A stretch of DNA of 64,000 bases from Nitrospiraceae bacterium (GTDB lineage Bacteria > Nitrospirota > Nitrospiria > Nitrospirales > Nitrospiraceae), in contig JBFWWG010000001.1 in assembly GCA_050246315.1 (NCBI GenBank), positions 544,001 to 608,000 of the forward strand, in the 5' to 3' direction. The notes beneath the pieces were generated by a model. That model saw nothing but the letters and a program-made list of their open reading frames with translations. It was not told where the DNA came from and ran no database searches. Of this stretch, positions 1 through 64,000 are shown piece after piece (the first letter of the stretch is position 1; each line of letters starts with the position of its first letter). Made by a program: the position numbers and the translations under genes.

Positions 1-1926
<1,926 letters not shown>

Positions 1927-1966
1927 CCGGGATCATCAAGAGGGGACGAGGAGACAGGAGGAGGAT

Positions 1967-2539
1967 ATGAAGAGCCAAGTACGGCCCGCGCTGACTATGT
2001 TGCTCCTCCTGACTGTCTTGACGGGGCTGGTCTATCCGCTGGCGGTCACAGGGCTGGTCCAACTGTTGTTCCCAGACCAAGCGAACGGCAGCTTGATCCT
2101 GCGCGACGGCACGGTGATCGGGTCCAAGTTGATCGGACAGTTTTTTGACAAACCGGAGTATTTCTGGAGCCGGCCGTCGGCGACCGCGCCGTTTCCTTAC
2201 AATGCTGCTGCGTCGGGAGGGTCGAACCTCGGACCGACCAACCCGGCCTTCATCGAAGCGGTCCAAGCGAGAGTCGCCACCTTACGAGCCGCGGATCCGG
2301 GCAACGACCTGCCCATCCCGGTCGACCTGGTCACCGCCTCCGCGAGCGGGTTGGATCCTCACATCAGTCCGGCGGCTGCGGCTTATCAGGTGAAGCGCGT
2401 CGCACGGGCGCGTGGCTTGGATGAGGAGGCTGTGCAGCGGCTCGTGGCTGAGCACACCGATGGTCGGCAATTCGGATTGCTCGGTGAGCCGCGGGTGCAT
2501 GTGCTGTTGCTCAATCAGGCGTTGGATCAACACCGATAG
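1967..2539 (+). CDS. kdpC: K+-transporting ATPase subunit C
   Basis: GGAGG RBS before ATG 1967; N-terminal [16 protein letters not shown] and [16 protein letters not shown] motifs. Confidence 0.97.
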
Positions 2540-2642
2540 CGCTGCTGCCGCTGGCACCATCCGTGGTTGAAGGTTCACGCCTCCTTTTCTACAATCATCC
2601 GTTGAGACTGTTCTGTCCACGCCAATCCTGATTGTCCCGCGC

Positions 2643-5345
2643 ATGACCGACAATCGACCAGACCCGGACGCGCTGCTCAAGCGCGTGCAGGACGAGGAAG
2701 CCCGTCGAGAGCGGGGCAGCCTCAAGATCTTCTTCGGCGCTAACCCCGGTGTTGGGAAGACGTATGCGATGTTGGGAGCCGCTCACGAACAACGGCGTGA
2801 AGGCATCGATGTCGTGATCGGGGTGGTCGAGACCCATGGACGGGCCGAGACCGAAGCGTTGGTCCAGGGTCTCGAAGCCATTCCCCTGCAACGTGTCGAA
2901 TACCGGGGCTCGACGCTGTCAGAATTCGATCTCGATGCCGCGCTTGCCCGCCGTCCGAGGATCATTCTGGTCGATGAGCTGGCCCATACCAACGCACCGG
3001 GCCTGCGGCATGCCAAACGATGGCAGGATGTCCAGGAGTTATTGAAGGCGGGCATCCATGTCTATGCCACGGTCAACGTGCAACACCTGGAAAGCTTGAA
3101 TGATGTCGTGCTTCAGATCACCGGCGTGCGTGTCCGTGAGACGATTCCGGATTCTGTGCTCGAACGAGCGGATGACGTCGAACTCATCGATCTTCCGCCT
3201 GACGATCTCCTGCAACGACTCCGGGACGGAAAGGTGTATGTCCCTGAGCAGATCCAGCACGCGATCCAGAATTTTTTCACCAAGGGCAACCTGATCGCGC
3301 TTCGTGAATTGGCCTTGCGGCGCACCGCCGAGCGGGTAGACCAGCAGATGGACGTCTACCGCCGGGATCATGCGGTGGTGCAAACCTGGCCGGCCGCGGA
3401 GACGATTCTTGTTTGCGTGAATATGAAGCCGCGCGGGCCTCGCCTGATACGAGCCGCCAGGCAGATGGCGGCGGGGTTGCATGCCAAATGGATCGCGGCC
3501 TATGTCCAGATTCCTCGACACCTCACGTTGCCGCAATCGGACCGGGACCGCGTCGTTCATACGCTTCGTCTCGCCGAGCAACTGGGAGCTGAGACCGTCA
3601 CGCTGACCGGGGAGGATGTGACGCAGGAGCTCTTGGCCTATGCCCGCAGCCGCAATGTCACCAAGATCATCGTCGGCAAACCCGTGCGGGCCTGGTGGAA
3701 AGAATGGCTCTTCGGGTCCGTCGTCTCCGACTTGGTTCATCGGAGCGGAGACATTGACATCTATGTCATCACCGGCGAGGCAGGAGAAGGCCGGCCGCTG
3801 GCCTCGCAAGTGATGCAGACGTCCGGTACCTGGGTGGAATACCGGCTTGCCGCCGTCGTGGTCTGTCTCGCTACGGCTGTCGCCTGGATGATGACCCCGT
3901 ATTTTGGATCGGCCAATCTCATCATGGTCTATATGATCGGCGTCGTGGTGACCGCGATCCGATATGGCCAAGGTCCCTCCGTGTTGGCCTCATTCTTGAG
4001 TGTCGCGGCATTTGATTTTTTCTTCGTGCCGCCGCTCTACTCGTTTTCGGTGTCCGATATTCAGTATCTCCTGACGTTCGGAGTTATGCTGGCCGTGGCG
4101 CTGACGGTCAGCGGATTGGCCGTCCGGATCCGCCGACAGACAGAAATGGCGCGCTATCGCGAGAAGCGGACATCGGTGCTCTATGCCATGAGCCGTGATC
4201 TCGCGACTCATCGCGGGACGGGGACGTTGGCCAATCTGGCCGCGAAGCATCTGCGCGACGTGTTCGACAGCCAGGTGGCTATTTTTCTGTCGGACTCAGA
4301 CAAACGGCTTCAATTGCAGCGCGGCGAGCAGCTCTTCTTCGAATTCGATCCCAAGGAGGCCGGGGTGGCCCAGTGGGTGTTCGAGCATAACGAGCGGGCC
4401 GGGCTCGGGAGCAATACGTTGCCGGGTTCCAACACCCTCTATTTGCCCTTGGTCGGTTCCGGGGGGTCGATCGGCGTCGTGGCCGTGCGGCCCTCACAGC
4501 CGACCAAGGTGCTCGACCCGGATCATCTGCACCTGCTGGAATCGCTGGTCAGCCAGGTTTCGCTGGCGATCGAGCGAGCCCGTCTCTCGGAGGAGGCGGA
4601 GCGAGCTCACGTGCAGGTCGAAACGGAGCGCATGCGCAACGCCATCCTCAGCTCCGTGTCGCACGATCTACGCACCCCCTTGGCCGCAATCACCGGTGCG
4701 ACCGGCAGCCTCCTGGACGAATCGGGACGGATGGAGGCCGTCACGAGGGATGAGTTGATCCGATCCATCCACCAGGAGGCCGACAGGATGGATCGGTTGG
4801 TGAAGAACCTGCTGGATATGATGCGACTCGAAGCCGGGGCCCTCCACCTGAACAAGGATTGGCATCCCTTGGAGGAGGTGGTCGGGTCCGCGTTGGCCCG
4901 AATGGAGCGGCGCTTGTCCGGGCATCGCGTGGCGGTCTCGTTTCCCGCCGATCTGCCGCTCCTGTTCGTGGACGGAGTCCTCCTTCAGCAGGTCGTGATC
5001 AATTTACTGGAGAACGCGGCCAAGTATGCCCCCGCCGGCAGCACCATCGAGCTGTCCGCGTCGGCTAAGGAGCGAGAAGTCTTCGTTGAGGTTGCGGACC
5101 GTGGGTCGGGCTTGCCGCCCGGCGAAGAGGGCCGCGTCTTCGATGAGTTTTACCGGGCTAAACAGACGGGAGACGGAGGGGTCGGACTGGGCCTAACCAT
5201 TTGCCGAGGCATTATCGAAGCCCACGGAGGGAGGATCTGGGCGGAGAATCGCGGCGGCGGCGGTGCGCGATTCCGTTTCGCGATCCCGTTGCCCGAACGC
5301 CAGCCCGTCGTGCCCGCGGATCAGATGGAACCTCGATCGGCCTGA
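2643..5345 (+). CDS. kdpD: Osmosensitive K+ sensor histidine kinase
   Basis: [19 protein letters not shown]-like domain, 4 TM helices, [12 protein letters not shown]-box, HATPase. Confidence 0.97.
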
Positions 5346-5397
5346 CCATGGGCCGACAGAAGGCTGATGAATGAGTGAGGGACGGGTAGAGGATCAA

Positions 5398-6096
5398 ATG
5401 TCCGGGCATGAGGCGATGCTCCTTGTGATCGAGGACGAGCCGGAGATTCGCCGGTTCCTGCGCGCCTCGCTGCCGGCGCACGGCTATCGGCTGCACGAGG
5501 CGACTACCGGGCGGGACGGCCTAGCCGAGGCGAAAGCGCGCAATCCCGATCTGATCCTACTCGATCTGGGCCTTCCGGATTTGGATGGGACCGAAGTGAT
5601 CCGACAGATCCGAGAGTGGTCCGCGATGCCGATCATCGTCCTGTCGGCCCGCGATCAAGAACACGTCAAGGTCGCCGCACTCGACCTCGGCGCCGACGAC
5701 TATGTCACGAAGCCGTTCGGACTCTCCGAGCTGCTGGCCCGCCTCCGGACGGCGCTTCGGCATGCGCGCCGCCCTAGCGAGGGGACGCCGGAACCGGTCT
5801 TTCTGATCGGCGACTTGTCCGTCGATCTGGAACGACGCCTGGTGCGGAAGAAGGACCAAGAGATCCGATTGACGGCGACCGAATACAAGCTCCTCACGAC
5901 GTTGATCAAGCATGCCGGAAAAGTGCTGACGCATCGTCAGTTGCTGAAAGAAGTCTGGGGGCCGTTGCACGTCGAAGCGGCGCACTATCTGCGCGTCTAT
6001 ATGCGGCAACTTCGTAACAAGTTAGAGACCAACCCCGCCCATCCGCGGCATCTAGTGACGGAGGTCGGCGTCGGGTATCGGCTGCGCGTTGAGTAG
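5398..6096 (+). CDS. kdpE: Response regulator KdpE (OmpR family)
   Basis: Receiver (LLDLGLPDLDG, GADDYVTKPF) plus winged helix (HYLRVYMRQLRNKLE); directly after kdpD; alternative start at 5371. Confidence 0.95.
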   Translation: MSGHEAMLLVIEDEPEIRRFLRASLPAHGYRLHEATTGRDGLAEAKARNPDLILLDLGLPDLDGTEVIRQIREWSAMPIIVLSARDQEHVKVAALDLGADDYVTKPFGLSELLARLRTALRHARRPSEGTPEPVFLIGDLSVDLERRLVRKKDQEIRLTATEYKLLTTLIKHAGKVLTHRQLLKEVWGPLHVEAAHYLRVYMRQLRNKLETNPAHPRHLVTEVGVGYRLRVE

Positions 6097-6117
6097 CCCT
6101 CCGTCATACTGACGCTC

Positions 6118-6244
6118 GCCCGCTGCGAAAAAACCCTCTCTTCAGCCGTCGAAGGTCTCAGGACGAACGGAGCGGTCATCGAATATACTGATGTTCTCCG
6201 ATCGTGCTGAGCGATGCACCCAATCGAGTCCTCCGCTACTTGCC
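6118..6244. repeat. Degenerate copy of ~138-bp dispersed repeat (family B)
   Basis: Shares CTCAGGACGAACGGAGCGGTCAT..GAATA..CTG..GTT.TCCGATCGTGCTGAGC with copies at 22584, 47402 and 49124. Confidence 0.8.
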
Positions 6245-6297
6245 GGGAGCCGTTCGTCCCTGTTCCGACGAGGTGCGCGCTCGTCATGACCAGGAGG

Positions 6298-7509
6298 CTA
6301 GGGTGAATCAAACGTCCCGATGACCGAGAACAGCACGAGGTTCTGTCCGGGGGCCAGGGTGTTGTCGGTTCCCTTGAAGAATCCACCTCCCGATCCGGTT
6401 GACTCATCGTGCCGGTATTCCAGCCGGAAGATCGTATTCGTCCATTTATAGGGAAGGCGATACTGCAGCGTGGTCGTCACGGCTTTGACGAACTGCTCGG
6501 ACCCCGTGATGAGGCCGCTCGCGTCTGAGTAGAATTCGGGTCGGAACGCCACGCTCCACGGACCGGCGATATGCCACCGCATGGTCAGGTCTCCTCCGGT
6601 GAAGACTTCACGCCGATGGCCGGTCACGGAGGCATTTCTTTGGGTTCCCACCTGGTAATCGAGTGCCACGCTCACACGGTCGCTTTTCCATTCGATGATC
6701 GTATCGGAGAACAGCCGCCAGAATTCCAATCCCGTGTCGGCCTGATCGGGTCCGTAATAGAGGGTCTGTTTGATCGTCCAGGAGGAGGCGGGGGTGTACG
6801 TGACCTGGCCTCCATAGCTGGGGAGGCTGTTCGCCTTTGACAGGTGAAAGTATCCGTTGATGATGAAGAATGCGCCGGTCCACCGGTCGTTGAATGGATA
6901 GACCGCGTTGACGCCGAACATAAGATAGGGCGAGTAGTCGGCCATCCACGCCCTGGTGTAGGTAGCATTGTCCTTTGCATACAGCGATTCATAGCCGATG
7001 AAACTGTTGAAGAGCCCTCCTTGTAGCGTGAGGCCATTGCCGACCGGCGCGAGGTAGGAGACGTTCGCACGGCCGAAGTGTCGCCAGACATCGGCGTGCT
7101 GCACTGGCGGCAACCCGACCTCGAACCCGAACGCTTTAGAGTCCTCGCCCGCCTGTACTAATAGTTCGGTTCCCCAGCGAGAGGCAATCGTCGCATCTTT
7201 TTTGACATAGGCGGCCCCCATGTTGATCTCGAGATCATTCACCCGCGGCGTGGTCCCCCGACTCCGCCAGAGGTGATTGCCGGGGAAATTGCTGTCGAGC
7301 CCATAGGCGAAATCGAGGAACCCTCCGTAGTGCCAGAGCGACGTTTCGGGCTTCGGCGCGTCAGATCGCGACTCCGCAGGCGTGCCGGTGTTTGAAGGGA
7401 CGTTCTCCGATGGCCGAGGGAGTGCTTCCTCGGCTGCCGCATGGACCGGACTGATCGAGACACACAACCATGCGATCAGGATGAGCGCCCGAATAAATGT
7501 CCGGCTCAT
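6298..7509 (-). CDS. Outer-membrane beta-barrel porin (bbp2/OmpL-like)
   Basis: Signal peptide, aromatic-rich beta-strands, FNSFIGYES and YTRAWMADYSPY motifs, terminal FDSP; paralog of 7709-8950. Confidence 0.8.
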   Translation of the reverse strand: MSRTFIRALILIAWLCVSISPVHAAAEEALPRPSENVPSNTGTPAESRSDAPKPETSLWHYGGFLDFAYGLDSNFPGNHLWRSRGTTPRVNDLEINMGAAYVKKDATIASRWGTELLVQAGEDSKAFGFEVGLPPVQHADVWRHFGRANVSYLAPVGNGLTLQGGLFNSFIGYESLYAKDNATYTRAWMADYSPYLMFGVNAVYPFNDRWTGAFFIINGYFHLSKANSLPSYGGQVTYTPASSWTIKQTLYYGPDQADTGLEFWRLFSDTIIEWKSDRVSVALDYQVGTQRNASVTGHRREVFTGGDLTMRWHIAGPWSVAFRPEFYSDASGLITGSEQFVKAVTTTLQYRLPYKWTNTIFRLEYRHDESTGSGGGFFKGTDNTLAPGQNLVLFSVIGTFDSP

Positions 7510-7595
7510 GCGAACGGAGTCTCCTTGTCGAAGGTGACGATGCTCTTCGATCGATGACCGGTATTCCTTCCCCGACAAAGAGTGGCGCATTATCT

Positions 7596-7644
7596 ATTAA
7601 AATGGGGTAAAAAGGCGATGCAATCGCATCAAGAGGTCATCAAA
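7596..7644. promoter_or_regulatory. Putative phased response-regulator boxes (KdpE-like) between the divergent porins
   Basis: ATTAAA/GTAAAA and ATCAAG/ATCAAA pairs at 11-bp spacing in an AT-rich spacer; regulator identity inferred from proximity only. Confidence 0.3.
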
Positions 7645-7708
7645 CCGGAAGAGAGTTGATGAGAGTTCTGAATACCTTGAGGAAGACACCTCTTCAGACT
7701 AAGCCGGC

Positions 7709-8950
7709 GTGATCGAGCAAAAAGGCAAGACAGCAGATCTGCCGGTATTCGGCCTCTTCCAAGTCTGGCTGGTTGCGTTGTTCTTGGCAGTGAATAGTCC
7801 TCCTGCCTGTGCGCAAGAGCCTCCGCCGACGCCGGTCATCCCGCCGGAGGTGTCAGGCTCCAAACAAGAGCACGCGACGAGATCGCTCTGGCGCTACGGC
7901 GCCTACCTCGATCTGAGTTATGCGATCGACTTTAATTTCCCCGAGAATCATCTCTGGCGCAGCAAGGTCACGACGCAGCGCGTCAACGAGTTGAACCTCA
8001 ATATGGCGCTCGCTTACGTCAGGAAGGATGCGAACGACGCGTCGCGTTGGGGAATGGAATTGGCGCTCCAGACAGGCAGGGACGTCAAAGGACAAGTCCC
8101 CAATGCCAGTCTTAGGCACGGAGACCCCTATTCCGGTTCCGATACTTTCACCCACTTTTCCCGGGCCAACGTGTCGTATCTGGCGCCGGTCGGCAATGGT
8201 TTGACGGTCACCGCCGGCCTGATGAACAGCTTTATCGGTTACGAGTCGTTTTACGCCAAAGACAACCTGGCCTACACCAGATCGTATCTGGCGGACAACT
8301 CTCCCTATTTCATGTTCGGAATTGCTGCGCAATACCAGTGGAATGATGCGGTCAAGAGCGTGTTCTACGTGATCAATCGATATAACTATCTCTCGTATCC
8401 CAACAATCTTCCGAGTTACGGGACCCAGGTGAGTTGGAAGGTCTTGCCGGACGTCACGTTCACGCAGAACCTCTATTATGGGCCGGACCAATCAAATACC
8501 GACCTCCAGTATTGGCGCTTCTTCTCCGACAGTATCCTGGAGTGGAAACGCGACCAACTTACCCTGGCCTTTGTCTATGATGTCGGGACAGAGAGGGCGA
8601 TCCCTCAGGCCGGCGGCGAACGGACCTTTTGGACCGGGAGCGCGATTCATTCTCAGTGGCGATTCACCAAAGCCTGGGCGATTGCCGTTCGGCCCGAGGT
8701 GTACTACGATCCGGACGGCACCCTCACAGGCGCCAAGCAATTGATCAAGGCAGTCACCACCACACTGGAATACAGGTTGCTCTACGCCTGGACGACGACG
8801 CTGTTTCGTCTTGAGTACCGGTTCGATCATTCCACGGGGTCGCAGGGCGGTTTCTTCACGGGAGGGGAAGTCGCCCCGGGCGTGATCGGACTGACCCCGT
8901 CACAAAATCTGCTGTTCTTCTCGATCCTTTGGAGTTTTGATTCCCGTTAG
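7709..8950 (+). CDS. Outer-membrane beta-barrel porin (bbp2/OmpL-like), second paralog
   Basis: Same motifs as 6298-7509 ([35 protein letters not shown]); terminal WSFDSR. Confidence 0.8.
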
Positions 8951-9861
8951 TGTGGAGGAACGCGCAGCGTGGTGTCGGACAATTCTTCGAGGGCGAGCAG
9001 CAGCGCCTGCGTCCCGCACCGGCCATGGCCTTGCGCCTCCAGCGATCGATAGAGTCGATGCGCCAAGGCCAGGCCGGGCAGGTCGAGACCCATGCGCCGG
9101 CTTTCCTCCAGTGCGATCCCCAGGTCTTTCACGAAGTGCTCCACGAAGAATCCCGGGTCGAAGTTGCGCGCCAACATGCGGGGCGCCAGATGGTCGAGCG
9201 TCCAACAGGCGGCGGCTCCGCCGCTGATGGATTCCAGCATGCGCGGAAGGTCCAGCCCGGCCTTGTAGCCGTACAGGAGGCTTTCGCAGACCCCGATCAT
9301 GGAGGACGCAATGACGATCTGGTTGCAGAGCTTCGTGTGTTGGCCGGCACCGGGGCCTCCCTGGTGACGGACCCTGTTGCCCATCAGCATGAAGAGCGGC
9401 ATCAGCCTGTCCACGGCTGTCTGATCGCCGCCGACCATGATTGAGAGGGTCGCCTGGCGGGCTCCTACGTCCCCACCCGACACGGGCGCATCCAATGCCG
9501 TCCCGCCGCTGGCCTGTGCGGCCGCAGCAATCTCTTCTGAGAGATGCGGCTCGGTCGTCGTCATGTCCACCAGGACCATGCCGGCTCTCGTGCCGGCGAG
9601 AATTCCATCCTCGCCGAAGTACACCGCGCGCACGTCTTGAGGAAAGCCGACCATCGTGAACAGCACCTCGGACTGCTCCGCAACAGCTCTCGGAGAGTCG
9701 GCCCAACAGGCCCCTCGCTCGATCAATTCCTGCGCCTTGGCTTTGGTCCTGGTGAACAGATGGATCTTATAGTCGTTCGCCAGGAGATGACCGCACATCG
9801 AAGCTCCCATGACACCGGTGCCGATCCATCCAAGGTTGATGGGCCGGTTGCTCCTATCCAT
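8947..9861 (-). CDS. NAD(P)-dependent beta-hydroxyacid dehydrogenase (3-hydroxyisobutyrate dehydrogenase / tartronate semialdehyde reductase family)
   Basis: GWIGTGVMG Rossmann motif, [22 protein letters not shown]. Confidence 0.9.
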
Positions 9862-9885
9862 GACCGATCCTTTCGTCTGGAACCG

Positions 9886-10150
9886 GCAGGATGTTGGAGA
9901 AGTCCGCCAGCCGGGTACCCGCCTGGCGGGTGATCGCGTCGCTCAGAGGCTCAACGTACGAGAAAGAGTACGATTCCCCTCTTCGCTCGCTGCGGCCGCG
10001 CCCGAGGAAAAGTGCGTCCCGGCGCACCGGGGTTGGGCGGGTGAGAATGTCGGCCTTTTTGAACATCCTGCACCGGGTTCTGAGATGATTGGTGACCGCT
10101 CGCTGTATCGCATTTCACCCGTACTCGAATGGTTTTCAACAGCCTGCTAG
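9886..10150. mobile_element. Non-autonomous repeat (family A) with GCAGGATGTT...AACATCCTGC inverted ends, plus an extra TTTTCAACAGCCTGCTAG end
   Basis: Perfect 10-bp inverted ends at 9886-9895 and 10062-10071; shortened relative at 44170-44236. Confidence 0.7.
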
Positions 10151-10278
10151 TGTTGTGTCCCGTAAGTTTCGGTAATAACCCGTTCGCCCTGAGCGTGTCG
10201 AAGGGCGCCCACTTTCAACGCGTTCCGTTCATGGTTCGACAGGCTCACCACGAACGAACTTCTGCGATGCACCACTAG
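10147..10278. mobile_element. MITE-like element (CTAGTG...CACTAG) carrying an inverted pair of REP-like units
   Basis: Imperfect terminal IR (16/22); internal CGTTCGCCCTGAGCGTGTCGAA inverted against TTCGACAGGCTCACCACGAACG. Confidence 0.7.
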
Positions 10279-10460
10279 AAGGGCCTGCTCAGCTATCGGC
10301 CACAAGGACGACGGAAGAGAGATTTTACTCCGAGCCTGCCGAACGGCGTCGTAGAATACAGCCTTCCGGTAGCGGGAGGCCAGCCCGGAGACCGCCCGGA
10401 CTTCCGCATCCTCGATCCTGTGCCACGATCCTGCCGCCCTGACTCCTCGGTTGGGGCAGA

Positions 10461-10982
10461 ATGGAGATTATGGAGGCGCGAGACTTTTACATCGAACGCG
10501 GACCGAAGGGACTCGGAGTCTATGCGGGTCGGACGATCTCGCCGGGTGAGCGGATCCTCACGTTCAGCGGTCCGCTGATCGACTTTCTGGGGACCTTGGC
10601 GCTGGGGGAACGCGAGGGAGATGCGCTGCAGATCGGCCTGGATCAGTACATCCATCTCGATCAACCGGGCCGGTTCGTGAATCACTCCTGCCGTCCGAAC
10701 GCAGGCATCGTCGAGGATCGCGTCCTGGTGGCGCTAGTACCGATCTTTCCCGGTAACGAAATTTGCTACGACTATTCCACCACGATGAAGGAAGACCATT
10801 GGATCATGGCCTGTCAGTGCGGCAGCGCCGCCTGCCGGCGCGAGATCCGTGACTTTACCACCCTGCCCTTGGATGTGCAGCAACGGTATCTTGCGCAGGG
10901 AATCGTTCAGCGATTCTTGACGCGACACCCGGCGACGGTGCCCCATGCCCTGCCTCTGTCTGTTCTGGAAGCGTCGAGCTGA
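10461..10982 (+). CDS. SET-domain protein-lysine methyltransferase-like protein
   Basis: GLGVYA, RFVNHSCRPN, EICYDY, post-SET CQCGSAAC. Confidence 0.9.
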   Translation: MEIMEARDFYIERGPKGLGVYAGRTISPGERILTFSGPLIDFLGTLALGEREGDALQIGLDQYIHLDQPGRFVNHSCRPNAGIVEDRVLVALVPIFPGNEICYDYSTTMKEDHWIMACQCGSAACRREIRDFTTLPLDVQQRYLAQGIVQRFLTRHPATVPHALPLSVLEASS

Positions 10983-11212
10983 TTGTCGCGCGTCCTGCAC
11001 ACCTGTTCCGCCCATCACCGGGTTCCCCTGCCTCGCGGCCTATCTTGGGAGACGTTCGTACTGACAACCGTCTCTTTCTCGCGGCTCAAGGAAACGTTGC
11101 AGCAGGTATTGGAGGCTCTGATCGTGGCGGGCGTGGAAGCGGAGCTCAACCGATCGCGGCCGGCCGAAATGCAAGGTCGTCGATAGGCCTCGGCAAGGAG
11201 ATCGAGCCGACC

Positions 11213-12727
11213 TTACCCATCGGCTTCTCGCGCCACGGCCGGCGACTCCTCGGTTATCCTGTCGTCCGCTTCCGGGGCGGCCTGCTCGAAATAGTCTTTC
11301 ACCGCCACCATCGCCCAGCAATCGTCTTCGTTGTATTGAAGAATCCGAGTCAGCGCCGCCTCGTTGGATGGATTGGCCAGGTATTCGTTGTACCAGGCGA
11401 TCGAGTTGGCGCCGGAGGGGTCCGGGTCGCGCCACTTAAAGCCGATCAGCTTGGCGATCTGCTTGATGCCGTAGGAATAGGTCGGCCAATCCGAGTATTC
11501 CACGATCAGGTCGTGATAGAGGTCGAACTCCCGTGCTTCATACGTAGCGAATGGGGCCGGGTCGAGTTGATACTTGTCCATCAAGTGTTTGAGCGTGGTC
11601 CGCTCCTTCGGCGAGTAGACGTAATAGACGTCGTCCTCGGCGCAGGCGAGGAAAGCCCAAAATGCCCGCACCGTCGTTTCTTCCTCTTCAGGCATTCTCG
11701 CCACAAAGTACTGAAACTTCGGGCGGCCCGCGCCTTCCTTGATCAGGAGTCCGAAGAGATAGGTCAATCCCTGCGTGGGGTCGTCCTCGATGTCGAAATA
11801 CACTTCGCGTCGACGTTGAGGAAACCTGTACCCGGCCCTGATCAATGGCAGCCCCGAGAGGCGAACCTGCGCCCGTGTTTTCATCCGTTGCAACGTGGCG
11901 GCGCCCATGCGAGGAATCTTCTTGGGAGGCTTCGTGTAGGCGGGCACATCCATGACGGCGATGTCTTCGATCGTACAGAGCCCGGCCGCTTTGAGCGCGA
12001 ACTTTTGCTTGCCGATGAAGAAGAGACCGGTGGGGTCAGAGGTCTGGGTCACCCATCGTTCGCAATGTTTGAACCAGGGGCACAACTGACAGTGGCTGCC
12101 CAAGACCGGCTCGGACGTCTCCCGCCCGGCGACGAGTCGGCGGGCCTGTTGGAGCGCGCTGTCGAATTCCTGCTGATAGTCCTGCGGATCGAACTCTTCG
12201 GTTTCCTCATCCACGTTGATGATGTGGGCGGTGGAAGGCAACGCCCCTTGAATCTTCTGGAGCAGCAGCCGGTAGAACAGCATCTGATAGGCATAGTGAA
12301 TCTTGAATTTTGTTTTCTTCCCGTCGCGCTCCTCCCAACCCTTGCCGGCTTTGATGTCGATGGGGTCGTAGAGGTATGGGCCGAGACGAGACGATCCGGA
12401 CTGTCTCATGAGCAGGTCCGGGCGTCCGACCAGGTCGCCGTCGATGAGGCAGCCCTGGTAAATCAGGGGCGCGCCCTCCCGCATGAGGCGTGTCGTTTCG
12501 TCACAGGCTACTTCAAGAGGCAGGGAAAGGAGATCGGCGACCGGCTGGTCGCCCAGCGCGGCAATGTAAGCGCGCTCGGTCTGCAGGCCCAGTTCCCATA
12601 GCAGCTTCACGAACGGGCTGACCTCGCTCTTCTCTTTCGGATCGCCGTTGGCGTCGAGGTACACCCGATGCGCACACTTCGTCAGGTTATAGAGGTCGTT
12701 GGCGGTGATGGTTCGAGAACGGCTCAT
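11213..12727 (-). CDS. TM0106-family RecB-like nuclease with C-terminal RNase H-like domain
   Basis: GRPDLL..DIK PD-(D/E)xK core; N-terminal Cys plus CQLCPWFKHC; YFDIE and YNEDDC exonuclease-fold motifs. Confidence 0.8.
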   Translation of the reverse strand: MSRSRTITANDLYNLTKCAHRVYLDANGDPKEKSEVSPFVKLLWELGLQTERAYIAALGDQPVADLLSLPLEVACDETTRLMREGAPLIYQGCLIDGDLVGRPDLLMRQSGSSRLGPYLYDPIDIKAGKGWEERDGKKTKFKIHYAYQMLFYRLLLQKIQGALPSTAHIINVDEETEEFDPQDYQQEFDSALQQARRLVAGRETSEPVLGSHCQLCPWFKHCERWVTQTSDPTGLFFIGKQKFALKAAGLCTIEDIAVMDVPAYTKPPKKIPRMGAATLQRMKTRAQVRLSGLPLIRAGYRFPQRRREVYFDIEDDPTQGLTYLFGLLIKEGAGRPKFQYFVARMPEEEETTVRAFWAFLACAEDDVYYVYSPKERTTLKHLMDKYQLDPAPFATYEAREFDLYHDLIVEYSDWPTYSYGIKQIAKLIGFKWRDPDPSGANSIAWYNEYLANPSNEAALTRILQYNEDDCWAMVAVKDYFEQAAPEADDRITEESPAVAREADG

Positions 12728-12842
12728 GGGTGGCCGAGATAGACGGTACCATAGCGCGAGGGACGGCTCCAGTAGGTCAACTGGAGGCGCGCGGGGAGGG
12801 CGCGCGCGATTCCGTGAAGGCGGATGGATCAGTCAGCGCGAT

Positions 12843-12879
12843 CCACGGAGGCCAAGTCCTGGAGACTCGGCCTCCGTGG
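12843..12879 (-). terminator. Strong hairpin just downstream of the multicopper oxidase gene
   Basis: CCACGGAGGCCAAGTC / GACTCGGCCTCCGTGG 16-bp stem a few nt after the stop codon; no U-tract. Confidence 0.55.
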
Positions 12880-12886
12880 TAGGAAT

Positions 12887-15800
12887 TTAGGGAGTTGCCG
12901 GCGGTGTTCCGACTGTGAATCCGCCCCAGAGTCCGCCGGACCACATGTGACTCGGCCCATCTCGGTAGAGCCAATATCCCTCGTGGGCACTGGGAATCGT
13001 CACCGTCATCGCCTTGCCGACCGAGATCAATGGACTGTGTGGCGAACCGTAGTACGGCAAGATGTCCTGGAAATCGTGTCCGTAAACCAAAAACGCATGC
13101 TGTCGATTTCTACCATGCGGCTGGAGGACGCGGAATCGGACTTCTTCACCGGGAGCGGCAGTATATTCCGTCGTCGGGATCGGCTTGTACTGTGGGGTGA
13201 AGAAATTCGTCGGATAGAATGCCTCGTTCAAATTGGCATCGTCCGCCTGCTCCAACCGGACATGGAACGGCGCTGTATTGTAGTTGAACGCCTTCTCGCC
13301 AAGATCGTACGAATCGTCGCAGATGCGACATTTCTTGATCGGCCCAGTCGGTCTATCGGATTTCGATTGGTGGAGGTTCAACCCATCGCGGTACATGACG
13401 ACGTGTTCGCGGAAAGGATGCTTCATGCCAGGGTATCGAATCACCGCTGAGATGCCTCCATTCGGCACCTGATCTCCAGTTGAGGGATCGTGGTAGGTGG
13501 CGCCCGCCGGTTCGATGATCAACGTTCCGACAAGGCCATGCGGCGGTTGATTGACGATATCCCCCCAGGAGGTGAGGTTCACCGGACCGAATTCTTTCGG
13601 CTCGTGCTTGTGGCGATTTCCCTCGACCGTGACGACTCCGGCATACCAATAAAACGTGCTCGTCTCACCGGGCCCCAGCGGGCTCTCTCCGTTGTAGCCG
13701 ACAGCGGCTCCGTTATATCGGGACACGTTGTACGACACGAGTTGAGGATGCAACGTGACGAATGTTGAGGATTGGACACTGCCTGCGCCTTGTCCTCCCT
13801 CCTCCGGATCGTGATCCACGTTGAGCGGTACGATTTTCGGCATGAGCGCATCACCGGCCGCGCCAGCTAGGGCTGCAGGCAATCGATTCGTCAACACGAT
13901 CTTGATGCAGTCGCCCGCGTTGGCCCGGAGCACCAATGGATCAATCGGATCTTTGACGGTCTGATTATTCAACCGTGCCCTATAGTGGTCTTGTCGTTCC
14001 TTCCTGAGCGCCGACAGGCTCGTGTCATCATGGGGCTTCTGTCCGACAGGAAGCCGATCCAAGAGAATGAAGGCGAGGGGATCAGGATCAAAGACATCGG
14101 CCTTTCGGTCATAGGGTAACGTGGAACCCAACCAGTCGCGGATACTGACTGCATCGATATAGAAGGTGACCTCGGTCGTCTTCCCCTCCGCAGCCAATTG
14201 CTTGAAGTTTGGAGGAATCGGACAGGTGCCATCGTACAGGTCCTGCTCCGGCACAAGATCAAGTTTCCCAGACGGATTCTGACCGAGCGGCTTCAACCGA
14301 GCGCCGATCGGTTTGTATGCAGGATCGCCCTTCTTCAAATCGTGCGGCGTCTTGCCGACCAATGCCGTTGTTGTCAGCCCATGAGGATCGACCGCCTGAC
14401 GCCCGTTATAGGCACGAATGAATCCCCACGTCCCATTCCATAGATCATCAACCGGTCCAAAATCATAGAGGTAATCCACGAACTGAAGGCCGCGCGCCAC
14501 GTTGCCGAACCCGAGCTTCATCTCGAAGTGCTCCGAGATCCCGATTTCCTGCGCCGCGACCAGCGGTGACTGTTCGTTGGCGATCTCACGAGGCCACCGC
14601 ATACCATGAATGTTCAGCATATGCTGCACCTCTTGGGCGCCTTGGATTACGCGCAACTGCGCCAACTCGCCCTCATAGCCTTCGAATATTTCCGATGCCG
14701 GATCACCGTGCACTCGCGAATCGAACAGAAAGGCCATGTCGCCGCACAGCCCCGCCTGTTCGGGACGACAATTGCCCGGATTCTTTTGCTGCTTGATGCT
14801 ACCATCCGAGTCGCGCAGTCCGATGCGAAGCGGAATCGGCTCGTGCCGATAGTTCACCAGATACGGGTTGTGATGGTCCTTCGAAATCGCCTCCGGCAGT
14901 GACGGTGGATCGACCGGCCGTCCATGCTCTTTCCAGTAGCCTTCAGCGTGTTGCGTGAGTTCCTTCACCGTCGGTTCATCGATCTTCGCTACACGCGCCT
15001 TCTCAATCAGGTGCTGCATGCCGTGGAGCGCTACGCGCGCCGGATCATCGCCCCGCTGTCTGTGAGGATCGTACAACAGGGCAAAATCCGCGATCGCCAG
15101 AGCGAACTCGCGATGATCCGGATGCAGCTTCCGATGTTGGGCGTTCACAATCATGGCCTGGGTGCCGACGCCATCCGTTAGCTCATCGCCGTTCGGCTTG
15201 AGCCATCTCGAGCCGGAGGGTTCGATCAACAGGGCGCTGTAGAAGCCATGATGCTGGATCGATGAGGGACCGAAATGGTCGTGTGTGAATACGGTGCGAA
15301 TGGTCCGATCGCGACAAGCCTTCGGAGCCTGTGACGGCTGGCCTCGCACGCCGCCACTTGCCTCACAGGTCTTCAGATCCTCCATCAACGGATCGGCAAA
15401 CCAACGCTGGATCGTGGTTTGATACTCGTTCGGCCCCGGAGTCGCCAGCGTGATCGGTTGCCCTTGCGGATCAACGGCCTGTCCAGCGGGCTGATGAGAT
15501 GCTTCAATTCGTTCACGAATCGCACCCTGAGCGAACGTCCCGTCCTCATAGTTCCACCCGTTCCCTGATCCGTCCGATGACATCACATCGAACTTCACGA
15601 GATGGATGTGCTGGCCGATGGTGTCGGTCGGCGTCTTGACCTGAAAATCATCCAACTCCAGCTCATGGGAGCTGCGATTGGTGTGGCGATAGCGAATACA
15701 TTCGCCGGAATTCGCACGGAAGAAGAACGGCTTGGCCTGGTCGGTCTTCGCCCGGGCCCTTCCCTGTTGATCGACGTATTTGCCGACATCCTGATCTAAG

Positions 15801-18109
15801 ACGTTAATCCGCCCTTGCGGGTCATGCCAGCCGTCGTGATTCACGACCATATCGACGTCGATGGCGGACACGTCGTAGTCGCGATAGACAAGATTGCCAT
15901 TCCGATCGATTTGTCCGGCCAGATTGGCGACATTGATATCGCAGGGATCGGCGAACGGCGCACCAGGTTGCGGCGGGCGTCCATTCACTTCGAATACCGC
16001 TGGTGTGCCATCCGGCTTGACGGTGGGATGGCCGGACGCCTTGGCATGAAACGCCATCGCCGCCTGTTCTACCGCCGTTCCACTCGGAGGAAGCAGTTCG
16101 ATTTGGGCCGACTCCAACTTCACCGTCATGTCGCCGGTCGACAAGGCTCGATTCAAGACGTCGTGCCCGCGTTGAGATGCCGGCATAGCTTGAATCTGAG
16201 CGTGAGTCAGATGAGAGACGGATCTGGTCCCTCCTGTGACTACATGCCTCGGCAACCCGCCGTCATGCACCATATCCATCGGCGGCTGTGGGGCACGGTG
16301 TCCGGCCTTTCCCGGTATGAAAAAGGGATACCCCGGGTTTTGATTAGGTCCATAGTTAGGCGCAGGCGGCATCGCCTGATCTGGTAACGGGATCACCGCC
16401 GGCACAGGTGTGCCCTTGTCGGGATTCGTGGTTCCGGTCATAGGATCGGTGCCTGGCCCGAGTTCGCCGTCCGGCAAGCGACGTGACCCGTCCTCAAACA
16501 CGTCATGGACTCGCCACAACTCCCACATACCCTGGGCGAAGTGGGGATAGAGGTGACAATGAAAAATCGAATCGCCCGGTGTTTTATTTCGGTTGCCGCT
16601 TCCACCGTAGAAAATCGGATAGACAAAGCCTTGCTGCGGGGCGATGGTCTGTGAATCAAGATAGGTTCCGGTGCCGGTCTCCTGCTGAGCCAGCCATTGG
16701 TGGGCATGCAAGTGAAAGACGTGGGTTTCCTTCGGTCCGGCATGAAGATTCCGGAATTCTACGCGATCATTGAGATAGGAATGATGGACGTTTGACGGAT
16801 CGTCGGCAAATTCTGGCAGCAGCGCCGGATCGCCGTTGGCCCACGATTCGAGGAAGAATTCTTCATACGCGCATTCCACGCAGTTCTTGGCCGGGCCGAT
16901 TCCCTTTCGATTCGCCAGGAGGATCGTCCCCATCCCGCTGGCGCCGTAGTTGATCCCGAAGCCGTCCCGTACGCCGGCCAAGGTAAAGGATTGTTCCAGC
17001 TCCGTAAACTCGTCACGGTAGAAGGTCTTCAGCTCATCGTGAAACACCGCCGTGAACTCTCTGAATGCGGGAGATTCGGGCAGCTTATGGTCCACGACGA
17101 TCGCATTCAGATCGCCATGAACGAGGTCGAAGTCCTGCGGGCCGCGCTGCCGGAGCATATTCAGGATGGGAGTTCCATCGGCTTCCACAGCCGCATAGTT
17201 CAGCGACGCCGATCCTTGACGCTGATCCCTCACACGCGCGTACTCGGCATGGGTGGTTTGGCTCCGATACCACTCGCTGCCGTACGGTTCGACATGCAAC
17301 GCTCCGAAGAGCCCATGTACGAGGCTGCCGCCATCCCCTTCTCCTCCCGCTGGTGCGGAATTACTGAAAAACAGGTGTGTTGAAGGCTTAGCCGACGGAG
17401 AGATGTGCCACTGATAGGTGATCGACTGACCTGGGGCAATGCCGGCAATACCAGTGGTCCTCGGGTCAAACGTATTTCCAGCAGACGTGAGACCGGAGAC
17501 GGTGATCGAGGCACAACGGGTGCGCGGCCAGTCATTGCGCCGGTCGGCGGGGTTCGGTGGACGTCCGGTCGCCAGTTCGGAGCCGCATCCCTTCCCCGCA
17601 GCCTCACCGGTAATGATCGATCCTGGTTCTTCTTCCTCTTCGGGTTCTCCCGGCAGCGGTTCTAATTCTCTCTCGTTCAGGTTTGTGTATGGTGGCGGCC
17701 AGTGCTTGGAACTCAGATCAGGCTGTTCGGGTGACAACATGTTGGTGAAACGAACCACGAGATGATCGCCGGGAGCCACCCGCAAAACGAGCGGTCGTGG
17801 ACGTTTCCCATCTCTGAGACGTACCTCGCCCGGTTTTGACTGGTCGTTCATCGGGCTGCCATCGGAGTTCACCACGTCGCGCTTCAAGGCATAGATCATT
17901 CCGTACGGGTTCATCGAGCCGAAGCGGTTGTAGATGATCGGGCTGTCCAGCGCCACGACCTCGGCATGGATGGTGCGCTCGGCCGACGGCATCGGGTGCA
18001 ACGAGGTGCAGGCGGTGGCCGCCAACCCAATCGCCACCATCACAAACCGGCAGGTGTGCCGGAACGGGCGGGGTGAACGGAATGCGGGTGTGAACATCAC
18101 AGTAGCCAT
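12887..18109 (-). CDS. Very large multicopper oxidase, MnxG-like (candidate Mn(II) oxidase), probable lipoprotein
   Basis: Cu motifs HVFHLHAHQW, FHCHLYPHFAQGMW, GQHIHLVKFD, VFTHDHFGPS; N-terminal DGKRPRPLVLR; lipobox-like LAATAC; AGGAGG RBS. Confidence 0.85.
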   Translation of the reverse strand: MATVMFTPAFRSPRPFRHTCRFVMVAIGLAATACTSLHPMPSAERTIHAEVVALDSPIIYNRFGSMNPYGMIYALKRDVVNSDGSPMNDQSKPGEVRLRDGKRPRPLVLRVAPGDHLVVRFTNMLSPEQPDLSSKHWPPPYTNLNERELEPLPGEPEEEEEPGSIITGEAAGKGCGSELATGRPPNPADRRNDWPRTRCASITVSGLTSAGNTFDPRTTGIAGIAPGQSITYQWHISPSAKPSTHLFFSNSAPAGGEGDGGSLVHGLFGALHVEPYGSEWYRSQTTHAEYARVRDQRQGSASLNYAAVEADGTPILNMLRQRGPQDFDLVHGDLNAIVVDHKLPESPAFREFTAVFHDELKTFYRDEFTELEQSFTLAGVRDGFGINYGASGMGTILLANRKGIGPAKNCVECAYEEFFLESWANGDPALLPEFADDPSNVHHSYLNDRVEFRNLHAGPKETHVFHLHAHQWLAQQETGTGTYLDSQTIAPQQGFVYPIFYGGSGNRNKTPGDSIFHCHLYPHFAQGMWELWRVHDVFEDGSRRLPDGELGPGTDPMTGTTNPDKGTPVPAVIPLPDQAMPPAPNYGPNQNPGYPFFIPGKAGHRAPQPPMDMVHDGGLPRHVVTGGTRSVSHLTHAQIQAMPASQRGHDVLNRALSTGDMTVKLESAQIELLPPSGTAVEQAAMAFHAKASGHPTVKPDGTPAVFEVNGRPPQPGAPFADPCDINVANLAGQIDRNGNLVYRDYDVSAIDVDMVVNHDGWHDPQGRINVLDQDVGKYVDQQGRARAKTDQAKPFFFRANSGECIRYRHTNRSSHELELDDFQVKTPTDTIGQHIHLVKFDVMSSDGSGNGWNYEDGTFAQGAIRERIEASHQPAGQAVDPQGQPITLATPGPNEYQTTIQRWFADPLMEDLKTCEASGGVRGQPSQAPKACRDRTIRTVFTHDHFGPSSIQHHGFYSALLIEPSGSRWLKPNGDELTDGVGTQAMIVNAQHRKLHPDHREFALAIADFALLYDPHRQRGDDPARVALHGMQHLIEKARVAKIDEPTVKELTQHAEGYWKEHGRPVDPPSLPEAISKDHHNPYLVNYRHEPIPLRIGLRDSDGSIKQQKNPGNCRPEQAGLCGDMAFLFDSRVHGDPASEIFEGYEGELAQLRVIQGAQEVQHMLNIHGMRWPREIANEQSPLVAAQEIGISEHFEMKLGFGNVARGLQFVDYLYDFGPVDDLWNGTWGFIRAYNGRQAVDPHGLTTTALVGKTPHDLKKGDPAYKPIGARLKPLGQNPSGKLDLVPEQDLYDGTCPIPPNFKQLAAEGKTTEVTFYIDAVSIRDWLGSTLPYDRKADVFDPDPLAFILLDRLPVGQKPHDDTSLSALRKERQDHYRARLNNQTVKDPIDPLVLRANAGDCIKIVLTNRLPAALAGAAGDALMPKIVPLNVDHDPEEGGQGAGSVQSSTFVTLHPQLVSYNVSRYNGAAVGYNGESPLGPGETSTFYWYAGVVTVEGNRHKHEPKEFGPVNLTSWGDIVNQPPHGLVGTLIIEPAGATYHDPSTGDQVPNGGISAVIRYPGMKHPFREHVVMYRDGLNLHQSKSDRPTGPIKKCRICDDSYDLGEKAFNYNTAPFHVRLEQADDANLNEAFYPTNFFTPQYKPIPTTEYTAAPGEEVRFRVLQPHGRNRQHAFLVYGHDFQDILPYYGSPHSPLISVGKAMTVTIPSAHEGYWLYRDGPSHMWSGGLWGGFTVGTPPATP

Positions 18110-18149
18110 ACGAGACCTCCTGAAGTTGAGACTGGCAGACGTTGCCGAC

Positions 18150-18788
18150 TCACTCTATCGTGATGCAATCGAGCAAGAGCGCCGATGGGCGCGCGTCGGC
18201 GCCAGGTCGAGGCAGTGGAATCGATGTCGAGATGCCGTTCGAGGCAATCCATCGGAGGGTGCCGGAGAACGGCGTCTGTGGACGCCAGGAGAATGCCTGC
18301 CAGTCGGTGTACCAACGGTTCTGTCGTTCCAATTCGAGGGATTGAGCCAGAATAGCTTGGTAGGTCGATGGCTGATCGACCTTGTCGTCCGCATAGGCGG
18401 CGAAGACCGCAAAGTCGTTTGCGGGGGACCAATCGAAACGGAGAAAGGCCCAATGGAACCAAAGGGCTTGGCCGGGAGTGATGAGGACCGATCGACATTC
18501 CAGAATGGCTCCATCTTTTCCAAGGGTCGTGCGGCCGTCCGCGTCGGGCGTGATCCTCCAGGCGCCGGTGTCAGCCGGTGGGTAGCCGGCTGCTTCAGCG
18601 GTGCGCGCCCCATCTCCGTCGATTCCGCGAGGGTCGTCGAGGACGGCGAAATAGCTCCCGCTGACCGGCGAGAACGTGTGGATCTCATGGAAAGCCGTAA
18701 AGCATTTTGCGACCTGACATATTCCATAGGTTCGATACCCCTGGAAATCACCCTTTTCGAAATGCTCGTTCTGTTGCGGTAACGGCAT
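18150..18788 (-). CDS. Hypothetical beta-rich protein, probably co-transcribed with the oxidase
   Basis: AGGAGG RBS before ATG 18788; 40-bp gap to the oxidase; NEHFEKGDFQGY start and SALLLDCITI end resemble jelly-roll/CBM-like domains. Confidence 0.65.
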   Translation of the reverse strand: MPLPQQNEHFEKGDFQGYRTYGICQVAKCFTAFHEIHTFSPVSGSYFAVLDDPRGIDGDGARTAEAAGYPPADTGAWRITPDADGRTTLGKDGAILECRSVLITPGQALWFHWAFLRFDWSPANDFAVFAAYADDKVDQPSTYQAILAQSLELERQNRWYTDWQAFSWRPQTPFSGTLRWIASNGISTSIPLPRPGADARPSALLLDCITIE

Positions 18789-18855
18789 CGACAACCTCCT
18801 TCCTCGACGAGCCACTGATGCACGTAACACTCACAGATGCGTCGGACGCGAAGAG

Positions 18856-18871
18856 TGCAACTCAAATGCCA
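18856..18871 (-). promoter_or_regulatory. Sigma54 (-24/-12) promoter
   Basis: TGGCATTTGAGTTGCA on the minus strand matches TGGCACG-N4-TTGCW with exact GG/GC spacing, 67 nt upstream of ATG 18788. Confidence 0.7.
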
Positions 18872-19005
18872 GTCGGAAATGTGGAACATGAGAGAACATC
18901 GGCATCGGTACAAGAAGTGGCCTCATCATCACTAAAATCAGGGCTGGCGTGACCGATGGTTCTGGCCCGCTTGTGATCGGCCTGTACCAGAGGAGTGATA
19001 CCGCG

Positions 19006-19025
19006 CTGTATCGGATTCGATACAG
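19006..19025. promoter_or_regulatory. Palindromic enhancer-like site (candidate UAS for a sigma54 activator)
   Basis: CTGTATCG-GATT-CGATACAG perfect 8-bp IR with further GATAC/GTATC half-sites on each side, about 135-155 bp upstream of the sigma54 motif. Confidence 0.5.
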
Positions 19026-19108
19026 GGTGTATCTGATCAGGATGGGAACGGGAAGCGTGTTCGATTACGGGAGGTGAGAGCGACCCCGTGCGCGCGATCG
19101 ACAGGCGG

Positions 19109-19720
19109 CTACAAGTCGCGCTGCGCGGTCCGCTGGCGTTCGTGGTAAATCTCTAGGACTCTATCCACATACTGTTGAGTGGCCGTAATGGGAGGGATGC
19201 TGTCGTATCGGCCGACCCTCGTTTCGCCGGCATGGTAGGCGGCCAAGGCAAGGTCGAGGTTATCTCCGAATCGCACCAACAGATAGCGCAATTGCAAGGC
19301 GCCGCCTCGAATATTCTGGCTGGGATTCATCGGATTGGCGACCTGCCACGACAGCGCGGTTTCCGGCATGAGCTGCATGAGGCCGAGGGCTCCTTTCTCC
19401 GAGACCGCAAGGGGATTGAAGCTCGATTCGACTTGGATCACGGCGGCCAACAGAGCCGGATCGAGGCCGTACCACCGGGCATAGTGCTCGATGAGCGATT
19501 CAAATCGTGCACGATGGTTGGAGAATCCGGGATCCGAAGGCGGTCCCCAGATGGTGAGATGGGCCTGGTCGGTGATCGGCAGCACGATCAGGAGTGTCGT
19601 CAGGCTGAGCACCATGACGATGAGTCCACGCACCAGAGCATTCCTACGACGGCGGGGAATCCGGCGGCGGACTCGCGAGTTGGATAGTTCGATGCCGTAT
19701 TGCCTGAGGTCGAACGCCAT
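19109..19720 (-). CDS. Lytic transglycosylase (SLT domain)
   Basis: AVIQVESSFNPLAVSEKGALGLMQLMPETA, ALAAYHAG; N-terminal TM. Confidence 0.92.
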   Translation of the reverse strand: MAFDLRQYGIELSNSRVRRRIPRRRRNALVRGLIVMVLSLTTLLIVLPITDQAHLTIWGPPSDPGFSNHRARFESLIEHYARWYGLDPALLAAVIQVESSFNPLAVSEKGALGLMQLMPETALSWQVANPMNPSQNIRGGALQLRYLLVRFGDNLDLALAAYHAGETRVGRYDSIPPITATQQYVDRVLEIYHERQRTAQRDL

Positions 19721-20032
19721 TGGGAGTTCTCGCGAGACGAAGAAAGAGGGGGGACGAAATTCACCCCAGATACCCCATTACCCTACTGCGAGTCGAGGAG
19801 ACTTTCAAGTCATCGCTCGACTACCGATAGACCTTTCGAGTGGCGGTGTGTCGATAGCCCTATGATGGGCGGACGTCATCACGTGGGGCCGTCGCTTTGC
19901 AATGCGAGAGAGGGGTCATAGGCCGTCATGGTTTGAAAACGACACACAAGGTTGAACGGACTGATCTGGCAGGGACACTTTCAATGACTGGACTTCCCGG
20001 GGGAGTTGAGTCGGGCCTTGCCGATCTCCGCA

Positions 20033-21760
20033 TCAGAACCCCCGTCCGCCACCTCCGCCGAAGCCGCCGCCGGATGACCCGCCGCCGCTGAAGCCGGACC
20101 CGCCCGAGCTCCGCGGCGCCGACTGCATGGCGGCGCCGGCCCGTGCGGCCATCTGATCGAGACGGTTCACGAATCCGCGCGGATGAAATCCGGCCGCGTC
20201 GCCGCCTGTGTACCAGGCTGGCGGCTGCGTGACCATTGTCTCGAACGCCCGAACCCAGGTCTGCTCAACGCCCAACGCCATCGCGTAGGGCAGTAATTTC
20301 TCGAACAGCTCCGGTGTCTTGATCACGCGCGCGAACCGATCGGCCTCGACACGGGTCAGAAACTCTTCGAACCCGAGCACTTTCTCGAAGGTGCGGGTTC
20401 CGTGGATCGTCCTGGCCGGCATGATCCAACTAAATCCAAGCACGATGAGGCCGGAGAGAAGCGAAGCCAGGATGAAGGGCAGTTCCTGCATGCCGAGGTG
20501 CTGCGCAAGGACCGCTCCTCCCGCCGCACCCGCCAGCATGACGAAGAGGCCGGCAGTCCAATAGACCTGTTTCACCTTGTCGGGGCGTGAGCGATAGCAG
20601 CGGCGGTCCTGAAGCGCTTGAAACACGGCGTCATGAATGCCGGGGAGCGATCGATAGAATCGGTTTTCGAGATCGTCCAGACGCATCGATGGCGTGGCGC
20701 TGTCTGTGAACACGGCGCTCATGAGCCGCGCTTCGTGCGGCTTGAGCCCTGTTTCTTCTGATGCCGGGCGCACTCGGTGAAAGACGTACCCTCTATTGGT
20801 CCATAGCCCGAATAGCTGCGCCTCGTGCTGCTCCTCGATCCGCAGGAACCCGCGGACCGCGAGATCGACGAGCGTCGCGGTGATGTCGCGCATGTCGGTA
20901 GCATGATCGACCAACGTGCCGACCTCAGCCGGCGTCATGCCATCCGGCGGCCCGTAGGCCACGGCGATGGGCCGCAAGGTGGGATCGCGTCCGTGCCGGC
21001 GCCAGAGAGAGTACAAGATGGCCAAGACGAGAAGGGGCAGGCCGAGCGGCCAGTTACTCCAGAAGAATAGCCTGGTATTGTCGAGCGCATTCGGTTCCTT
21101 GACGAACCCCTTGTCCCATCCGACCACCGCCGTGAGGCCCTCGCGAAAGTCGAGCGGCCGGGGCGCACTGATCATAACGATGGGACCGCCGATCTCAACC
21201 TCCGCCTCCTGGTCGCGTCCTCCGTAGGCGCCGGTGAATGCAAGCGCTTTGACGCCGGTCACCGGCGCCGGCAGGATGATCCGGGCCGAAGCTCGGTCGA
21301 TCGGTATGTCCCATTCATCGCCGGTGACGTTCCAGTACAACTCATCGTGATCCGCGAAGAATCTGAGCCCGTTGCGGACCCGGTATTTCAAGACGACCGT
21401 CTTGGTTGCATCCGTGGCGCCTGGTACCCACACGCGGAGATTGCGGTAGGACCGCTGCCGGCTGCTCTCCAGCTTGAGCGGATTCCCTCGCTCGTCGGTG
21501 GCCGAAACCTCGTCGAGGATCAGCCGGTAGTTGAACCCTTGTGGCGTGCGGTAGTCGACCGGGATCTGCCGTTCGAGGCCGTTCCAGGCTCCTTCGAATC
21601 GGGGCCGGAGAGTCTCGGTCACGAGCAGATCGCCGGAGGTCAGAACCTGGAGCTCGACGTCGAAGCCGGCGAGCACGAGAGACCGTGCAAGCGCCGGGAA
21701 CGTCGCCGAGAAGCAGGCTAGGAAGAGGATCGCAATAGATAGGAATCGGGAGGCGCACAT
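20033..21760 (-). CDS. DUF2207-family membrane protein
   Basis: Signal peptide, [28 protein letters not shown], Gly/Ser-rich C-tail; adjacent to lemA. Confidence 0.85.
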
Positions 21761-21793
21761 GGCCGATCAGTGGGGGAAAGGAGTCGTGTCAGG

Positions 21794-22357
21794 CTACCGG
21801 CCGATCGATTCGAAGGTGACGCGAGGCGGCTCTCGCTGCGCCGAGTTCTTCACTTCGAAAAATTGCCGGGGAGCAAATTGAAACATTCCGGCGATCACAT
21901 TTGTCGGGATCTCGGCGATCTTGGCGTTGTAGTCCCGGACCACCGCGTTGTAGTAACGCCGCGCGTTCTGGATCGCCTCCTCGATGCCGGTGAGGGTCGT
22001 CTGGAGTTGAGTGAAACTCTCAACCGCGCGCAGTTGTGGATAGGCTTCGGCCAGGGCAAAGAGGGATTTCAACGACTGGCCGAGCGTGCCTTCGGTCTCG
22101 GCTTTCTCGCCCGGTCCCTGTGCCGACATGGCCTTGGCCCGCGCGGTCATCACCGATTCCAAGACCTGCCGCTCGTGCCCGGCATAGCCCTTTACCGTTT
22201 CGACCACATTCGGAATCAGGTCATAGCGTCGCTTAAGTTGCACGTCGATGTCGGCCCAGGCGCTGTCGCAGGTTGTGCGCAACCGCACGAGCGCGTTGTA
22301 GAGGCCGATGACCAGCATCACCAGAGCCAGCACGATCAGCAGGACGATCCATCCCAT
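21794..22357 (-). CDS. lemA: LemA family protein
   Basis: YNALV, AWADIDVQLKRRYDLIPN, EAYPQL, RRYYNAVVRDYN. Confidence 0.93.
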   Translation of the reverse strand: MGWIVLLIVLALVMLVIGLYNALVRLRTTCDSAWADIDVQLKRRYDLIPNVVETVKGYAGHERQVLESVMTARAKAMSAQGPGEKAETEGTLGQSLKSLFALAEAYPQLRAVESFTQLQTTLTGIEEAIQNARRYYNAVVRDYNAKIAEIPTNVIAGMFQFAPRQFFEVKNSAQREPPRVTFESIGR

Positions 22358-22477
22358 TCCATCCCTCCATACCAAGCTTTGCTAGAACCGGCGGCTCATC
22401 GGGCGAAGCCCCTCTTCATTGCTGCCGCCGGAGAAACCCTCCAGTGCGACTTTCTCCTTCTGTGATACCAAGCTTTG

Positions 22478-22587
22478 CTAGTGTCCTGTCTCTAAAATTC
22501 GTCGAAGAAGTCCAGCATAGGAAGTTGTCATCAATCAAGCAGTTGGCTGCTAAAATTATGATGCGAATTTCGGAGTCAGGACACTAG
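22478..22587. mobile_element. MITE (family C) with CTAGTGTCCTG...CAGGACACTAG ends
   Basis: Perfect 11-bp terminal IR extending imperfectly to AAATTCG/CGAATTT; AT-rich non-coding interior. Confidence 0.75.
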
Positions 22588-22721
22588 CAGGCTGCAGAAA
22601 AACTCGATGTGTGTGCTTCGACAGGCTCAGCACGATCGGAAAAACCAGTATATTCAATGACTGCTCCGTTCGTCCTGAGGCCCTCGAAGGACGAACGGAG
22701 GGTTTTTCCGCAGCCTGTTAG
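22584..22721. mobile_element. MITE-like repeat family B (opposite orientation to the other copies)
   Basis: CTAGCAGGCTGC.GAAAAAC ... GTTTTTCCGCAGCCTGTTAG ends; close to the reverse complement of 49124-49261. Confidence 0.85.
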
Positions 22722-22773
22722 AACCGGCGGCTCCTCTTCGTCTCATCGAATATCCTGACGCTTACGTATCGCT

Positions 22774-23271
22774 CTAGGGCAGCACCGGACGAAGCGGCAG
22801 ATCAGGCGATTCCTCCGATGATGACTCGGGCGGGAGCGGCCAGATGCGCACGGCCATGGCCTGCACCTCGTTCGCGTTCATCACGGGAATTCGTCGGCCG
22901 TCCAGCGCCATGAAAAAGAGATCGCGGCCCGGTTGTTGGATCGTCACCTCGACGAGCACCTGCTCGCCGTCCGATACGTCAGGGTCCTTGACTAGCGGAA
23001 TCTGACAACGGCCCAACACCAGAACCGGAAGGGCTCCGGTCTGATCGATGACGCGGAACGAATAGGCCGCATAGCAGATGGTGCCGTTGTTCAGTTGATA
23101 GGGGTCGAAGGGACGCACGTTCTCGACGGTGCCTCGGACCAACACGTGATGAAGATGGTACCGATCCGGTGCGGCCAGCAACTCTTCGATCGGAACCGGT
23201 TCCCCGCTCTGGGCCCACGCTGGCCAGGGCCACAGGCACACCAGCAATATCAGCCATCGCGGATCGATCAT
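22774..23271 (-). CDS. Hypothetical exported protein (possible OB-fold)
   Basis: Signal peptide MIDPRWLILLVCLWPWPAWA; V.V.G.V-type beta pattern; no family recognised. Confidence 0.55.
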   Translation of the reverse strand: MIDPRWLILLVCLWPWPAWAQSGEPVPIEELLAAPDRYHLHHVLVRGTVENVRPFDPYQLNNGTICYAAYSFRVIDQTGALPVLVLGRCQIPLVKDPDVSDGEQVLVEVTIQQPGRDLFFMALDGRRIPVMNANEVQAMAVRIWPLPPESSSEESPDLPLRPVLP

Positions 23272-23433
23272 CGCGAGAGAGGACCAATGGGCGATGGGAT
23301 CTCCGCCTTTCGAACCGGCGCCATTCTGGCATTCTGTACCAATCTTCCCCGATCCGTCATGCATTCCGTACTCTTCTGCATCCGGCTATAATGCGCGACC
23401 ATTGGTATCCATGTAACCCAGGGGTGTGTCCCG

Positions 23434-24804
23434 ATGAGCGAATTCCACCGACAGATGAAACAGTACGTGACCGACCACCGATCCCGATTTGAAGACCTGC
23501 TGGGGCGTATGGTGGAAGTGCCGTCCGTCAGCATGGACCCTGAGCGGGTGAAAGATGTCCGCCGGATGGCCGAGCTTGGCGCGCAGATCTTGAAGGAGTG
23601 CGGCGCAGAGGCCCAGGTGATCGAGACCGGAGGCCATCCGCTGGTGTCCGGCGGCTGGACGACCGGCGCCAAACATCCGACGGTCACAATCTATAACCAC
23701 TTGGATGTGCAGCCTGCCCAGGAGCCGGAGTGGAGACAGGACCCCTTTGTGTTTCGAAAAGAGGATGGCGTCTATCACGGCCGGGGGACGACCGATGACA
23801 AGGGGCCGGCGCTCACCGTCCTGTTTGCCGCCAAGTTTGCCGTGGAGCGAGGTCTGCCCATCAACATTCGATTTCTCTGGGAGCTGGAGGAGGAAATCGG
23901 CAGCCCGCATTTCGCCAAGGCGTTGCGCAACCGGGCCGCCATCCCTAAGCCAGATTCCGTTGTAATCTCGGATACGATTTGGATCTCCAATGATCAGCCG
24001 GCTCTCGCCGTCGGGTTACGTGGCCTGCTCGCGGTGCGTTGTTCCTTGGTCACCGGATCGAAGGACGCCCACTCAGGGGTCACAGGCGGGGCGGCACGCA
24101 ACCCACTGGCTGAACTGGTGGAAATGGCCGCCTCTTGCGTGGATGCGAAAACTGGGCGTGTGAAGATTCCAGGATTCTATCGGGATGTCCTGCCGCTGTC
24201 GGCAACAGAGAGGAAGAGTTTTCTCAGATCCGGCTTCGACGTGGATCGCTTCATGAGAGCCTACGGCTTTCAATCGCTCCGCACCAGGAAGGCGGCCGAA
24301 GTCATGGAACGGATCTGGGCCAGACCGACGTTCGAGGTGCACGGCCTCACGGGCGGCTACCAGGGGCCAGGCGTCAAGACCGTGGTGCCCTGGAAGGGTG
24401 AGTTGAAGGCGAGCATGAGGCTGGTGCCGAACCAAACACCCGAGAAGGCGTTTGATCTGTTCAGGCGTCATGTCGCCAAGGTCAATCCCGCCGTCAAGGT
24501 CGAGTGCGACGGCATGCTGCATCCCTTCAAAGGCTGGTCCACGGGACCCTACGTCGAGGCCATTCAAGAAGCGATCCGTGCGGGATTCGGCAAGGCCCCG
24601 GCCCTCACGCGAGAGGGCGGTTCCATCGGCGCGGTAGTCAGTATGGAGCAGGCCTGGAAGGTGCCGATTCTTTTCCTCGGACTCAGCCTCCCGGAACATG
24701 GGTACCATGCGCCGAACGAGCGGTTCGATTGGCGACAGGCCTCCGGCGGCATGAAGGCCTTCGCGGCGTATTTTGCCGAGCTGGCGAAGAGGGGAAGGGA
24801 ATAG
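23434..24804 (+). CDS. M20/M25/M40 family metallopeptidase
   Basis: YNHLDVQP, GRGTTDDKG, EEEIGS, DAHSG, HAPNE; TATAAT box about 40 nt upstream. Confidence 0.93.
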   Translation: MSEFHRQMKQYVTDHRSRFEDLLGRMVEVPSVSMDPERVKDVRRMAELGAQILKECGAEAQVIETGGHPLVSGGWTTGAKHPTVTIYNHLDVQPAQEPEWRQDPFVFRKEDGVYHGRGTTDDKGPALTVLFAAKFAVERGLPINIRFLWELEEEIGSPHFAKALRNRAAIPKPDSVVISDTIWISNDQPALAVGLRGLLAVRCSLVTGSKDAHSGVTGGAARNPLAELVEMAASCVDAKTGRVKIPGFYRDVLPLSATERKSFLRSGFDVDRFMRAYGFQSLRTRKAAEVMERIWARPTFEVHGLTGGYQGPGVKTVVPWKGELKASMRLVPNQTPEKAFDLFRRHVAKVNPAVKVECDGMLHPFKGWSTGPYVEAIQEAIRAGFGKAPALTREGGSIGAVVSMEQAWKVPILFLGLSLPEHGYHAPNERFDWRQASGGMKAFAAYFAELAKRGRE

Positions 24805-24860
24805 GGCAGACTGGTTAATTTTCCCGGGGTGCCTGTTGCTCCACCCAATGCCACTGGTCG

Positions 24861-25003
24861 TTCATTCATTCATTCATTCACGTCATTCATTCACAGGGTC
24901 ATTGCTTGACTTGACACTGCTGCATCGCTTGCCTGCGTAGCGCGCATTCATTCACGGGGTCATTGCTTGACTTGACACTGCTGCATCGCTTGCCTGCGCA
25001 GCG
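24861..25003. repeat. TCAT micro-repeats plus a 61-bp-period tandem duplication of the element end
   Basis: 24884-24942 repeated at 24945-25003 with 2 mismatches; (TTCA)n run at 24861-24894. Confidence 0.9.
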
Positions 25004-25901
25004 GGCTGGGGACCGTACACTCGGCCGCACGCTGAATCTTCGAAATGCGCGACGGCGAAACACCGAATCGTTTCGCCACCCGGGCAAGCGGCTCGTTGGC
25101 CGCTCGGCGTAACAGCCACGCCGCGGAACAATAGGCTTCTGCGTGGCCGCGGCTCAGGAGCGCCCGCACGGTGAGTCCATAGATCGCCGCCACGCGCGCC
25201 ACCACCTCTTCCGGCCGCAGGCGCGTCGGCCGGGTTTGCGCGGCAGGTACATTGCCCACACGCTGTCCTTGGATCAGCGCTTCCATGCGCGTCAGAAAGG
25301 CCGCGCGTCCCAAGAAGATTTGGCCTCTCACCTGTGCCCACGGCGACGCGTGTCCGATCCCGGCGTGCACAAACCGCCGGTAGGCACGCTGGGCCGCAGT
25401 CGGCCTCGGATCAAACAAGGTGAGGACACCGGCCACGTCGAGCCAGGTCGGCGTCGGTTCGTCACCCGCAGTGGCCCGATAGCTACTCCATCGCCAGTCT
25501 GCCGCCGTCTCCACCACGGCGGCACGGACCGGATTTAACACCAGATACCGACAGAGCTCCAGGAGATAACTCTCCTTCTCGACGAGAATACTCTTAAACC
25601 GGCCTTGCAGTACGTGCCCGACTCGCCCGTGCCGCCGATTAAAGCGTTGGGTATAGGTGGCGTTCAGGCGGCGCATCCCCCGACTGAGGTTCGCCTCCGG
25701 GGTTTCCACGAGCAGATGGTAGTGATTGTCCATCAAGCAATAGGCGTAGCAGCGCCATCGTTGCTGACGGGTCTCCTGGCCGAGCAAGTCCAGAAACCGC
25801 TGGCGATCGGCGTCATCCTGAAAGATCGGCTGGCGCGCATTGCCGCGAGCGGTGACATGGTACAGGGCGCCTTCAAACTCCAAGCGAAGCTGGCGAGCCA
25901 T
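24960..25901 (-). CDS. Y1 HUH transposase (IS200-like / RAYT) with C-terminal HTH (DnaA-C-like)
   Basis: MARQLR, YHVTARGNAR, YCLMDNHYHLL (HUH), QGRFKS, RYLVLNPVRA (catalytic Tyr), WSSY. Confidence 0.9.
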   Translation of the reverse strand: MARQLRLEFEGALYHVTARGNARQPIFQDDADRQRFLDLLGQETRQQRWRCYAYCLMDNHYHLLVETPEANLSRGMRRLNATYTQRFNRRHGRVGHVLQGRFKSILVEKESYLLELCRYLVLNPVRAAVVETAADWRWSSYRATAGDEPTPTWLDVAGVLTLFDPRPTAAQRAYRRFVHAGIGHASPWAQVRGQIFLGRAAFLTRMEALIQGQRVGNVPAAQTRPTRLRPEEVVARVAAIYGLTVRALLSRGHAEAYCSAAWLLRRAANEPLARVAKRFGVSPSRISKIQRAAECTVPSPLRRQAMQQCQVKQ

Positions 25902-25909
25902 GGCGGCGG

Positions 25910-25938
25910 AGCGTAGCGAGGGGGAAGTGTAAAGTCAA
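25910..25938 (-). promoter_or_regulatory. Sigma70-type promoter with its -35 box inside the upstream TIR
   Basis: TTGACT-N17-TACGCT, 8 nt before the ATG; no SD sequence. Confidence 0.6.
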
Positions 25939-25941
25939 GCA

Positions 25942-25988
25942 ATGACCCCATCAAATGACCCCATGACCCCATCAAATGACCCCATCAA
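25942..25988. repeat. Four reiterated ATGACCCC(ATCAA) junction units
   Basis: ATGACCCC at 25942, 25955, 25963 and 25976. Confidence 0.9.
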
Positions 25989-26610
25989 AGCAATGGGGGC
26001 GACCGAATCCCAGCTTCATGCGCCAATTTGTAGACCCATGTAGCTTATGGATAACGGTTGCCGACTGGCTATTGTTGGGCCAGAAAGGCTCTCCGATGCA
26101 CTGCGCTGAAGGCGGAATATAGAAACCATATCCACTATTCGGATGCCAATAGATTGCAGGTGCTGGCGTGATGGATTTTGATACCTCGTGCAGTTTCTGA
26201 TCGAGAACATCATCGTAATTAAATGTCAGGCAGGTCGCACGATTAACCAAGCAGTAGTATGCGAAGTTCCGCAGTTCGTCCTCATGTGTGAATCCGCTTT
26301 CCTTGGCGTTTTTCAGTCGTTTTAAAAAACTCTCATGTAATTCCCGCCTTACCGACTCAAAGTGAATGGAGGTTGCCTCTGAGTCAAAAGGCATTCCTTC
26401 AAGGCGTGTCAGCAAGCGTTCAATATCAACATTGCCATCAGGTAGTCGGTCTCTTTCTCGTTCAAGAATATCTGCAATTCTTTGAACCTCCTTGTACTTT
26501 CTTATGACAGGGTTAATGTCATAACTGTCGACGAGGAGTGGTGCATGTGGCAAGAAAGCCTTTGTAAACCCAGCGCCAAGCACAAACACCTGTCTTTGTT
26601 TTTGGTCCAT
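25972..26610 (-). pseudogene. SIR2-like (SIR2_2) protein, 3'-truncated at the element junction
   Basis: VFVLGAGF, LTFNYDDVLD, HKLHGSTNW; stop codon lies inside the junction repeats; visibly AT-richer than flanks. Confidence 0.7.
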
Positions 26611-26828
26611 GTGACTAACCCTTATGAAGCGCCCTGTGTTGGCGACCTTGGGGCCATAATGAGGCAGCCTCTAGAGAAGGAAGCCTCTTGACGGTGGACT
26701 GTAACGAGCCAATCCCCATCCGAACATACCTTGTCCCGCATGGCCTGGAAACTCCGAGGGAGCACTGTATGCGCCATTGTTAGGTACAACTATCAATCAC
26801 TGAGCTTTTGAGTTGTAGTCTGTCCTCT

Positions 26829-27053
26829 TTATGTGTCCTTGTTGCGCTCGCCCAGTAATTCCTGAGTGACGGAAGCTCTGCTCCTCAGCATCCCGCACAG
26901 GCTGCGGATGTATGCCTTTGTAATCGGTTGGAAGATGATCTCGTTGCCTCGCTCCACGAAACAAACCTTGGTCCCAGGCTTGATGCCGAATCGATGGCGA
27001 ATGCGAGCTGGAATCACGAGCCGCCCTTTGGTTGTCACGTAGGCGGTTTCCAT
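26829..27053 (-). CDS. AbrB/MazE/SpoVT-family DNA-binding protein (antitoxin-like)
   Basis: VTTKGRLVIPARIRHRFGIKPGTKV; GGAGG RBS. Confidence 0.85.
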   Translation of the reverse strand: METAYVTTKGRLVIPARIRHRFGIKPGTKVCFVERGNEIIFQPITKAYIRSLCGMLRSRASVTQELLGERNKDT

Positions 27054-27105
27054 ACAGTCCCTCCACGATGTCGCAAGAGAAGCAGACCGAGCACTCCACC
27101 TGGCA

Positions 27106-28124
27106 CTATTGCGTCGGGCTCAGTGGGGCGAGCAGCAAGGAACTCAATGGACTGGCAAGCAGCGGCGTGAGCATCAAGCCGAACTGGGGAAAATGATCCT
27201 GTAACGAGAGGAAGAGGCCATGGTCTTTCAGCCACTCGTCCTGTTCTACCAAGGGCAGTTTCTCGGGGGCCGTCTGCAAGAAGCGCTGAGCCCGCCGCGC
27301 CAGCAGGACGGCGGCAGGCAAATAGGTCGCTACCGGCACGAGGGTAACGGTGACGCCCCAGTACAGAGTGATGGCCAGCGCCGCGCCCAGCACGGCTTCG
27401 TGCGCATGCTTGTCGCCGACCAACGCCGCCAGGCGCCCATATGCAAGACCCCGGCTACGAGGATGGCCGATCCCGCGCTCAACACCTCTTTCAACCGGCG
27501 CATCTGCACGGCACAGTGCTCCTGATCCGCCGGCCGGCCGGAGACCGGCGGCGCCAGGGTGCTACAGGCTGCGAGCAGCGCCACCACCGGAACAACGATG
27601 GCCTGCACGTTCACGACGGAAACCACCGTCATGGTATAGCGCAAGAGGCCTTCGCTGATTCGCTGAGACCCGGCATGTCGTAAATTATCGTAGGTGAAGC
27701 CAAAGACAGCTCGGTAGAGCGCGTGGCTGTTATCAAGCCACCAGAGAAACAGCAATCCGATCGCGGACAACACCAGACCCACCGTCGAAACGACCATCAG
27801 CCGCCGCATGGGATGAGATTGATAGATCAGCGTGGCGCACATCATCGCGGCGTACGCTCCGGCCACCAATGCCACCACGACCGTGGTGAGCCAAACGTAC
27901 CGCGCTTTGACTTCAACAAGAAAATGCGTCGCGTGAAACTCTCGGGACGGAGACTTCGAGGCAGGCTGCATCAGGCCCTTCGTGAGGTCGAGAAAATTAT
28001 CCACCGTGATGTTGGCGCTGAACTCAAACAGCTCGACGGCCAGCAGGAGGATCGCAATTGGGGGCACCGTCAGCATCAAGAATCGATAGTCCGAGAGTGA
28101 AGGGGCGGCCGGCTGTGTCATCAC
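27106..28124 (-). pseudogene. Multi-TM hypothetical membrane protein with apparent frameshift near 27425-27435
   Basis: Hydrophobic ORF 27330-28124 becomes implausible after LHMGAW while the overlapping frame 27106-27423 continues with TM-like sequence. Confidence 0.55.
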
Positions 28125-28336
28125 GTTGCAGGAGGATGCGGTGCGGCTCGATCACATCAAAGCAAGGACTGCCATCCTAACACACTCACCCGATGGGGAC
28201 GAGCGAGGAATGCCGGCTTCGGAGATCGTCGCCCGAAAACGAATGGATAACCCCGGCCCTCGCACGCATTGACAGAACGGTCGGTACCCGCTAGCGTGGA
28301 GCTGCTCGGCGCACTCTGGATTGGGATGGAGCCCGG

Positions 28337-28891
28337 ATGGATGCGGAACGAACAGCGGGACTGAGCCTTGCCGCCCTTGGTCTCCATCGGTACGACCTTG
28401 TCGTGACGTTCCTCCTGGTTATGATCGGATGGTCCATCGGATTGGGATCTGCTCCAGGATGGGCGGGCGTATCAGCCACCTCACGGATTTTGCCAACCGG
28501 AGATGCGCTCGAACTGACCTATCAAGCCAATGGGGAGACGTGGAGGGATCTCATTCCGCTCCATCGAGCGGGAGCACTTCGTTATTTCAGCGCCGGGGTC
28601 GGCATGGCCGAGCGGGCGGCCGAGTATCCTCCATTTCCGATCAAACTCGTCTTGACCGCCGGGGGAAAACCCTACCTGGCTCGCGTGGGCGTGCAGATTG
28701 TGAGTCACGGGGGGGCGATCACCCTGTCGATTCCGCCTGAGCATGTGACGGGGCCGTGGCTCTTTCTCGATCTGCCCGCCGGGACCTACGACCTGACCGG
28801 GATAAGAGGGGATGACAGGCCGCAGCTTCGCCGCGTGACGGTGCAGCCCGGATCCTCGCAAACCCTCTATCTCCGCTTCGCCGGAGAGTAA
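28337..28891 (+). CDS. Hypothetical exported protein (carboxypeptidase-regulatory-like beta-sandwich)
   Basis: FSAGVGMAER, GPWLFLDLPAGTY motifs; hydrophobic N-region; start uncertain. Confidence 0.65.
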   Translation: MDAERTAGLSLAALGLHRYDLVVTFLLVMIGWSIGLGSAPGWAGVSATSRILPTGDALELTYQANGETWRDLIPLHRAGALRYFSAGVGMAERAAEYPPFPIKLVLTAGGKPYLARVGVQIVSHGGAITLSIPPEHVTGPWLFLDLPAGTYDLTGIRGDDRPQLRRVTVQPGSSQTLYLRFAGE

Positions 28892-29131
28892 GCCCTCACC
28901 GACATTCCTCTTCATTCCAAACCGAAAGCCGCCGCAGGCCCTGGCAGCTCTGGGCTGGCGACGCGCATGCTTCACAGGAGCGGCTTTCGCGCAGACCGAT
29001 CGGGCAGGCGGATGTGTCGATCGACACGGGCCATGTAGACGGAAGGATTTTGGAGCGGAAGCGAGCCGACCATCGAGGGTCATCGATGGGGCGACCCTGT
29101 GGGCAGGGAGACGACGCAGCGGTCGGGCATC

Positions 29132-30184
29132 CTATGTCAGCGAGGCTAGGTCGATCACAAAGCGGTAGCGGACGTCTCCACGGAGCAGGCGTTCGTACGC
29201 CTCATTCACCTCTTGGATGGAGATCACCTCAACATCCGCCGATGTTCGATGCTTGGCGCAGAAGTCCAGCATCTCCTGGGTTTCTCGGATGCCGCCGATG
29301 AGCGATCCGACGAGCCGGCGGCGACGCAGCAGTAGCGGAAACGCGCCGACCGGCATCGGCCGGCTCGGCGCCCCCACAAGGATCATGGTGCCGTCCGTTT
29401 TCAATGTGTTGAGGTACCCATCGAGGTCATGTGAGGCCGAGAGCGTGTCGATCATGACGTCGAACCGTCTGTCGAGTTTGGCAAGTGCGGAGGAGTCGGA
29501 GGTCAGAATGAAGTCGGACGCGCCGAGGCGGGCGGCGTCCTGTTGCTTGTGCGTCGAATGGCTGAGCACGGATACCTCGGCACCCAGGGCCGCCCCGATT
29601 TTGACGGCCATGTGTCCCAAGCCGCCGAGCCCCACCACGCCCAAGCGCTGCCCTTTGCCGACGCCCCAATGCCGAAGCGGCGAGTAGGTGGTGATCCCGG
29701 CGCAGAGCAGGGGTGCCACGCTTTCGAGCGGCAAGGTCGCAGGAACGCGCAGCGCATAACGTTCATCGACGACGATCTGATCGGAGTAGCCGCCGTAGGT
29801 CGGGGTCTGTTGGTCGCGTTCCGTCCCGTTATAGGTCAGGACCAGGTGGCCATCGCAATACTGTTCGAGTCCCAGCCGGCACTGCGTGCACACACGGCAG
29901 GAGTCCACGAAGCAGCCGACACCGGCCAGGTCGCCGATGGCGAATCCGGTCACTGCCGATCCGACTTGACGCACCGTGCCCACGATCTCGTGACCGGGGA
30001 CCATCGGAAAGATCGATCCGCCCCATTCGTCTCTGGCTTGATGGATGTCGGAATGACAGATCCCGCAATAGCGGATACGGATCAGCACGTCGTGAGACCC
30101 GACCGCTCGTCTGACGAACGAGAAGGGTTCCAACGGAGAGGTGGGACTCCGGGCTGCGTAGCCGCTGGTCGACAACAATCGCAA
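29132..30184 (-). CDS. Zn-dependent NAD(P)H alcohol dehydrogenase (cinnamyl-ADH/YahK-like)
   Basis: CGICHSD, GHEIVG, structural Zn Cys cluster, APLLCAGITTYSPL, GLGGLG. Confidence 0.95.
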   Translation of the reverse strand: MRLLSTSGYAARSPTSPLEPFSFVRRAVGSHDVLIRIRYCGICHSDIHQARDEWGGSIFPMVPGHEIVGTVRQVGSAVTGFAIGDLAGVGCFVDSCRVCTQCRLGLEQYCDGHLVLTYNGTERDQQTPTYGGYSDQIVVDERYALRVPATLPLESVAPLLCAGITTYSPLRHWGVGKGQRLGVVGLGGLGHMAVKIGAALGAEVSVLSHSTHKQQDAARLGASDFILTSDSSALAKLDRRFDVMIDTLSASHDLDGYLNTLKTDGTMILVGAPSRPMPVGAFPLLLRRRRLVGSLIGGIRETQEMLDFCAKHRTSADVEVISIQEVNEAYERLLRGDVRYRFVIDLASLT

Positions 30185-30211
30185 TTCTCCGTTCGCGAGC
30201 CCGTATGAGCG

Positions 30212-31936
30212 TCAGTCTTTTTTCGGCTCGGGTTTCGGCTCCATGGCTGTCAGCAACGGCTTGAAGGTCGGGTCCGCATCAAGCAAGGCCTTCAGGCTGT
30301 CGCGGTTGAGGAGATAGCTCCAGACCTCCGGCGTGGCGCCCGGCGTCAGCTCGAAGAACTGCTTGGCCTGGGTGAGGTTTGCCAACATCAACTTGGGGTC
30401 GCGCTCCGCCATGTAGAGTTGGCTGTAGGCCATCGTATAGGCGGCCGTGAACTTGTCCAGCGGGTCGTCGGTGAGTTTGAACGCTTCCTCGGCTTCGCGA
30501 TAGGCCTGGTCGATGTCGGGATCGTTGAGAGACCGATTCCACGACACCTTATGGATGCGCGACCAGGCTACCTCGATCAACGCGCGCGCCCGCTGGCCAG
30601 GGCGGGCTTGTGCGAGATCGTTGACCAGCGCCTCGTGCGTTTGGATGGCGCGAAGCTGGTCGTTGTTCCAACGGTAGGCGATCCCGAGGTGAAGGCGATT
30701 ATCCAAGTCTTTAGGACGGACCTTGGAAAGTGTCTCCATCGCGGGAATCATGCGGTACAGAAAATCCCCGGCGGTCGGCTGCGTGAGTCCACCCATTTCC
30801 ATGCTGTTGGACAGGTCCATCCGAAAGTTTTGCGCGTACCAATTCCAGGACAGTTCTGTGACCCGTCTCGCGAGCATGGCATCCTTGAACGGCACGGAGG
30901 GCACGGCATCGCCTGTGACCAGGACTCGGCCGTAGAGATCGTTCGTCATCGCCGTGAGCGCTTCCGGTTGCTCCCCGTCGATCAGAAGGACCCGATTTAG
31001 CATCGCGATCCGATCCCGCAACTCCGGAAAATGCCTGGATCTGGCCACGGCGGCGATCAGCAGGCCGGAGCCGTCCGACGGCTGCCAGATCGCCGCCGAG
31101 TCCGCCACCACACGGCTGGCCTCGGTCGAGAAGGGGATCGCCTCGCTGGGAAGCTCGCCGGTCTGCGGGAGATCGCCCGCGTCCGATAGGACGGAAACCG
31201 GTACGCTGAGGACCGCGGCATCGCCCGGATAGCCCAGACCCTTGAGGCCCGTCATGACCACAAACTGCACGTCCACGGATTTCACGGCGACACGGGGGCG
31301 ATGGATCGTCGATCGGAACCGGTAGGCCCCCTTGGCGAAGGTCACCGGAGAGGTAAGCATGTCCTTATAGGTCACACGCAACCGAACGAGGGACGTTGGG
31401 ACGTTGGCCAGTTTGCGGTTCCTCCCGGCGGGAAAAGAGGCCTTCGGGATCGCCTGCTGCCGTTCGATCGATAGGGTGAGGCCGGTGCCGGGCGGCGACT
31501 GGCCGAGCAGCTCCATCACGGCCGTCGCGGCTTGGTACGTTTCGAGCGGTTCGGTAAAGAACACCAGGCGTCCCGGACCGGGCCAAATGGTGTCCATTCC
31601 TTCATCGGTCTTCCAGATGGCCGGCTTCACGGCCTCCTTGAGGCGGTTCCAACAGTCTGTATAGATCCCGTCCGTCGCAGGAGGGAATTTTTTCAAGGTC
31701 CCCTGTTGCTCGACCATCCGGTACTGGCAGGCAAAGTCGAGTTGGCCGAATGCGGTCTGGTCTCCCGACGAAATGGCGAGGGCATAGTCCATTGCCGCTT
31801 TGCCGGCCGGCGACGGAGTCGGAGACTTCCGAGCCTTCTTCTGACTTGCGGAGGCCGCCCAAGCCGGAGTGACGACCGTACCGACCATCATCAGGACGAG
31901 CAGCACTGTCGCCAGGAGCCTGGCCGACGTTGTCAT
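30212..31936 (-). CDS. Hypothetical exported protein with TPR-like helical C-terminal half
   Basis: Signal peptide ending TPAWA; long ORF with host-like codon use; helical repeat-like C-terminus. Confidence 0.7.
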   Translation of the reverse strand: MTTSARLLATVLLVLMMVGTVVTPAWAASASQKKARKSPTPSPAGKAAMDYALAISSGDQTAFGQLDFACQYRMVEQQGTLKKFPPATDGIYTDCWNRLKEAVKPAIWKTDEGMDTIWPGPGRLVFFTEPLETYQAATAVMELLGQSPPGTGLTLSIERQQAIPKASFPAGRNRKLANVPTSLVRLRVTYKDMLTSPVTFAKGAYRFRSTIHRPRVAVKSVDVQFVVMTGLKGLGYPGDAAVLSVPVSVLSDAGDLPQTGELPSEAIPFSTEASRVVADSAAIWQPSDGSGLLIAAVARSRHFPELRDRIAMLNRVLLIDGEQPEALTAMTNDLYGRVLVTGDAVPSVPFKDAMLARRVTELSWNWYAQNFRMDLSNSMEMGGLTQPTAGDFLYRMIPAMETLSKVRPKDLDNRLHLGIAYRWNNDQLRAIQTHEALVNDLAQARPGQRARALIEVAWSRIHKVSWNRSLNDPDIDQAYREAEEAFKLTDDPLDKFTAAYTMAYSQLYMAERDPKLMLANLTQAKQFFELTPGATPEVWSYLLNRDSLKALLDADPTFKPLLTAMEPKPEPKKD

Positions 31937-32085
31937 TCGCCGCAGTAGAAAGGTCAATGCCCGCCAGACTCCTAGCAGCCGAAAACCGCGAAACCCACCA
32001 AGTTGAACAACGTCGGGTCTGTGAGTCATGCCACACCTATAGGAATTGCGAGGAGCACAGGAATGTCGATGCCAAAGAGGCCACT

Positions 32086-32232
32086 CTAGCATGCGGCCCC
32101 TCGCGCATGAAAGGGGCGGATGCCGGGACTCGGCCGCATCATTTATGGATGACGGTTCGCCGTGTTGCGCCCGGTGCTCTGCCGTTGCAATGGACCGGGG
32201 CGGCAGAAGCGTTCATGAATCGTACGGGCTAG
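32086..32232. repeat. Degenerate dispersed repeat (family D) ending TTCATGAATCGTACGGGCTAG
   Basis: 32200-32221 is an exact 22-bp reverse complement of 46012-46033; 32159-32230 aligns with 46362-46430; left boundary approximate. Confidence 0.65.
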
Positions 32233-32660
32233 CGACCGGACTCGGAGGGAGGAGGCCGGTCGGGGGAAGGAGGACGGAACTGAATCAACGATCGGATGTA
32301 GGCCACGACATCACGCTGCTCTTCGTTGGTCAGCATCCCGCTCCACGCGCGCATCGATGTATGCGGCTTGCCCTGGTCGATGATCTGAAGCAATTCCTTG
32401 TCGGATTTGGCCGACGTGGCGGCGGAGATCAAGCTCGCAGGGCGTGGCGAGAGGTAGGGCGCCTCGGCTCCGTCGCCGTTTCCGCTGAGGCCGTGGCAGG
32501 ACAGACAGTGCTCAAGATAGATGGCACGGCCCCGGTCGGGAGAGCCGATCGGAGCAGAAACGGATGGGGACGTTAGGGTTAGTAAGGTGAAGAGGGAGCA
32601 GCCGACGAGGAAAAGGATGATGAGGGTCGGACCACTCGGGCCCCTGCCGTCACCGAGCAT
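32229..32660 (-). CDS. Monoheme cytochrome c
   Basis: CLSCH heme motif, distal Met in HTSMRAW, N-terminal TM/signal. Confidence 0.9.
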   Translation of the reverse strand: MLGDGRGPSGPTLIILFLVGCSLFTLLTLTSPSVSAPIGSPDRGRAIYLEHCLSCHGLSGNGDGAEAPYLSPRPASLISAATSAKSDKELLQIIDQGKPHTSMRAWSGMLTNEEQRDVVAYIRSLIQFRPPSPDRPPPSESGR

Positions 32661-33162
32661 GGTCGGGTGTACCCTGAGTCGGCACAGGACCCCACGGGTT
32701 GCGCTGCGCGCGCACCCATCGTTCGAGTTGTGTCTTAAGTTCCTCCGGATTCGGAACGCCGCGGACGACCAGAAACTCCTCGGTGAGGCTATTGGCGATT
32801 TCGAGCTTGCCGAGATCGAACCAACGATTCAGCAGTTCGTATCGGACGTGAATGTCGGTCACCTCCTTCAGGAGGAACTCTTTCACAAGCCGCCGATTCC
32901 GGCCAAAGTGGCCGAAGTGCACCCATATCCGGGAGGAGGTCAGGCGGTAATAGTAGGCATAGTGAAACCAGGAAGCGATGCCGAGAAATAGGACGACGGC
33001 GAAAAGATACAACGACGCCGTACCCCAGTGGTGAGCCTGGATGGCGACGGCGGTCCGGACGGCCGCAGCGGCCATGAAAATGAACAACACCGCTTGGTCC
33101 ATCCACGACGTATGGCCTTCCCACAATACTCGTTCCGGCTGGGACGGGGTATTGTCGTTCAT
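32650..33162 (-). CDS. Membrane protein with bacterial PH domain (bPH_2-like)
   Basis: ERVLWEGH, two TM helices, YRLTSSRI, LLNRWFDLGKLEI, GVPNP. Confidence 0.75.
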   Translation of the reverse strand: MNDNTPSQPERVLWEGHTSWMDQAVLFIFMAAAAVRTAVAIQAHHWGTASLYLFAVVLFLGIASWFHYAYYYRLTSSRIWVHFGHFGRNRRLVKEFLLKEVTDIHVRYELLNRWFDLGKLEIANSLTEEFLVVRGVPNPEELKTQLERWVRAQRNPWGPVPTQGTPDHAR

Positions 33163-33617
33163 GGTCCGTGCTCCACCACGATCTGTGCGCGCATCTGATG
33201 TCCCGGCATGTCGCAGATATAGCCGAACTCGCCGGGATTCGCAGGTGTGAAACGAATCTCCGCCCGGCCTTCCGGCGGAATGATTACCCGCTTAAAGCCT
33301 TCCTCGCCGAACTCGGGAGCGCCGTTGCCGCCTATATTCAGATTCACGCCGCGCAGAAGATCTTGCGGGACGAACGAATGCAGCTCGGTGTCGAGATTTT
33401 CAAACACGAGCATGGCCGGCTGTCCGACTCGGAGCGTAACGAGGGAAGGATGAAATTGTCGAGCCTTGATCGTGATCACGACAGGGGGCTGATCGAGGGA
33501 GGCGGATACGTGCAGGGGCATTCCCGTGAAGACGGTGCACGCCACGACCGCGACGATCCATTCCGTAGCGGCAAGAACCCTGTGCGCCCGAGGCGTTGCT
33601 TGGTGAAGGTGAGGCAT
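33159..33617 (-). CDS. Cupredoxin-domain protein
   Basis: His in ELHSF plus CDMPGHQM type-1 Cu ligand loop; signal peptide. Confidence 0.85.
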   Translation of the reverse strand: MPHLHQATPRAHRVLAATEWIVAVVACTVFTGMPLHVSASLDQPPVVITIKARQFHPSLVTLRVGQPAMLVFENLDTELHSFVPQDLLRGVNLNIGGNGAPEFGEEGFKRVIIPPEGRAEIRFTPANPGEFGYICDMPGHQMRAQIVVEHGP

Positions 33618-33693
33618 CGGTCAGCTCATTCTAACATGTTCCTGTGGCGACGGTGGAGCGCGAGGTATCGAGTCGGGAGGCAGCGGGGAGAGG

Positions 33694-33996
33694 CTACCGA
33701 GCGCCGGCTGCGTGCAGGATCTGGCGGCGGAGTTGGGCCTTGGCGGAGACGGAGAGCGGTTTTGGGGTCAATTGACGACACAGAGAGATGGTCTGACGCA
33801 GCGAGGTAACGAAGGTCTCGCAGTTGGGGCAGGCGCCGAGGTGCCTGCGGATTTCAGCGCAGACGTCCTGAGCCAGGTCGTCGTCAAGATAATCGGATAA
33901 CTGTCTCAGGATGTGGAGACAATGGGCCGTGCCTTTTCGGGACCCGCTCGGCTGGCCGGATCGTCGCGGAGCGCGGTGTGCTCGTTCCTGTGCCAT
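33694..33996 (-). CDS. Soluble zf-HC2 anti-sigma factor
   Basis: C..LSDYLD..L...HLGACPNC (HxxxCxxC); directly after the ECF sigma; no TM. Confidence 0.88.
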   Translation of the reverse strand: MAQERAHRAPRRSGQPSGSRKGTAHCLHILRQLSDYLDDDLAQDVCAEIRRHLGACPNCETFVTSLRQTISLCRQLTPKPLSVSAKAQLRRQILHAAGAR

Positions 33997-34005
33997 GGAG
34001 AACCT

Positions 34006-34665
34006 CTACATTATACCCGAGTCCAGCTCCTCGGTGTGCTTGTGCCGATGGCCCGGCGTCAGAGGTGTGCCGACGCCTCGCGCGCTCAGCTCGCGACGGA
34101 CGAACAGACGAGCGCGATGGAGTCGCGATTTGACGGCCCGTTCGTTGAGGCCCATCACGGCGCCCACTTCTCTGGCGCTGATCCCTTCCATGTCGCGCAG
34201 GACCAGCACCATGCGGTATTTCGGAGGAAGCCGGCCGATAGCTTGATCCAGCGCGCGGCGAAGCTGCTTATTGACCAAGGCCTCCTCCGGCGTCAGACCC
34301 TCCACCGGAATCTGAAGACGGAGCTCCCCGTCGGTGGTAGGAATGAAATCCTCCAGGGATAACTCGCGCTCAGGCTGGCCCTTACGCTTGCGTCTCAGTC
34401 GCTGGCAGACGCGGGAGGCGATCGTATATAGCCAGGTTGAAACCTGAGATTCTCCCCGAAAATCCTTGTAGCCGCGGTAGGCGTTCAGAAACGTGTCCTG
34501 GACGACGTCCTTAGCTGCCTCAGGTTCGCCGCACAGACGCTGAGCATAACGGAAGATGCGATCGACATGTTCCCGATAGAGATCGTCGAATGACAAGCGT
34601 TCATGGCCGTCCGATTGGCCGTCGGTCGATCCGATTTCTGGCAGAGTCAGCGCTGAGCGGGCCAT
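34006..34665 (-). CDS. ECF RNA polymerase sigma factor
   Basis: AKDVVQDTFLNAY, STWLYTIA (region 2); VLVLRDMEG, VKSRLHRAR (region 4). Confidence 0.93.
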   Translation of the reverse strand: MARSALTLPEIGSTDGQSDGHERLSFDDLYREHVDRIFRYAQRLCGEPEAAKDVVQDTFLNAYRGYKDFRGESQVSTWLYTIASRVCQRLRRKRKGQPERELSLEDFIPTTDGELRLQIPVEGLTPEEALVNKQLRRALDQAIGRLPPKYRMVLVLRDMEGISAREVGAVMGLNERAVKSRLHRARLFVRRELSARGVGTPLTPGHRHKHTEELDSGIM

Positions 34666-34674
34666 GAGGGGTCG

Positions 34675-34704
34675 AGTCTAATGACCCGATTTCATGAGTG
34701 TCAA
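34675..34704 (-). promoter_or_regulatory. Sigma70-type promoter of the ECF sigma gene
   Basis: TTGACA-N18-TAGACT, 9 nt before the ATG; short GGGTC/GACCC IR straddles the -10. Confidence 0.55.
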
Positions 34705-34798
34705 GGCTGGTGGGTCGGGGGGGGGGGGTGGATGGCGTCGCGGATTCTGCCGCACTCTCCGGTATGCGCAGTCCGGAGAGTTCGAGGAGACGGACGAA

Positions 34799-35842
34799 TC
34801 AATAGCCCTTGCGAATCTCGACGACGGACCCCTCGCCGTTCAGTTCGACGATGACCGGCGATCCTTCCTTGAGTCCGGCGAGCGTTCTGTCGGCCTGATC
34901 GGCGGGAAATTGCTGCTCGCCTTCCGGAGTCCAGAGCGTCAACTCGCGCTTCTCCGGCGTGGAATAGGTGAGTTTCCCTGTGAGGAGCCGCGAAGTGGGC
35001 TGGTCCGCTCCATTGGGACGAAGCTCCACGGCCATGTTCGTATCATGAATCCACAGCGTGAGGTCCTGCCCCACCTTGGCCTGTTTCAAGCCGGTCTTTG
35101 AACTGATGGGGAGCATTCCGACCGGTGTCCGCAAAAAGGTGTAGCCGGCCTTCAGTTTGGCGACTGAGCCGCTGATCTTCATCTCCGTCTGGTTGGAGTG
35201 GGTGGGGACCTGGCTGATCTGCAGGTCGTACTGGAGATTGTGCAAACCCACCACCGTGTCTGCGGCGTTGACTTCGACCGTGACCGGCTTGCCGGCGGGC
35301 TGAGCGGCGATCTTTCCGGCCAAGGTTCCCGCGGAGAATCTGCGCTCGCCATCCGGTGTCCACAAGAGCAGGTCCTGCTTATCGGGTGAAGCAAGAACCA
35401 GCGGTCCCCATAGATAACGGCGCGTGGGTTTGTCCTGTCCCTTGGACATGATATCCACGGCTCCATGCGAGCCGTGGATCCAGAGGGTCACGTGGTGAGC
35501 GCCGCGCAGATCGCGTAGACAAGTCTGGCAGGTCAAGGTCAACAGGCCGACCGGCGTTCTCAGGAACACGAATCCCGGTTTCATGCGCCAGACGGTTCCG
35601 CCGACCTGGATCCAAGGATCGACGTCCTCCGTCATTGTGGTCGCGGCCGGCGTTTCCGGCACCGGTTGGGCTTCGGTCTCCTCCGTCGGGGTCGGAGTCT
35701 CATCGGGCGTCGGTTCCTGGATAGAAGGTGAATCTTCCGCTGCCGGCAATGACTGGGCGGAAGCAGTGGACAGGATGAGGCCCATTCCGAAGGCGAGCGT
35801 CAGCAACCCGGAGCCGAGAACACACAAGAAACGATGGTTCAT
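34799..35842 (-). CDS. Hypothetical exported protein with two tandem ~125-aa beta-rich repeats
   Basis: Signal peptide, P/T/E linker; FLRTPVG, TLWIH and LWTP(D/E)GE each occur twice. Confidence 0.75.
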   Translation of the reverse strand: MNHRFLCVLGSGLLTLAFGMGLILSTASAQSLPAAEDSPSIQEPTPDETPTPTEETEAQPVPETPAATTMTEDVDPWIQVGGTVWRMKPGFVFLRTPVGLLTLTCQTCLRDLRGAHHVTLWIHGSHGAVDIMSKGQDKPTRRYLWGPLVLASPDKQDLLLWTPDGERRFSAGTLAGKIAAQPAGKPVTVEVNAADTVVGLHNLQYDLQISQVPTHSNQTEMKISGSVAKLKAGYTFLRTPVGMLPISSKTGLKQAKVGQDLTLWIHDTNMAVELRPNGADQPTSRLLTGKLTYSTPEKRELTLWTPEGEQQFPADQADRTLAGLKEGSPVIVELNGEGSVVEIRKGY

Positions 35843-36042
35843 AACAAACCTTCGAGAGAGTGAATGGTTTCAGCGGCAACGTTACGGAGTCTGGAGCAAA
35901 ATGTCCGTCATCTGTTCGCGAATAACACGCAGGTGGAAGGCTGTCAAGCGGATTGCCGGATCAAGCGGCGACGCCGGTCCGTCACGTGACGCGACGTATC
36001 GGCCGTTCGTTGCCCGACGAGCCGCTCGCCTCGACCGAGTGA

Positions 36043-36429
36043 TCAGGCCTTCTGGAGGGTGACGAGAATTCTCGTCTGTGCAAGGGAGGATCGAGAGGGA
36101 AAGACAAAGGCCCGCAGCATCATCGCTTCGGGAGATTGACCGACGGATCGCTTCACCTCGAACGGCCGCCAGTCGGCCGCTTCTTCCCGATCGGACAAAA
36201 CGTCCTGGATCTCGGAACAGAATGTTTCGACCGACGGAGGCAGTCCGTTTGCACCAGCTCGTTGTTCCCGCCGCTGCAGGTCGCCCAGGAGCTGGGAGGC
36301 CTGTTCGTCGAGATGCAGGACTCGGCTGGACGATGAGAGGACCAGGAGTCCGACTTTCGAAGTGAGGGACGGCACATACCCCTGAGACACGTTCGAGGCA
36401 ACCAACTGTTCTTCCATGAGTTCCGCCAT
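36043..36429 (-). CDS. Hypothetical protein (PAS-like N-region)
   Basis: GLLVLSSSSRVLHLDEQASQLL resembles a PAS start; no family confirmed. Confidence 0.5.
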   Translation of the reverse strand: MAELMEEQLVASNVSQGYVPSLTSKVGLLVLSSSSRVLHLDEQASQLLGDLQRREQRAGANGLPPSVETFCSEIQDVLSDREEAADWRPFEVKRSVGQSPEAMMLRAFVFPSRSSLAQTRILVTLQKA

Positions 36430-36877
36430 GTGATGGGTTGTTGAATATTGTTAATCAGTATGTGAGTGCCTACAGGGTGCCAGGACGAAATCGAGGCCTC
36501 GAACGTCGGTGATTGCGGAGTGCCTCGGCTGCATGTCCGCTCATCAATCGTCGAGCGCACAGGGCGCGTGACACGTGCACTCGGCTCTCCCTACGACCCG
36601 ATGCGGTTACTTGGATGTGAAGGTCCCAGTTACATTCGACCGAGGCAACTCGCCCGTAATTTACAGGCAAGACAACAAGCAAATTTCACGCCATTGTTGG
36701 CGGATGGCGGATGATTAGGTTACCGATGTCCTGGTCAGCGATTTTGGAGATTCGTCACGGGAATGGCTTGGTCATGTCGGCGTGCAGGCGTATCCAAATG
36801 TCTGCAACTGTATCTTTCTGGTTCTGTAGGAATTGAGCTATGGCGAACAGACACCCGCTCAGACCCCATCCGAGTCA

Positions 36878-38233
36878 TTACTTCTTTCGAACAAGAATGC
36901 GGATGGGCGTCCCGCTCAACGGGAACTGGTCGCGCAGCCGGTTCTCCAGAAAACGCAGATAGGCGCTGGTGATGCCCTCGGGATGACCGACGAACAGGGC
37001 AAACACCGGCGGCTTCGTGGCCACTTGGGTGATAAAGGCCGACCGGGCCGTCTTTGTGATGCGACCCTTGCGCATCGGCAAGGGATTGCTCTCCAGCACC
37101 TGTTGGAAAAATTGATTCAGCGGGCCGGTCGGAATGCGGTTGGTGAAGGAGGCGACGATCTGCTCGATCAACGGAAACAGCGGACGCAACGAGTCCGGCT
37201 TCAGGGCAGAGGCATAGAGCACGGGGGCCCACGTCAAAAAGGAAAAGCGGCGGTGCAGATCGGCCTCATAGGCCTGCTTGGCTCCGGCCTCGTGCGTGCG
37301 TAGATCCCATTTGTTGACCAGCAGGATGCAGGCGCGCCCCTGGCGCAGGACCAATCCGGCGATCTTGGTGTCTTGTTCCGTCAGGCCTTCCTCCGCATCC
37401 AGCAGCAGGACCGCCACGTCCGACCGGCCGAGCGCGCGCAAGGACCGGGCCACGCTATACCCTTCAATCCCACGCTCAATACGGCCGCGCCGCCTGATGC
37501 CGGCCGTGTCCGTGAAGATATAGTGCCGACCGTCCAACGTGGCGAGGGTGTCGATGGGGTCGCGCGTGGTGCCGGGAATGTTGCTGACCACGCAGCGCTC
37601 TTGTCCAAGGATGCCGTTGACCAACGTCGATTTCCCAACGTTGGGTCGTCCGACGATGGCGATGCGCGGCACATCCGCCAGCGATCCCTCAGGAGGCTGT
37701 TCGGGGAGGTGGGGATAGACGGCCTCCAGCACATCATCGACACCGATCCCATGTTCGGCGGAGACGGGATAGAGGTGATCCACACCCAAACGGTAGAAAT
37801 CGGCCACCAACGGCTCCGCCTTGGCTGTGTCGATTTTATTGATCGCATGGTAAACGGGCTTCGTGATCCCGCGCAGCAGCGAGACCACCGCTTCATCGGC
37901 CGGCGTGACCCCATCGCGCCCGTCCATCACGAGGATGAGCACGTCGGCCTCGGCGATCGCCAGTTGTGTCTGGTGCCGGATCAAGGCCAACATCCCTTCG
38001 GTGGCGCTCGGGTCAAGCCCGCCCGTATCCACCAATCTGAAGGGGCGTCCTCGAAAGGAGGCTTCGGCATAGTTGCGGTCGCGTGTCACGCCGGGGACAT
38101 CGTCCACGATTGCGGAGCGGTGGCCTAGAATCCGGTTGAATAGTGTGGACTTCCCCACGTTCGGCCGTCCGATGATCGCCACGGTGGGAAGCAGGGCTGA
38201 GTGCCGGGTACTGGGTGCTGAGCGTACAGTCAT
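36878..38233 (-). CDS. der: Ribosome biogenesis GTPase Der (EngA)
   Basis: Two GRPNVGKST P-loops, DTGG/DTAG, NKID/NKWD, C-terminal KH-like domain. Confidence 0.97.
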   Translation of the reverse strand: MTVRSAPSTRHSALLPTVAIIGRPNVGKSTLFNRILGHRSAIVDDVPGVTRDRNYAEASFRGRPFRLVDTGGLDPSATEGMLALIRHQTQLAIAEADVLILVMDGRDGVTPADEAVVSLLRGITKPVYHAINKIDTAKAEPLVADFYRLGVDHLYPVSAEHGIGVDDVLEAVYPHLPEQPPEGSLADVPRIAIVGRPNVGKSTLVNGILGQERCVVSNIPGTTRDPIDTLATLDGRHYIFTDTAGIRRRGRIERGIEGYSVARSLRALGRSDVAVLLLDAEEGLTEQDTKIAGLVLRQGRACILLVNKWDLRTHEAGAKQAYEADLHRRFSFLTWAPVLYASALKPDSLRPLFPLIEQIVASFTNRIPTGPLNQFFQQVLESNPLPMRKGRITKTARSAFITQVATKPPVFALFVGHPEGITSAYLRFLENRLRDQFPLSGTPIRILVRKK

Positions 38234-38366
38234 GGACTTGAATGAGAACGGGATGGTCGGACCGTAACACAGGAATTTTGACAAACACAACGAGCCTCGT
38301 CTTCGCTCTCGGCCTCCGCTATACTCCTCTCTATGACTCAGCACTCAGCACGTAGTCCTCGGCACT
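38196..38366. repeat. Inverted pair of heptamer (ACTCAGC-type) arrays in the 5' ends of der and the HAD gene
   Basis: GCTGAGT-like units at 38196-38222; ACTCAGC-like units at 38336-38366. Confidence 0.7.
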
Positions 38367-39019
38367 GCCTCGACTGGGACCGCATCGATCATGTCCTGCT
38401 GGACATGGACGGCACGCTGCTCGACCGGCATTTCGACAATTATTTCTTTGAAGATGCGCTACCGCGCCGGTATGCCGCCCTACACCGGCTCTCCTTCGAG
38501 CAGGCGCGGGACACCCTCATGGATATGTATCGGTCGGTCGAGGGGGAATTGGCCTGGACCGATCTCCACTACTGGACAAGCCGAGTGGGGTTGGATGTCG
38601 TCGCCCTCCACCGGGAGTTGAATCATCTGATCGATTTTCTCCCGGACGCCCTGCCGTTTCTCAAGGCATTACAGCGCCGAGGCAAACGTGTCACGATCGT
38701 GACCAACGCGCATGGAGCCGGGGTGGCCGTCAAGGTCGCGAAAACGGGCTTGGATCGCTATGTCGATCGGATCGTGAATGCGTTCGAGGTCGGTTGCCTG
38801 AAAATGCGGCCTGAATACTGGCCGGTCTGCCAACGGCTGGTCGGGTTCGACCCCGCCCGCTCTTTATATATCGATGATGATGAAGGGTGCCTCCGGGCCG
38901 CACACGGCTTTGGGGTGGCCTACCTGTACCACCGGTCCAAATCCAGCTCTCAGCTCGACCCAGAGCCTTCCGACACCTTCCATTCGCTCGAGCATTTCGG
39001 GACGCTGACAGAGATCTGA
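38333..39019 (+). CDS. HAD-family hydrolase (YrfG-like GMP/IMP nucleotidase)
   Basis: LLDMDGTLLDRHFDNYF, IVTNAH, LYIDD. Confidence 0.88.
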   Translation: MTQHSARSPRHCLDWDRIDHVLLDMDGTLLDRHFDNYFFEDALPRRYAALHRLSFEQARDTLMDMYRSVEGELAWTDLHYWTSRVGLDVVALHRELNHLIDFLPDALPFLKALQRRGKRVTIVTNAHGAGVAVKVAKTGLDRYVDRIVNAFEVGCLKMRPEYWPVCQRLVGFDPARSLYIDDDEGCLRAAHGFGVAYLYHRSKSSSQLDPEPSDTFHSLEHFGTLTEI

Positions 39020-39041
39020 GCGACAGCTTGCCAGGTCGCGA

Positions 39042-39656
39042 TCACGCTCGGGCCCGTCCCCGATACATCGTGCCGGCGACGCGCGGCACGCCTGGCAGCT
39101 CGAACCGGTCGAGCCGGTCGAGCGTCAAGCCTGAGTCGAGGATCAGCCGGTCGATGCGCCGGTTTAGGTTGCAGCCGCAGGCGACGACATTTTGAATCGG
39201 ATTCAGCCGATCCTGCCAGGCCGCCACCCGCAGATTGTCGCTCCGGCCATGCTCGGTAAAGAGAAACAGCCCGTCTGGTTTCAAGACGCGCTTCACTTCC
39301 CGCAACGCGGCAATCGGATCGGAGATCGTGCAGAGGGTCCAGGTGCTCACGGCGCAATCGAACCGGCCTTCGTCGAAGGGCAGGCTTTCCGCCGTCATCG
39401 TGACAACCTGCACGGGAAAGGAGACGGCACGAGAACGATCGGCCACGCGCTCCTGGAGTGCCCGCATCGGATCGACTGCGGTAAGGCGCGCGACCGACGG
39501 GGGATAATGCGGAAGGTTCAGTCCCGTGCCAAAGCCGATTTCGAGCACGTCCCCGAAAGCGGGCGCGAGCGCCTTGGCTCGTTCCTGTTGGAACAGCCTC
39601 CGTCTCATGCTCCAGTCCATGAGGCGTGGGAAAATATGGTGCGCATAGAGGCCCAT
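39042..39656 (-). CDS. Class I SAM-dependent methyltransferase
   Basis: [28 protein letters not shown]; only the last 204 aa of the 803-aa track ORF. Confidence 0.9.
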
Positions 39657-39815
39657 CTGCGGCAGGAGTATAACAGAGACGGTCTGGCACACCCTTCGCG
39701 CAACCTTCTGAGGCTCCCTCTTCCGACACCGCTCTGCTTGAGGGGTCATTCGGTGTGTGTTATGGTCCAACGTTTTAATCAAGGTGAGAGTTCCTCCAAC
39801 CGCCCCGTCATCGCC

Positions 39816-42257
39816 ATGAGCCGTCCGTACGATTTTCAAGCCATCGAAACCAAGTGGCAGGCCTATTGGGAGGAACACCGCTCGTTTCGGGCAAGCGAGG
39901 ATCGCGGGAAGCCCAAATTCTACTGCCTCGACATGTTCCCCTATCCTTCCGGGTCCGGGCTTCATGTCGGCCATCTGGAAGGCTACACGGCGACCGACAT
40001 TGTCTCGCGCTACAAGCGGATGCGCGGGTTTAACGTCCTGCATCCGATGGGATGGGATGCCTTCGGCCTCCCGGCCGAACAATATGCCGTGAAGACCGGC
40101 ATCCACCCTGCCATCACCACCGCCCAGAACATCGCCACCTTCAAGCGCCAGATGAAGCGGGTCGGGCTCTCGTACGACTGGGATCGCGAACTCAGCACGA
40201 CCGACCCCGATTACTATCGCTGGACGCAGTGGATCTTCTTGCAGCTTTACAAACGCGGGCTCGCCTATGTGGCCGAAGTGCCGGTCAACTGGTGCCCGGG
40301 ATTGGGGACGGTGCTTGCGAACGAGGAAGTGATCGATGGCAAGAGCGAAGTCGGCGGGTTCGAGGTGGTCCGCAGGCCCATGCGGCAATGGGTGCTGAAG
40401 ATCACCGCCTATGCCGATCGGCTGTTGGACGAGCTGAAGCTGGTCGAGTGGCCAACCTCCACCTTGGAGATGCAGAAGAACTGGATTGGGCGGTCCATTG
40501 GAGCCGAGGTCGAGTTCGCCTTGGCGCATGTCCACGGCAATCTGCGGATCTTCACGACCAGACCCGACACGCTGTTCGGCGCCACCTACATGGTCCTCGC
40601 TCCCGAACATCCGCTTGTGGAGGTGGTGACCGTGTCGGACCGGCAGGCCGAGGTGCGTGCCTACCAAGAAGCGGCGGCGCGCAAGAGCGATCTCCAACGT
40701 CAGGAGCTGGAAAAAGAAAAAAGCGGCGTCTTCACCGGCGGCTCTGCGATCAATCCCGTGAACGGCGAACGGCTGCCGATCTGGATCGCCGATTACGTGA
40801 TGATGGGCTACGGCACGGGCGCCATCATGGCGGTGCCGGCCCACGACGAACGGGACTGGGCCTTTGCGCGCAAGTACGCGCTCCCCATTCGCGAGGTCGT
40901 CTCCGGCGGAGACACCGACAAGGGGGCCTTTGTCGAGATCGACCAGGGGACCATGGTCAACTCCACGACGCCCGACGGCGCCTTCTCGATCGACGGTCTC
41001 AAGCCGGCCGACGCGATCCCGACCATCACGAATTGGCTGGAGACTCAGGGCAAGGGCCGCAAGACAATCACCTACAAGTTGCGCGATTGGCTCTTCGCGC
41101 GGCAACGCTATTGGGGCGAGCCGTTCCCCATTCTCTGGGTTGACGGGCAGCACCAGGCGCTGCCGGAAGAGCAGTTGCCGCTGGTGCTCCCCGAAACGAC
41201 CAACTTCACGCCCTCGGGAACCGGGGAAAGCCCGCTCGCGAACCTGGAAGACTGGCTGGTGACCGCGGATCTCGCGACCGGCCGTCCCGCTCGCCGCGAG
41301 ACCAACACCATGCCGCAGTGGGCCGGGTCCTGTTGGTACTTTCTGCGATTCATTGACGCCAAGAATCCGCGGCAACTCGTCGATCCGGAAAAAGAACGGT
41401 ACTGGATGCCGGTGGACCTTTACATCGGTGGCTCCGAACATGCCGTGTTGCATCTGTTATATGCGCGGTTCTGGCACAAGGTGCTCTACGACATCGGCGT
41501 GGTCCATTCGCCGGAGCCGTTCATGAAATTGGTGCACCAGGGCATCGTGCTCGGCGAAGACAACCAGAAGATGTCCAAGTCGCGCGGCAACGTGGTCAAC
41601 CCGGACGACATGATCGAGCGGTTCGGCGCCGATGCCGTTCGTCTCTACGAAATGTTCATGGGACCGCTGGAAGCCATGAAACCGTGGAGCACCCGCGGCG
41701 TCGAAGGCGTCACGCGGTTTCTGGATCGGGTCTGGCGGCTGGTGGTTGAGGAGAACGGCGGGCTGAATCAATCGGTCATCGAGGCCGAGCCCTCCGTGGA
41801 GACCGCGCGTCTGCTCCACCAGACGATCAAGAAGGTCACGGAGGATCTCGAATCGCTGCGGTTCAACACGGCCATCTCGCAGATGATGGTCTTGACGAAC
41901 GAGTTGACGAAGCTCGATCGAAGGCCGCGATCGGTTGTGGAATCGCTCGTCCTTCTCCTGTCGCCATTTGCGCCCCATCTGTCCGAGGAACTCTGGGAGA
42001 GACTCGGCCACAAGCCCAGCGCTGGACAACAGACTTGGCCGACCTACGATCCCACCCTGACGGTCAGCGACCGACTGGAACTGCCGATTCAGGTCAACGG
42101 GAAACTCCGCGGGAGGATCAGCGTGGCAGCCGAGGCCGGGCGCGAAGAAGTCCTGCGCCTCGCCCAGCAAGAGCCGAAGATCCAGGAGGCGCTGCAAGGC
42201 AAGGAACCGAAGAAGGTCATCTACGTTGAAAAGAAGCTGATCAATTTCGTCGTGTAA
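39816..42257 (+). CDS. leuS: Leucyl-tRNA synthetase
   Basis: [14 protein letters not shown] (HIGH-like), KMSKS, editing domain TTRPDTLFG / [12 protein letters not shown]. Confidence 0.98.
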
Positions 42258-42260
42258 CGA

Positions 42261-42422
42261 AGTGCTGCGTGATGGGTTCTGAGTGCTGAGGCAAGCGGAA
42301 CAGAAAGAGCAAGAGTTGAAGGTCTCCCAGATGCAAGCCGCCGAATCATCCTCAGCACTGAGCACTCGGCACCCGGCACTGGCCGTAGATCCCGCAGCAC
42401 TCAGCACTGAGCACTCAGGACT
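42261..42422. repeat. Inverted pair of heptamer arrays at the leuS-lptE junction
   Basis: GCTGAGT-like units at 42261-42290; ACTCAGC/ACTGAGC units at 42351-42422. Confidence 0.8.
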
Positions 42423-43041
42423 GCTTCTCGGCGCGATGGGTGTCGTGGTCGCACTGCTCGCCGGTTGCGGCTATCAGTTCGGCGTGGAGGGACCGGGACC
42501 GACCATCGGCGGTGCGGCCCAGCCTGCCGCTCAGACGAAGCCGGGCGAGCATGTGCCGCGACTCAGCATCGTCAATCTCCGCAATGGGACCTTCGAGCCC
42601 AATCTCGACATCAAGTATTCCAACTATCTCCGCCAGGAATTCGCGACCGGCAGCGGGGCCCAGGTGGTCGGTGGAACGGAGACGGCCGATTATGTGCTGA
42701 AGGGCACCATCCTCTCTGTCCTCATCCCGACGCTCAGTTTTACCCAAACCACGACCTTGGAAAGCCGCGTGGAGGCCATCGTCATGGTGCAGGCCGAGGA
42801 CGTGCGCAGTCACAAAGTCGTGTGGGTTCAGACCGCGAAAGGGGCCTCGGAATTCTTCATCACGACCGATCTGCAATTCAATCGCGTGTTGCAAAACCGC
42901 GCGGTCGAGCAGGCGGGCCGCATGGTGGCGGCGGATCTCTCGGCGCGCTTCCAACTCTTCATCGACGATGTGCGGGAAGGGAAGGTCAAGCCGACCGAGG
43001 CCCCGCCGGAGTTCATCCCGATGCTGCCCGGCGCCAAATAG
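42283..43041 (+). CDS. lptE: LPS-assembly lipoprotein LptE-like (start uncertain)
   Basis: Lipobox LAGC followed by GYQF; conserved leuS-lptE-holA gene order. Confidence 0.75.
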   Translation: MLRQAEQKEQELKVSQMQAAESSSALSTRHPALAVDPAALSTEHSGLLLGAMGVVVALLAGCGYQFGVEGPGPTIGGAAQPAAQTKPGEHVPRLSIVNLRNGTFEPNLDIKYSNYLRQEFATGSGAQVVGGTETADYVLKGTILSVLIPTLSFTQTTTLESRVEAIVMVQAEDVRSHKVVWVQTAKGASEFFITTDLQFNRVLQNRAVEQAGRMVAADLSARFQLFIDDVREGKVKPTEAPPEFIPMLPGAK

Positions 43042-43095
43042 TCTGGACGGCGTGAGGTTTCCCATGACAGCCGCTGATGTGGAAACGTTGTCGCC

Positions 43096-44091
43096 ATGAT
43101 CGTGAAGGCCCTGACCCTCGCCCACTATCTCCAACGCGAACCGGTCCCGCCGCTCTGTCTGGTCGAGGGTGAGGAAGAGGAGCTCAGGCGAAACTCGGTC
43201 ACGGTGCTCAAGGACGAGCTCTTGGGTCCCGGCTCGGACGACGTCTTCAACAGTGCCCAATTCTATGCCGACGAGGACGGCGCCGGCAGCATCTTGACCG
43301 CCGCGCGGGAAATCCCGGTCTTCGCTCCCCGGCGAGTCGTTGTCGTCAAACAGGCCGACAAGATCACGGCTCGGGATCAGGACGCCTGGCTCGCCTACTT
43401 GACCGATCCCTGCGAAACGACCGCGCTGATCCTGACGGCGGAGAAGCTCGACAAGCGCTTGAGATGGACGCAGGCGTTGATGAAGCGCGCCTTGGTGGTG
43501 GATTGTGGTCCGTTGAAGGGGACGGCGCTCACGGAATGGATCAGCGGCGAGGCTGCGCGGGTGGATCTGACGATCACCGACGCCGGAATCGAGGTGCTCC
43601 GCGAATCAGCCGGGCACTCGCTGGCATTGATCAAACGGGATTTGGAAAAGCTGGCCTTGACCACGCCGGCCGGGACGGCGGCAGGAGCGGCGGAAGTGGA
43701 AGCGGCGCGCGGAATCGAGCCGGGCGCGTCGGTCTTCGATCTCACCACGGCCATCGGCGCGAAAGATTGCCGTAGGACGCTGGAAATCCTGGCGCGTAAT
43801 TTGGAGGCAGGGGAAGCACCGTTGCGGATCCTCGGCGCATTGGTCTGGCAATACCGGCGCCTCTGGAAGATGAAGGAGCTGTTCGCTCAGGGGAGGAGCG
43901 CCGGTGAAGTCTCTAGACCGCTTGGGATCGAGCCGTACCGGGTGAAGGGCTTTTTCGGCCGCTTCTCCGATCCGCACCTGCGGCGCGCCTTCGAGCTCTT
44001 TGCGGAGACGGATTCGAAACTGAAGGGCGGGAGCACCGGATCGGGAAGGCGCGTGATGGAAACCCTACTGCTCTCCCTCTGCCGAGAGTGA
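43096..44091 (+). CDS. holA: DNA polymerase III delta subunit
   Basis: PVFAPRRVVVVK, KLDKR, DLEKL, SVFDLTTAI, DSKLKG; synteny with leuS and rpsT. Confidence 0.92.
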   Translation: MIVKALTLAHYLQREPVPPLCLVEGEEEELRRNSVTVLKDELLGPGSDDVFNSAQFYADEDGAGSILTAAREIPVFAPRRVVVVKQADKITARDQDAWLAYLTDPCETTALILTAEKLDKRLRWTQALMKRALVVDCGPLKGTALTEWISGEAARVDLTITDAGIEVLRESAGHSLALIKRDLEKLALTTPAGTAAGAAEVEAARGIEPGASVFDLTTAIGAKDCRRTLEILARNLEAGEAPLRILGALVWQYRRLWKMKELFAQGRSAGEVSRPLGIEPYRVKGFFGRFSDPHLRRAFELFAETDSKLKGGSTGSGRRVMETLLLSLCRE

Positions 44092-44169
44092 GGAAGAGTG
44101 GGACAGTCCGCAGGGGGGGGCTGATTGTCCAACTGGCAGGCTGCTAGGGGGCCATACTCAGAAACGCCG

Positions 44170-44236
44170 GCAGGATGTTCAAGAAGACCGCCCAGCGTGG
44201 CGAGAGCGACGCCGGCAGACTTTCTCAACCTCCTGC
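44170..44236. repeat. Internally deleted family-A repeat between convergent holA and rpsT
   Basis: GCAGGATGTTCAAGAAG ... CTTTTCTCAACCTCCTGC inverted ends similar to 9886-10071. Confidence 0.65.
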
Positions 44237-44512
44237 CTATTTGGAAGCAGTCAGTGCGTTGACGCGCAGCGTCAGGCGGGAAATGCGGCGGGAAGCCGTG
44301 TTCCGCTTGATGACGCCCTTGGCCGCAGCGCGGCCGATAACCGAACTGGCCTCGCGCAGCGCCGTTGCCGCTTCGTCCGCCTGCTTCTGTTCCACCGCGG
44401 CCAAGGTCTTCTTGATAAAGGCCTTGACCGTGTTGAGGGTCGTACGGTTCCGAGCGCGGCGGGTTTCCGCTTGCCGGGCGCGCCTGATCGTGGATGTGTG
44501 AACCTGTGGCAT
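44237..44512 (-). CDS. rpsT: 30S ribosomal protein S20
   Basis: RRARQAETRRARN, AAAKGVIKRNTASRRISRL; AAGGAG RBS. Confidence 0.95.
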   Translation of the reverse strand: MPQVHTSTIRRARQAETRRARNRTTLNTVKAFIKKTLAAVEQKQADEAATALREASSVIGRAAAKGVIKRNTASRRISRLTLRVNALTASK

Positions 44513-44648
44513 CGTTCGATAACTCCTTTGAGAAAAAGAATTTCCCTTCTACCACAGCCTTGATTGAAGGGTCAAGAAAGGGTACCCTGCCGGCCTCACG
44601 AAACGCTGGCGGCATTCCCAAGACAACAGTGCGAGCGAACAGTCCATC

Positions 44649-45377
44649 ATGATGACTCACATGCACGTGCGCGATCGGCTCATCCTGGCGCTCGACGTCC
44701 CTTCGGCGGAAGCGGGCATCCGGCTGGTGGAGAAAATCGGCGAATCGATCTCGTTCGTGAAGGTCGGCCTCGAACTCTTCACGGCCGCCGGTCCGGAATT
44801 CGTCCACCGGCTTCGGCAACAGGGGAAGCGGGTGTTTCTCGATCTGAAGTTTCTCGATATCGAAGAAACCGTCCGGCGCGCGACCGCGCAGGTTGCCATG
44901 ATGGGGGTGGATTTTGTGACGGTCCACGCCAACCGCAAGGCCTTGACTGCCGCCGTGCGGGGGCGAAGCCAGGTGCCGAACTCCGCGCTGAAGATCCTGG
45001 CGGTGACCGTGCTGACCAATTACGACTCCCAGGACCTGCGCGAGATGGGCATCCAGAACAGCGTGGCGGAACTCGTCACAGCGCGTGCGGCGCTGGCGGC
45101 CGAGGTTGGTTGCGAGGGCGTGGTGGCGTCAGGGGAGGAGCCGCGGGCGATCCGCCAGCGTGTGGGTGATAAGTTAATGATCGTCACGCCCGGAATCCGG
45201 CCGGCGGGAGTCGAGACCGGCGACCATGCCAGGGCCACGACGCCGGGCCAGGCGATTGCGGCAGGATCGGATTACCTCGTGGTCGGCCGTCCGATTCGCG
45301 ATGCCTCCGATCCGAGGGCCGCAGCCGAAGCCATCCTCGCCGAAATGCAGCGGGCCTTCGACGCGCGGTGCACCTGA
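44649..45377 (+). CDS. pyrF: Orotidine-5'-phosphate decarboxylase
   Basis: LILALD, KVGLEL, FLDLKFLDI, VTPGIRP, VVGRPI. Confidence 0.96.
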   Translation: MMTHMHVRDRLILALDVPSAEAGIRLVEKIGESISFVKVGLELFTAAGPEFVHRLRQQGKRVFLDLKFLDIEETVRRATAQVAMMGVDFVTVHANRKALTAAVRGRSQVPNSALKILAVTVLTNYDSQDLREMGIQNSVAELVTARAALAAEVGCEGVVASGEEPRAIRQRVGDKLMIVTPGIRPAGVETGDHARATTPGQAIAAGSDYLVVGRPIRDASDPRAAAEAILAEMQRAFDARCT

Positions 45378-45380
45378 AAG

Positions 45381-45475
45381 AGTGCTGGGTTCTGAGTGCT
45401 GAGTAGAGACCATGAACGAAGACAAAGCTCATACTCTGTGCAAGACATGCTCTTCCGAAGGGCTCAGCACGTCCT
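45381..45475. repeat. Heptamer arrays after pyrF
   Basis: AGTGCTGGGTTCTGAGTGCTGAG at 45381 (also at 42274-42290 in part) and inverted CTCAGCAC at 45463. Confidence 0.6.
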
Positions 45476-45559
45476 GCGCTCGGTGGCTTGCGAGTCTCGC
45501 GCCAGTTTGTGTACGATAGCCGTTCACGTTAGGGCCTGTCACAGTAAGCACCTCGGGGT

Positions 45560-45637
45560 GGTGAGTGTAGCTCAGTTGGTTAGAGCGCCGGATTGTGGAT
45601 CCGGAGGTCGCGGGTTCGACACCCGTCACTCACCCCA
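45560..45637 (+). tRNA. tRNA-His (GTG)
   Basis: G-1 plus GTGAGTG/CACTCAC acceptor stem, C discriminator, CCGGA-TTGTGGA-TCCGG anticodon arm, GGTTCGAC T-loop, encoded CCA. Confidence 0.97.
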
Positions 45638-45828
45638 CTACATCGCCTCTTCTCTCTCCGCTCTTGTCGGTTCTCACGGTTGTTGCCCCGCTCACACTTG
45701 TTTGGGTATCGGGCTGTGACGCTGATGGATTGCCCATGCTCGGTTCCGCCATTCGAGTCGTGTCACGCCCATGTCCAACTGGACCTCGCCTGATCCGAAA
45801 CGATCGCCTCGGTGCGCTCATCCTTTAG

Positions 45829-45926
45829 GGAAGGTCTGATCAATTCAAAATTCTAGGCCGCGATCAGCCAGATTCCCCGTCTCTTGTACACCTAGCAATC
45901 GAAATTGGGAATTATTCAGACCTTCC
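45829..45926. mobile_element. 98-bp IS5-like MITE with TTAG target duplication
   Basis: GGAAGGTCTGATCAATTC / GAATTATTCAGACCTTCC (16/18 IR), flanked by TTAG on both sides. Confidence 0.8.
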
Positions 45927-45999
45927 TTAGGTTGAAACAACCTGCGTGCCCGGCCGGCAAGCGACTCGCCTTCGTTCGTCAGGCTTGGAATGTTGCAGG

Positions 46000-46432
46000 C
46001 TAACCCACAATGATTCATGAACGCTTCTGCCGCAATCGTGCATTCGCCGCTACGACAGGCTTTGACAGTGGAAGATATTTCTCCTCGGCGACAACGAGCA
46101 CGGAGGAATAGAAATACGGACAGGGGGGCTCTCCGCCGGCGCAGTCACGACAATACGATGAGTAGCCGGTGATTCAAGCGTAGCTTGGTATAGAGGGGCT
46201 CGACCCGACTAGCCGCCGGCTCACACGACGTGCGGTATGGCGGGCGTGCTCGCCTCTCAGTCTCTCAACGAACTGTTTCAAGTACCACTCGGTCCCTCGC
46301 GCCCGCGCCTGGGGGCGCCCATTGCTCCTCTCCACAGCAATGGGTCGAACGCATGGCGACTGCCGTGTACCCGGTGCTCTTCACGATGCAACGGGTGTGA
46401 CGCCACGAGCCGTCATGAATCATGCGGGCTCA
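46000..46432. repeat. Family-D inverted ends (ATGATTCATGA ... TCATGAATCATGCGGGCT) enclosing ~400 bp
   Basis: Both ends homologous to 32159-32232; 11-bp perfect IR ATGATTCATGA/TCATGAATCAT. Confidence 0.55.
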
Positions 46433-46623
46433 GTAAATCTCCAGCCGGCGCAAACCGGAGAAATCCTTTGATAAGGACTGATCCTCAGGCACAATCTTCC
46501 GGTAAGGATCGATTCTCAGGCACATTCCTCGCCCCACTCAGGCTGCTCCTAGGGGCGCTGCTGAAGACCTCTCTGCAACAGTTAAGGGTCCGATGAATCG
46601 GACGTTCGCAACTAGCGGAGGCG

Positions 46624-47040
46624 TTGAAGGCCATGGAGCGATTCTCAAAATTTGAGGTGTGGAAGCGGCCGTGTCGGCCTGGATATAGAAAAGCTTGGCT
46701 TGCGAGTCTCGGGGCTGGGCTCTGTTGTCTAGCCACTTGGCCGACCTGGGCCGCGTTTCCAGATGATCTAACCGCCTGTACCGTCCAAGGCTATGTGTAC
46801 CACAAGGACGGGCAGTTGACCTTTACCCGCGTCGATCATTGTACGGGGGTGCGTGCCGAGGTGATGGACAATGCGCTGCTCCTGAGTTCGCTCCGCCGGC
46901 AGGTGGCGGTGGTGCCGCCCGTGACCCGACGGCAAAGCACGTTTTGGTATCATTGGGGGCGGGGCGAGGCGCATGTCTCGACCGAGACGATCCCAGCCGC
47001 CTCCTGGCCAATCATGAAGTCGACCAGGCTGTCACCCTGA
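46624..47040 (+). CDS. Hypothetical small exported protein
   Basis: Signal-like segment ending WPTWA; no recognised family. Confidence 0.35.
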   Translation: MKAMERFSKFEVWKRPCRPGYRKAWLASLGAGLCCLATWPTWAAFPDDLTACTVQGYVYHKDGQLTFTRVDHCTGVRAEVMDNALLLSSLRRQVAVVPPVTRRQSTFWYHWGRGEAHVSTETIPAASWPIMKSTRLSP

Positions 47041-47401
47041 ACCATCCTCGACTTGACGGTACAGACCGTCTCGTTCACCGTCCCGAACCGGACCCAGTGC
47101 ATCAACGGGGTCTTTCCCGCAAAATCCGCATTCCTCAATAATCCTATCAGTCCCTATTGATTGTCGTCTCCCCAAGGGTCTACGGTGGGGTTCCTACCGG
47201 GAGGTGCCTGCACCCCATCGGACGATCGGGGGACCACCTGCCTCAATTTCAACAACCACCGGACGTGCACGGGCAATCGAGCCGGGTCCACGATCTTTAC
47301 AAACTGCCGGTCGTTGATCGCGAGGAGGGGCCTGCCTATGGCACGGTCGAATCATGCACCAAGGATGCGCCAGCCAGTGGAGTGGCCGTCGTCCACCGCC
47401 A

Positions 47402-47540
47402 CTTGCATGCTGCGGAACAACCCTCTGTTCATCCTTCGAGGGCCTCAGGACGAACGGAGCGGTCATTGAATAGACTGGTGTTTTCGGATCGTGCTGAGCC
47501 TGTCGATGCACACCACTCGAGTTTTTCCTCAACCTGCTAG
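47402..47540. mobile_element. Family-B repeat
   Basis: Close direct match to 49124-49261; ends AACCTGCTAG. Confidence 0.85.
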
Positions 47541-47615
47541 ATCTGATGACAACCGAAGACTGGTGCGCCGGAGCAGAGGTGAGGTAGGCCGCAAAAAGAT
47601 CACGAGAGACGCGCG

Positions 47616-48818
47616 GTGAACACCTATCTGCACCTGCCGGACATCGTATTGGCCATCACGTTGCTGCTCGCGATCAGCGCCGTGGTGATTCCCCTCGCCC
47701 GTCAGCTTGGAATCGGACCGGAACTGGGCCTGTTGTTGTCGGGGGTCATTCTTGGATCATCGCATGTGCTCGGCCAGACTCAGGTCGAACGGCTACGAGA
47801 AGTCTCAGAACTCGGGGTGGTCTTCTTTCTCTTCGTCATCGGACTTGAGCTCGACCTCCGGAAGGCCTGGTCATTACGGCGCTATGCCCTCGGTCTGGGA
47901 CCGGTGCAAGTCCTGGCGACCGGACTGGTGCTGATGGTCTACTGGAGCCTGTTTGCCCCATCCTGGTCGCTGGCCCTGCTCATCGGACTGGTGTTGTCGA
48001 ACTCCTCGACGGCCCTGGTCTTCCAAATACTGGAGAGGAAACACGAACTCGATCAGGAACATGGGCAAGCGGCGTTCGCGGTCCTCTTGTTTCAAGACTT
48101 GACCGTCGTGCCGATCATTGCGCTGGTTCCGGTCTTTGCCGGGACGGGATCGGCTGAGCCGCACGCGTGGTGGAAGGTGCTGCCGGCCCTCGGCCTGATG
48201 GCCATCGTCTTCGTCATCGGCCGCCGAGTCTGGCCTGTGCTCTTTCGCCTATCGAGCTCACACGGCCTGAAGGAAACGTTTACGGCGGTGCTGTTTGTCG
48301 GCGTGCTGGGTAGTGCCTGGTTGGCGTCGCACGTCGGACTCTCAATGGCGGTGGGGGCCTTCCTCATGGGAGTGGCGCTGTCGAGCACCGAGCACCGAGA
48401 GCAGCTTAGGCAAGAAGTCATGCCGTTCAAGAATCTCTTGCTGGGACTCTTCTTTGTGTCGATGGGTCTCAGTATAGACGTGAGCGTCTTGAGCGGACAC
48501 ACAACCAGAATACTGATACACGTCCTGGCGATCGTCACGATAAAAATAGCCGTGCTCTATCTCGCGGCTCGAGCCTTCAAGATGGGACATGGTCCTGCCG
48601 CACGTATCTCTTTCCTCCTCGCACAAGCCGGTGAATTCGGCTTTGTGATCTTGGGCACGCTGCTGGCCTCCGGCGTGATGACGGCCACCCAGTTTGCCAA
48701 CGGAATCATGGTCATCGCCCTGACGACCATTATGACGTCGTGGCTTGATTATCTTGGTGTGCAGTGGAGTCGCTGGGAGCCATCGACGACCAACAAGCGG
48801 ACCGGGGCGTCCACATGA
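47616..48818 (+). CDS. CPA2 cation:proton antiporter (KefB/KefC-like membrane domain only)
   Basis: SELGVVFFLFVIGLEL, SSTALV, AVLLFQDL, PFKNLLLGLFFVSMG, LAQAGEFGFV; no C-terminal KTN domain. Confidence 0.88.
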   Translation: MNTYLHLPDIVLAITLLLAISAVVIPLARQLGIGPELGLLLSGVILGSSHVLGQTQVERLREVSELGVVFFLFVIGLELDLRKAWSLRRYALGLGPVQVLATGLVLMVYWSLFAPSWSLALLIGLVLSNSSTALVFQILERKHELDQEHGQAAFAVLLFQDLTVVPIIALVPVFAGTGSAEPHAWWKVLPALGLMAIVFVIGRRVWPVLFRLSSSHGLKETFTAVLFVGVLGSAWLASHVGLSMAVGAFLMGVALSSTEHREQLRQEVMPFKNLLLGLFFVSMGLSIDVSVLSGHTTRILIHVLAIVTIKIAVLYLAARAFKMGHGPAARISFLLAQAGEFGFVILGTLLASGVMTATQFANGIMVIALTTIMTSWLDYLGVQWSRWEPSTTNKRTGAST

Positions 48819-49123
48819 ACTGCGCTGGGAGCAGTGATGGAGGTAAACATGTCTTGTGGACAGGCTGTTGCCAGATGCAGGAGCTGTTCTCACCGGTCAA
48901 TTTTTCCACTTCCCTACCGGATGGGAAACCAGGTAATCTGGCACTCTGCACGGTTTCCTTAACCCGCAGAAACCACCTGCATGGTGAGAAGCCTTGGGTA
49001 CGCTCACGCTCCGAGAGGAGAGGTGCGATGAGGGACGCGGATATTGCTGACAACGGGGATTCCCGCATAGTGTGAGCGATGGTGTCCCGCTGCATGTCAT
49101 CGCGATAGTCTGCGATGACATAA

Positions 49124-49261
49124 CTAGCAGGATGCGGAAAATCCCTCCGTTCATCCTTCGAGGGCCTCAGGACGAACGGAGCGGTCATTGAATAGACCGG
49201 TGTTTTCCGATCGTGCTAAGCCCGTCGAAGCACACACATCGAGTTTTCCGTAGTCTGCTGG
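49124..49261. mobile_element. Family-B repeat
   Basis: CTAGCAGGATGCGGAAAA ... TTTTCCGTAGTCTGCTGG ends; same internal sequence as the other copies. Confidence 0.85.
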
Positions 49262-49294
49262 ACTACATGGCCTCGAGCAGAAAGGGAGCATGAT

Positions 49295-51583
49295 ATGAAG
49301 ATGCAGACGCCGACGGACGAGTGCACGCTGCCAGAATTGTGGAGCGACCTCTACCAAACGTGGGCGCGGAGTGTCTCCGCCACCTGGAAGCTCCCTGACA
49401 TATCCGACCCGCAGCCGGCCGAGCCCTCGGCATCGACAATTCAACTGCCCTGGCAGGCTGCCTTGGACTACTGGGTGGACGCCTGGCAGCGCACCATCCT
49501 GTTCTGGGATGTGCTGCGCCAGCGCAGCGACCAATACGACGCACAGAAGGCAAAAGCGGTCCCGCACGTGCTCACGTTCGACTCCGAACTGGTCCTGGAC
49601 GGTCGGACTTTCGATCGACCGGTCAACTATGGGCTGGTCAGGATCAAGCCGCCGGAAGGGGTGACCGTCGGCCAGAAAAAACGTCCATTCGTGGTGGTGG
49701 ACCCGCGCGCCGGGCACGGGCCCGGCATTGGCGGCTTCAAAGCCGACAGCGAACTCGGCGTCGCAATGCGCGCCGGTCATCCCTGCTACTTCGTGGGCTT
49801 CTCCCCCGACCCGATGCCCGGACAGACCATCGAAGACATCATGCTGGCCGAGGCGCGGTTTCTGGAAAAGGTCATTGCACTTCACCCTGACGCCGAGGGC
49901 AAGCCCTGCGTGATCGGCAACTGCCAGGCCGGCTGGGCGGTCATGATGTTGGCCGCGATTCGCCCGGACCTGTTCGGGCCGATCATCATCGCCGGCTCGC
50001 CGCTGTCCTATTGGGCCGGGATCGAAGGCCAGCACCCGATGCGATACACCAGCGGGCTCCTCGGCGGAAGCTGGCTGACCGCGCTGACCAGCGATCTCGC
50101 GGCCGGCAAGTTCGACGGCGCCAATCTGGTCGTCAATTTCGAGAATCTGAATCCCGCCAACACCCTCTGGACCAAGAACTACAACGTGTGGGCCAAGGTC
50201 GATACCGAGGGGGCGCGCTTTTTGGAATTCGAGAAATGGTGGGGCGGCCATGTCAACCTCGGTGCTGAGGAAATGCAATGGATCGTCGATCAACTGTTCA
50301 TCGGTAACCGGCTGGCCACGGCTGAAATCGTCACCGGGGACGGGGTACGGATCGACCTGCGGAACATCCGCTCGCCCATCGTCTGCTTCTGCTCCAAGGG
50401 GGACAACATCACTCCGCCGCCGCAGGCCCTCGGATGGATCTGCGACCTCTATCAGAAGGATGAAGATCTCCTCGCCCAGGGGCAGACCATCGTGTATGCC
50501 ATCCACGAGAGCGTCGGCCATCTCGGTATCTTTGTCTCCGGAGGAGTGGCCCGCAAGGAGCATGACGAATTCGCTTCCAACATCGATCTGATCGACGTGC
50601 TGCCGCCCGGTCTCTACGAAGCGGTGATGACACGCAAGAGCGCCGACGCGGTCCATCCGGAACTGGTCAGCCACGACTGGATCGTCCGGTTCGAACGGCG
50701 CACTCTCCATGACGTTCGAGCCATCGTCCAACCCGATCCCGAGAACGAGCGCCGGTTTGCGACCGTGCGGCGCGTGTCGGAGATCAATCTCGGGTTGTAT
50801 CGCACCCTGCTGCAACCATTCGTTCGGGCGTTTGCCAGCAAGCAAGGCGCTGAATGGCTCCATACGCTCCATCCTTCCGAGCTGCCCTTCGAGCTCTTCT
50901 CGGACCGCAACCCGCTGATGCGGCACGTCGCCCAGCTTGCCGAGCAGGTGCGCCAACAGCGCCGGCCGGTCCCGCCGGACAACCCGCTGCTCCAGATGCA
51001 GGCCGTGGTTTCGGAGGGGATCATTGCGGCGCTCGACGGCTGGCGTGATCTGCGCGATCGCACATTCGAGCACATGTTCCTGGCGATCTATAGTATGCCG
51101 CTGCTCCAAGCCCTGGTGGGGCTGAGCGCCTCGGATGAGAGTCCCCGCCGGCAGCCGGGAATCGAACCGGAGCGGATGGCCTTCATCCAACGGCGAATCG
51201 CCGAACTCAAGGCCCGGATTGCCGAAGGCGGGATGCGAGAAGCGGCGATCCGCAGCCTGGTCTACATCGGCATGGCGGGACCGGGGGTGGACGAGCGCGC
51301 GTTCAACCAATTGCGTCAGATGCGTGCGAAACACGGCGGCCTGACGCTGGAGGAGTTCAAGCACCTGCTGCGCGAACAGTTCCTTGCCTTGCTGCTCGAT
51401 CCGGACGGCGCGCTCGCCGCGATTCCGAAGATGCTCCCCGACGACGCCCGGGCAAAGGCGCTGACGGCGATCCGGGCGGTCGTCTCGTCCACCGGTGAAG
51501 TGCGTGGTGAACGGGCGGCGCGGCTGGCACGGATCGAGGCGATGCTGGGAGAGCCGGCCCTGGCGGCTCAGTCGGAAGCATAG
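49295..51583 (+). CDS. DUF3141-family alpha/beta-hydrolase (PHA-synthase-like)
   Basis: YWVDAWQRTILFWD, VDPRAGHGPGIGGFK, GNCQAGW nucleophile elbow, GDNITPP, GHLGIF. Confidence 0.88.
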   Translation: MKMQTPTDECTLPELWSDLYQTWARSVSATWKLPDISDPQPAEPSASTIQLPWQAALDYWVDAWQRTILFWDVLRQRSDQYDAQKAKAVPHVLTFDSELVLDGRTFDRPVNYGLVRIKPPEGVTVGQKKRPFVVVDPRAGHGPGIGGFKADSELGVAMRAGHPCYFVGFSPDPMPGQTIEDIMLAEARFLEKVIALHPDAEGKPCVIGNCQAGWAVMMLAAIRPDLFGPIIIAGSPLSYWAGIEGQHPMRYTSGLLGGSWLTALTSDLAAGKFDGANLVVNFENLNPANTLWTKNYNVWAKVDTEGARFLEFEKWWGGHVNLGAEEMQWIVDQLFIGNRLATAEIVTGDGVRIDLRNIRSPIVCFCSKGDNITPPPQALGWICDLYQKDEDLLAQGQTIVYAIHESVGHLGIFVSGGVARKEHDEFASNIDLIDVLPPGLYEAVMTRKSADAVHPELVSHDWIVRFERRTLHDVRAIVQPDPENERRFATVRRVSEINLGLYRTLLQPFVRAFASKQGAEWLHTLHPSELPFELFSDRNPLMRHVAQLAEQVRQQRRPVPPDNPLLQMQAVVSEGIIAALDGWRDLRDRTFEHMFLAIYSMPLLQALVGLSASDESPRRQPGIEPERMAFIQRRIAELKARIAEGGMREAAIRSLVYIGMAGPGVDERAFNQLRQMRAKHGGLTLEEFKHLLREQFLALLLDPDGALAAIPKMLPDDARAKALTAIRAVVSSTGEVRGERAARLARIEAMLGEPALAAQSEA

Positions 51584-51592
51584 GAGGCATTC

Positions 51593-52561
51593 ATGGCGAA
51601 CGGAACGATGGAAAACACAGAGCACCGGGGCACCGGCAAGTATGAAGCGCTGTTGGCCCGCTGTAAGGAGTTGAAGGCGGTCCCGACGGCGGTGGCCCAT
51701 CCATGCGATGACGCCTCGCTCGAGGCCGTGGTCGAGGCGGCCCAGGCCGGGATCATTCGTCCGATTCTCGTGGGACCGGCCGAAAAGATTCGCCGGGCGG
51801 CGAAGGAGTCAAAGCTCGACATCGCGCCTTACGAGATTGTCGATGTCCCCCATAGCCATGCCGCTGCGGCGGCGGCGGTCGAGCTGATCCGGTCGGGCCG
51901 GGCGCAACTCCTGATGAAGGGGAGCCTTCACACCGACGAACTGATGGGCGAGGTGGTCAAGCGCGAGACGGGTCTGAGGACGGCGCGACGAATCAGCCAT
52001 GTCTTCGTGATGGACGTTCCCACCTACCATAAAGTGTTTGCCGTCACCGATGCCGCCATCAACATCTTCCCCAGCCTCGAGGACAAGGTGGATATCCTGC
52101 AGAACGCCATCGATTTCTTCGTGGCGCTGGGCCGGAAACAACCCAAGGTGGCCATCCTCTCGGCCGTGGAGACCGTCAATCCGAAGATCCCGTCCACGAT
52201 TGACGCGGCGGCCCTCTGCAAGATGGCCGAGCGGGGACAGATCCACGGCGGGATCGTGGATGGACCGCTGGCGTTCGACAATGCCGTCAGCGCCGAGGCG
52301 GCCCGAATCAAGAAGATCGACTCCCCGGTAGCCGGCGATCCCGACATCATGCTGGTACCGGACCTCGAGGCCGGGAACATGCTGGTGAAGAACCTGACGT
52401 TTCTTTCGCGGGCCGACGGCGCCGCCCTGGTGCTCGGGGCCCGGGCACCCATCATCCTCACCAGCCGGGCCGATAACCAGCGGACCCGGATGGCGTCGTG
52501 CGCGTTGGCCGCGCTCTACGTGAACGCGCGGGCCGCGAAGGCTGGAGTGGGAGAAGGGTAG
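51593..52561 (+). CDS. pta: Phosphate acetyl/butyryltransferase
   Basis: LMKGSLHT, TDAAINI, DGPLAFDNA, PDLEAGNML, LTSRAD. Confidence 0.88.
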   Translation: MANGTMENTEHRGTGKYEALLARCKELKAVPTAVAHPCDDASLEAVVEAAQAGIIRPILVGPAEKIRRAAKESKLDIAPYEIVDVPHSHAAAAAAVELIRSGRAQLLMKGSLHTDELMGEVVKRETGLRTARRISHVFVMDVPTYHKVFAVTDAAINIFPSLEDKVDILQNAIDFFVALGRKQPKVAILSAVETVNPKIPSTIDAAALCKMAERGQIHGGIVDGPLAFDNAVSAEAARIKKIDSPVAGDPDIMLVPDLEAGNMLVKNLTFLSRADGAALVLGARAPIILTSRADNQRTRMASCALAALYVNARAAKAGVGEG

Positions 52562-52564
52562 GCC

Positions 52565-53770
52565 ATGGCCGATACGATTCTCGTTGTCAACGCCGGCTCC
52601 TCCAGCATCAAGTTCTCCGTCTATACCATCGGCGAGGAGTCAGCCCTTTCGCTGACCGTGAAGGGTCAAGTGGACGGGATCGGCACCCGCCCGCGCCTGC
52701 GGGCACGTGACGGCGGCGGGGGGCCGCTGGTCGATCAGCAGTACCCCGTTGCGGACATCCCGGACGTGGCGATCGCCATGGGATGCGTCGGCGCGTGGCT
52801 CCGCGAGCACTTGGCCGGGGCGGTGCCGGTAGCCGTTGGGCATCGGGTGGCCCACGGAGGTCCAGACTACCGGGCGCCGGTGGCGGTGAACCATGAGATC
52901 CTGGCTGCCCTGGAACGCCTGGTCCCGCTTGCTCCCATGCACCAGCCGTTCAATCTTCGTCCCATCCGGACGATCCAAGAGCGCTTCCCCCGTACGGTGC
53001 AGGTAGCCTGTTTCGATACGGGTTTTCACAGAGGCCACCGCGACGTAGCGGACCGGTTCGCCATCTCGGACGCTCTCTATCAAGAAGGGGTTCGTCGCTA
53101 CGGGTTCCACGGCCTGTCCTACGAATACATCGCGCGAGCGCTCCCCAGCGTGGCCCCCGAGATTGCTCAGGGGTCCGTGGTGGTGGCTCACTTGGGCAGC
53201 GGCGCGAGCATGTGCGCCATCAAGGGCGGGCAGAGTGTGGACAGCACGATGGCCTTCACGGGCCTGGACGGTCTTCCGATGGGGACGCGCTGCGGCCAGA
53301 TCGATCCCGGCGTGCTGCTGTACCTTGTCGCTGAAAAGGGGTACGGAGCCAAGGAGCTGGAACGATTTCTCTATCACGAAACCGGGCTACGAGGACTCTC
53401 GGGCATCAGCAACGACGTGCGCGATCTGCTGGCCAGCGAAGACCCACGGGCGCGGCTCGCTCTCGATTACTTCGTCTACCGGGTCACGAAGGAACTGGGC
53501 GCCCTGGCGGCCGCCATGCAGGGCATCGATGCGCTGGTCCTCACAGCGGGCATCAGCGAGAATTCTCCCGACATGCGGGCCCGCATCTGTCGAGGTGCCG
53601 CGTGGCTGGGCCTCCGACTGGACGAGGCCGCCAACCGTGCGGGTGGCCCGCGCATTTCGACGCGGGACTCGAAGGTCTCGGCCTGGGTCATTCCAACGGA
53701 CGAGGAACGGATGATTGCCGAACATACCCTGACGGTCTACCGGGAGCAGGCCGTGCCATTTCCTGCGTAA
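52565..53770 (+). CDS. ackA: Acetate/propionate kinase
   Basis: NAGSSSIK, GHRVAHGG, FDTGFH, YGFHGLSY, HLGSGAS, IPTDEE. Confidence 0.95.
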   Translation: MADTILVVNAGSSSIKFSVYTIGEESALSLTVKGQVDGIGTRPRLRARDGGGGPLVDQQYPVADIPDVAIAMGCVGAWLREHLAGAVPVAVGHRVAHGGPDYRAPVAVNHEILAALERLVPLAPMHQPFNLRPIRTIQERFPRTVQVACFDTGFHRGHRDVADRFAISDALYQEGVRRYGFHGLSYEYIARALPSVAPEIAQGSVVVAHLGSGASMCAIKGGQSVDSTMAFTGLDGLPMGTRCGQIDPGVLLYLVAEKGYGAKELERFLYHETGLRGLSGISNDVRDLLASEDPRARLALDYFVYRVTKELGALAAAMQGIDALVLTAGISENSPDMRARICRGAAWLGLRLDEAANRAGGPRISTRDSKVSAWVIPTDEERMIAEHTLTVYREQAVPFPA

Positions 53771-53822
53771 GGCTCGAATAACGGCGCAGTCCTCACGGCC
53801 ACGACGGCATCCAACGCTTGCC

Positions 53823-53872
53823 CCTCAGCTCTGAGTCCTCAGTACTGATCCCTCAGTACGTAGCCTCAGCAC
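53823..53872. repeat. Degenerate heptamer array upstream of the R-M locus
   Basis: CCTCAGC TCTGAGT CCTCAGT ACTGATC CCTCAGT ... CCTCAGC. Confidence 0.6.
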
Positions 53873-54064
53873 GTCCAGTTCCGACGACCCTCGTCGGCAA
53901 GTGGCTTGAACGTGCCTTCCCGCTGCAGATCGGCTTGATCCATTCGAACACGGCGAGCAAGACGCGTCGTTCCCCTCCCAAGTCTGGATGCTTTCCATAA
54001 TGGAAACGGGTATTCTTCGGCGGCAAAGGCGGCGGGGTTTCGTCGTCCATGGGAAGAATGTGGC

Positions 54065-56047
54065 ATGAGTAACGGCGATCTGAACTGGATTGCGAACTTT
54101 ATTTGGGGGATCGCGGACGATGTGCTCCGCGACCTGTACGTCCGAGGCAAGTATCGGGATGTCATTCTGCCGATGATCGTCTTGCGGCGGCTCGACGCGC
54201 TGCTGGAGCCGACGAAGCAGGCCGTGCTCGACATGAAGGCCTCGCTCGATAAGGCCAAGATCGTCCATCAGGATCAAGCGCTCAGGCAGGCCGCAGGCCA
54301 CGCGTTCTATAACACCTCCAAGTTCACGCTTCGGGATCTCAAGACGCGGTCGAGTCAGCAACAGCTCAAGGCCGACTTCGAGGCCTATCTGGATGGCTTC
54401 TCGCCGAATGTCCAGGACATTCTCGACAAGTTCGAGTTTCGCAATCAGGTCCCGCGTCTCTCCAAAGCCGACGCCCTCGGCACGTTGATCAACAAATTTC
54501 TGTCGCCGGACATCAACCTGAGTCCGAATCCCGTCAAGCACAACGATGGGTCAGTCAAGCATCCAGGCCTCGACAATCACGCAATGGGAACCATCTTCGA
54601 GGAGCTGGTCCGTCGTTTCAATGAGGAGAACAACGAAGAGGCCGGCGAGCATTGGACGCCGCGCGATGCCGTGAAGCTGATGGCGAAGCTGATCTTCCTG
54701 CCGATCGCCGACCAGATTCAGTCGGGCACCTACCTCCTTTACGACGGGGCCTGCGGGACCGGCGGCATGCTCACCGTAGCGGAAGACACGCTACAACAAC
54801 TGGCGGCCGACCATAAGAAGAAAGTCGCCACGCATCTCTATGGACAGGAGATCAACGCGGAGACCTATGCCATCGCGAAGGCCGACCTGTTGCTGAAAGG
54901 CGAAGGCGAAGCGGCGGACAACATTGTCGGTGGGCCGGAGCATTCGACTCTTTCCAACGATGCCTTTCCCTCCCGCGAGTTCGACTTCATGCTCTCAAAC
55001 CCACCCTACGGCAAGAGCTGGAAGAGCGATCTCGAACGGATGGGCGGCAAGGAGGGCATGAAAGACCCTCGGTTTGTGATTCAGCACGCAGGAGACGCCG
55101 AGTATTCGCTCATCACCCGATCCAGCGACGGCCAGATGTTGTTCCTTGCGAACATGCTTTCGAAGATGAAACACAGGACCAAGCTCGGTAGCCGGATCGC
55201 CGAGGTGCACAATGGCTCGTCGCTCTTCACCGGCGATGCCGGCCAGGGCGAGAGCAACATCCGCCGCTGGATCATCGAGAACGACTGGCTGGAAGCCATC
55301 GTCGCCCTGCCCCTCAACATGTTCTACAACACCGGCATCGCGACCTATATCTGGGTGCTCACCAACCGGAAGCCGGACCGTCGCAAGGGCAAGGTGCAGC
55401 TCATCGATGCCGCCCAGTGGTTCAAGCCGCTGCGCAAGAACCTCGGTAAAAAGAACTGCGAAATATCGGACGACGACATCCAGCGGATCTGCGAGACGTT
55501 CCTCGATTTCAAAGAAACCGGGCAGTCCAAGATATTTCGCAACGAAACTTTCGGCTATTGGAAAGTGACGGTCGAACGGCCGCTGCGGCTGAAGGGGATT
55601 GATCCCCACCGTGTATACAGTCCGAAAGAGATCAAGGCGCTTAGGGAAACCTCTGAGCGAGGCGAGAGCGCGCCGCCGGTCATCAAGAAGATTCATAAGA
55701 AAGGCACGCCAGCCGACCCGTTGCGCGGCCTGTTCGAGGCAACGATCAACGGCAAGCCCTGTGTCGTCGAATACGAGCCTGACACAGAGCTTCGTGATAC
55801 CGAGCAGATCCCGCTACTGGAAGAAGGCGGCATCGAAGCCTTCATCCGCCGTGAAGTGCTGCCCCATGTCCCCGACGCCTGGTACGACCAGGAAAGCGTC
55901 AAGACCGGCTACGAGATCAGCTTCACCCGTTACTTCCACAAGCCGCAGCCGCTGCGATCCCTCGAAGAAATCAGAACCGACATCCTGGCGTTGGAGAAGG
56001 AAACCGAGGGGCTGCTGGGCGACATCATCGGCGGAAACGGACGATGA
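54065..56047 (+). CDS. hsdM: Type I R-M methyltransferase subunit
   Basis: FIWGIADD, GEHWTPR, YDGACGTGGML, NPPY. Confidence 0.96.
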   Translation: MSNGDLNWIANFIWGIADDVLRDLYVRGKYRDVILPMIVLRRLDALLEPTKQAVLDMKASLDKAKIVHQDQALRQAAGHAFYNTSKFTLRDLKTRSSQQQLKADFEAYLDGFSPNVQDILDKFEFRNQVPRLSKADALGTLINKFLSPDINLSPNPVKHNDGSVKHPGLDNHAMGTIFEELVRRFNEENNEEAGEHWTPRDAVKLMAKLIFLPIADQIQSGTYLLYDGACGTGGMLTVAEDTLQQLAADHKKKVATHLYGQEINAETYAIAKADLLLKGEGEAADNIVGGPEHSTLSNDAFPSREFDFMLSNPPYGKSWKSDLERMGGKEGMKDPRFVIQHAGDAEYSLITRSSDGQMLFLANMLSKMKHRTKLGSRIAEVHNGSSLFTGDAGQGESNIRRWIIENDWLEAIVALPLNMFYNTGIATYIWVLTNRKPDRRKGKVQLIDAAQWFKPLRKNLGKKNCEISDDDIQRICETFLDFKETGQSKIFRNETFGYWKVTVERPLRLKGIDPHRVYSPKEIKALRETSERGESAPPVIKKIHKKGTPADPLRGLFEATINGKPCVVEYEPDTELRDTEQIPLLEEGGIEAFIRREVLPHVPDAWYDQESVKTGYEISFTRYFHKPQPLRSLEEIRTDILALEKETEGLLGDIIGGNGR

Positions 56048-57165
56048 GCGCGAAAAAGACGGTCTCCAAAACCAAGCCGAGAGCCATGGGAGCCGTGTCT
56101 GATGCGCTGCTGACGGAGGTACGCCACCTCGTCGTCGAAGCCCGCCAGCAGACCGCCCGCATGGTCAACGCCGGTCTGACGCTCCTCTATTGGCAGGTCG
56201 GCAGCCGGATCCGGCGGGAACTTCTCAAGGAGAAGCGGGCAGACTATGGTGAGCGGATGGTTTCTTCGCTGGGAAGGCAATTAGAATCCGAGTTTGGAAA
56301 GGGGTTCGCGGAAAAGAACCTCCGGCGCATGATCCAGTTCGCCGAGGTCTTTCCGAACCGCGAAATTGTCGTATCGCTGATACGACAATTGACCTGGACC
56401 CATTTCATCGCTCTGATCCCGCTCAAAGATCCCTTGCAGCGCGACTTCTACGCAGAGATGTGCCGAGTGGAACATTGGAGCGTCCGGACGTTGCGCTCCC
56501 GCATCGACAGCATGCTCTTTGAGCGGACAGCCCTCTCCAAGAAGCCGGACCAACTCATCCAGAAGGAACTGAAGGCCCTTCGGGATGAAGACCGACTTAC
56601 CCCGGATCTCGTGTTCCGCGACCCCTACGTGCTCGACTTCCTCGGTCTCAGGGACACCTACAGCGAGAAGGATCTGGAGAATGCGTTGCTGCGGGAGATC
56701 GAATCGTTCCTCTTGGAACTGGGCGCCGGGTTCGCATTTGTCGAGCGCCAGAAGCGCATCACCCTGGACGGGGAGGACTATTACATCGATCTGCTCTTCT
56801 ATCACCGGCGGCTGCAGCGGCTGGTGGTCATCGAACTGAAGATCGGCGACTTCAAACCCGCCGACGCCGGCCAGATGGAACTGTACCTGCGCTGGATCGA
56901 CCGCCACGAGCGGCAGGAGGGCGAAGACACGCCTCTCGGCCTCATCCTCTGCGCCGGCAAGAAGCGCGAGACGGTCGAGGTGCTCGAACTTGAACCGCGA
57001 GGCATCCATGTCGCCGAGTACCTGACCGAACTGCCACCGCGGGAACTGCTCGCGCGACGCCTACACGACGCCGTCGCGCGCGCCCGACTGCGGATCGAGG
57101 AGCGGGCGGCGCACGAGGCCCCGGCAAGGTCCGCTTCTGATCGCAGGAAGAAGAGCCCCAAGTGA
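56044..57165 (+). CDS. YhcG/DUF1016 PD-(D/E)xK nuclease-family protein
   Basis: LYWQVG, LTWTHF, WSVRTL, RDPYVLDFL, IDLLFYH..VIELK, GQMELY. Confidence 0.92.
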   Translation: MSAKKTVSKTKPRAMGAVSDALLTEVRHLVVEARQQTARMVNAGLTLLYWQVGSRIRRELLKEKRADYGERMVSSLGRQLESEFGKGFAEKNLRRMIQFAEVFPNREIVVSLIRQLTWTHFIALIPLKDPLQRDFYAEMCRVEHWSVRTLRSRIDSMLFERTALSKKPDQLIQKELKALRDEDRLTPDLVFRDPYVLDFLGLRDTYSEKDLENALLREIESFLLELGAGFAFVERQKRITLDGEDYYIDLLFYHRRLQRLVVIELKIGDFKPADAGQMELYLRWIDRHERQEGEDTPLGLILCAGKKRETVEVLELEPRGIHVAEYLTELPPRELLARRLHDAVARARLRIEERAAHEAPARSASDRRKKSPK

Positions 57166-58604
57166 TCCACGCCCTCAAACCCTATCCGGTCTACAAGGAC
57201 TCCGGCGTGCCGTGGCTGGGGGAGGTGCCGGAGAAGTGGAATGTCTTGCCTGCCCTGGCAGTGTACAAGCCAAGGCAAGTGAAGAACACGGGCATGCTGG
57301 AGAAGACGGTGCTCTCCCTCAGTTATGGCCGCATCATTGTGAAGCCGTCGGAGAAGCTGCACGGGTTAGTACCAGAATCCTTCGAGACCTACCAAATCGT
57401 CGATGCAGGCAATATCGTTGTTCGCACAACCGATCTGCAGAACGACCAGACAAGCTTACGGGTAGGCCACTGCAATGACCGTGGCATTATCACATCGGCA
57501 TACATGTGTTTAGAAACGAAGGATCAGGTTTCGAATGAGTTCGGCTACCAGTTCCTCAATGCCTATGACCTCCTCAAGATCATCTATGGCTTCGGCTCAG
57601 GACTACGTCAGAATTTAGACTTCGTAGATATCAAACGTATGCCGGTTCTTGTCCCGCCAAAGGACGAACAATCCGCCATCGTCCGCTTTCTCGACCATGC
57701 GGACCGGCGGATCAGGCGCTACATCCGCGCCAAGCAGAAACTGATCAAGCTGCTGGAGGAACAGAAACAGGCCATCATCCACCGCGCCGTCACCCGCGGG
57801 CTTGATCCCAATGTCCGCCTCAAACCATCTGGTGTGGAGTGGCTCGGCGATGTGCCGGAGCATTGGGAGGTGAGGAAACTCGGACAGATCACGGTTTCGT
57901 TTAGAACCGGTCCTTTCGGCAGCATTCTGCACCAGACCGACTATGTTGAGGGAGGTACTCCGGTCATAAATCCAACACACATGGCCGGGGGAAGGATCAT
58001 CGAGGACACACACTGTGGTGTACCGCCCACTGTGAGAGACGTACTGATTAACTACAGGTTGGAACTGCACGATCTCATTTTTGCGAGGCGAGGCCAGCTA
58101 GGGCGATGTGCTCTTGTGAGAGAGCGAGAAGTGGGATGGCTCTGCGGTACTGGCAGCATCCGAGTTCGTGTCAGTTACACAGGAATCGAGCCGGAATATC
58201 TCATCCAGTTACTGCAGGTCCGATGGGTTGGTGAGTACCTGTCGCTGTTCTCTGTAGGTGCAACAATGGACAGCCTTAACACCGGCATCCTCAAGCGAGT
58301 TCCTTTACTTCTGCCACCTGTCAAGGAACAGCGTGCAATTCTTGCGGGTATTGCCGAGGAACGCCGGTTCATTGATAGTGCAGTAGCAGATACCCATCGC
58401 GAAATTGCCCTCATTCGTGAATACCGCACCCGCCTCATTGCCGACGTGGTGACCGGCAAGCTCGATGTGCGAGAGGCAGCGGCCAAGCTACCGGATGAGA
58501 CCGACGAGCCTGAATCGTTCGATGAGGCGGATGCGCCTTTGGAGGATGACAACAATGCTGAGGATGCTGACCTTGATGTCGCCACCGATGAGGCCGAGGC
58601 GTGA
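57162..58604 (+). CDS. hsdS: Type I R-M specificity subunit
   Basis: Repeated conserved KDSGVPWLGEVP / KPSGVEWLGDVP regions, PP..EQ helices, two variable TRDs; acidic tail. Confidence 0.95.
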   Translation: MIHALKPYPVYKDSGVPWLGEVPEKWNVLPALAVYKPRQVKNTGMLEKTVLSLSYGRIIVKPSEKLHGLVPESFETYQIVDAGNIVVRTTDLQNDQTSLRVGHCNDRGIITSAYMCLETKDQVSNEFGYQFLNAYDLLKIIYGFGSGLRQNLDFVDIKRMPVLVPPKDEQSAIVRFLDHADRRIRRYIRAKQKLIKLLEEQKQAIIHRAVTRGLDPNVRLKPSGVEWLGDVPEHWEVRKLGQITVSFRTGPFGSILHQTDYVEGGTPVINPTHMAGGRIIEDTHCGVPPTVRDVLINYRLELHDLIFARRGQLGRCALVREREVGWLCGTGSIRVRVSYTGIEPEYLIQLLQVRWVGEYLSLFSVGATMDSLNTGILKRVPLLLPPVKEQRAILAGIAEERRFIDSAVADTHREIALIREYRTRLIADVVTGKLDVREAAAKLPDETDEPESFDEADAPLEDDNNAEDADLDVATDEAEA

Positions 58605-60274
58605 GCGCCAGCAGCTTCATCGCGCTTGTGGATCGCCTGCGAGACTTACCGGCGGAAACGGAGTGGTGTGAGTTCAAACGCAATAACTACGAAGCGCAGC
58701 AGCTTGGTGAATATCTGTCGGCCCTAGCCAACGCCGCCTGTCTGTCGGGCCAACCGCAAGGGTATCTTGTCTTCGGCATCGATGACGAGACGCACGAAAT
58801 CGTGGGGACTGAGTTCGATCCCTATACTACGAAGGCTAAGGGGAACCAAGACCTGCTTCCGTGGCTGGCAGGGGGACTTCGGCCCAACACCGGTTTTGAG
58901 CCACGTATCGTCGAACACCCCCAGGGTCGTGTCGTCCTGTTTGAGATCGGTCCAGCACGCGATCAGCCGGTGCGTTTCTATGACGAAGCGTTCGTCCGTG
59001 TTGGCTCAAGCAAGACAGAACTGAGCAAACACCCTGAGAAGGCGCGAGCCATCTGGACGCGCGGGTGTGATTGGTCATCCGGCGTGAGCGATAGTGCCAC
59101 CCTGATGGATCTCGATCCGGAAGCGGTCGCGAAGGCGCGTGAACAATTCGTCGTCAAGCGTCCCGGCCAGGCGCAAGAGGTGTCAGGGTGGAACGATGCG
59201 ACGTTCCTCAATAAGGCAAAGGTGCTCAAGCAAGGTGCGGTGACGCAGACCGCTCTGCTTTTGCTCGGGCGTGCGGAATCGGCCGCGGTACTTTCACCGG
59301 CGATCGCCAAGATTTCCTGGATCTTGAAGGATACAGATAACCGTGAACTGGACTATGAGCACTTCGGTCCTCCGTTCATCCTGGCCGGAGACCGCCTGCT
59401 CAAGCGAATCCGCAATCTGATGGTGAGGGCGCTGCCCAGCGGGACACTCTTCCCGCAGGAGATCACTCAGTACGATCCTTGGGTGATCCGCGAGGCTCTG
59501 CACAATTGTATTGCCCATCAAGACTATGGGCTCCACGGACGTGTCGTCGTTGTCGAATACCCGGACCGGGTCATTTTGACCAATGTCGGCGATTTCTTGC
59601 CCGGTGATGTCGACACGGTCATCCGGTAAAACGCGCCACAGGCCATCTATCGGAATCCGTTTCTGGCTGATGCCATGGTTGCGCTCAACATGATTGATAC
59701 GCAAGGCGGGGGTATCAAACGCATGTTCGAGACTCAGCGGAAGCGCTCCTTCCCCCTGCCGGACTATGATTTGAGCGATCCTGCCCATGTCACGGTGACG
59801 ATCAGCGGGCGGATCCTCGATGAACGCTACACCAGACTCATGATGGAGCGAACGGACCTCAATCTTGAACAGGTCATCCTCCTCGATCGGGTGCAGAAAA
59901 AGAAGCCGATCAGCAAAGACGAACACCGGCACTTGAAAGTTGCTGGGCTTGTTGAGGGCCGCTACCCAAGCCTCATGGTCGCTGGGGCTGTAGCGAAGGT
60001 GACTGGTGAGATGGGGCGGCATATCAGGGAACGTGGATTCAGCAAACAATACTACCTGGACCTGATCCTGGCGCTGTTGCGTGAGCATGGCCCAGTCGAC
60101 CGGGCTGCTGTGGACGATGTGCTGCTCTCGAAGCTGCCGGATCGTCTAACCTCTACACAGAAACAGCGAAAAGTTCACAATCTTTTACAGGAACTCAGGC
60201 GGTCGGGCATCATTGCAAACAGAGGCACTCGGGCGGATCCCAAATGGACGTTGGTCGGAGCAGCAGAGGAATAA
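58601..60274 (+). pseudogene. Schlafen/AlbA_2 + RecG_C-like HATPase + HTH protein interrupted by one in-frame TAA
   Basis: EWCEFK, SALAN, YLVFGIDD, IREALHNCIAHQDY; TAA at 59627-59629, then the same frame continues (NAPQAIYRNPFLADAMVALNMIDTQGGGI) to 60274. Confidence 0.85.
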
Positions 60275-60557
60275 GCAAAGAGATTCTTTTGGAAAACATA
60301 GGGCTATTCAGGTCGGCAGCGTATAACTTTTTGATAAATCAGGGTCTCTTTCTTTGCTAACCATTCTGAGTATTGACGTGCTAGCAAAGGGATTAGCAAA
60401 GGAGTCGCTGTATGGTCGAAGTCGGATCGGAATCATGTTGCTTGACGGTTGCTTGATTAGAGAGGGTGTCATATGCGGATCTTGGTGTGCGGCTCCTTTG
60501 AAATCAATGGGTAAGAGGCTGCTCGTTACTTGATGGGTACTTGATTAGAGGCTTGGC

Positions 60558-63500
60558 GTGAGCACCGACACCAGCGAACGGGGTTTTGAGACTCTGATCG
60601 TCGAGGCGATGGCGGGTCGGCCATCTGGCGAGCCGCCTCCTCCCGCCGAGGGCATTGGTCTGATTCGGCCTCGGTACGGCGGAACCGGATGGATCCCCGG
60701 CCAAGCCCAAGACTACGACCGCGAGTTCTGCGTCGATCTTCCGCAGCTCCGGACTTTCCTCCAGGCCACCCAGCCGAACATAGCAGAGGCGTTGGATCTC
60801 ACCAGCGATAGCCCCACTCGCCGCAAGTTCCTGGCTCGACTTCAAGGGGAGATTTCCAAGCGGGGCGTGATCGACGTGCTCCGGCATGGGGTTAAGGACG
60901 GTCCACACCATATCGACCTGTTCTTCGGCACGCCTTCCCCAGGCAATGAGAAGGCCGGCGCACTCTATGCGGCCAACCGGTTCTCCGTCACCAGGCAGCT
61001 TCGCTATAGCCGTGACGAGATGCAACGGGCTCTTGACCTCGCGCTCTTCATCAACGGCCTGCCGATCGCGACCTTCGAACTGAAGAACAGCCTGACCAAG
61101 CAGACGGTTGAAGACGCGGTGGAGCAGTACAAGCGCGATCGCGATCCCCGAGAGAAGCTCTTCGAGTTCGGCCGCTGCGTCGTGCACTTCGCCGTGGACG
61201 ATCATGAAGTGCGCTTCTGCACGCATCTGAAAGGGAAAGGGTCGTGGTTTCTTCCCTTCAATCAAGGCTGGAACGATGGGACCGGCAATCCGCCAAATCC
61301 CCACGGCATCAAGACCGATTACCTCTGGAGGACGATCCTCACCCGTGAGGGTCTGACCGACATCTTGGAGAACTATGCGCAGGTCGTCGAGGAAAGGAAT
61401 GAAAAGACGGGCCGCATGAAGTCGGTCCAAATCTGGCCGCGCTTTCATCAGCTCGATGTGGTACGCAAGCTGCTTGCTGCCGCGCGGCAGCATGGCGCTG
61501 GCCGGCGCTACTTGATCCAACACTCGGCCGGCAGCGGCAAATCCAACTCCATCGCCTGGCTTAGCCATCAACTTATCGGACTGCACAAAGCGGATACGTT
61601 GACCTTTGACTCGATCATCGTCGTGACCGATCGAAAGATCCTCGATAGGCAGATTCGCGACACGATCAAACAATTCGCCCAAGTCGGTGCGACCGTGGGG
61701 CATGCCGAACACTCCGGAGATCTGCGCCAGTTCATTGCCGAGGGCAAGAAGATCATCATCTCCACGGTGCAGAAGTTTCCGTTCATCCTGGATGAGATCG
61801 GGAGCGAGAAACGGGGCCGCTCGTTCGCCATCATCATCGACGAGGCCCATTCGAGCCAGGGCGGTCGCACGTCCGCCGCGCTCAGCATGGCGCTCTCGAC
61901 AGCCGGGGCCGAGGAGGATGACGAAACCATCGAGGATACAATCAACCGGCTCATGGAAGTCAAGAAGCTCCTGCCGAACGCGAGCTACTTCGCCTTTACT
62001 GCCACGCCCAAGAACAAGACATTGGAGATTTTCGGTGAGGCGCTGCCTCCCGACGCGGAAGGGAAGGTCCGCCACCGTCCCTTCCATAGCTATACGATGA
62101 AGCAGGCGATTCAGGAAGGCTTCATCCTCGACGTCCTCAAGCATTACACGCCGGTCGAGAGCTACTACAAACTGGTCAAGAAAGTGGAGGGAGATCCGGA
62201 GTTCGATACGAAACGGGCCAAGAAGAAGCTGCGCCGCTATGTCGAAAGTCATGACCATGCCATTAGACTCAAGGCCGAAATCATGGTGGACCATTTCCAT
62301 GAACAGGTGCTGGCGCTCAACAAGGTCGGCGGGCAGGCCAGGGCCATGGTCGTGACCAGCGGCATTGAGCGGGCCATTCAATACTTCCACGCCTTCGGTG
62401 ACTATTTGGCCGAACGCAAGAGCCCCTACAAGCCCACTGTCGCCTTCTCGGGCGAACATGAGTACGGCGGCGCAAAGGTTACGGAGGCTTCGCTCAACGG
62501 CTTCCCGTCGAGTCAGATTGCGGACAAGATCCAGGAAGATCCGTACCGGTTTCTGATCTGTGCCGACAAATTTCAAACCGGCTACGACGAACCGCTGCTC
62601 CATACGATGTACGTGGACAAGATCCTCTCCGGCATCAAAGCTGTGCAAACGCTCTCGCGGCTTAACCGCGCCCATCCGCAGAAGCACGACGTGTTCGTGC
62701 TCGACTTTATGAACGACAGCGAGACGATCCAGGAGGCGTTTGCCGACTACTACCGCGCGACAATTCTTTCGGAAGAGACCGATCCTAATAAGTTGCATGA
62801 TCTCAAGGCCGCACTCGACGGCTATCAGGTCTATGCGCCTGCTCAGACTGAACAGCTCGTGACGCTGTATCTTGGTGGCGCCGATCGAGACAAGCTCGAT
62901 CCGATTCTCGACGCCTGCGTGGCTGTCTACACAGAGCAATTGGGCGAAGATGGTCAGGTGGATTTCAAGGGTAAAGCCAAAGCGTTCCTACGCGCGTACG
63001 GCTTCCTCTCTTCAATTTTGCCCTACACCAACGCGGACTGGGAAAGGCTGTCGATCTTCCTCAATTTTCTTGTCCCCAAGTTGCCGGCGCCGAAGGAAGA
63101 GGATCTGTCCAAAGGCATCCTCGAAGCCATCGACATGGACAGCTATCGCGTTGAGAAAAAGGCCGCGATGAAGATTCAGTTGCCGGACGAGAACGCCGAG
63201 ATCGAGCCGGTCCCCATGACCGGAGGAGGGAGCAAGGCCGAGCCAGAGTTGGATCGGCTCTCCAACATCCTGAAGTCCTTCAATGATCAATTCGGCAACA
63301 TCCCCTGGACCGACGCCGACCGGGTGCACAAGCTCATCACCGAAGACATCCCGAACCGCGTAGCGGCCGATACGGCCTACCAAAATGCCAAACAGAACTC
63401 GGACAGGCAGAACGCCCGCATCGAGCACGACAAGGCGCTGGCCAGAGTGATGACCGCCGTGCTCAAGGACGACACCGAACTGTTCAAGCAATTCATGGAC

Positions 63501-63581
63501 AACGACTCGTTCAAACGCTGGCTGACCGATACCGTGTTTCGCATTACCTATGAGAGTCAGCCAGGCGCTTCGCCAAGGTGA
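60558..63581 (+). CDS. hsdR: Type I R-M restriction subunit
   Basis: DLALFINGLPIATFELK nuclease motif, HSAGSGKS, DEAH, FTATP, QTGYD, QTLSRLNR. Confidence 0.96.
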   Translation: MSTDTSERGFETLIVEAMAGRPSGEPPPPAEGIGLIRPRYGGTGWIPGQAQDYDREFCVDLPQLRTFLQATQPNIAEALDLTSDSPTRRKFLARLQGEISKRGVIDVLRHGVKDGPHHIDLFFGTPSPGNEKAGALYAANRFSVTRQLRYSRDEMQRALDLALFINGLPIATFELKNSLTKQTVEDAVEQYKRDRDPREKLFEFGRCVVHFAVDDHEVRFCTHLKGKGSWFLPFNQGWNDGTGNPPNPHGIKTDYLWRTILTREGLTDILENYAQVVEERNEKTGRMKSVQIWPRFHQLDVVRKLLAAARQHGAGRRYLIQHSAGSGKSNSIAWLSHQLIGLHKADTLTFDSIIVVTDRKILDRQIRDTIKQFAQVGATVGHAEHSGDLRQFIAEGKKIIISTVQKFPFILDEIGSEKRGRSFAIIIDEAHSSQGGRTSAALSMALSTAGAEEDDETIEDTINRLMEVKKLLPNASYFAFTATPKNKTLEIFGEALPPDAEGKVRHRPFHSYTMKQAIQEGFILDVLKHYTPVESYYKLVKKVEGDPEFDTKRAKKKLRRYVESHDHAIRLKAEIMVDHFHEQVLALNKVGGQARAMVVTSGIERAIQYFHAFGDYLAERKSPYKPTVAFSGEHEYGGAKVTEASLNGFPSSQIADKIQEDPYRFLICADKFQTGYDEPLLHTMYVDKILSGIKAVQTLSRLNRAHPQKHDVFVLDFMNDSETIQEAFADYYRATILSEETDPNKLHDLKAALDGYQVYAPAQTEQLVTLYLGGADRDKLDPILDACVAVYTEQLGEDGQVDFKGKAKAFLRAYGFLSSILPYTNADWERLSIFLNFLVPKLPAPKEEDLSKGILEAIDMDSYRVEKKAAMKIQLPDENAEIEPVPMTGGGSKAEPELDRLSNILKSFNDQFGNIPWTDADRVHKLITEDIPNRVAADTAYQNAKQNSDRQNARIEHDKALARVMTAVLKDDTELFKQFMDNDSFKRWLTDTVFRITYESQPGASPR

Positions 63582-63854
63582 GAATACACAGCGGGGACAT
63601 GGTGCGCCTAGCGAGAAGCGCAATGCTCTTGCTCGCATCCAGACCGTAGCCAACGATCCGATCGAGTTCGATCCTTCCTCACCGCCATCAGAAGGTTTCT
63701 CCCATACAAGGGTGCACTTCACTTTCTGAGGTGCTTGATGACCTCCATCACCGAGGGTTCAGCACCTGTCGGAGAGTGATCCGCGGCGATCGAATCCAAC
63801 TTGCCATGGAAGCGCTTTCTGCGCTTGTCGTCCCAAATTGACACAGTTGAATGG

Positions 63855-63914
63855 CAATGATACTTTCAGGCCACAAAGTATCATTGGTGATCAGGAAGGG
63901 AATGAAAGTATCAT
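63855..63914. promoter_or_regulatory. Operator-like inverted repeats upstream of the Fic-like gene
   Basis: CAATGATACTTT-N8-AAAGTATCATTG plus a third half-site TGAAAGTATCAT at 63903. Confidence 0.6.
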
Positions 63915-63929
63915 AGGGCGGAATGATCG

Positions 63930-64000
63930 ATGAATCCTGCTGATTTTACAGATGAAAAGAACGGACAACTGATCAAGACATCGAAGGACTATTGGGCCTT
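63930..64000 (+). CDS. Probable Fic-family protein N-terminus (runs out of window)
   Basis: MNPADFTDEKNGQLIKTSKDYWA resembles the G.l......y.aF.P.pLP start of Fic/DOC N-terminal domains; only 23 complete codons visible. Confidence 0.45.
   Translation, partial: MNPADFTDEKNGQLIKTSKDYWA

Follow-up and report, generated by a model that had tools for sequence, protein, structure and literature searches.

What is a gene for an HUH (Y1) transposase that is bounded on both sides by terminal inverted repeats (TIRs), and does the whole move? IS200/IS605 elements have unlike left and right hairpin ends and a guide-selected target, and often carry TnpB; TIRs are typical of DDE elements. The question is posed by a stretch of 64,000 nt, here the window, from a Nitrospiraceae bacterium (GCA_050246315.1, JBFWWG010000001.1, forward-strand positions 544,001-608,000). 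Its positions 24956-25949 are an intact TIRtron, a unit of about 1 kb with an HUH/Y1 nuclease gene between 24-bp inverted ends. The initial annotation had proposed a distinct class of HUH element, and distinct from IS200/IS605 and from REP-flanked RAYTs it is, but the class itself is not new: in 2013 Di Nocera, De Gregorio and Rocco had already named RAYT-like genes with flanking TIRs TIRYTs, and the units TIRtrons (PMC3733652). The parts of the element are as follows.

24956..24979, plus strand: TIR at the 3′ end of the gene, 24 bp, positions 5-7 of which are the minus-strand TGA stop
24960..25901, minus strand: TIRYT gene, 313 aa, HUH with catalytic Y119 and a predicted DnaA domain IV-like C-terminus
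25910..25915, minus strand: -10 hexamer TACGCT, 17 nt from the -35, with the ATG 8 nt later
25926..25949, minus strand: TIR at the promoter end, 24 bp, with the -35 hexamer inside it at 25938-25933

The arms match in inverted orientation at 23/24 positions, the mismatch being TIR position 19, and the 313-aa ORF lies between them, just as a 23/24-bp TIR tightly bounding a RAYT/IS200-like gene had been described; the length of 24 is taken from own-pair identity across homologs. In a chance control with 3000 random window pairs the ungapped score of 21 was reached by nine, every one of them from a single degenerate 39-bp inverted match elsewhere in the window (7034-7072 and 8161-8199, about 1.1 kb apart). 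The sequence also bears out that one TIR gives the stop codon and the other holds the -35 box of a 17-bp-spaced promoter: TTGACT is followed after 17 nt by TACGCT at 25915-25910. A scan for consensus promoters and terminators called none at the element, the promoter being missed because its -10 fits the consensus at only 3/6. No ribosome-binding site lies 5′ of the TIRYT gene, so that its transcript is likely leaderless. There is no TnpB gene in or beside the element, where the Y1 gene is the sole gene between the TIRs, and the hairpin potential of the TIR ends is not significant (z -0.83 to +1.25). Gene content, these values and comparison of the edges thus agree with the earlier reading that TnpB, a target duplication and REP palindromes are all absent. 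The locus is present in contigs from all four of the DNA runs inspected, which may include the source sample. Coverage of the gene by the RNA runs X15 and X16 was set aside as a sign of expression, as X16 has a 17-kb contig there and DNA is likely present.

The TIRYT protein matches Pfam Y1_Tnp (E=1.6e-11) and NCBIfam REP_Tyr_transpos (NF047646; 86.9 bits against a cut-off of 80). H60, Y61, H62, Y119, N123 and P124 are invariant in 42/42 aligned proteins; the alignment keeps Y119-x3-N123-P124, the Y---NP context, and W138-S139, the serine motif after the core, without change. In the AlphaFold model (pLDDT 94) residues 1-188 superimpose on TnpA-REP 4ER8 with Z 15.8 and rmsd 2.4 over 154 aligned residues, fold matches to the Y1 structures of IS200/IS605 have Z 8-10, and a PDB sequence search with alignment likewise puts 4ER8 on top (E=0.014). 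Residues 228-311 of the same model match DnaA domain IV (Z 13.0 and 12.9, rmsd 2.1, 84 aligned), which is the fold predicted for this C-terminal region. HTH profile models match the protein only below their cut-offs, the Pfam HTH matches being weak, and the Bac_DnaA_C profile has no match in it. The HTH window 271-290 is the best tracker of the promoter-end TIR among 28 windows (partial rho 0.40, 94 elements), the best window before residue 200 reaches rho 0.20, and within 80 short proteins the value is 0.38, all on related, non-independent sequences that overstate the strength of the co-variation. The proposal in the initial annotation that the HTH binds the TIR has thereby gained indirect support from predicted fold and co-variation, which is support, not proof, that the C-terminal HTH reads the TIR.

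Among 80 related loci, 65 had enough flank for the homolog flanks to be searched for inverted repeats, as had been suggested, with an own TIR pair counted at a score of at least 14. Such a pair is present in 55/65, spread over many phyla, as against 0/65 for direct orientation and 0/65 for shuffled sequence; cross-locus pairs reach the score in 13.5%. Within an element the two ends are alike above background up to position 24 and not further. For the promoter, 79 metagenome loci were added, giving 141 with a start codon and 150 nt upstream; the core TIR motif is upstream in 133/141 and lies 42-50 nt from the ATG in 79. TAnnnT stands at the -10 position in 64/79 promoter ends as against 2/62 opposite ends, and a ribosome-binding motif is present in 2/79 loci with a close TIR as against 17/30 where the TIR is farther off. 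A promoter for a likely leaderless transcript is thus conserved family-wide. The TGA of TGACCC serves as the stop of the gene in 38/104 homologs. In the outer motif position 8 is T in the window TIR and G in 83% of homolog ends.

A target duplication of at least 4 nt at the TIR edge was found in 0/73 cases. When the search was widened to 40 nt, duplications of up to 7 nt showed no excess over cross pairs, and those of at least 8 nt (4/95 against 1.1% of cross pairs) were not accepted, two of them being T-rich. For seven elements of G000 that were compared, no match was longer than 8 nt, and that one was distant from the ends. These data bear on the alternative that an unrelated DDE insertion sequence took up the gene and contributed the TIRs, a possibility that the initial annotation had itself singled out. 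The TIRs are indeed as in DDE elements, but that they accompany the HUH gene across so many phyla, supply its stop codon, sit at a fixed distance from its promoter, enclose no second gene and show the same duplications at both ends leaves such a capture barely credible. Identity as a DDE insertion sequence was rejected on the same grounds, the sole gene inside being Y1 and the edges lacking duplications.

Whether the unit moves is best approached through its copies. The window element is single-copy in the genome G000, and its own TIR core occurs nowhere else there. G000 also has eight further loci of the same protein family, three of them intact and each with an upstream GGGTCA-type end; a loose TIR-end pattern matches 53 times genome-wide and 10 times in the reversed control, and an unrelated family of structured repeats has 86 copies. 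Among genomes of the bacterial family, 74/201 have a match, the closest being G002 (98%), G131 (97%) and G070 (83%). G131 is a closed genome of another genus in which the gene is 96.9% identical (codon differences: 17 synonymous, 11 non-synonymous) and the neighbours are unrelated; the M20 peptidase gene of G131 is only 71% identical to the M20 gene that stands beside the element in the window. The closed genome G001, of the same genus as the window, has the M20 site without the element and no copy of the window TIR. It does have a paralogous TIRtron in two copies, which lie 2.25 Mb from each other and are 98.6% identical as far as the TIRs and no further. Gene-less derivatives with the window TIR are present in G005 (about 160 and 95 bp) and also in G002, and in run X16 positions 24954-25954 form a single piece that branches to two different left flanks. 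On these comparisons the TIRtron is likely still mobile.

The search for non-autonomous copies and empty sites that had been suggested yielded the gene-less derivatives and no clean empty site. No filled and empty pair with both flanks contiguous was present among the 26 loci examined; at the M20 site G001 and G005 carry other cargo, and four paralog sites had no clean empty counterpart either. Circle or excision joints were sought in 7 distinct runs, all of them as contigs, a form that drops rare variants, and none was seen. This lack of any clean insertion suits a rather doubtful but substantial alternative, in which the enzyme is that of a semi-domesticated RAYT that mainly edits the DNA beside the ends, by local duplication, deletion or exchange of flanks, whole elements being spread passively when larger segments are transferred horizontally and recombine. 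The element being single-copy in G000 suits it as well, as do the many solo ends that stay put in G000 and G002 while their flanks change, and the figure of 6.3% recent duplicates for Group 1 RAYTs given in the text of PMC5581495. It accounts poorly for distant copies (those of G131 and G002 and the pair in G001) whose identity breaks off just a few bases from the TIRs, and for the X16 unit with its two left flanks. The window element, real and intact, belongs to the known class and is probably mobile.

Other loci give a picture of how variable the surroundings of such elements are. A paralogous TIRtron in G000 (C4:301839-302857) has a different promoter-end TIR and promoter from its counterpart in G002, where 2.7 kb of small genes lie beside the altered promoter end, an end swap with cargo. 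At another site on C4 of G000 there is one TIRtron, and the same site in G002 (contig C28) has a short gene-less tandem element that carries the window's TIR type. In G001 (C1:3240572-3243398) two TIRtron copies with the same end scars lie 1,815 bp apart. Four solo ends of another TIR type follow holB in G000 (C8:81150-82600), with the same five outer bases but different distal flanks, and the 3′ end of holB is repeated there. In G002 a holB left flank is joined to the right flank of the window locus; this was left out of the count of rearrangements, as a two-copy repeat may have been misassembled there, the M20 gene of G002 being missing and run X16 showing both left flanks.

The edges of the window element itself had been incompletely described, end-anchored duplications on both sides and a cut-off SIR2-like gene having been missed. 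They, and the neighbouring genes, are listed here.

23434..24804, plus strand: M20 peptidase gene, the chromosomal anchor of a variable site and not part of the element
24863..24883, plus strand: (CATT)4 tract and a degenerate CATTCAC unit, read in the sequence
24884..24944, plus strand: tandem copy of the left end (95%), with 11 nt of outer flank and the first 50 nt of the element, starting CA
25950..25983, plus strand: three extra TGACCCC copies outside the promoter-end TIR, in units of 13, 8 and 13 nt
25972..26610, minus strand: SIR2-like gene, 212 aa, cut off at the promoter end of the element

The left-end tandem duplication has a 61-bp unit and spans 24884-25005; the doubled depth of the piece 24957-24998, listed in 3 of the 4 DNA runs, means that it is not an assembly artefact. 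The repeats at 24863-24883 are probably older reiterations of the same left end. On the other side the extra TGACCCC heptamers span 25956-25983, variants of this array are seen in runs X12 and X16, and its repeat units begin with T, not C.

The window from 24805 to 27330, after the M20 gene, is a variable slot. G001 has part of the M20 3′ end there once more, together with a 243-aa gene of unknown kind, and G005 has a type II restriction-modification pair, a partial M20 3′-end repeat and a TGACCCC-type end. Beyond it, at 27330-28124 on the minus strand, is a membrane-protein gene that looks frameshifted or truncated (264 aa as against 361 aa for its G001 counterpart); in G002 it is cut at window position 27566, about 70 nt from the element's end. 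The SIR2-like gene, whose PADLOC match is weak (E=0.00095), has 23 residues from its LHGS motif to the stop as against a homolog median of 163. Its homologs have about 350 aa in place of 212, and the remainder was not found in G000.

Are such duplications a property of the family? Perfect tandem duplications overlap 22/132 TIR ends and just 9/2087 other GGGTCA sites. A TIR filter kept 45 of 79 distinct duplication units, and in 27 of the 45 the joint is unambiguous. Among the 27, 22 begin with C (21 with CA or CG), as against 47/208 for C among other outer bases; the inner boundary is TIR position 7 in 18 and one of positions 6-8 in 24; and the outer reach is 5-13 nt beyond the TIR in 26. The 34 units that failed the filter, which include compound arrays and chance 7-mers, start with C in 6/16 unambiguous cases only. 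In longer units (61 bp in the window, 659 bp in G001) the outer boundary stays close and the inner one varies. End reiteration is extreme at one homolog locus, L015, where end units of 13-18 nt form long arrays on either side. Replication slippage at the G-run, unrelated to the enzyme, would be in keeping with the microhomology at some joints, 18/45 TIR-like units being ambiguous; but 27/45 are without it, other GGGTCA sites are so rarely duplicated and the boundaries are so position-specific that slippage is a very improbable source of the scars.

The flanks just outside the ends also change. When 16 motif ends were mapped uniquely between G002 and G000 through the 120 nt on their inner side, 11/16 differed in the 60 nt on the outer side, as against 3/234 control positions; the five unchanged ends look like chance matches to the loose pattern. 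In a further comparison 34/76 ends were mapped to G000, and 12 cases show the flank without the end. In all 12 the joint lies outside the TIR, and none continues with GGGTCA. With scar copies discounted (six matches of at least 85% identity) the joints lie 0-14 nt outside, and TGACCCC, with which the TIR had been said to end, is probably not the exact terminus. On this pattern turnover just outside the ends likely marks where the enzyme cuts.

The reading to which we lean, with somewhat better than even confidence, is of a mobile TIRtron whose C-terminal HTH docks on the inner TIR while the HUH domain nicks and rejoins the outer edge; this cutting and movement is what we infer from the TIR pair, the gene and its motifs, the promoter layout, the copies elsewhere, the flank turnover and the scars that are seen. 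The DnaA-IV-like domain would bind duplex DNA at TIR positions 8-24, and its binding at the promoter end would cover the -35 box and repress the protein's own leaderless transcript. The strand that reads GGGGTCA would be nicked 5′ of a C(A/G) that lies 5-13 nt beyond the TIR. A further nick would be made at TIR position 7/8; the simplest placing is on the opposite strand, immediately ahead of TGACCCC. Fill-in and HUH religation in place would then give the tandem scars; for TnpA-REP, the legend to Fig. 7B of PMC3333891 proposes that tandem units form by nicking, extension and rejoining. Transfer of an end to a new site would carry along a short tail of the old flank and leave no target duplication, and one-ended events would delete or swap adjacent DNA, of which the truncated SIR2-like gene may be an example. 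If the nicks are on opposite strands, a single rule of cutting before a pyrimidine-purine step would serve for both, a rule unlike the one measured for RAYTs, whose cuts fall at C|T and C|A (PMC8266576). The scars alone fit equally well with two cuts on one strand, or with a nick and a polymerase block at the bound protein.

Cutting on the same strand is what IS608-like targeting would involve: a cut 3′ of GGGGTCA, with the heptamer derived from the target and ends joining at cryptic GGGGTCA sites. That position 7 is the commonest inner boundary (18/27) would suit this, and so would the SIR2-like gene, whose truncation falls on conserved D-(A/G)-(I/V)-(V/I) codons that can read GGGGTCATT. It is nonetheless unlikely, with 0/12 of the G000 flank-only cases continuing with GGGTCA and the joint being outside the TIR, by 0-14 nt in the six matches of at least 85% identity once scar copies are discounted. 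The final codons of the SIR2-like gene, D-G-V-I, suit the family consensus and also spell GGGGTCATT; because the gene's own codons could do so, the joint may have arisen at a cryptic site, or may be a microhomology deletion instead of an enzyme cut.

To return to the mobile TIRtron with an anchored HTH, it can tentatively be taken one step further, to a third mode of HUH transposition. In it DnaA-domain-IV anchoring on duplex ends would be followed by staggered nicks 5′ of pyrimidine-purine steps, with phosphotyrosine on the 5′ ends of the element, and each end would take a little of its old flank along when it moves, the target not being duplicated. If that is true, the process would be the polarity mirror of DDE replicative transposition, and every solo end would be a one-sided engine that duplicates, deletes or swaps adjacent DNA.

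Of value here is a set of testable predictions for the class, with binding at TIR positions 8-24 and nicks at 7/8 and at C(A/G) 5-13 nt outside. An intact copy, a near-identical sister in another genus and fresh variation at the ends make the window element a good substrate. If the predictions are true, the substrate of an HUH enzyme is here a pair of duplex inverted ends, in contrast to IS608 and REP systems, and solo ends give rise to local rearrangements in the genomes that carry them. A literature search, with most subscription papers beyond its reach, found no experimental study of the TIRtron class.

Like the TIRtrons and TIRYTs as published, the element has a RAYT-like tyrosine transposase gene and TIRs instead of REPs, an outer motif close to GGGGWSAS, an overlap of TIR and gene ends, which is possible in that class, and dispersed TIR copies. 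The published motif, GGGGWSAS, is held by most TIRs, not all, and the overlap with gene ends is stated in the 2013 figure legends (PMC3733652); the window TIR GGGGTCAT agrees with GGGGWSAS at 7/8. The proposed mechanism, the promoter, the end duplications and the evidence for cross-genus movement are additions to what is in the passages of that paper. In the text of Quentin et al. 2018 (PMC6006769) 20/26 TIRYT examples fall in TnpA-Y1 subclass 2.1, all 20 with a C-terminal HTH or DnaA-like domain, and that subclass is equated with RAYT Group 1 of Bertels et al. 2017, the largest RAYT group as described there (PMC5581495). The present protein resembles subclass 2.1 (2.1.2), as described in PMC6006769 and on protein features, in being a long class-2 protein with Y---NP, a serine motif after the core and a predicted C-terminal Bac_DnaA_C-like or HTH domain, and its family has no REPs and a patchy, wide distribution. 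The subclass 2.1 authors, in the passages concerned, doubted that the domain reads the TIR or thought of retargeting, suggesting that the DnaA-like domain targets replication forks and pointing out that the TIR is unlike a DnaA box (PMC6006769); the co-variation found here favours TIR recognition.

With IS200/IS605 (IS608, ISDra2) the element shares the Y1 HUH chemistry and the lack of a target duplication. Membership there was rejected, the ends being inverted copies and not unlike hairpins, and the protein having 313 aa with Y---NP, not a short form with Y---Q. The REPtrons with TnpA-REP, of E. coli, Stenotrophomonas and Marinomonas, are closer in the HUH core fold (the Z of 15.8 to 4ER8), in a dinucleotide cut at a distance from the bound repeat, which here would be a prediction, and in tandem amplification of end units. 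A REPtron of RAYT groups 2 and 3 was also rejected as an identity for the element, with no GTAG-tagged hairpin REPs, no significant fold and the 4-bp stem of the window TIR complete in only 25/237 ends. In PMC3333891 and PMC8266576 REPs are described as GTAG-tagged single-strand hairpins, with cuts at C|T or C|A, and the REPtron as a unit is reported not to transpose. In contrast to them the TIRtron has no hairpin ends, its protein has an additional, putative DNA-binding domain, and movement seems to involve the unit as a whole.
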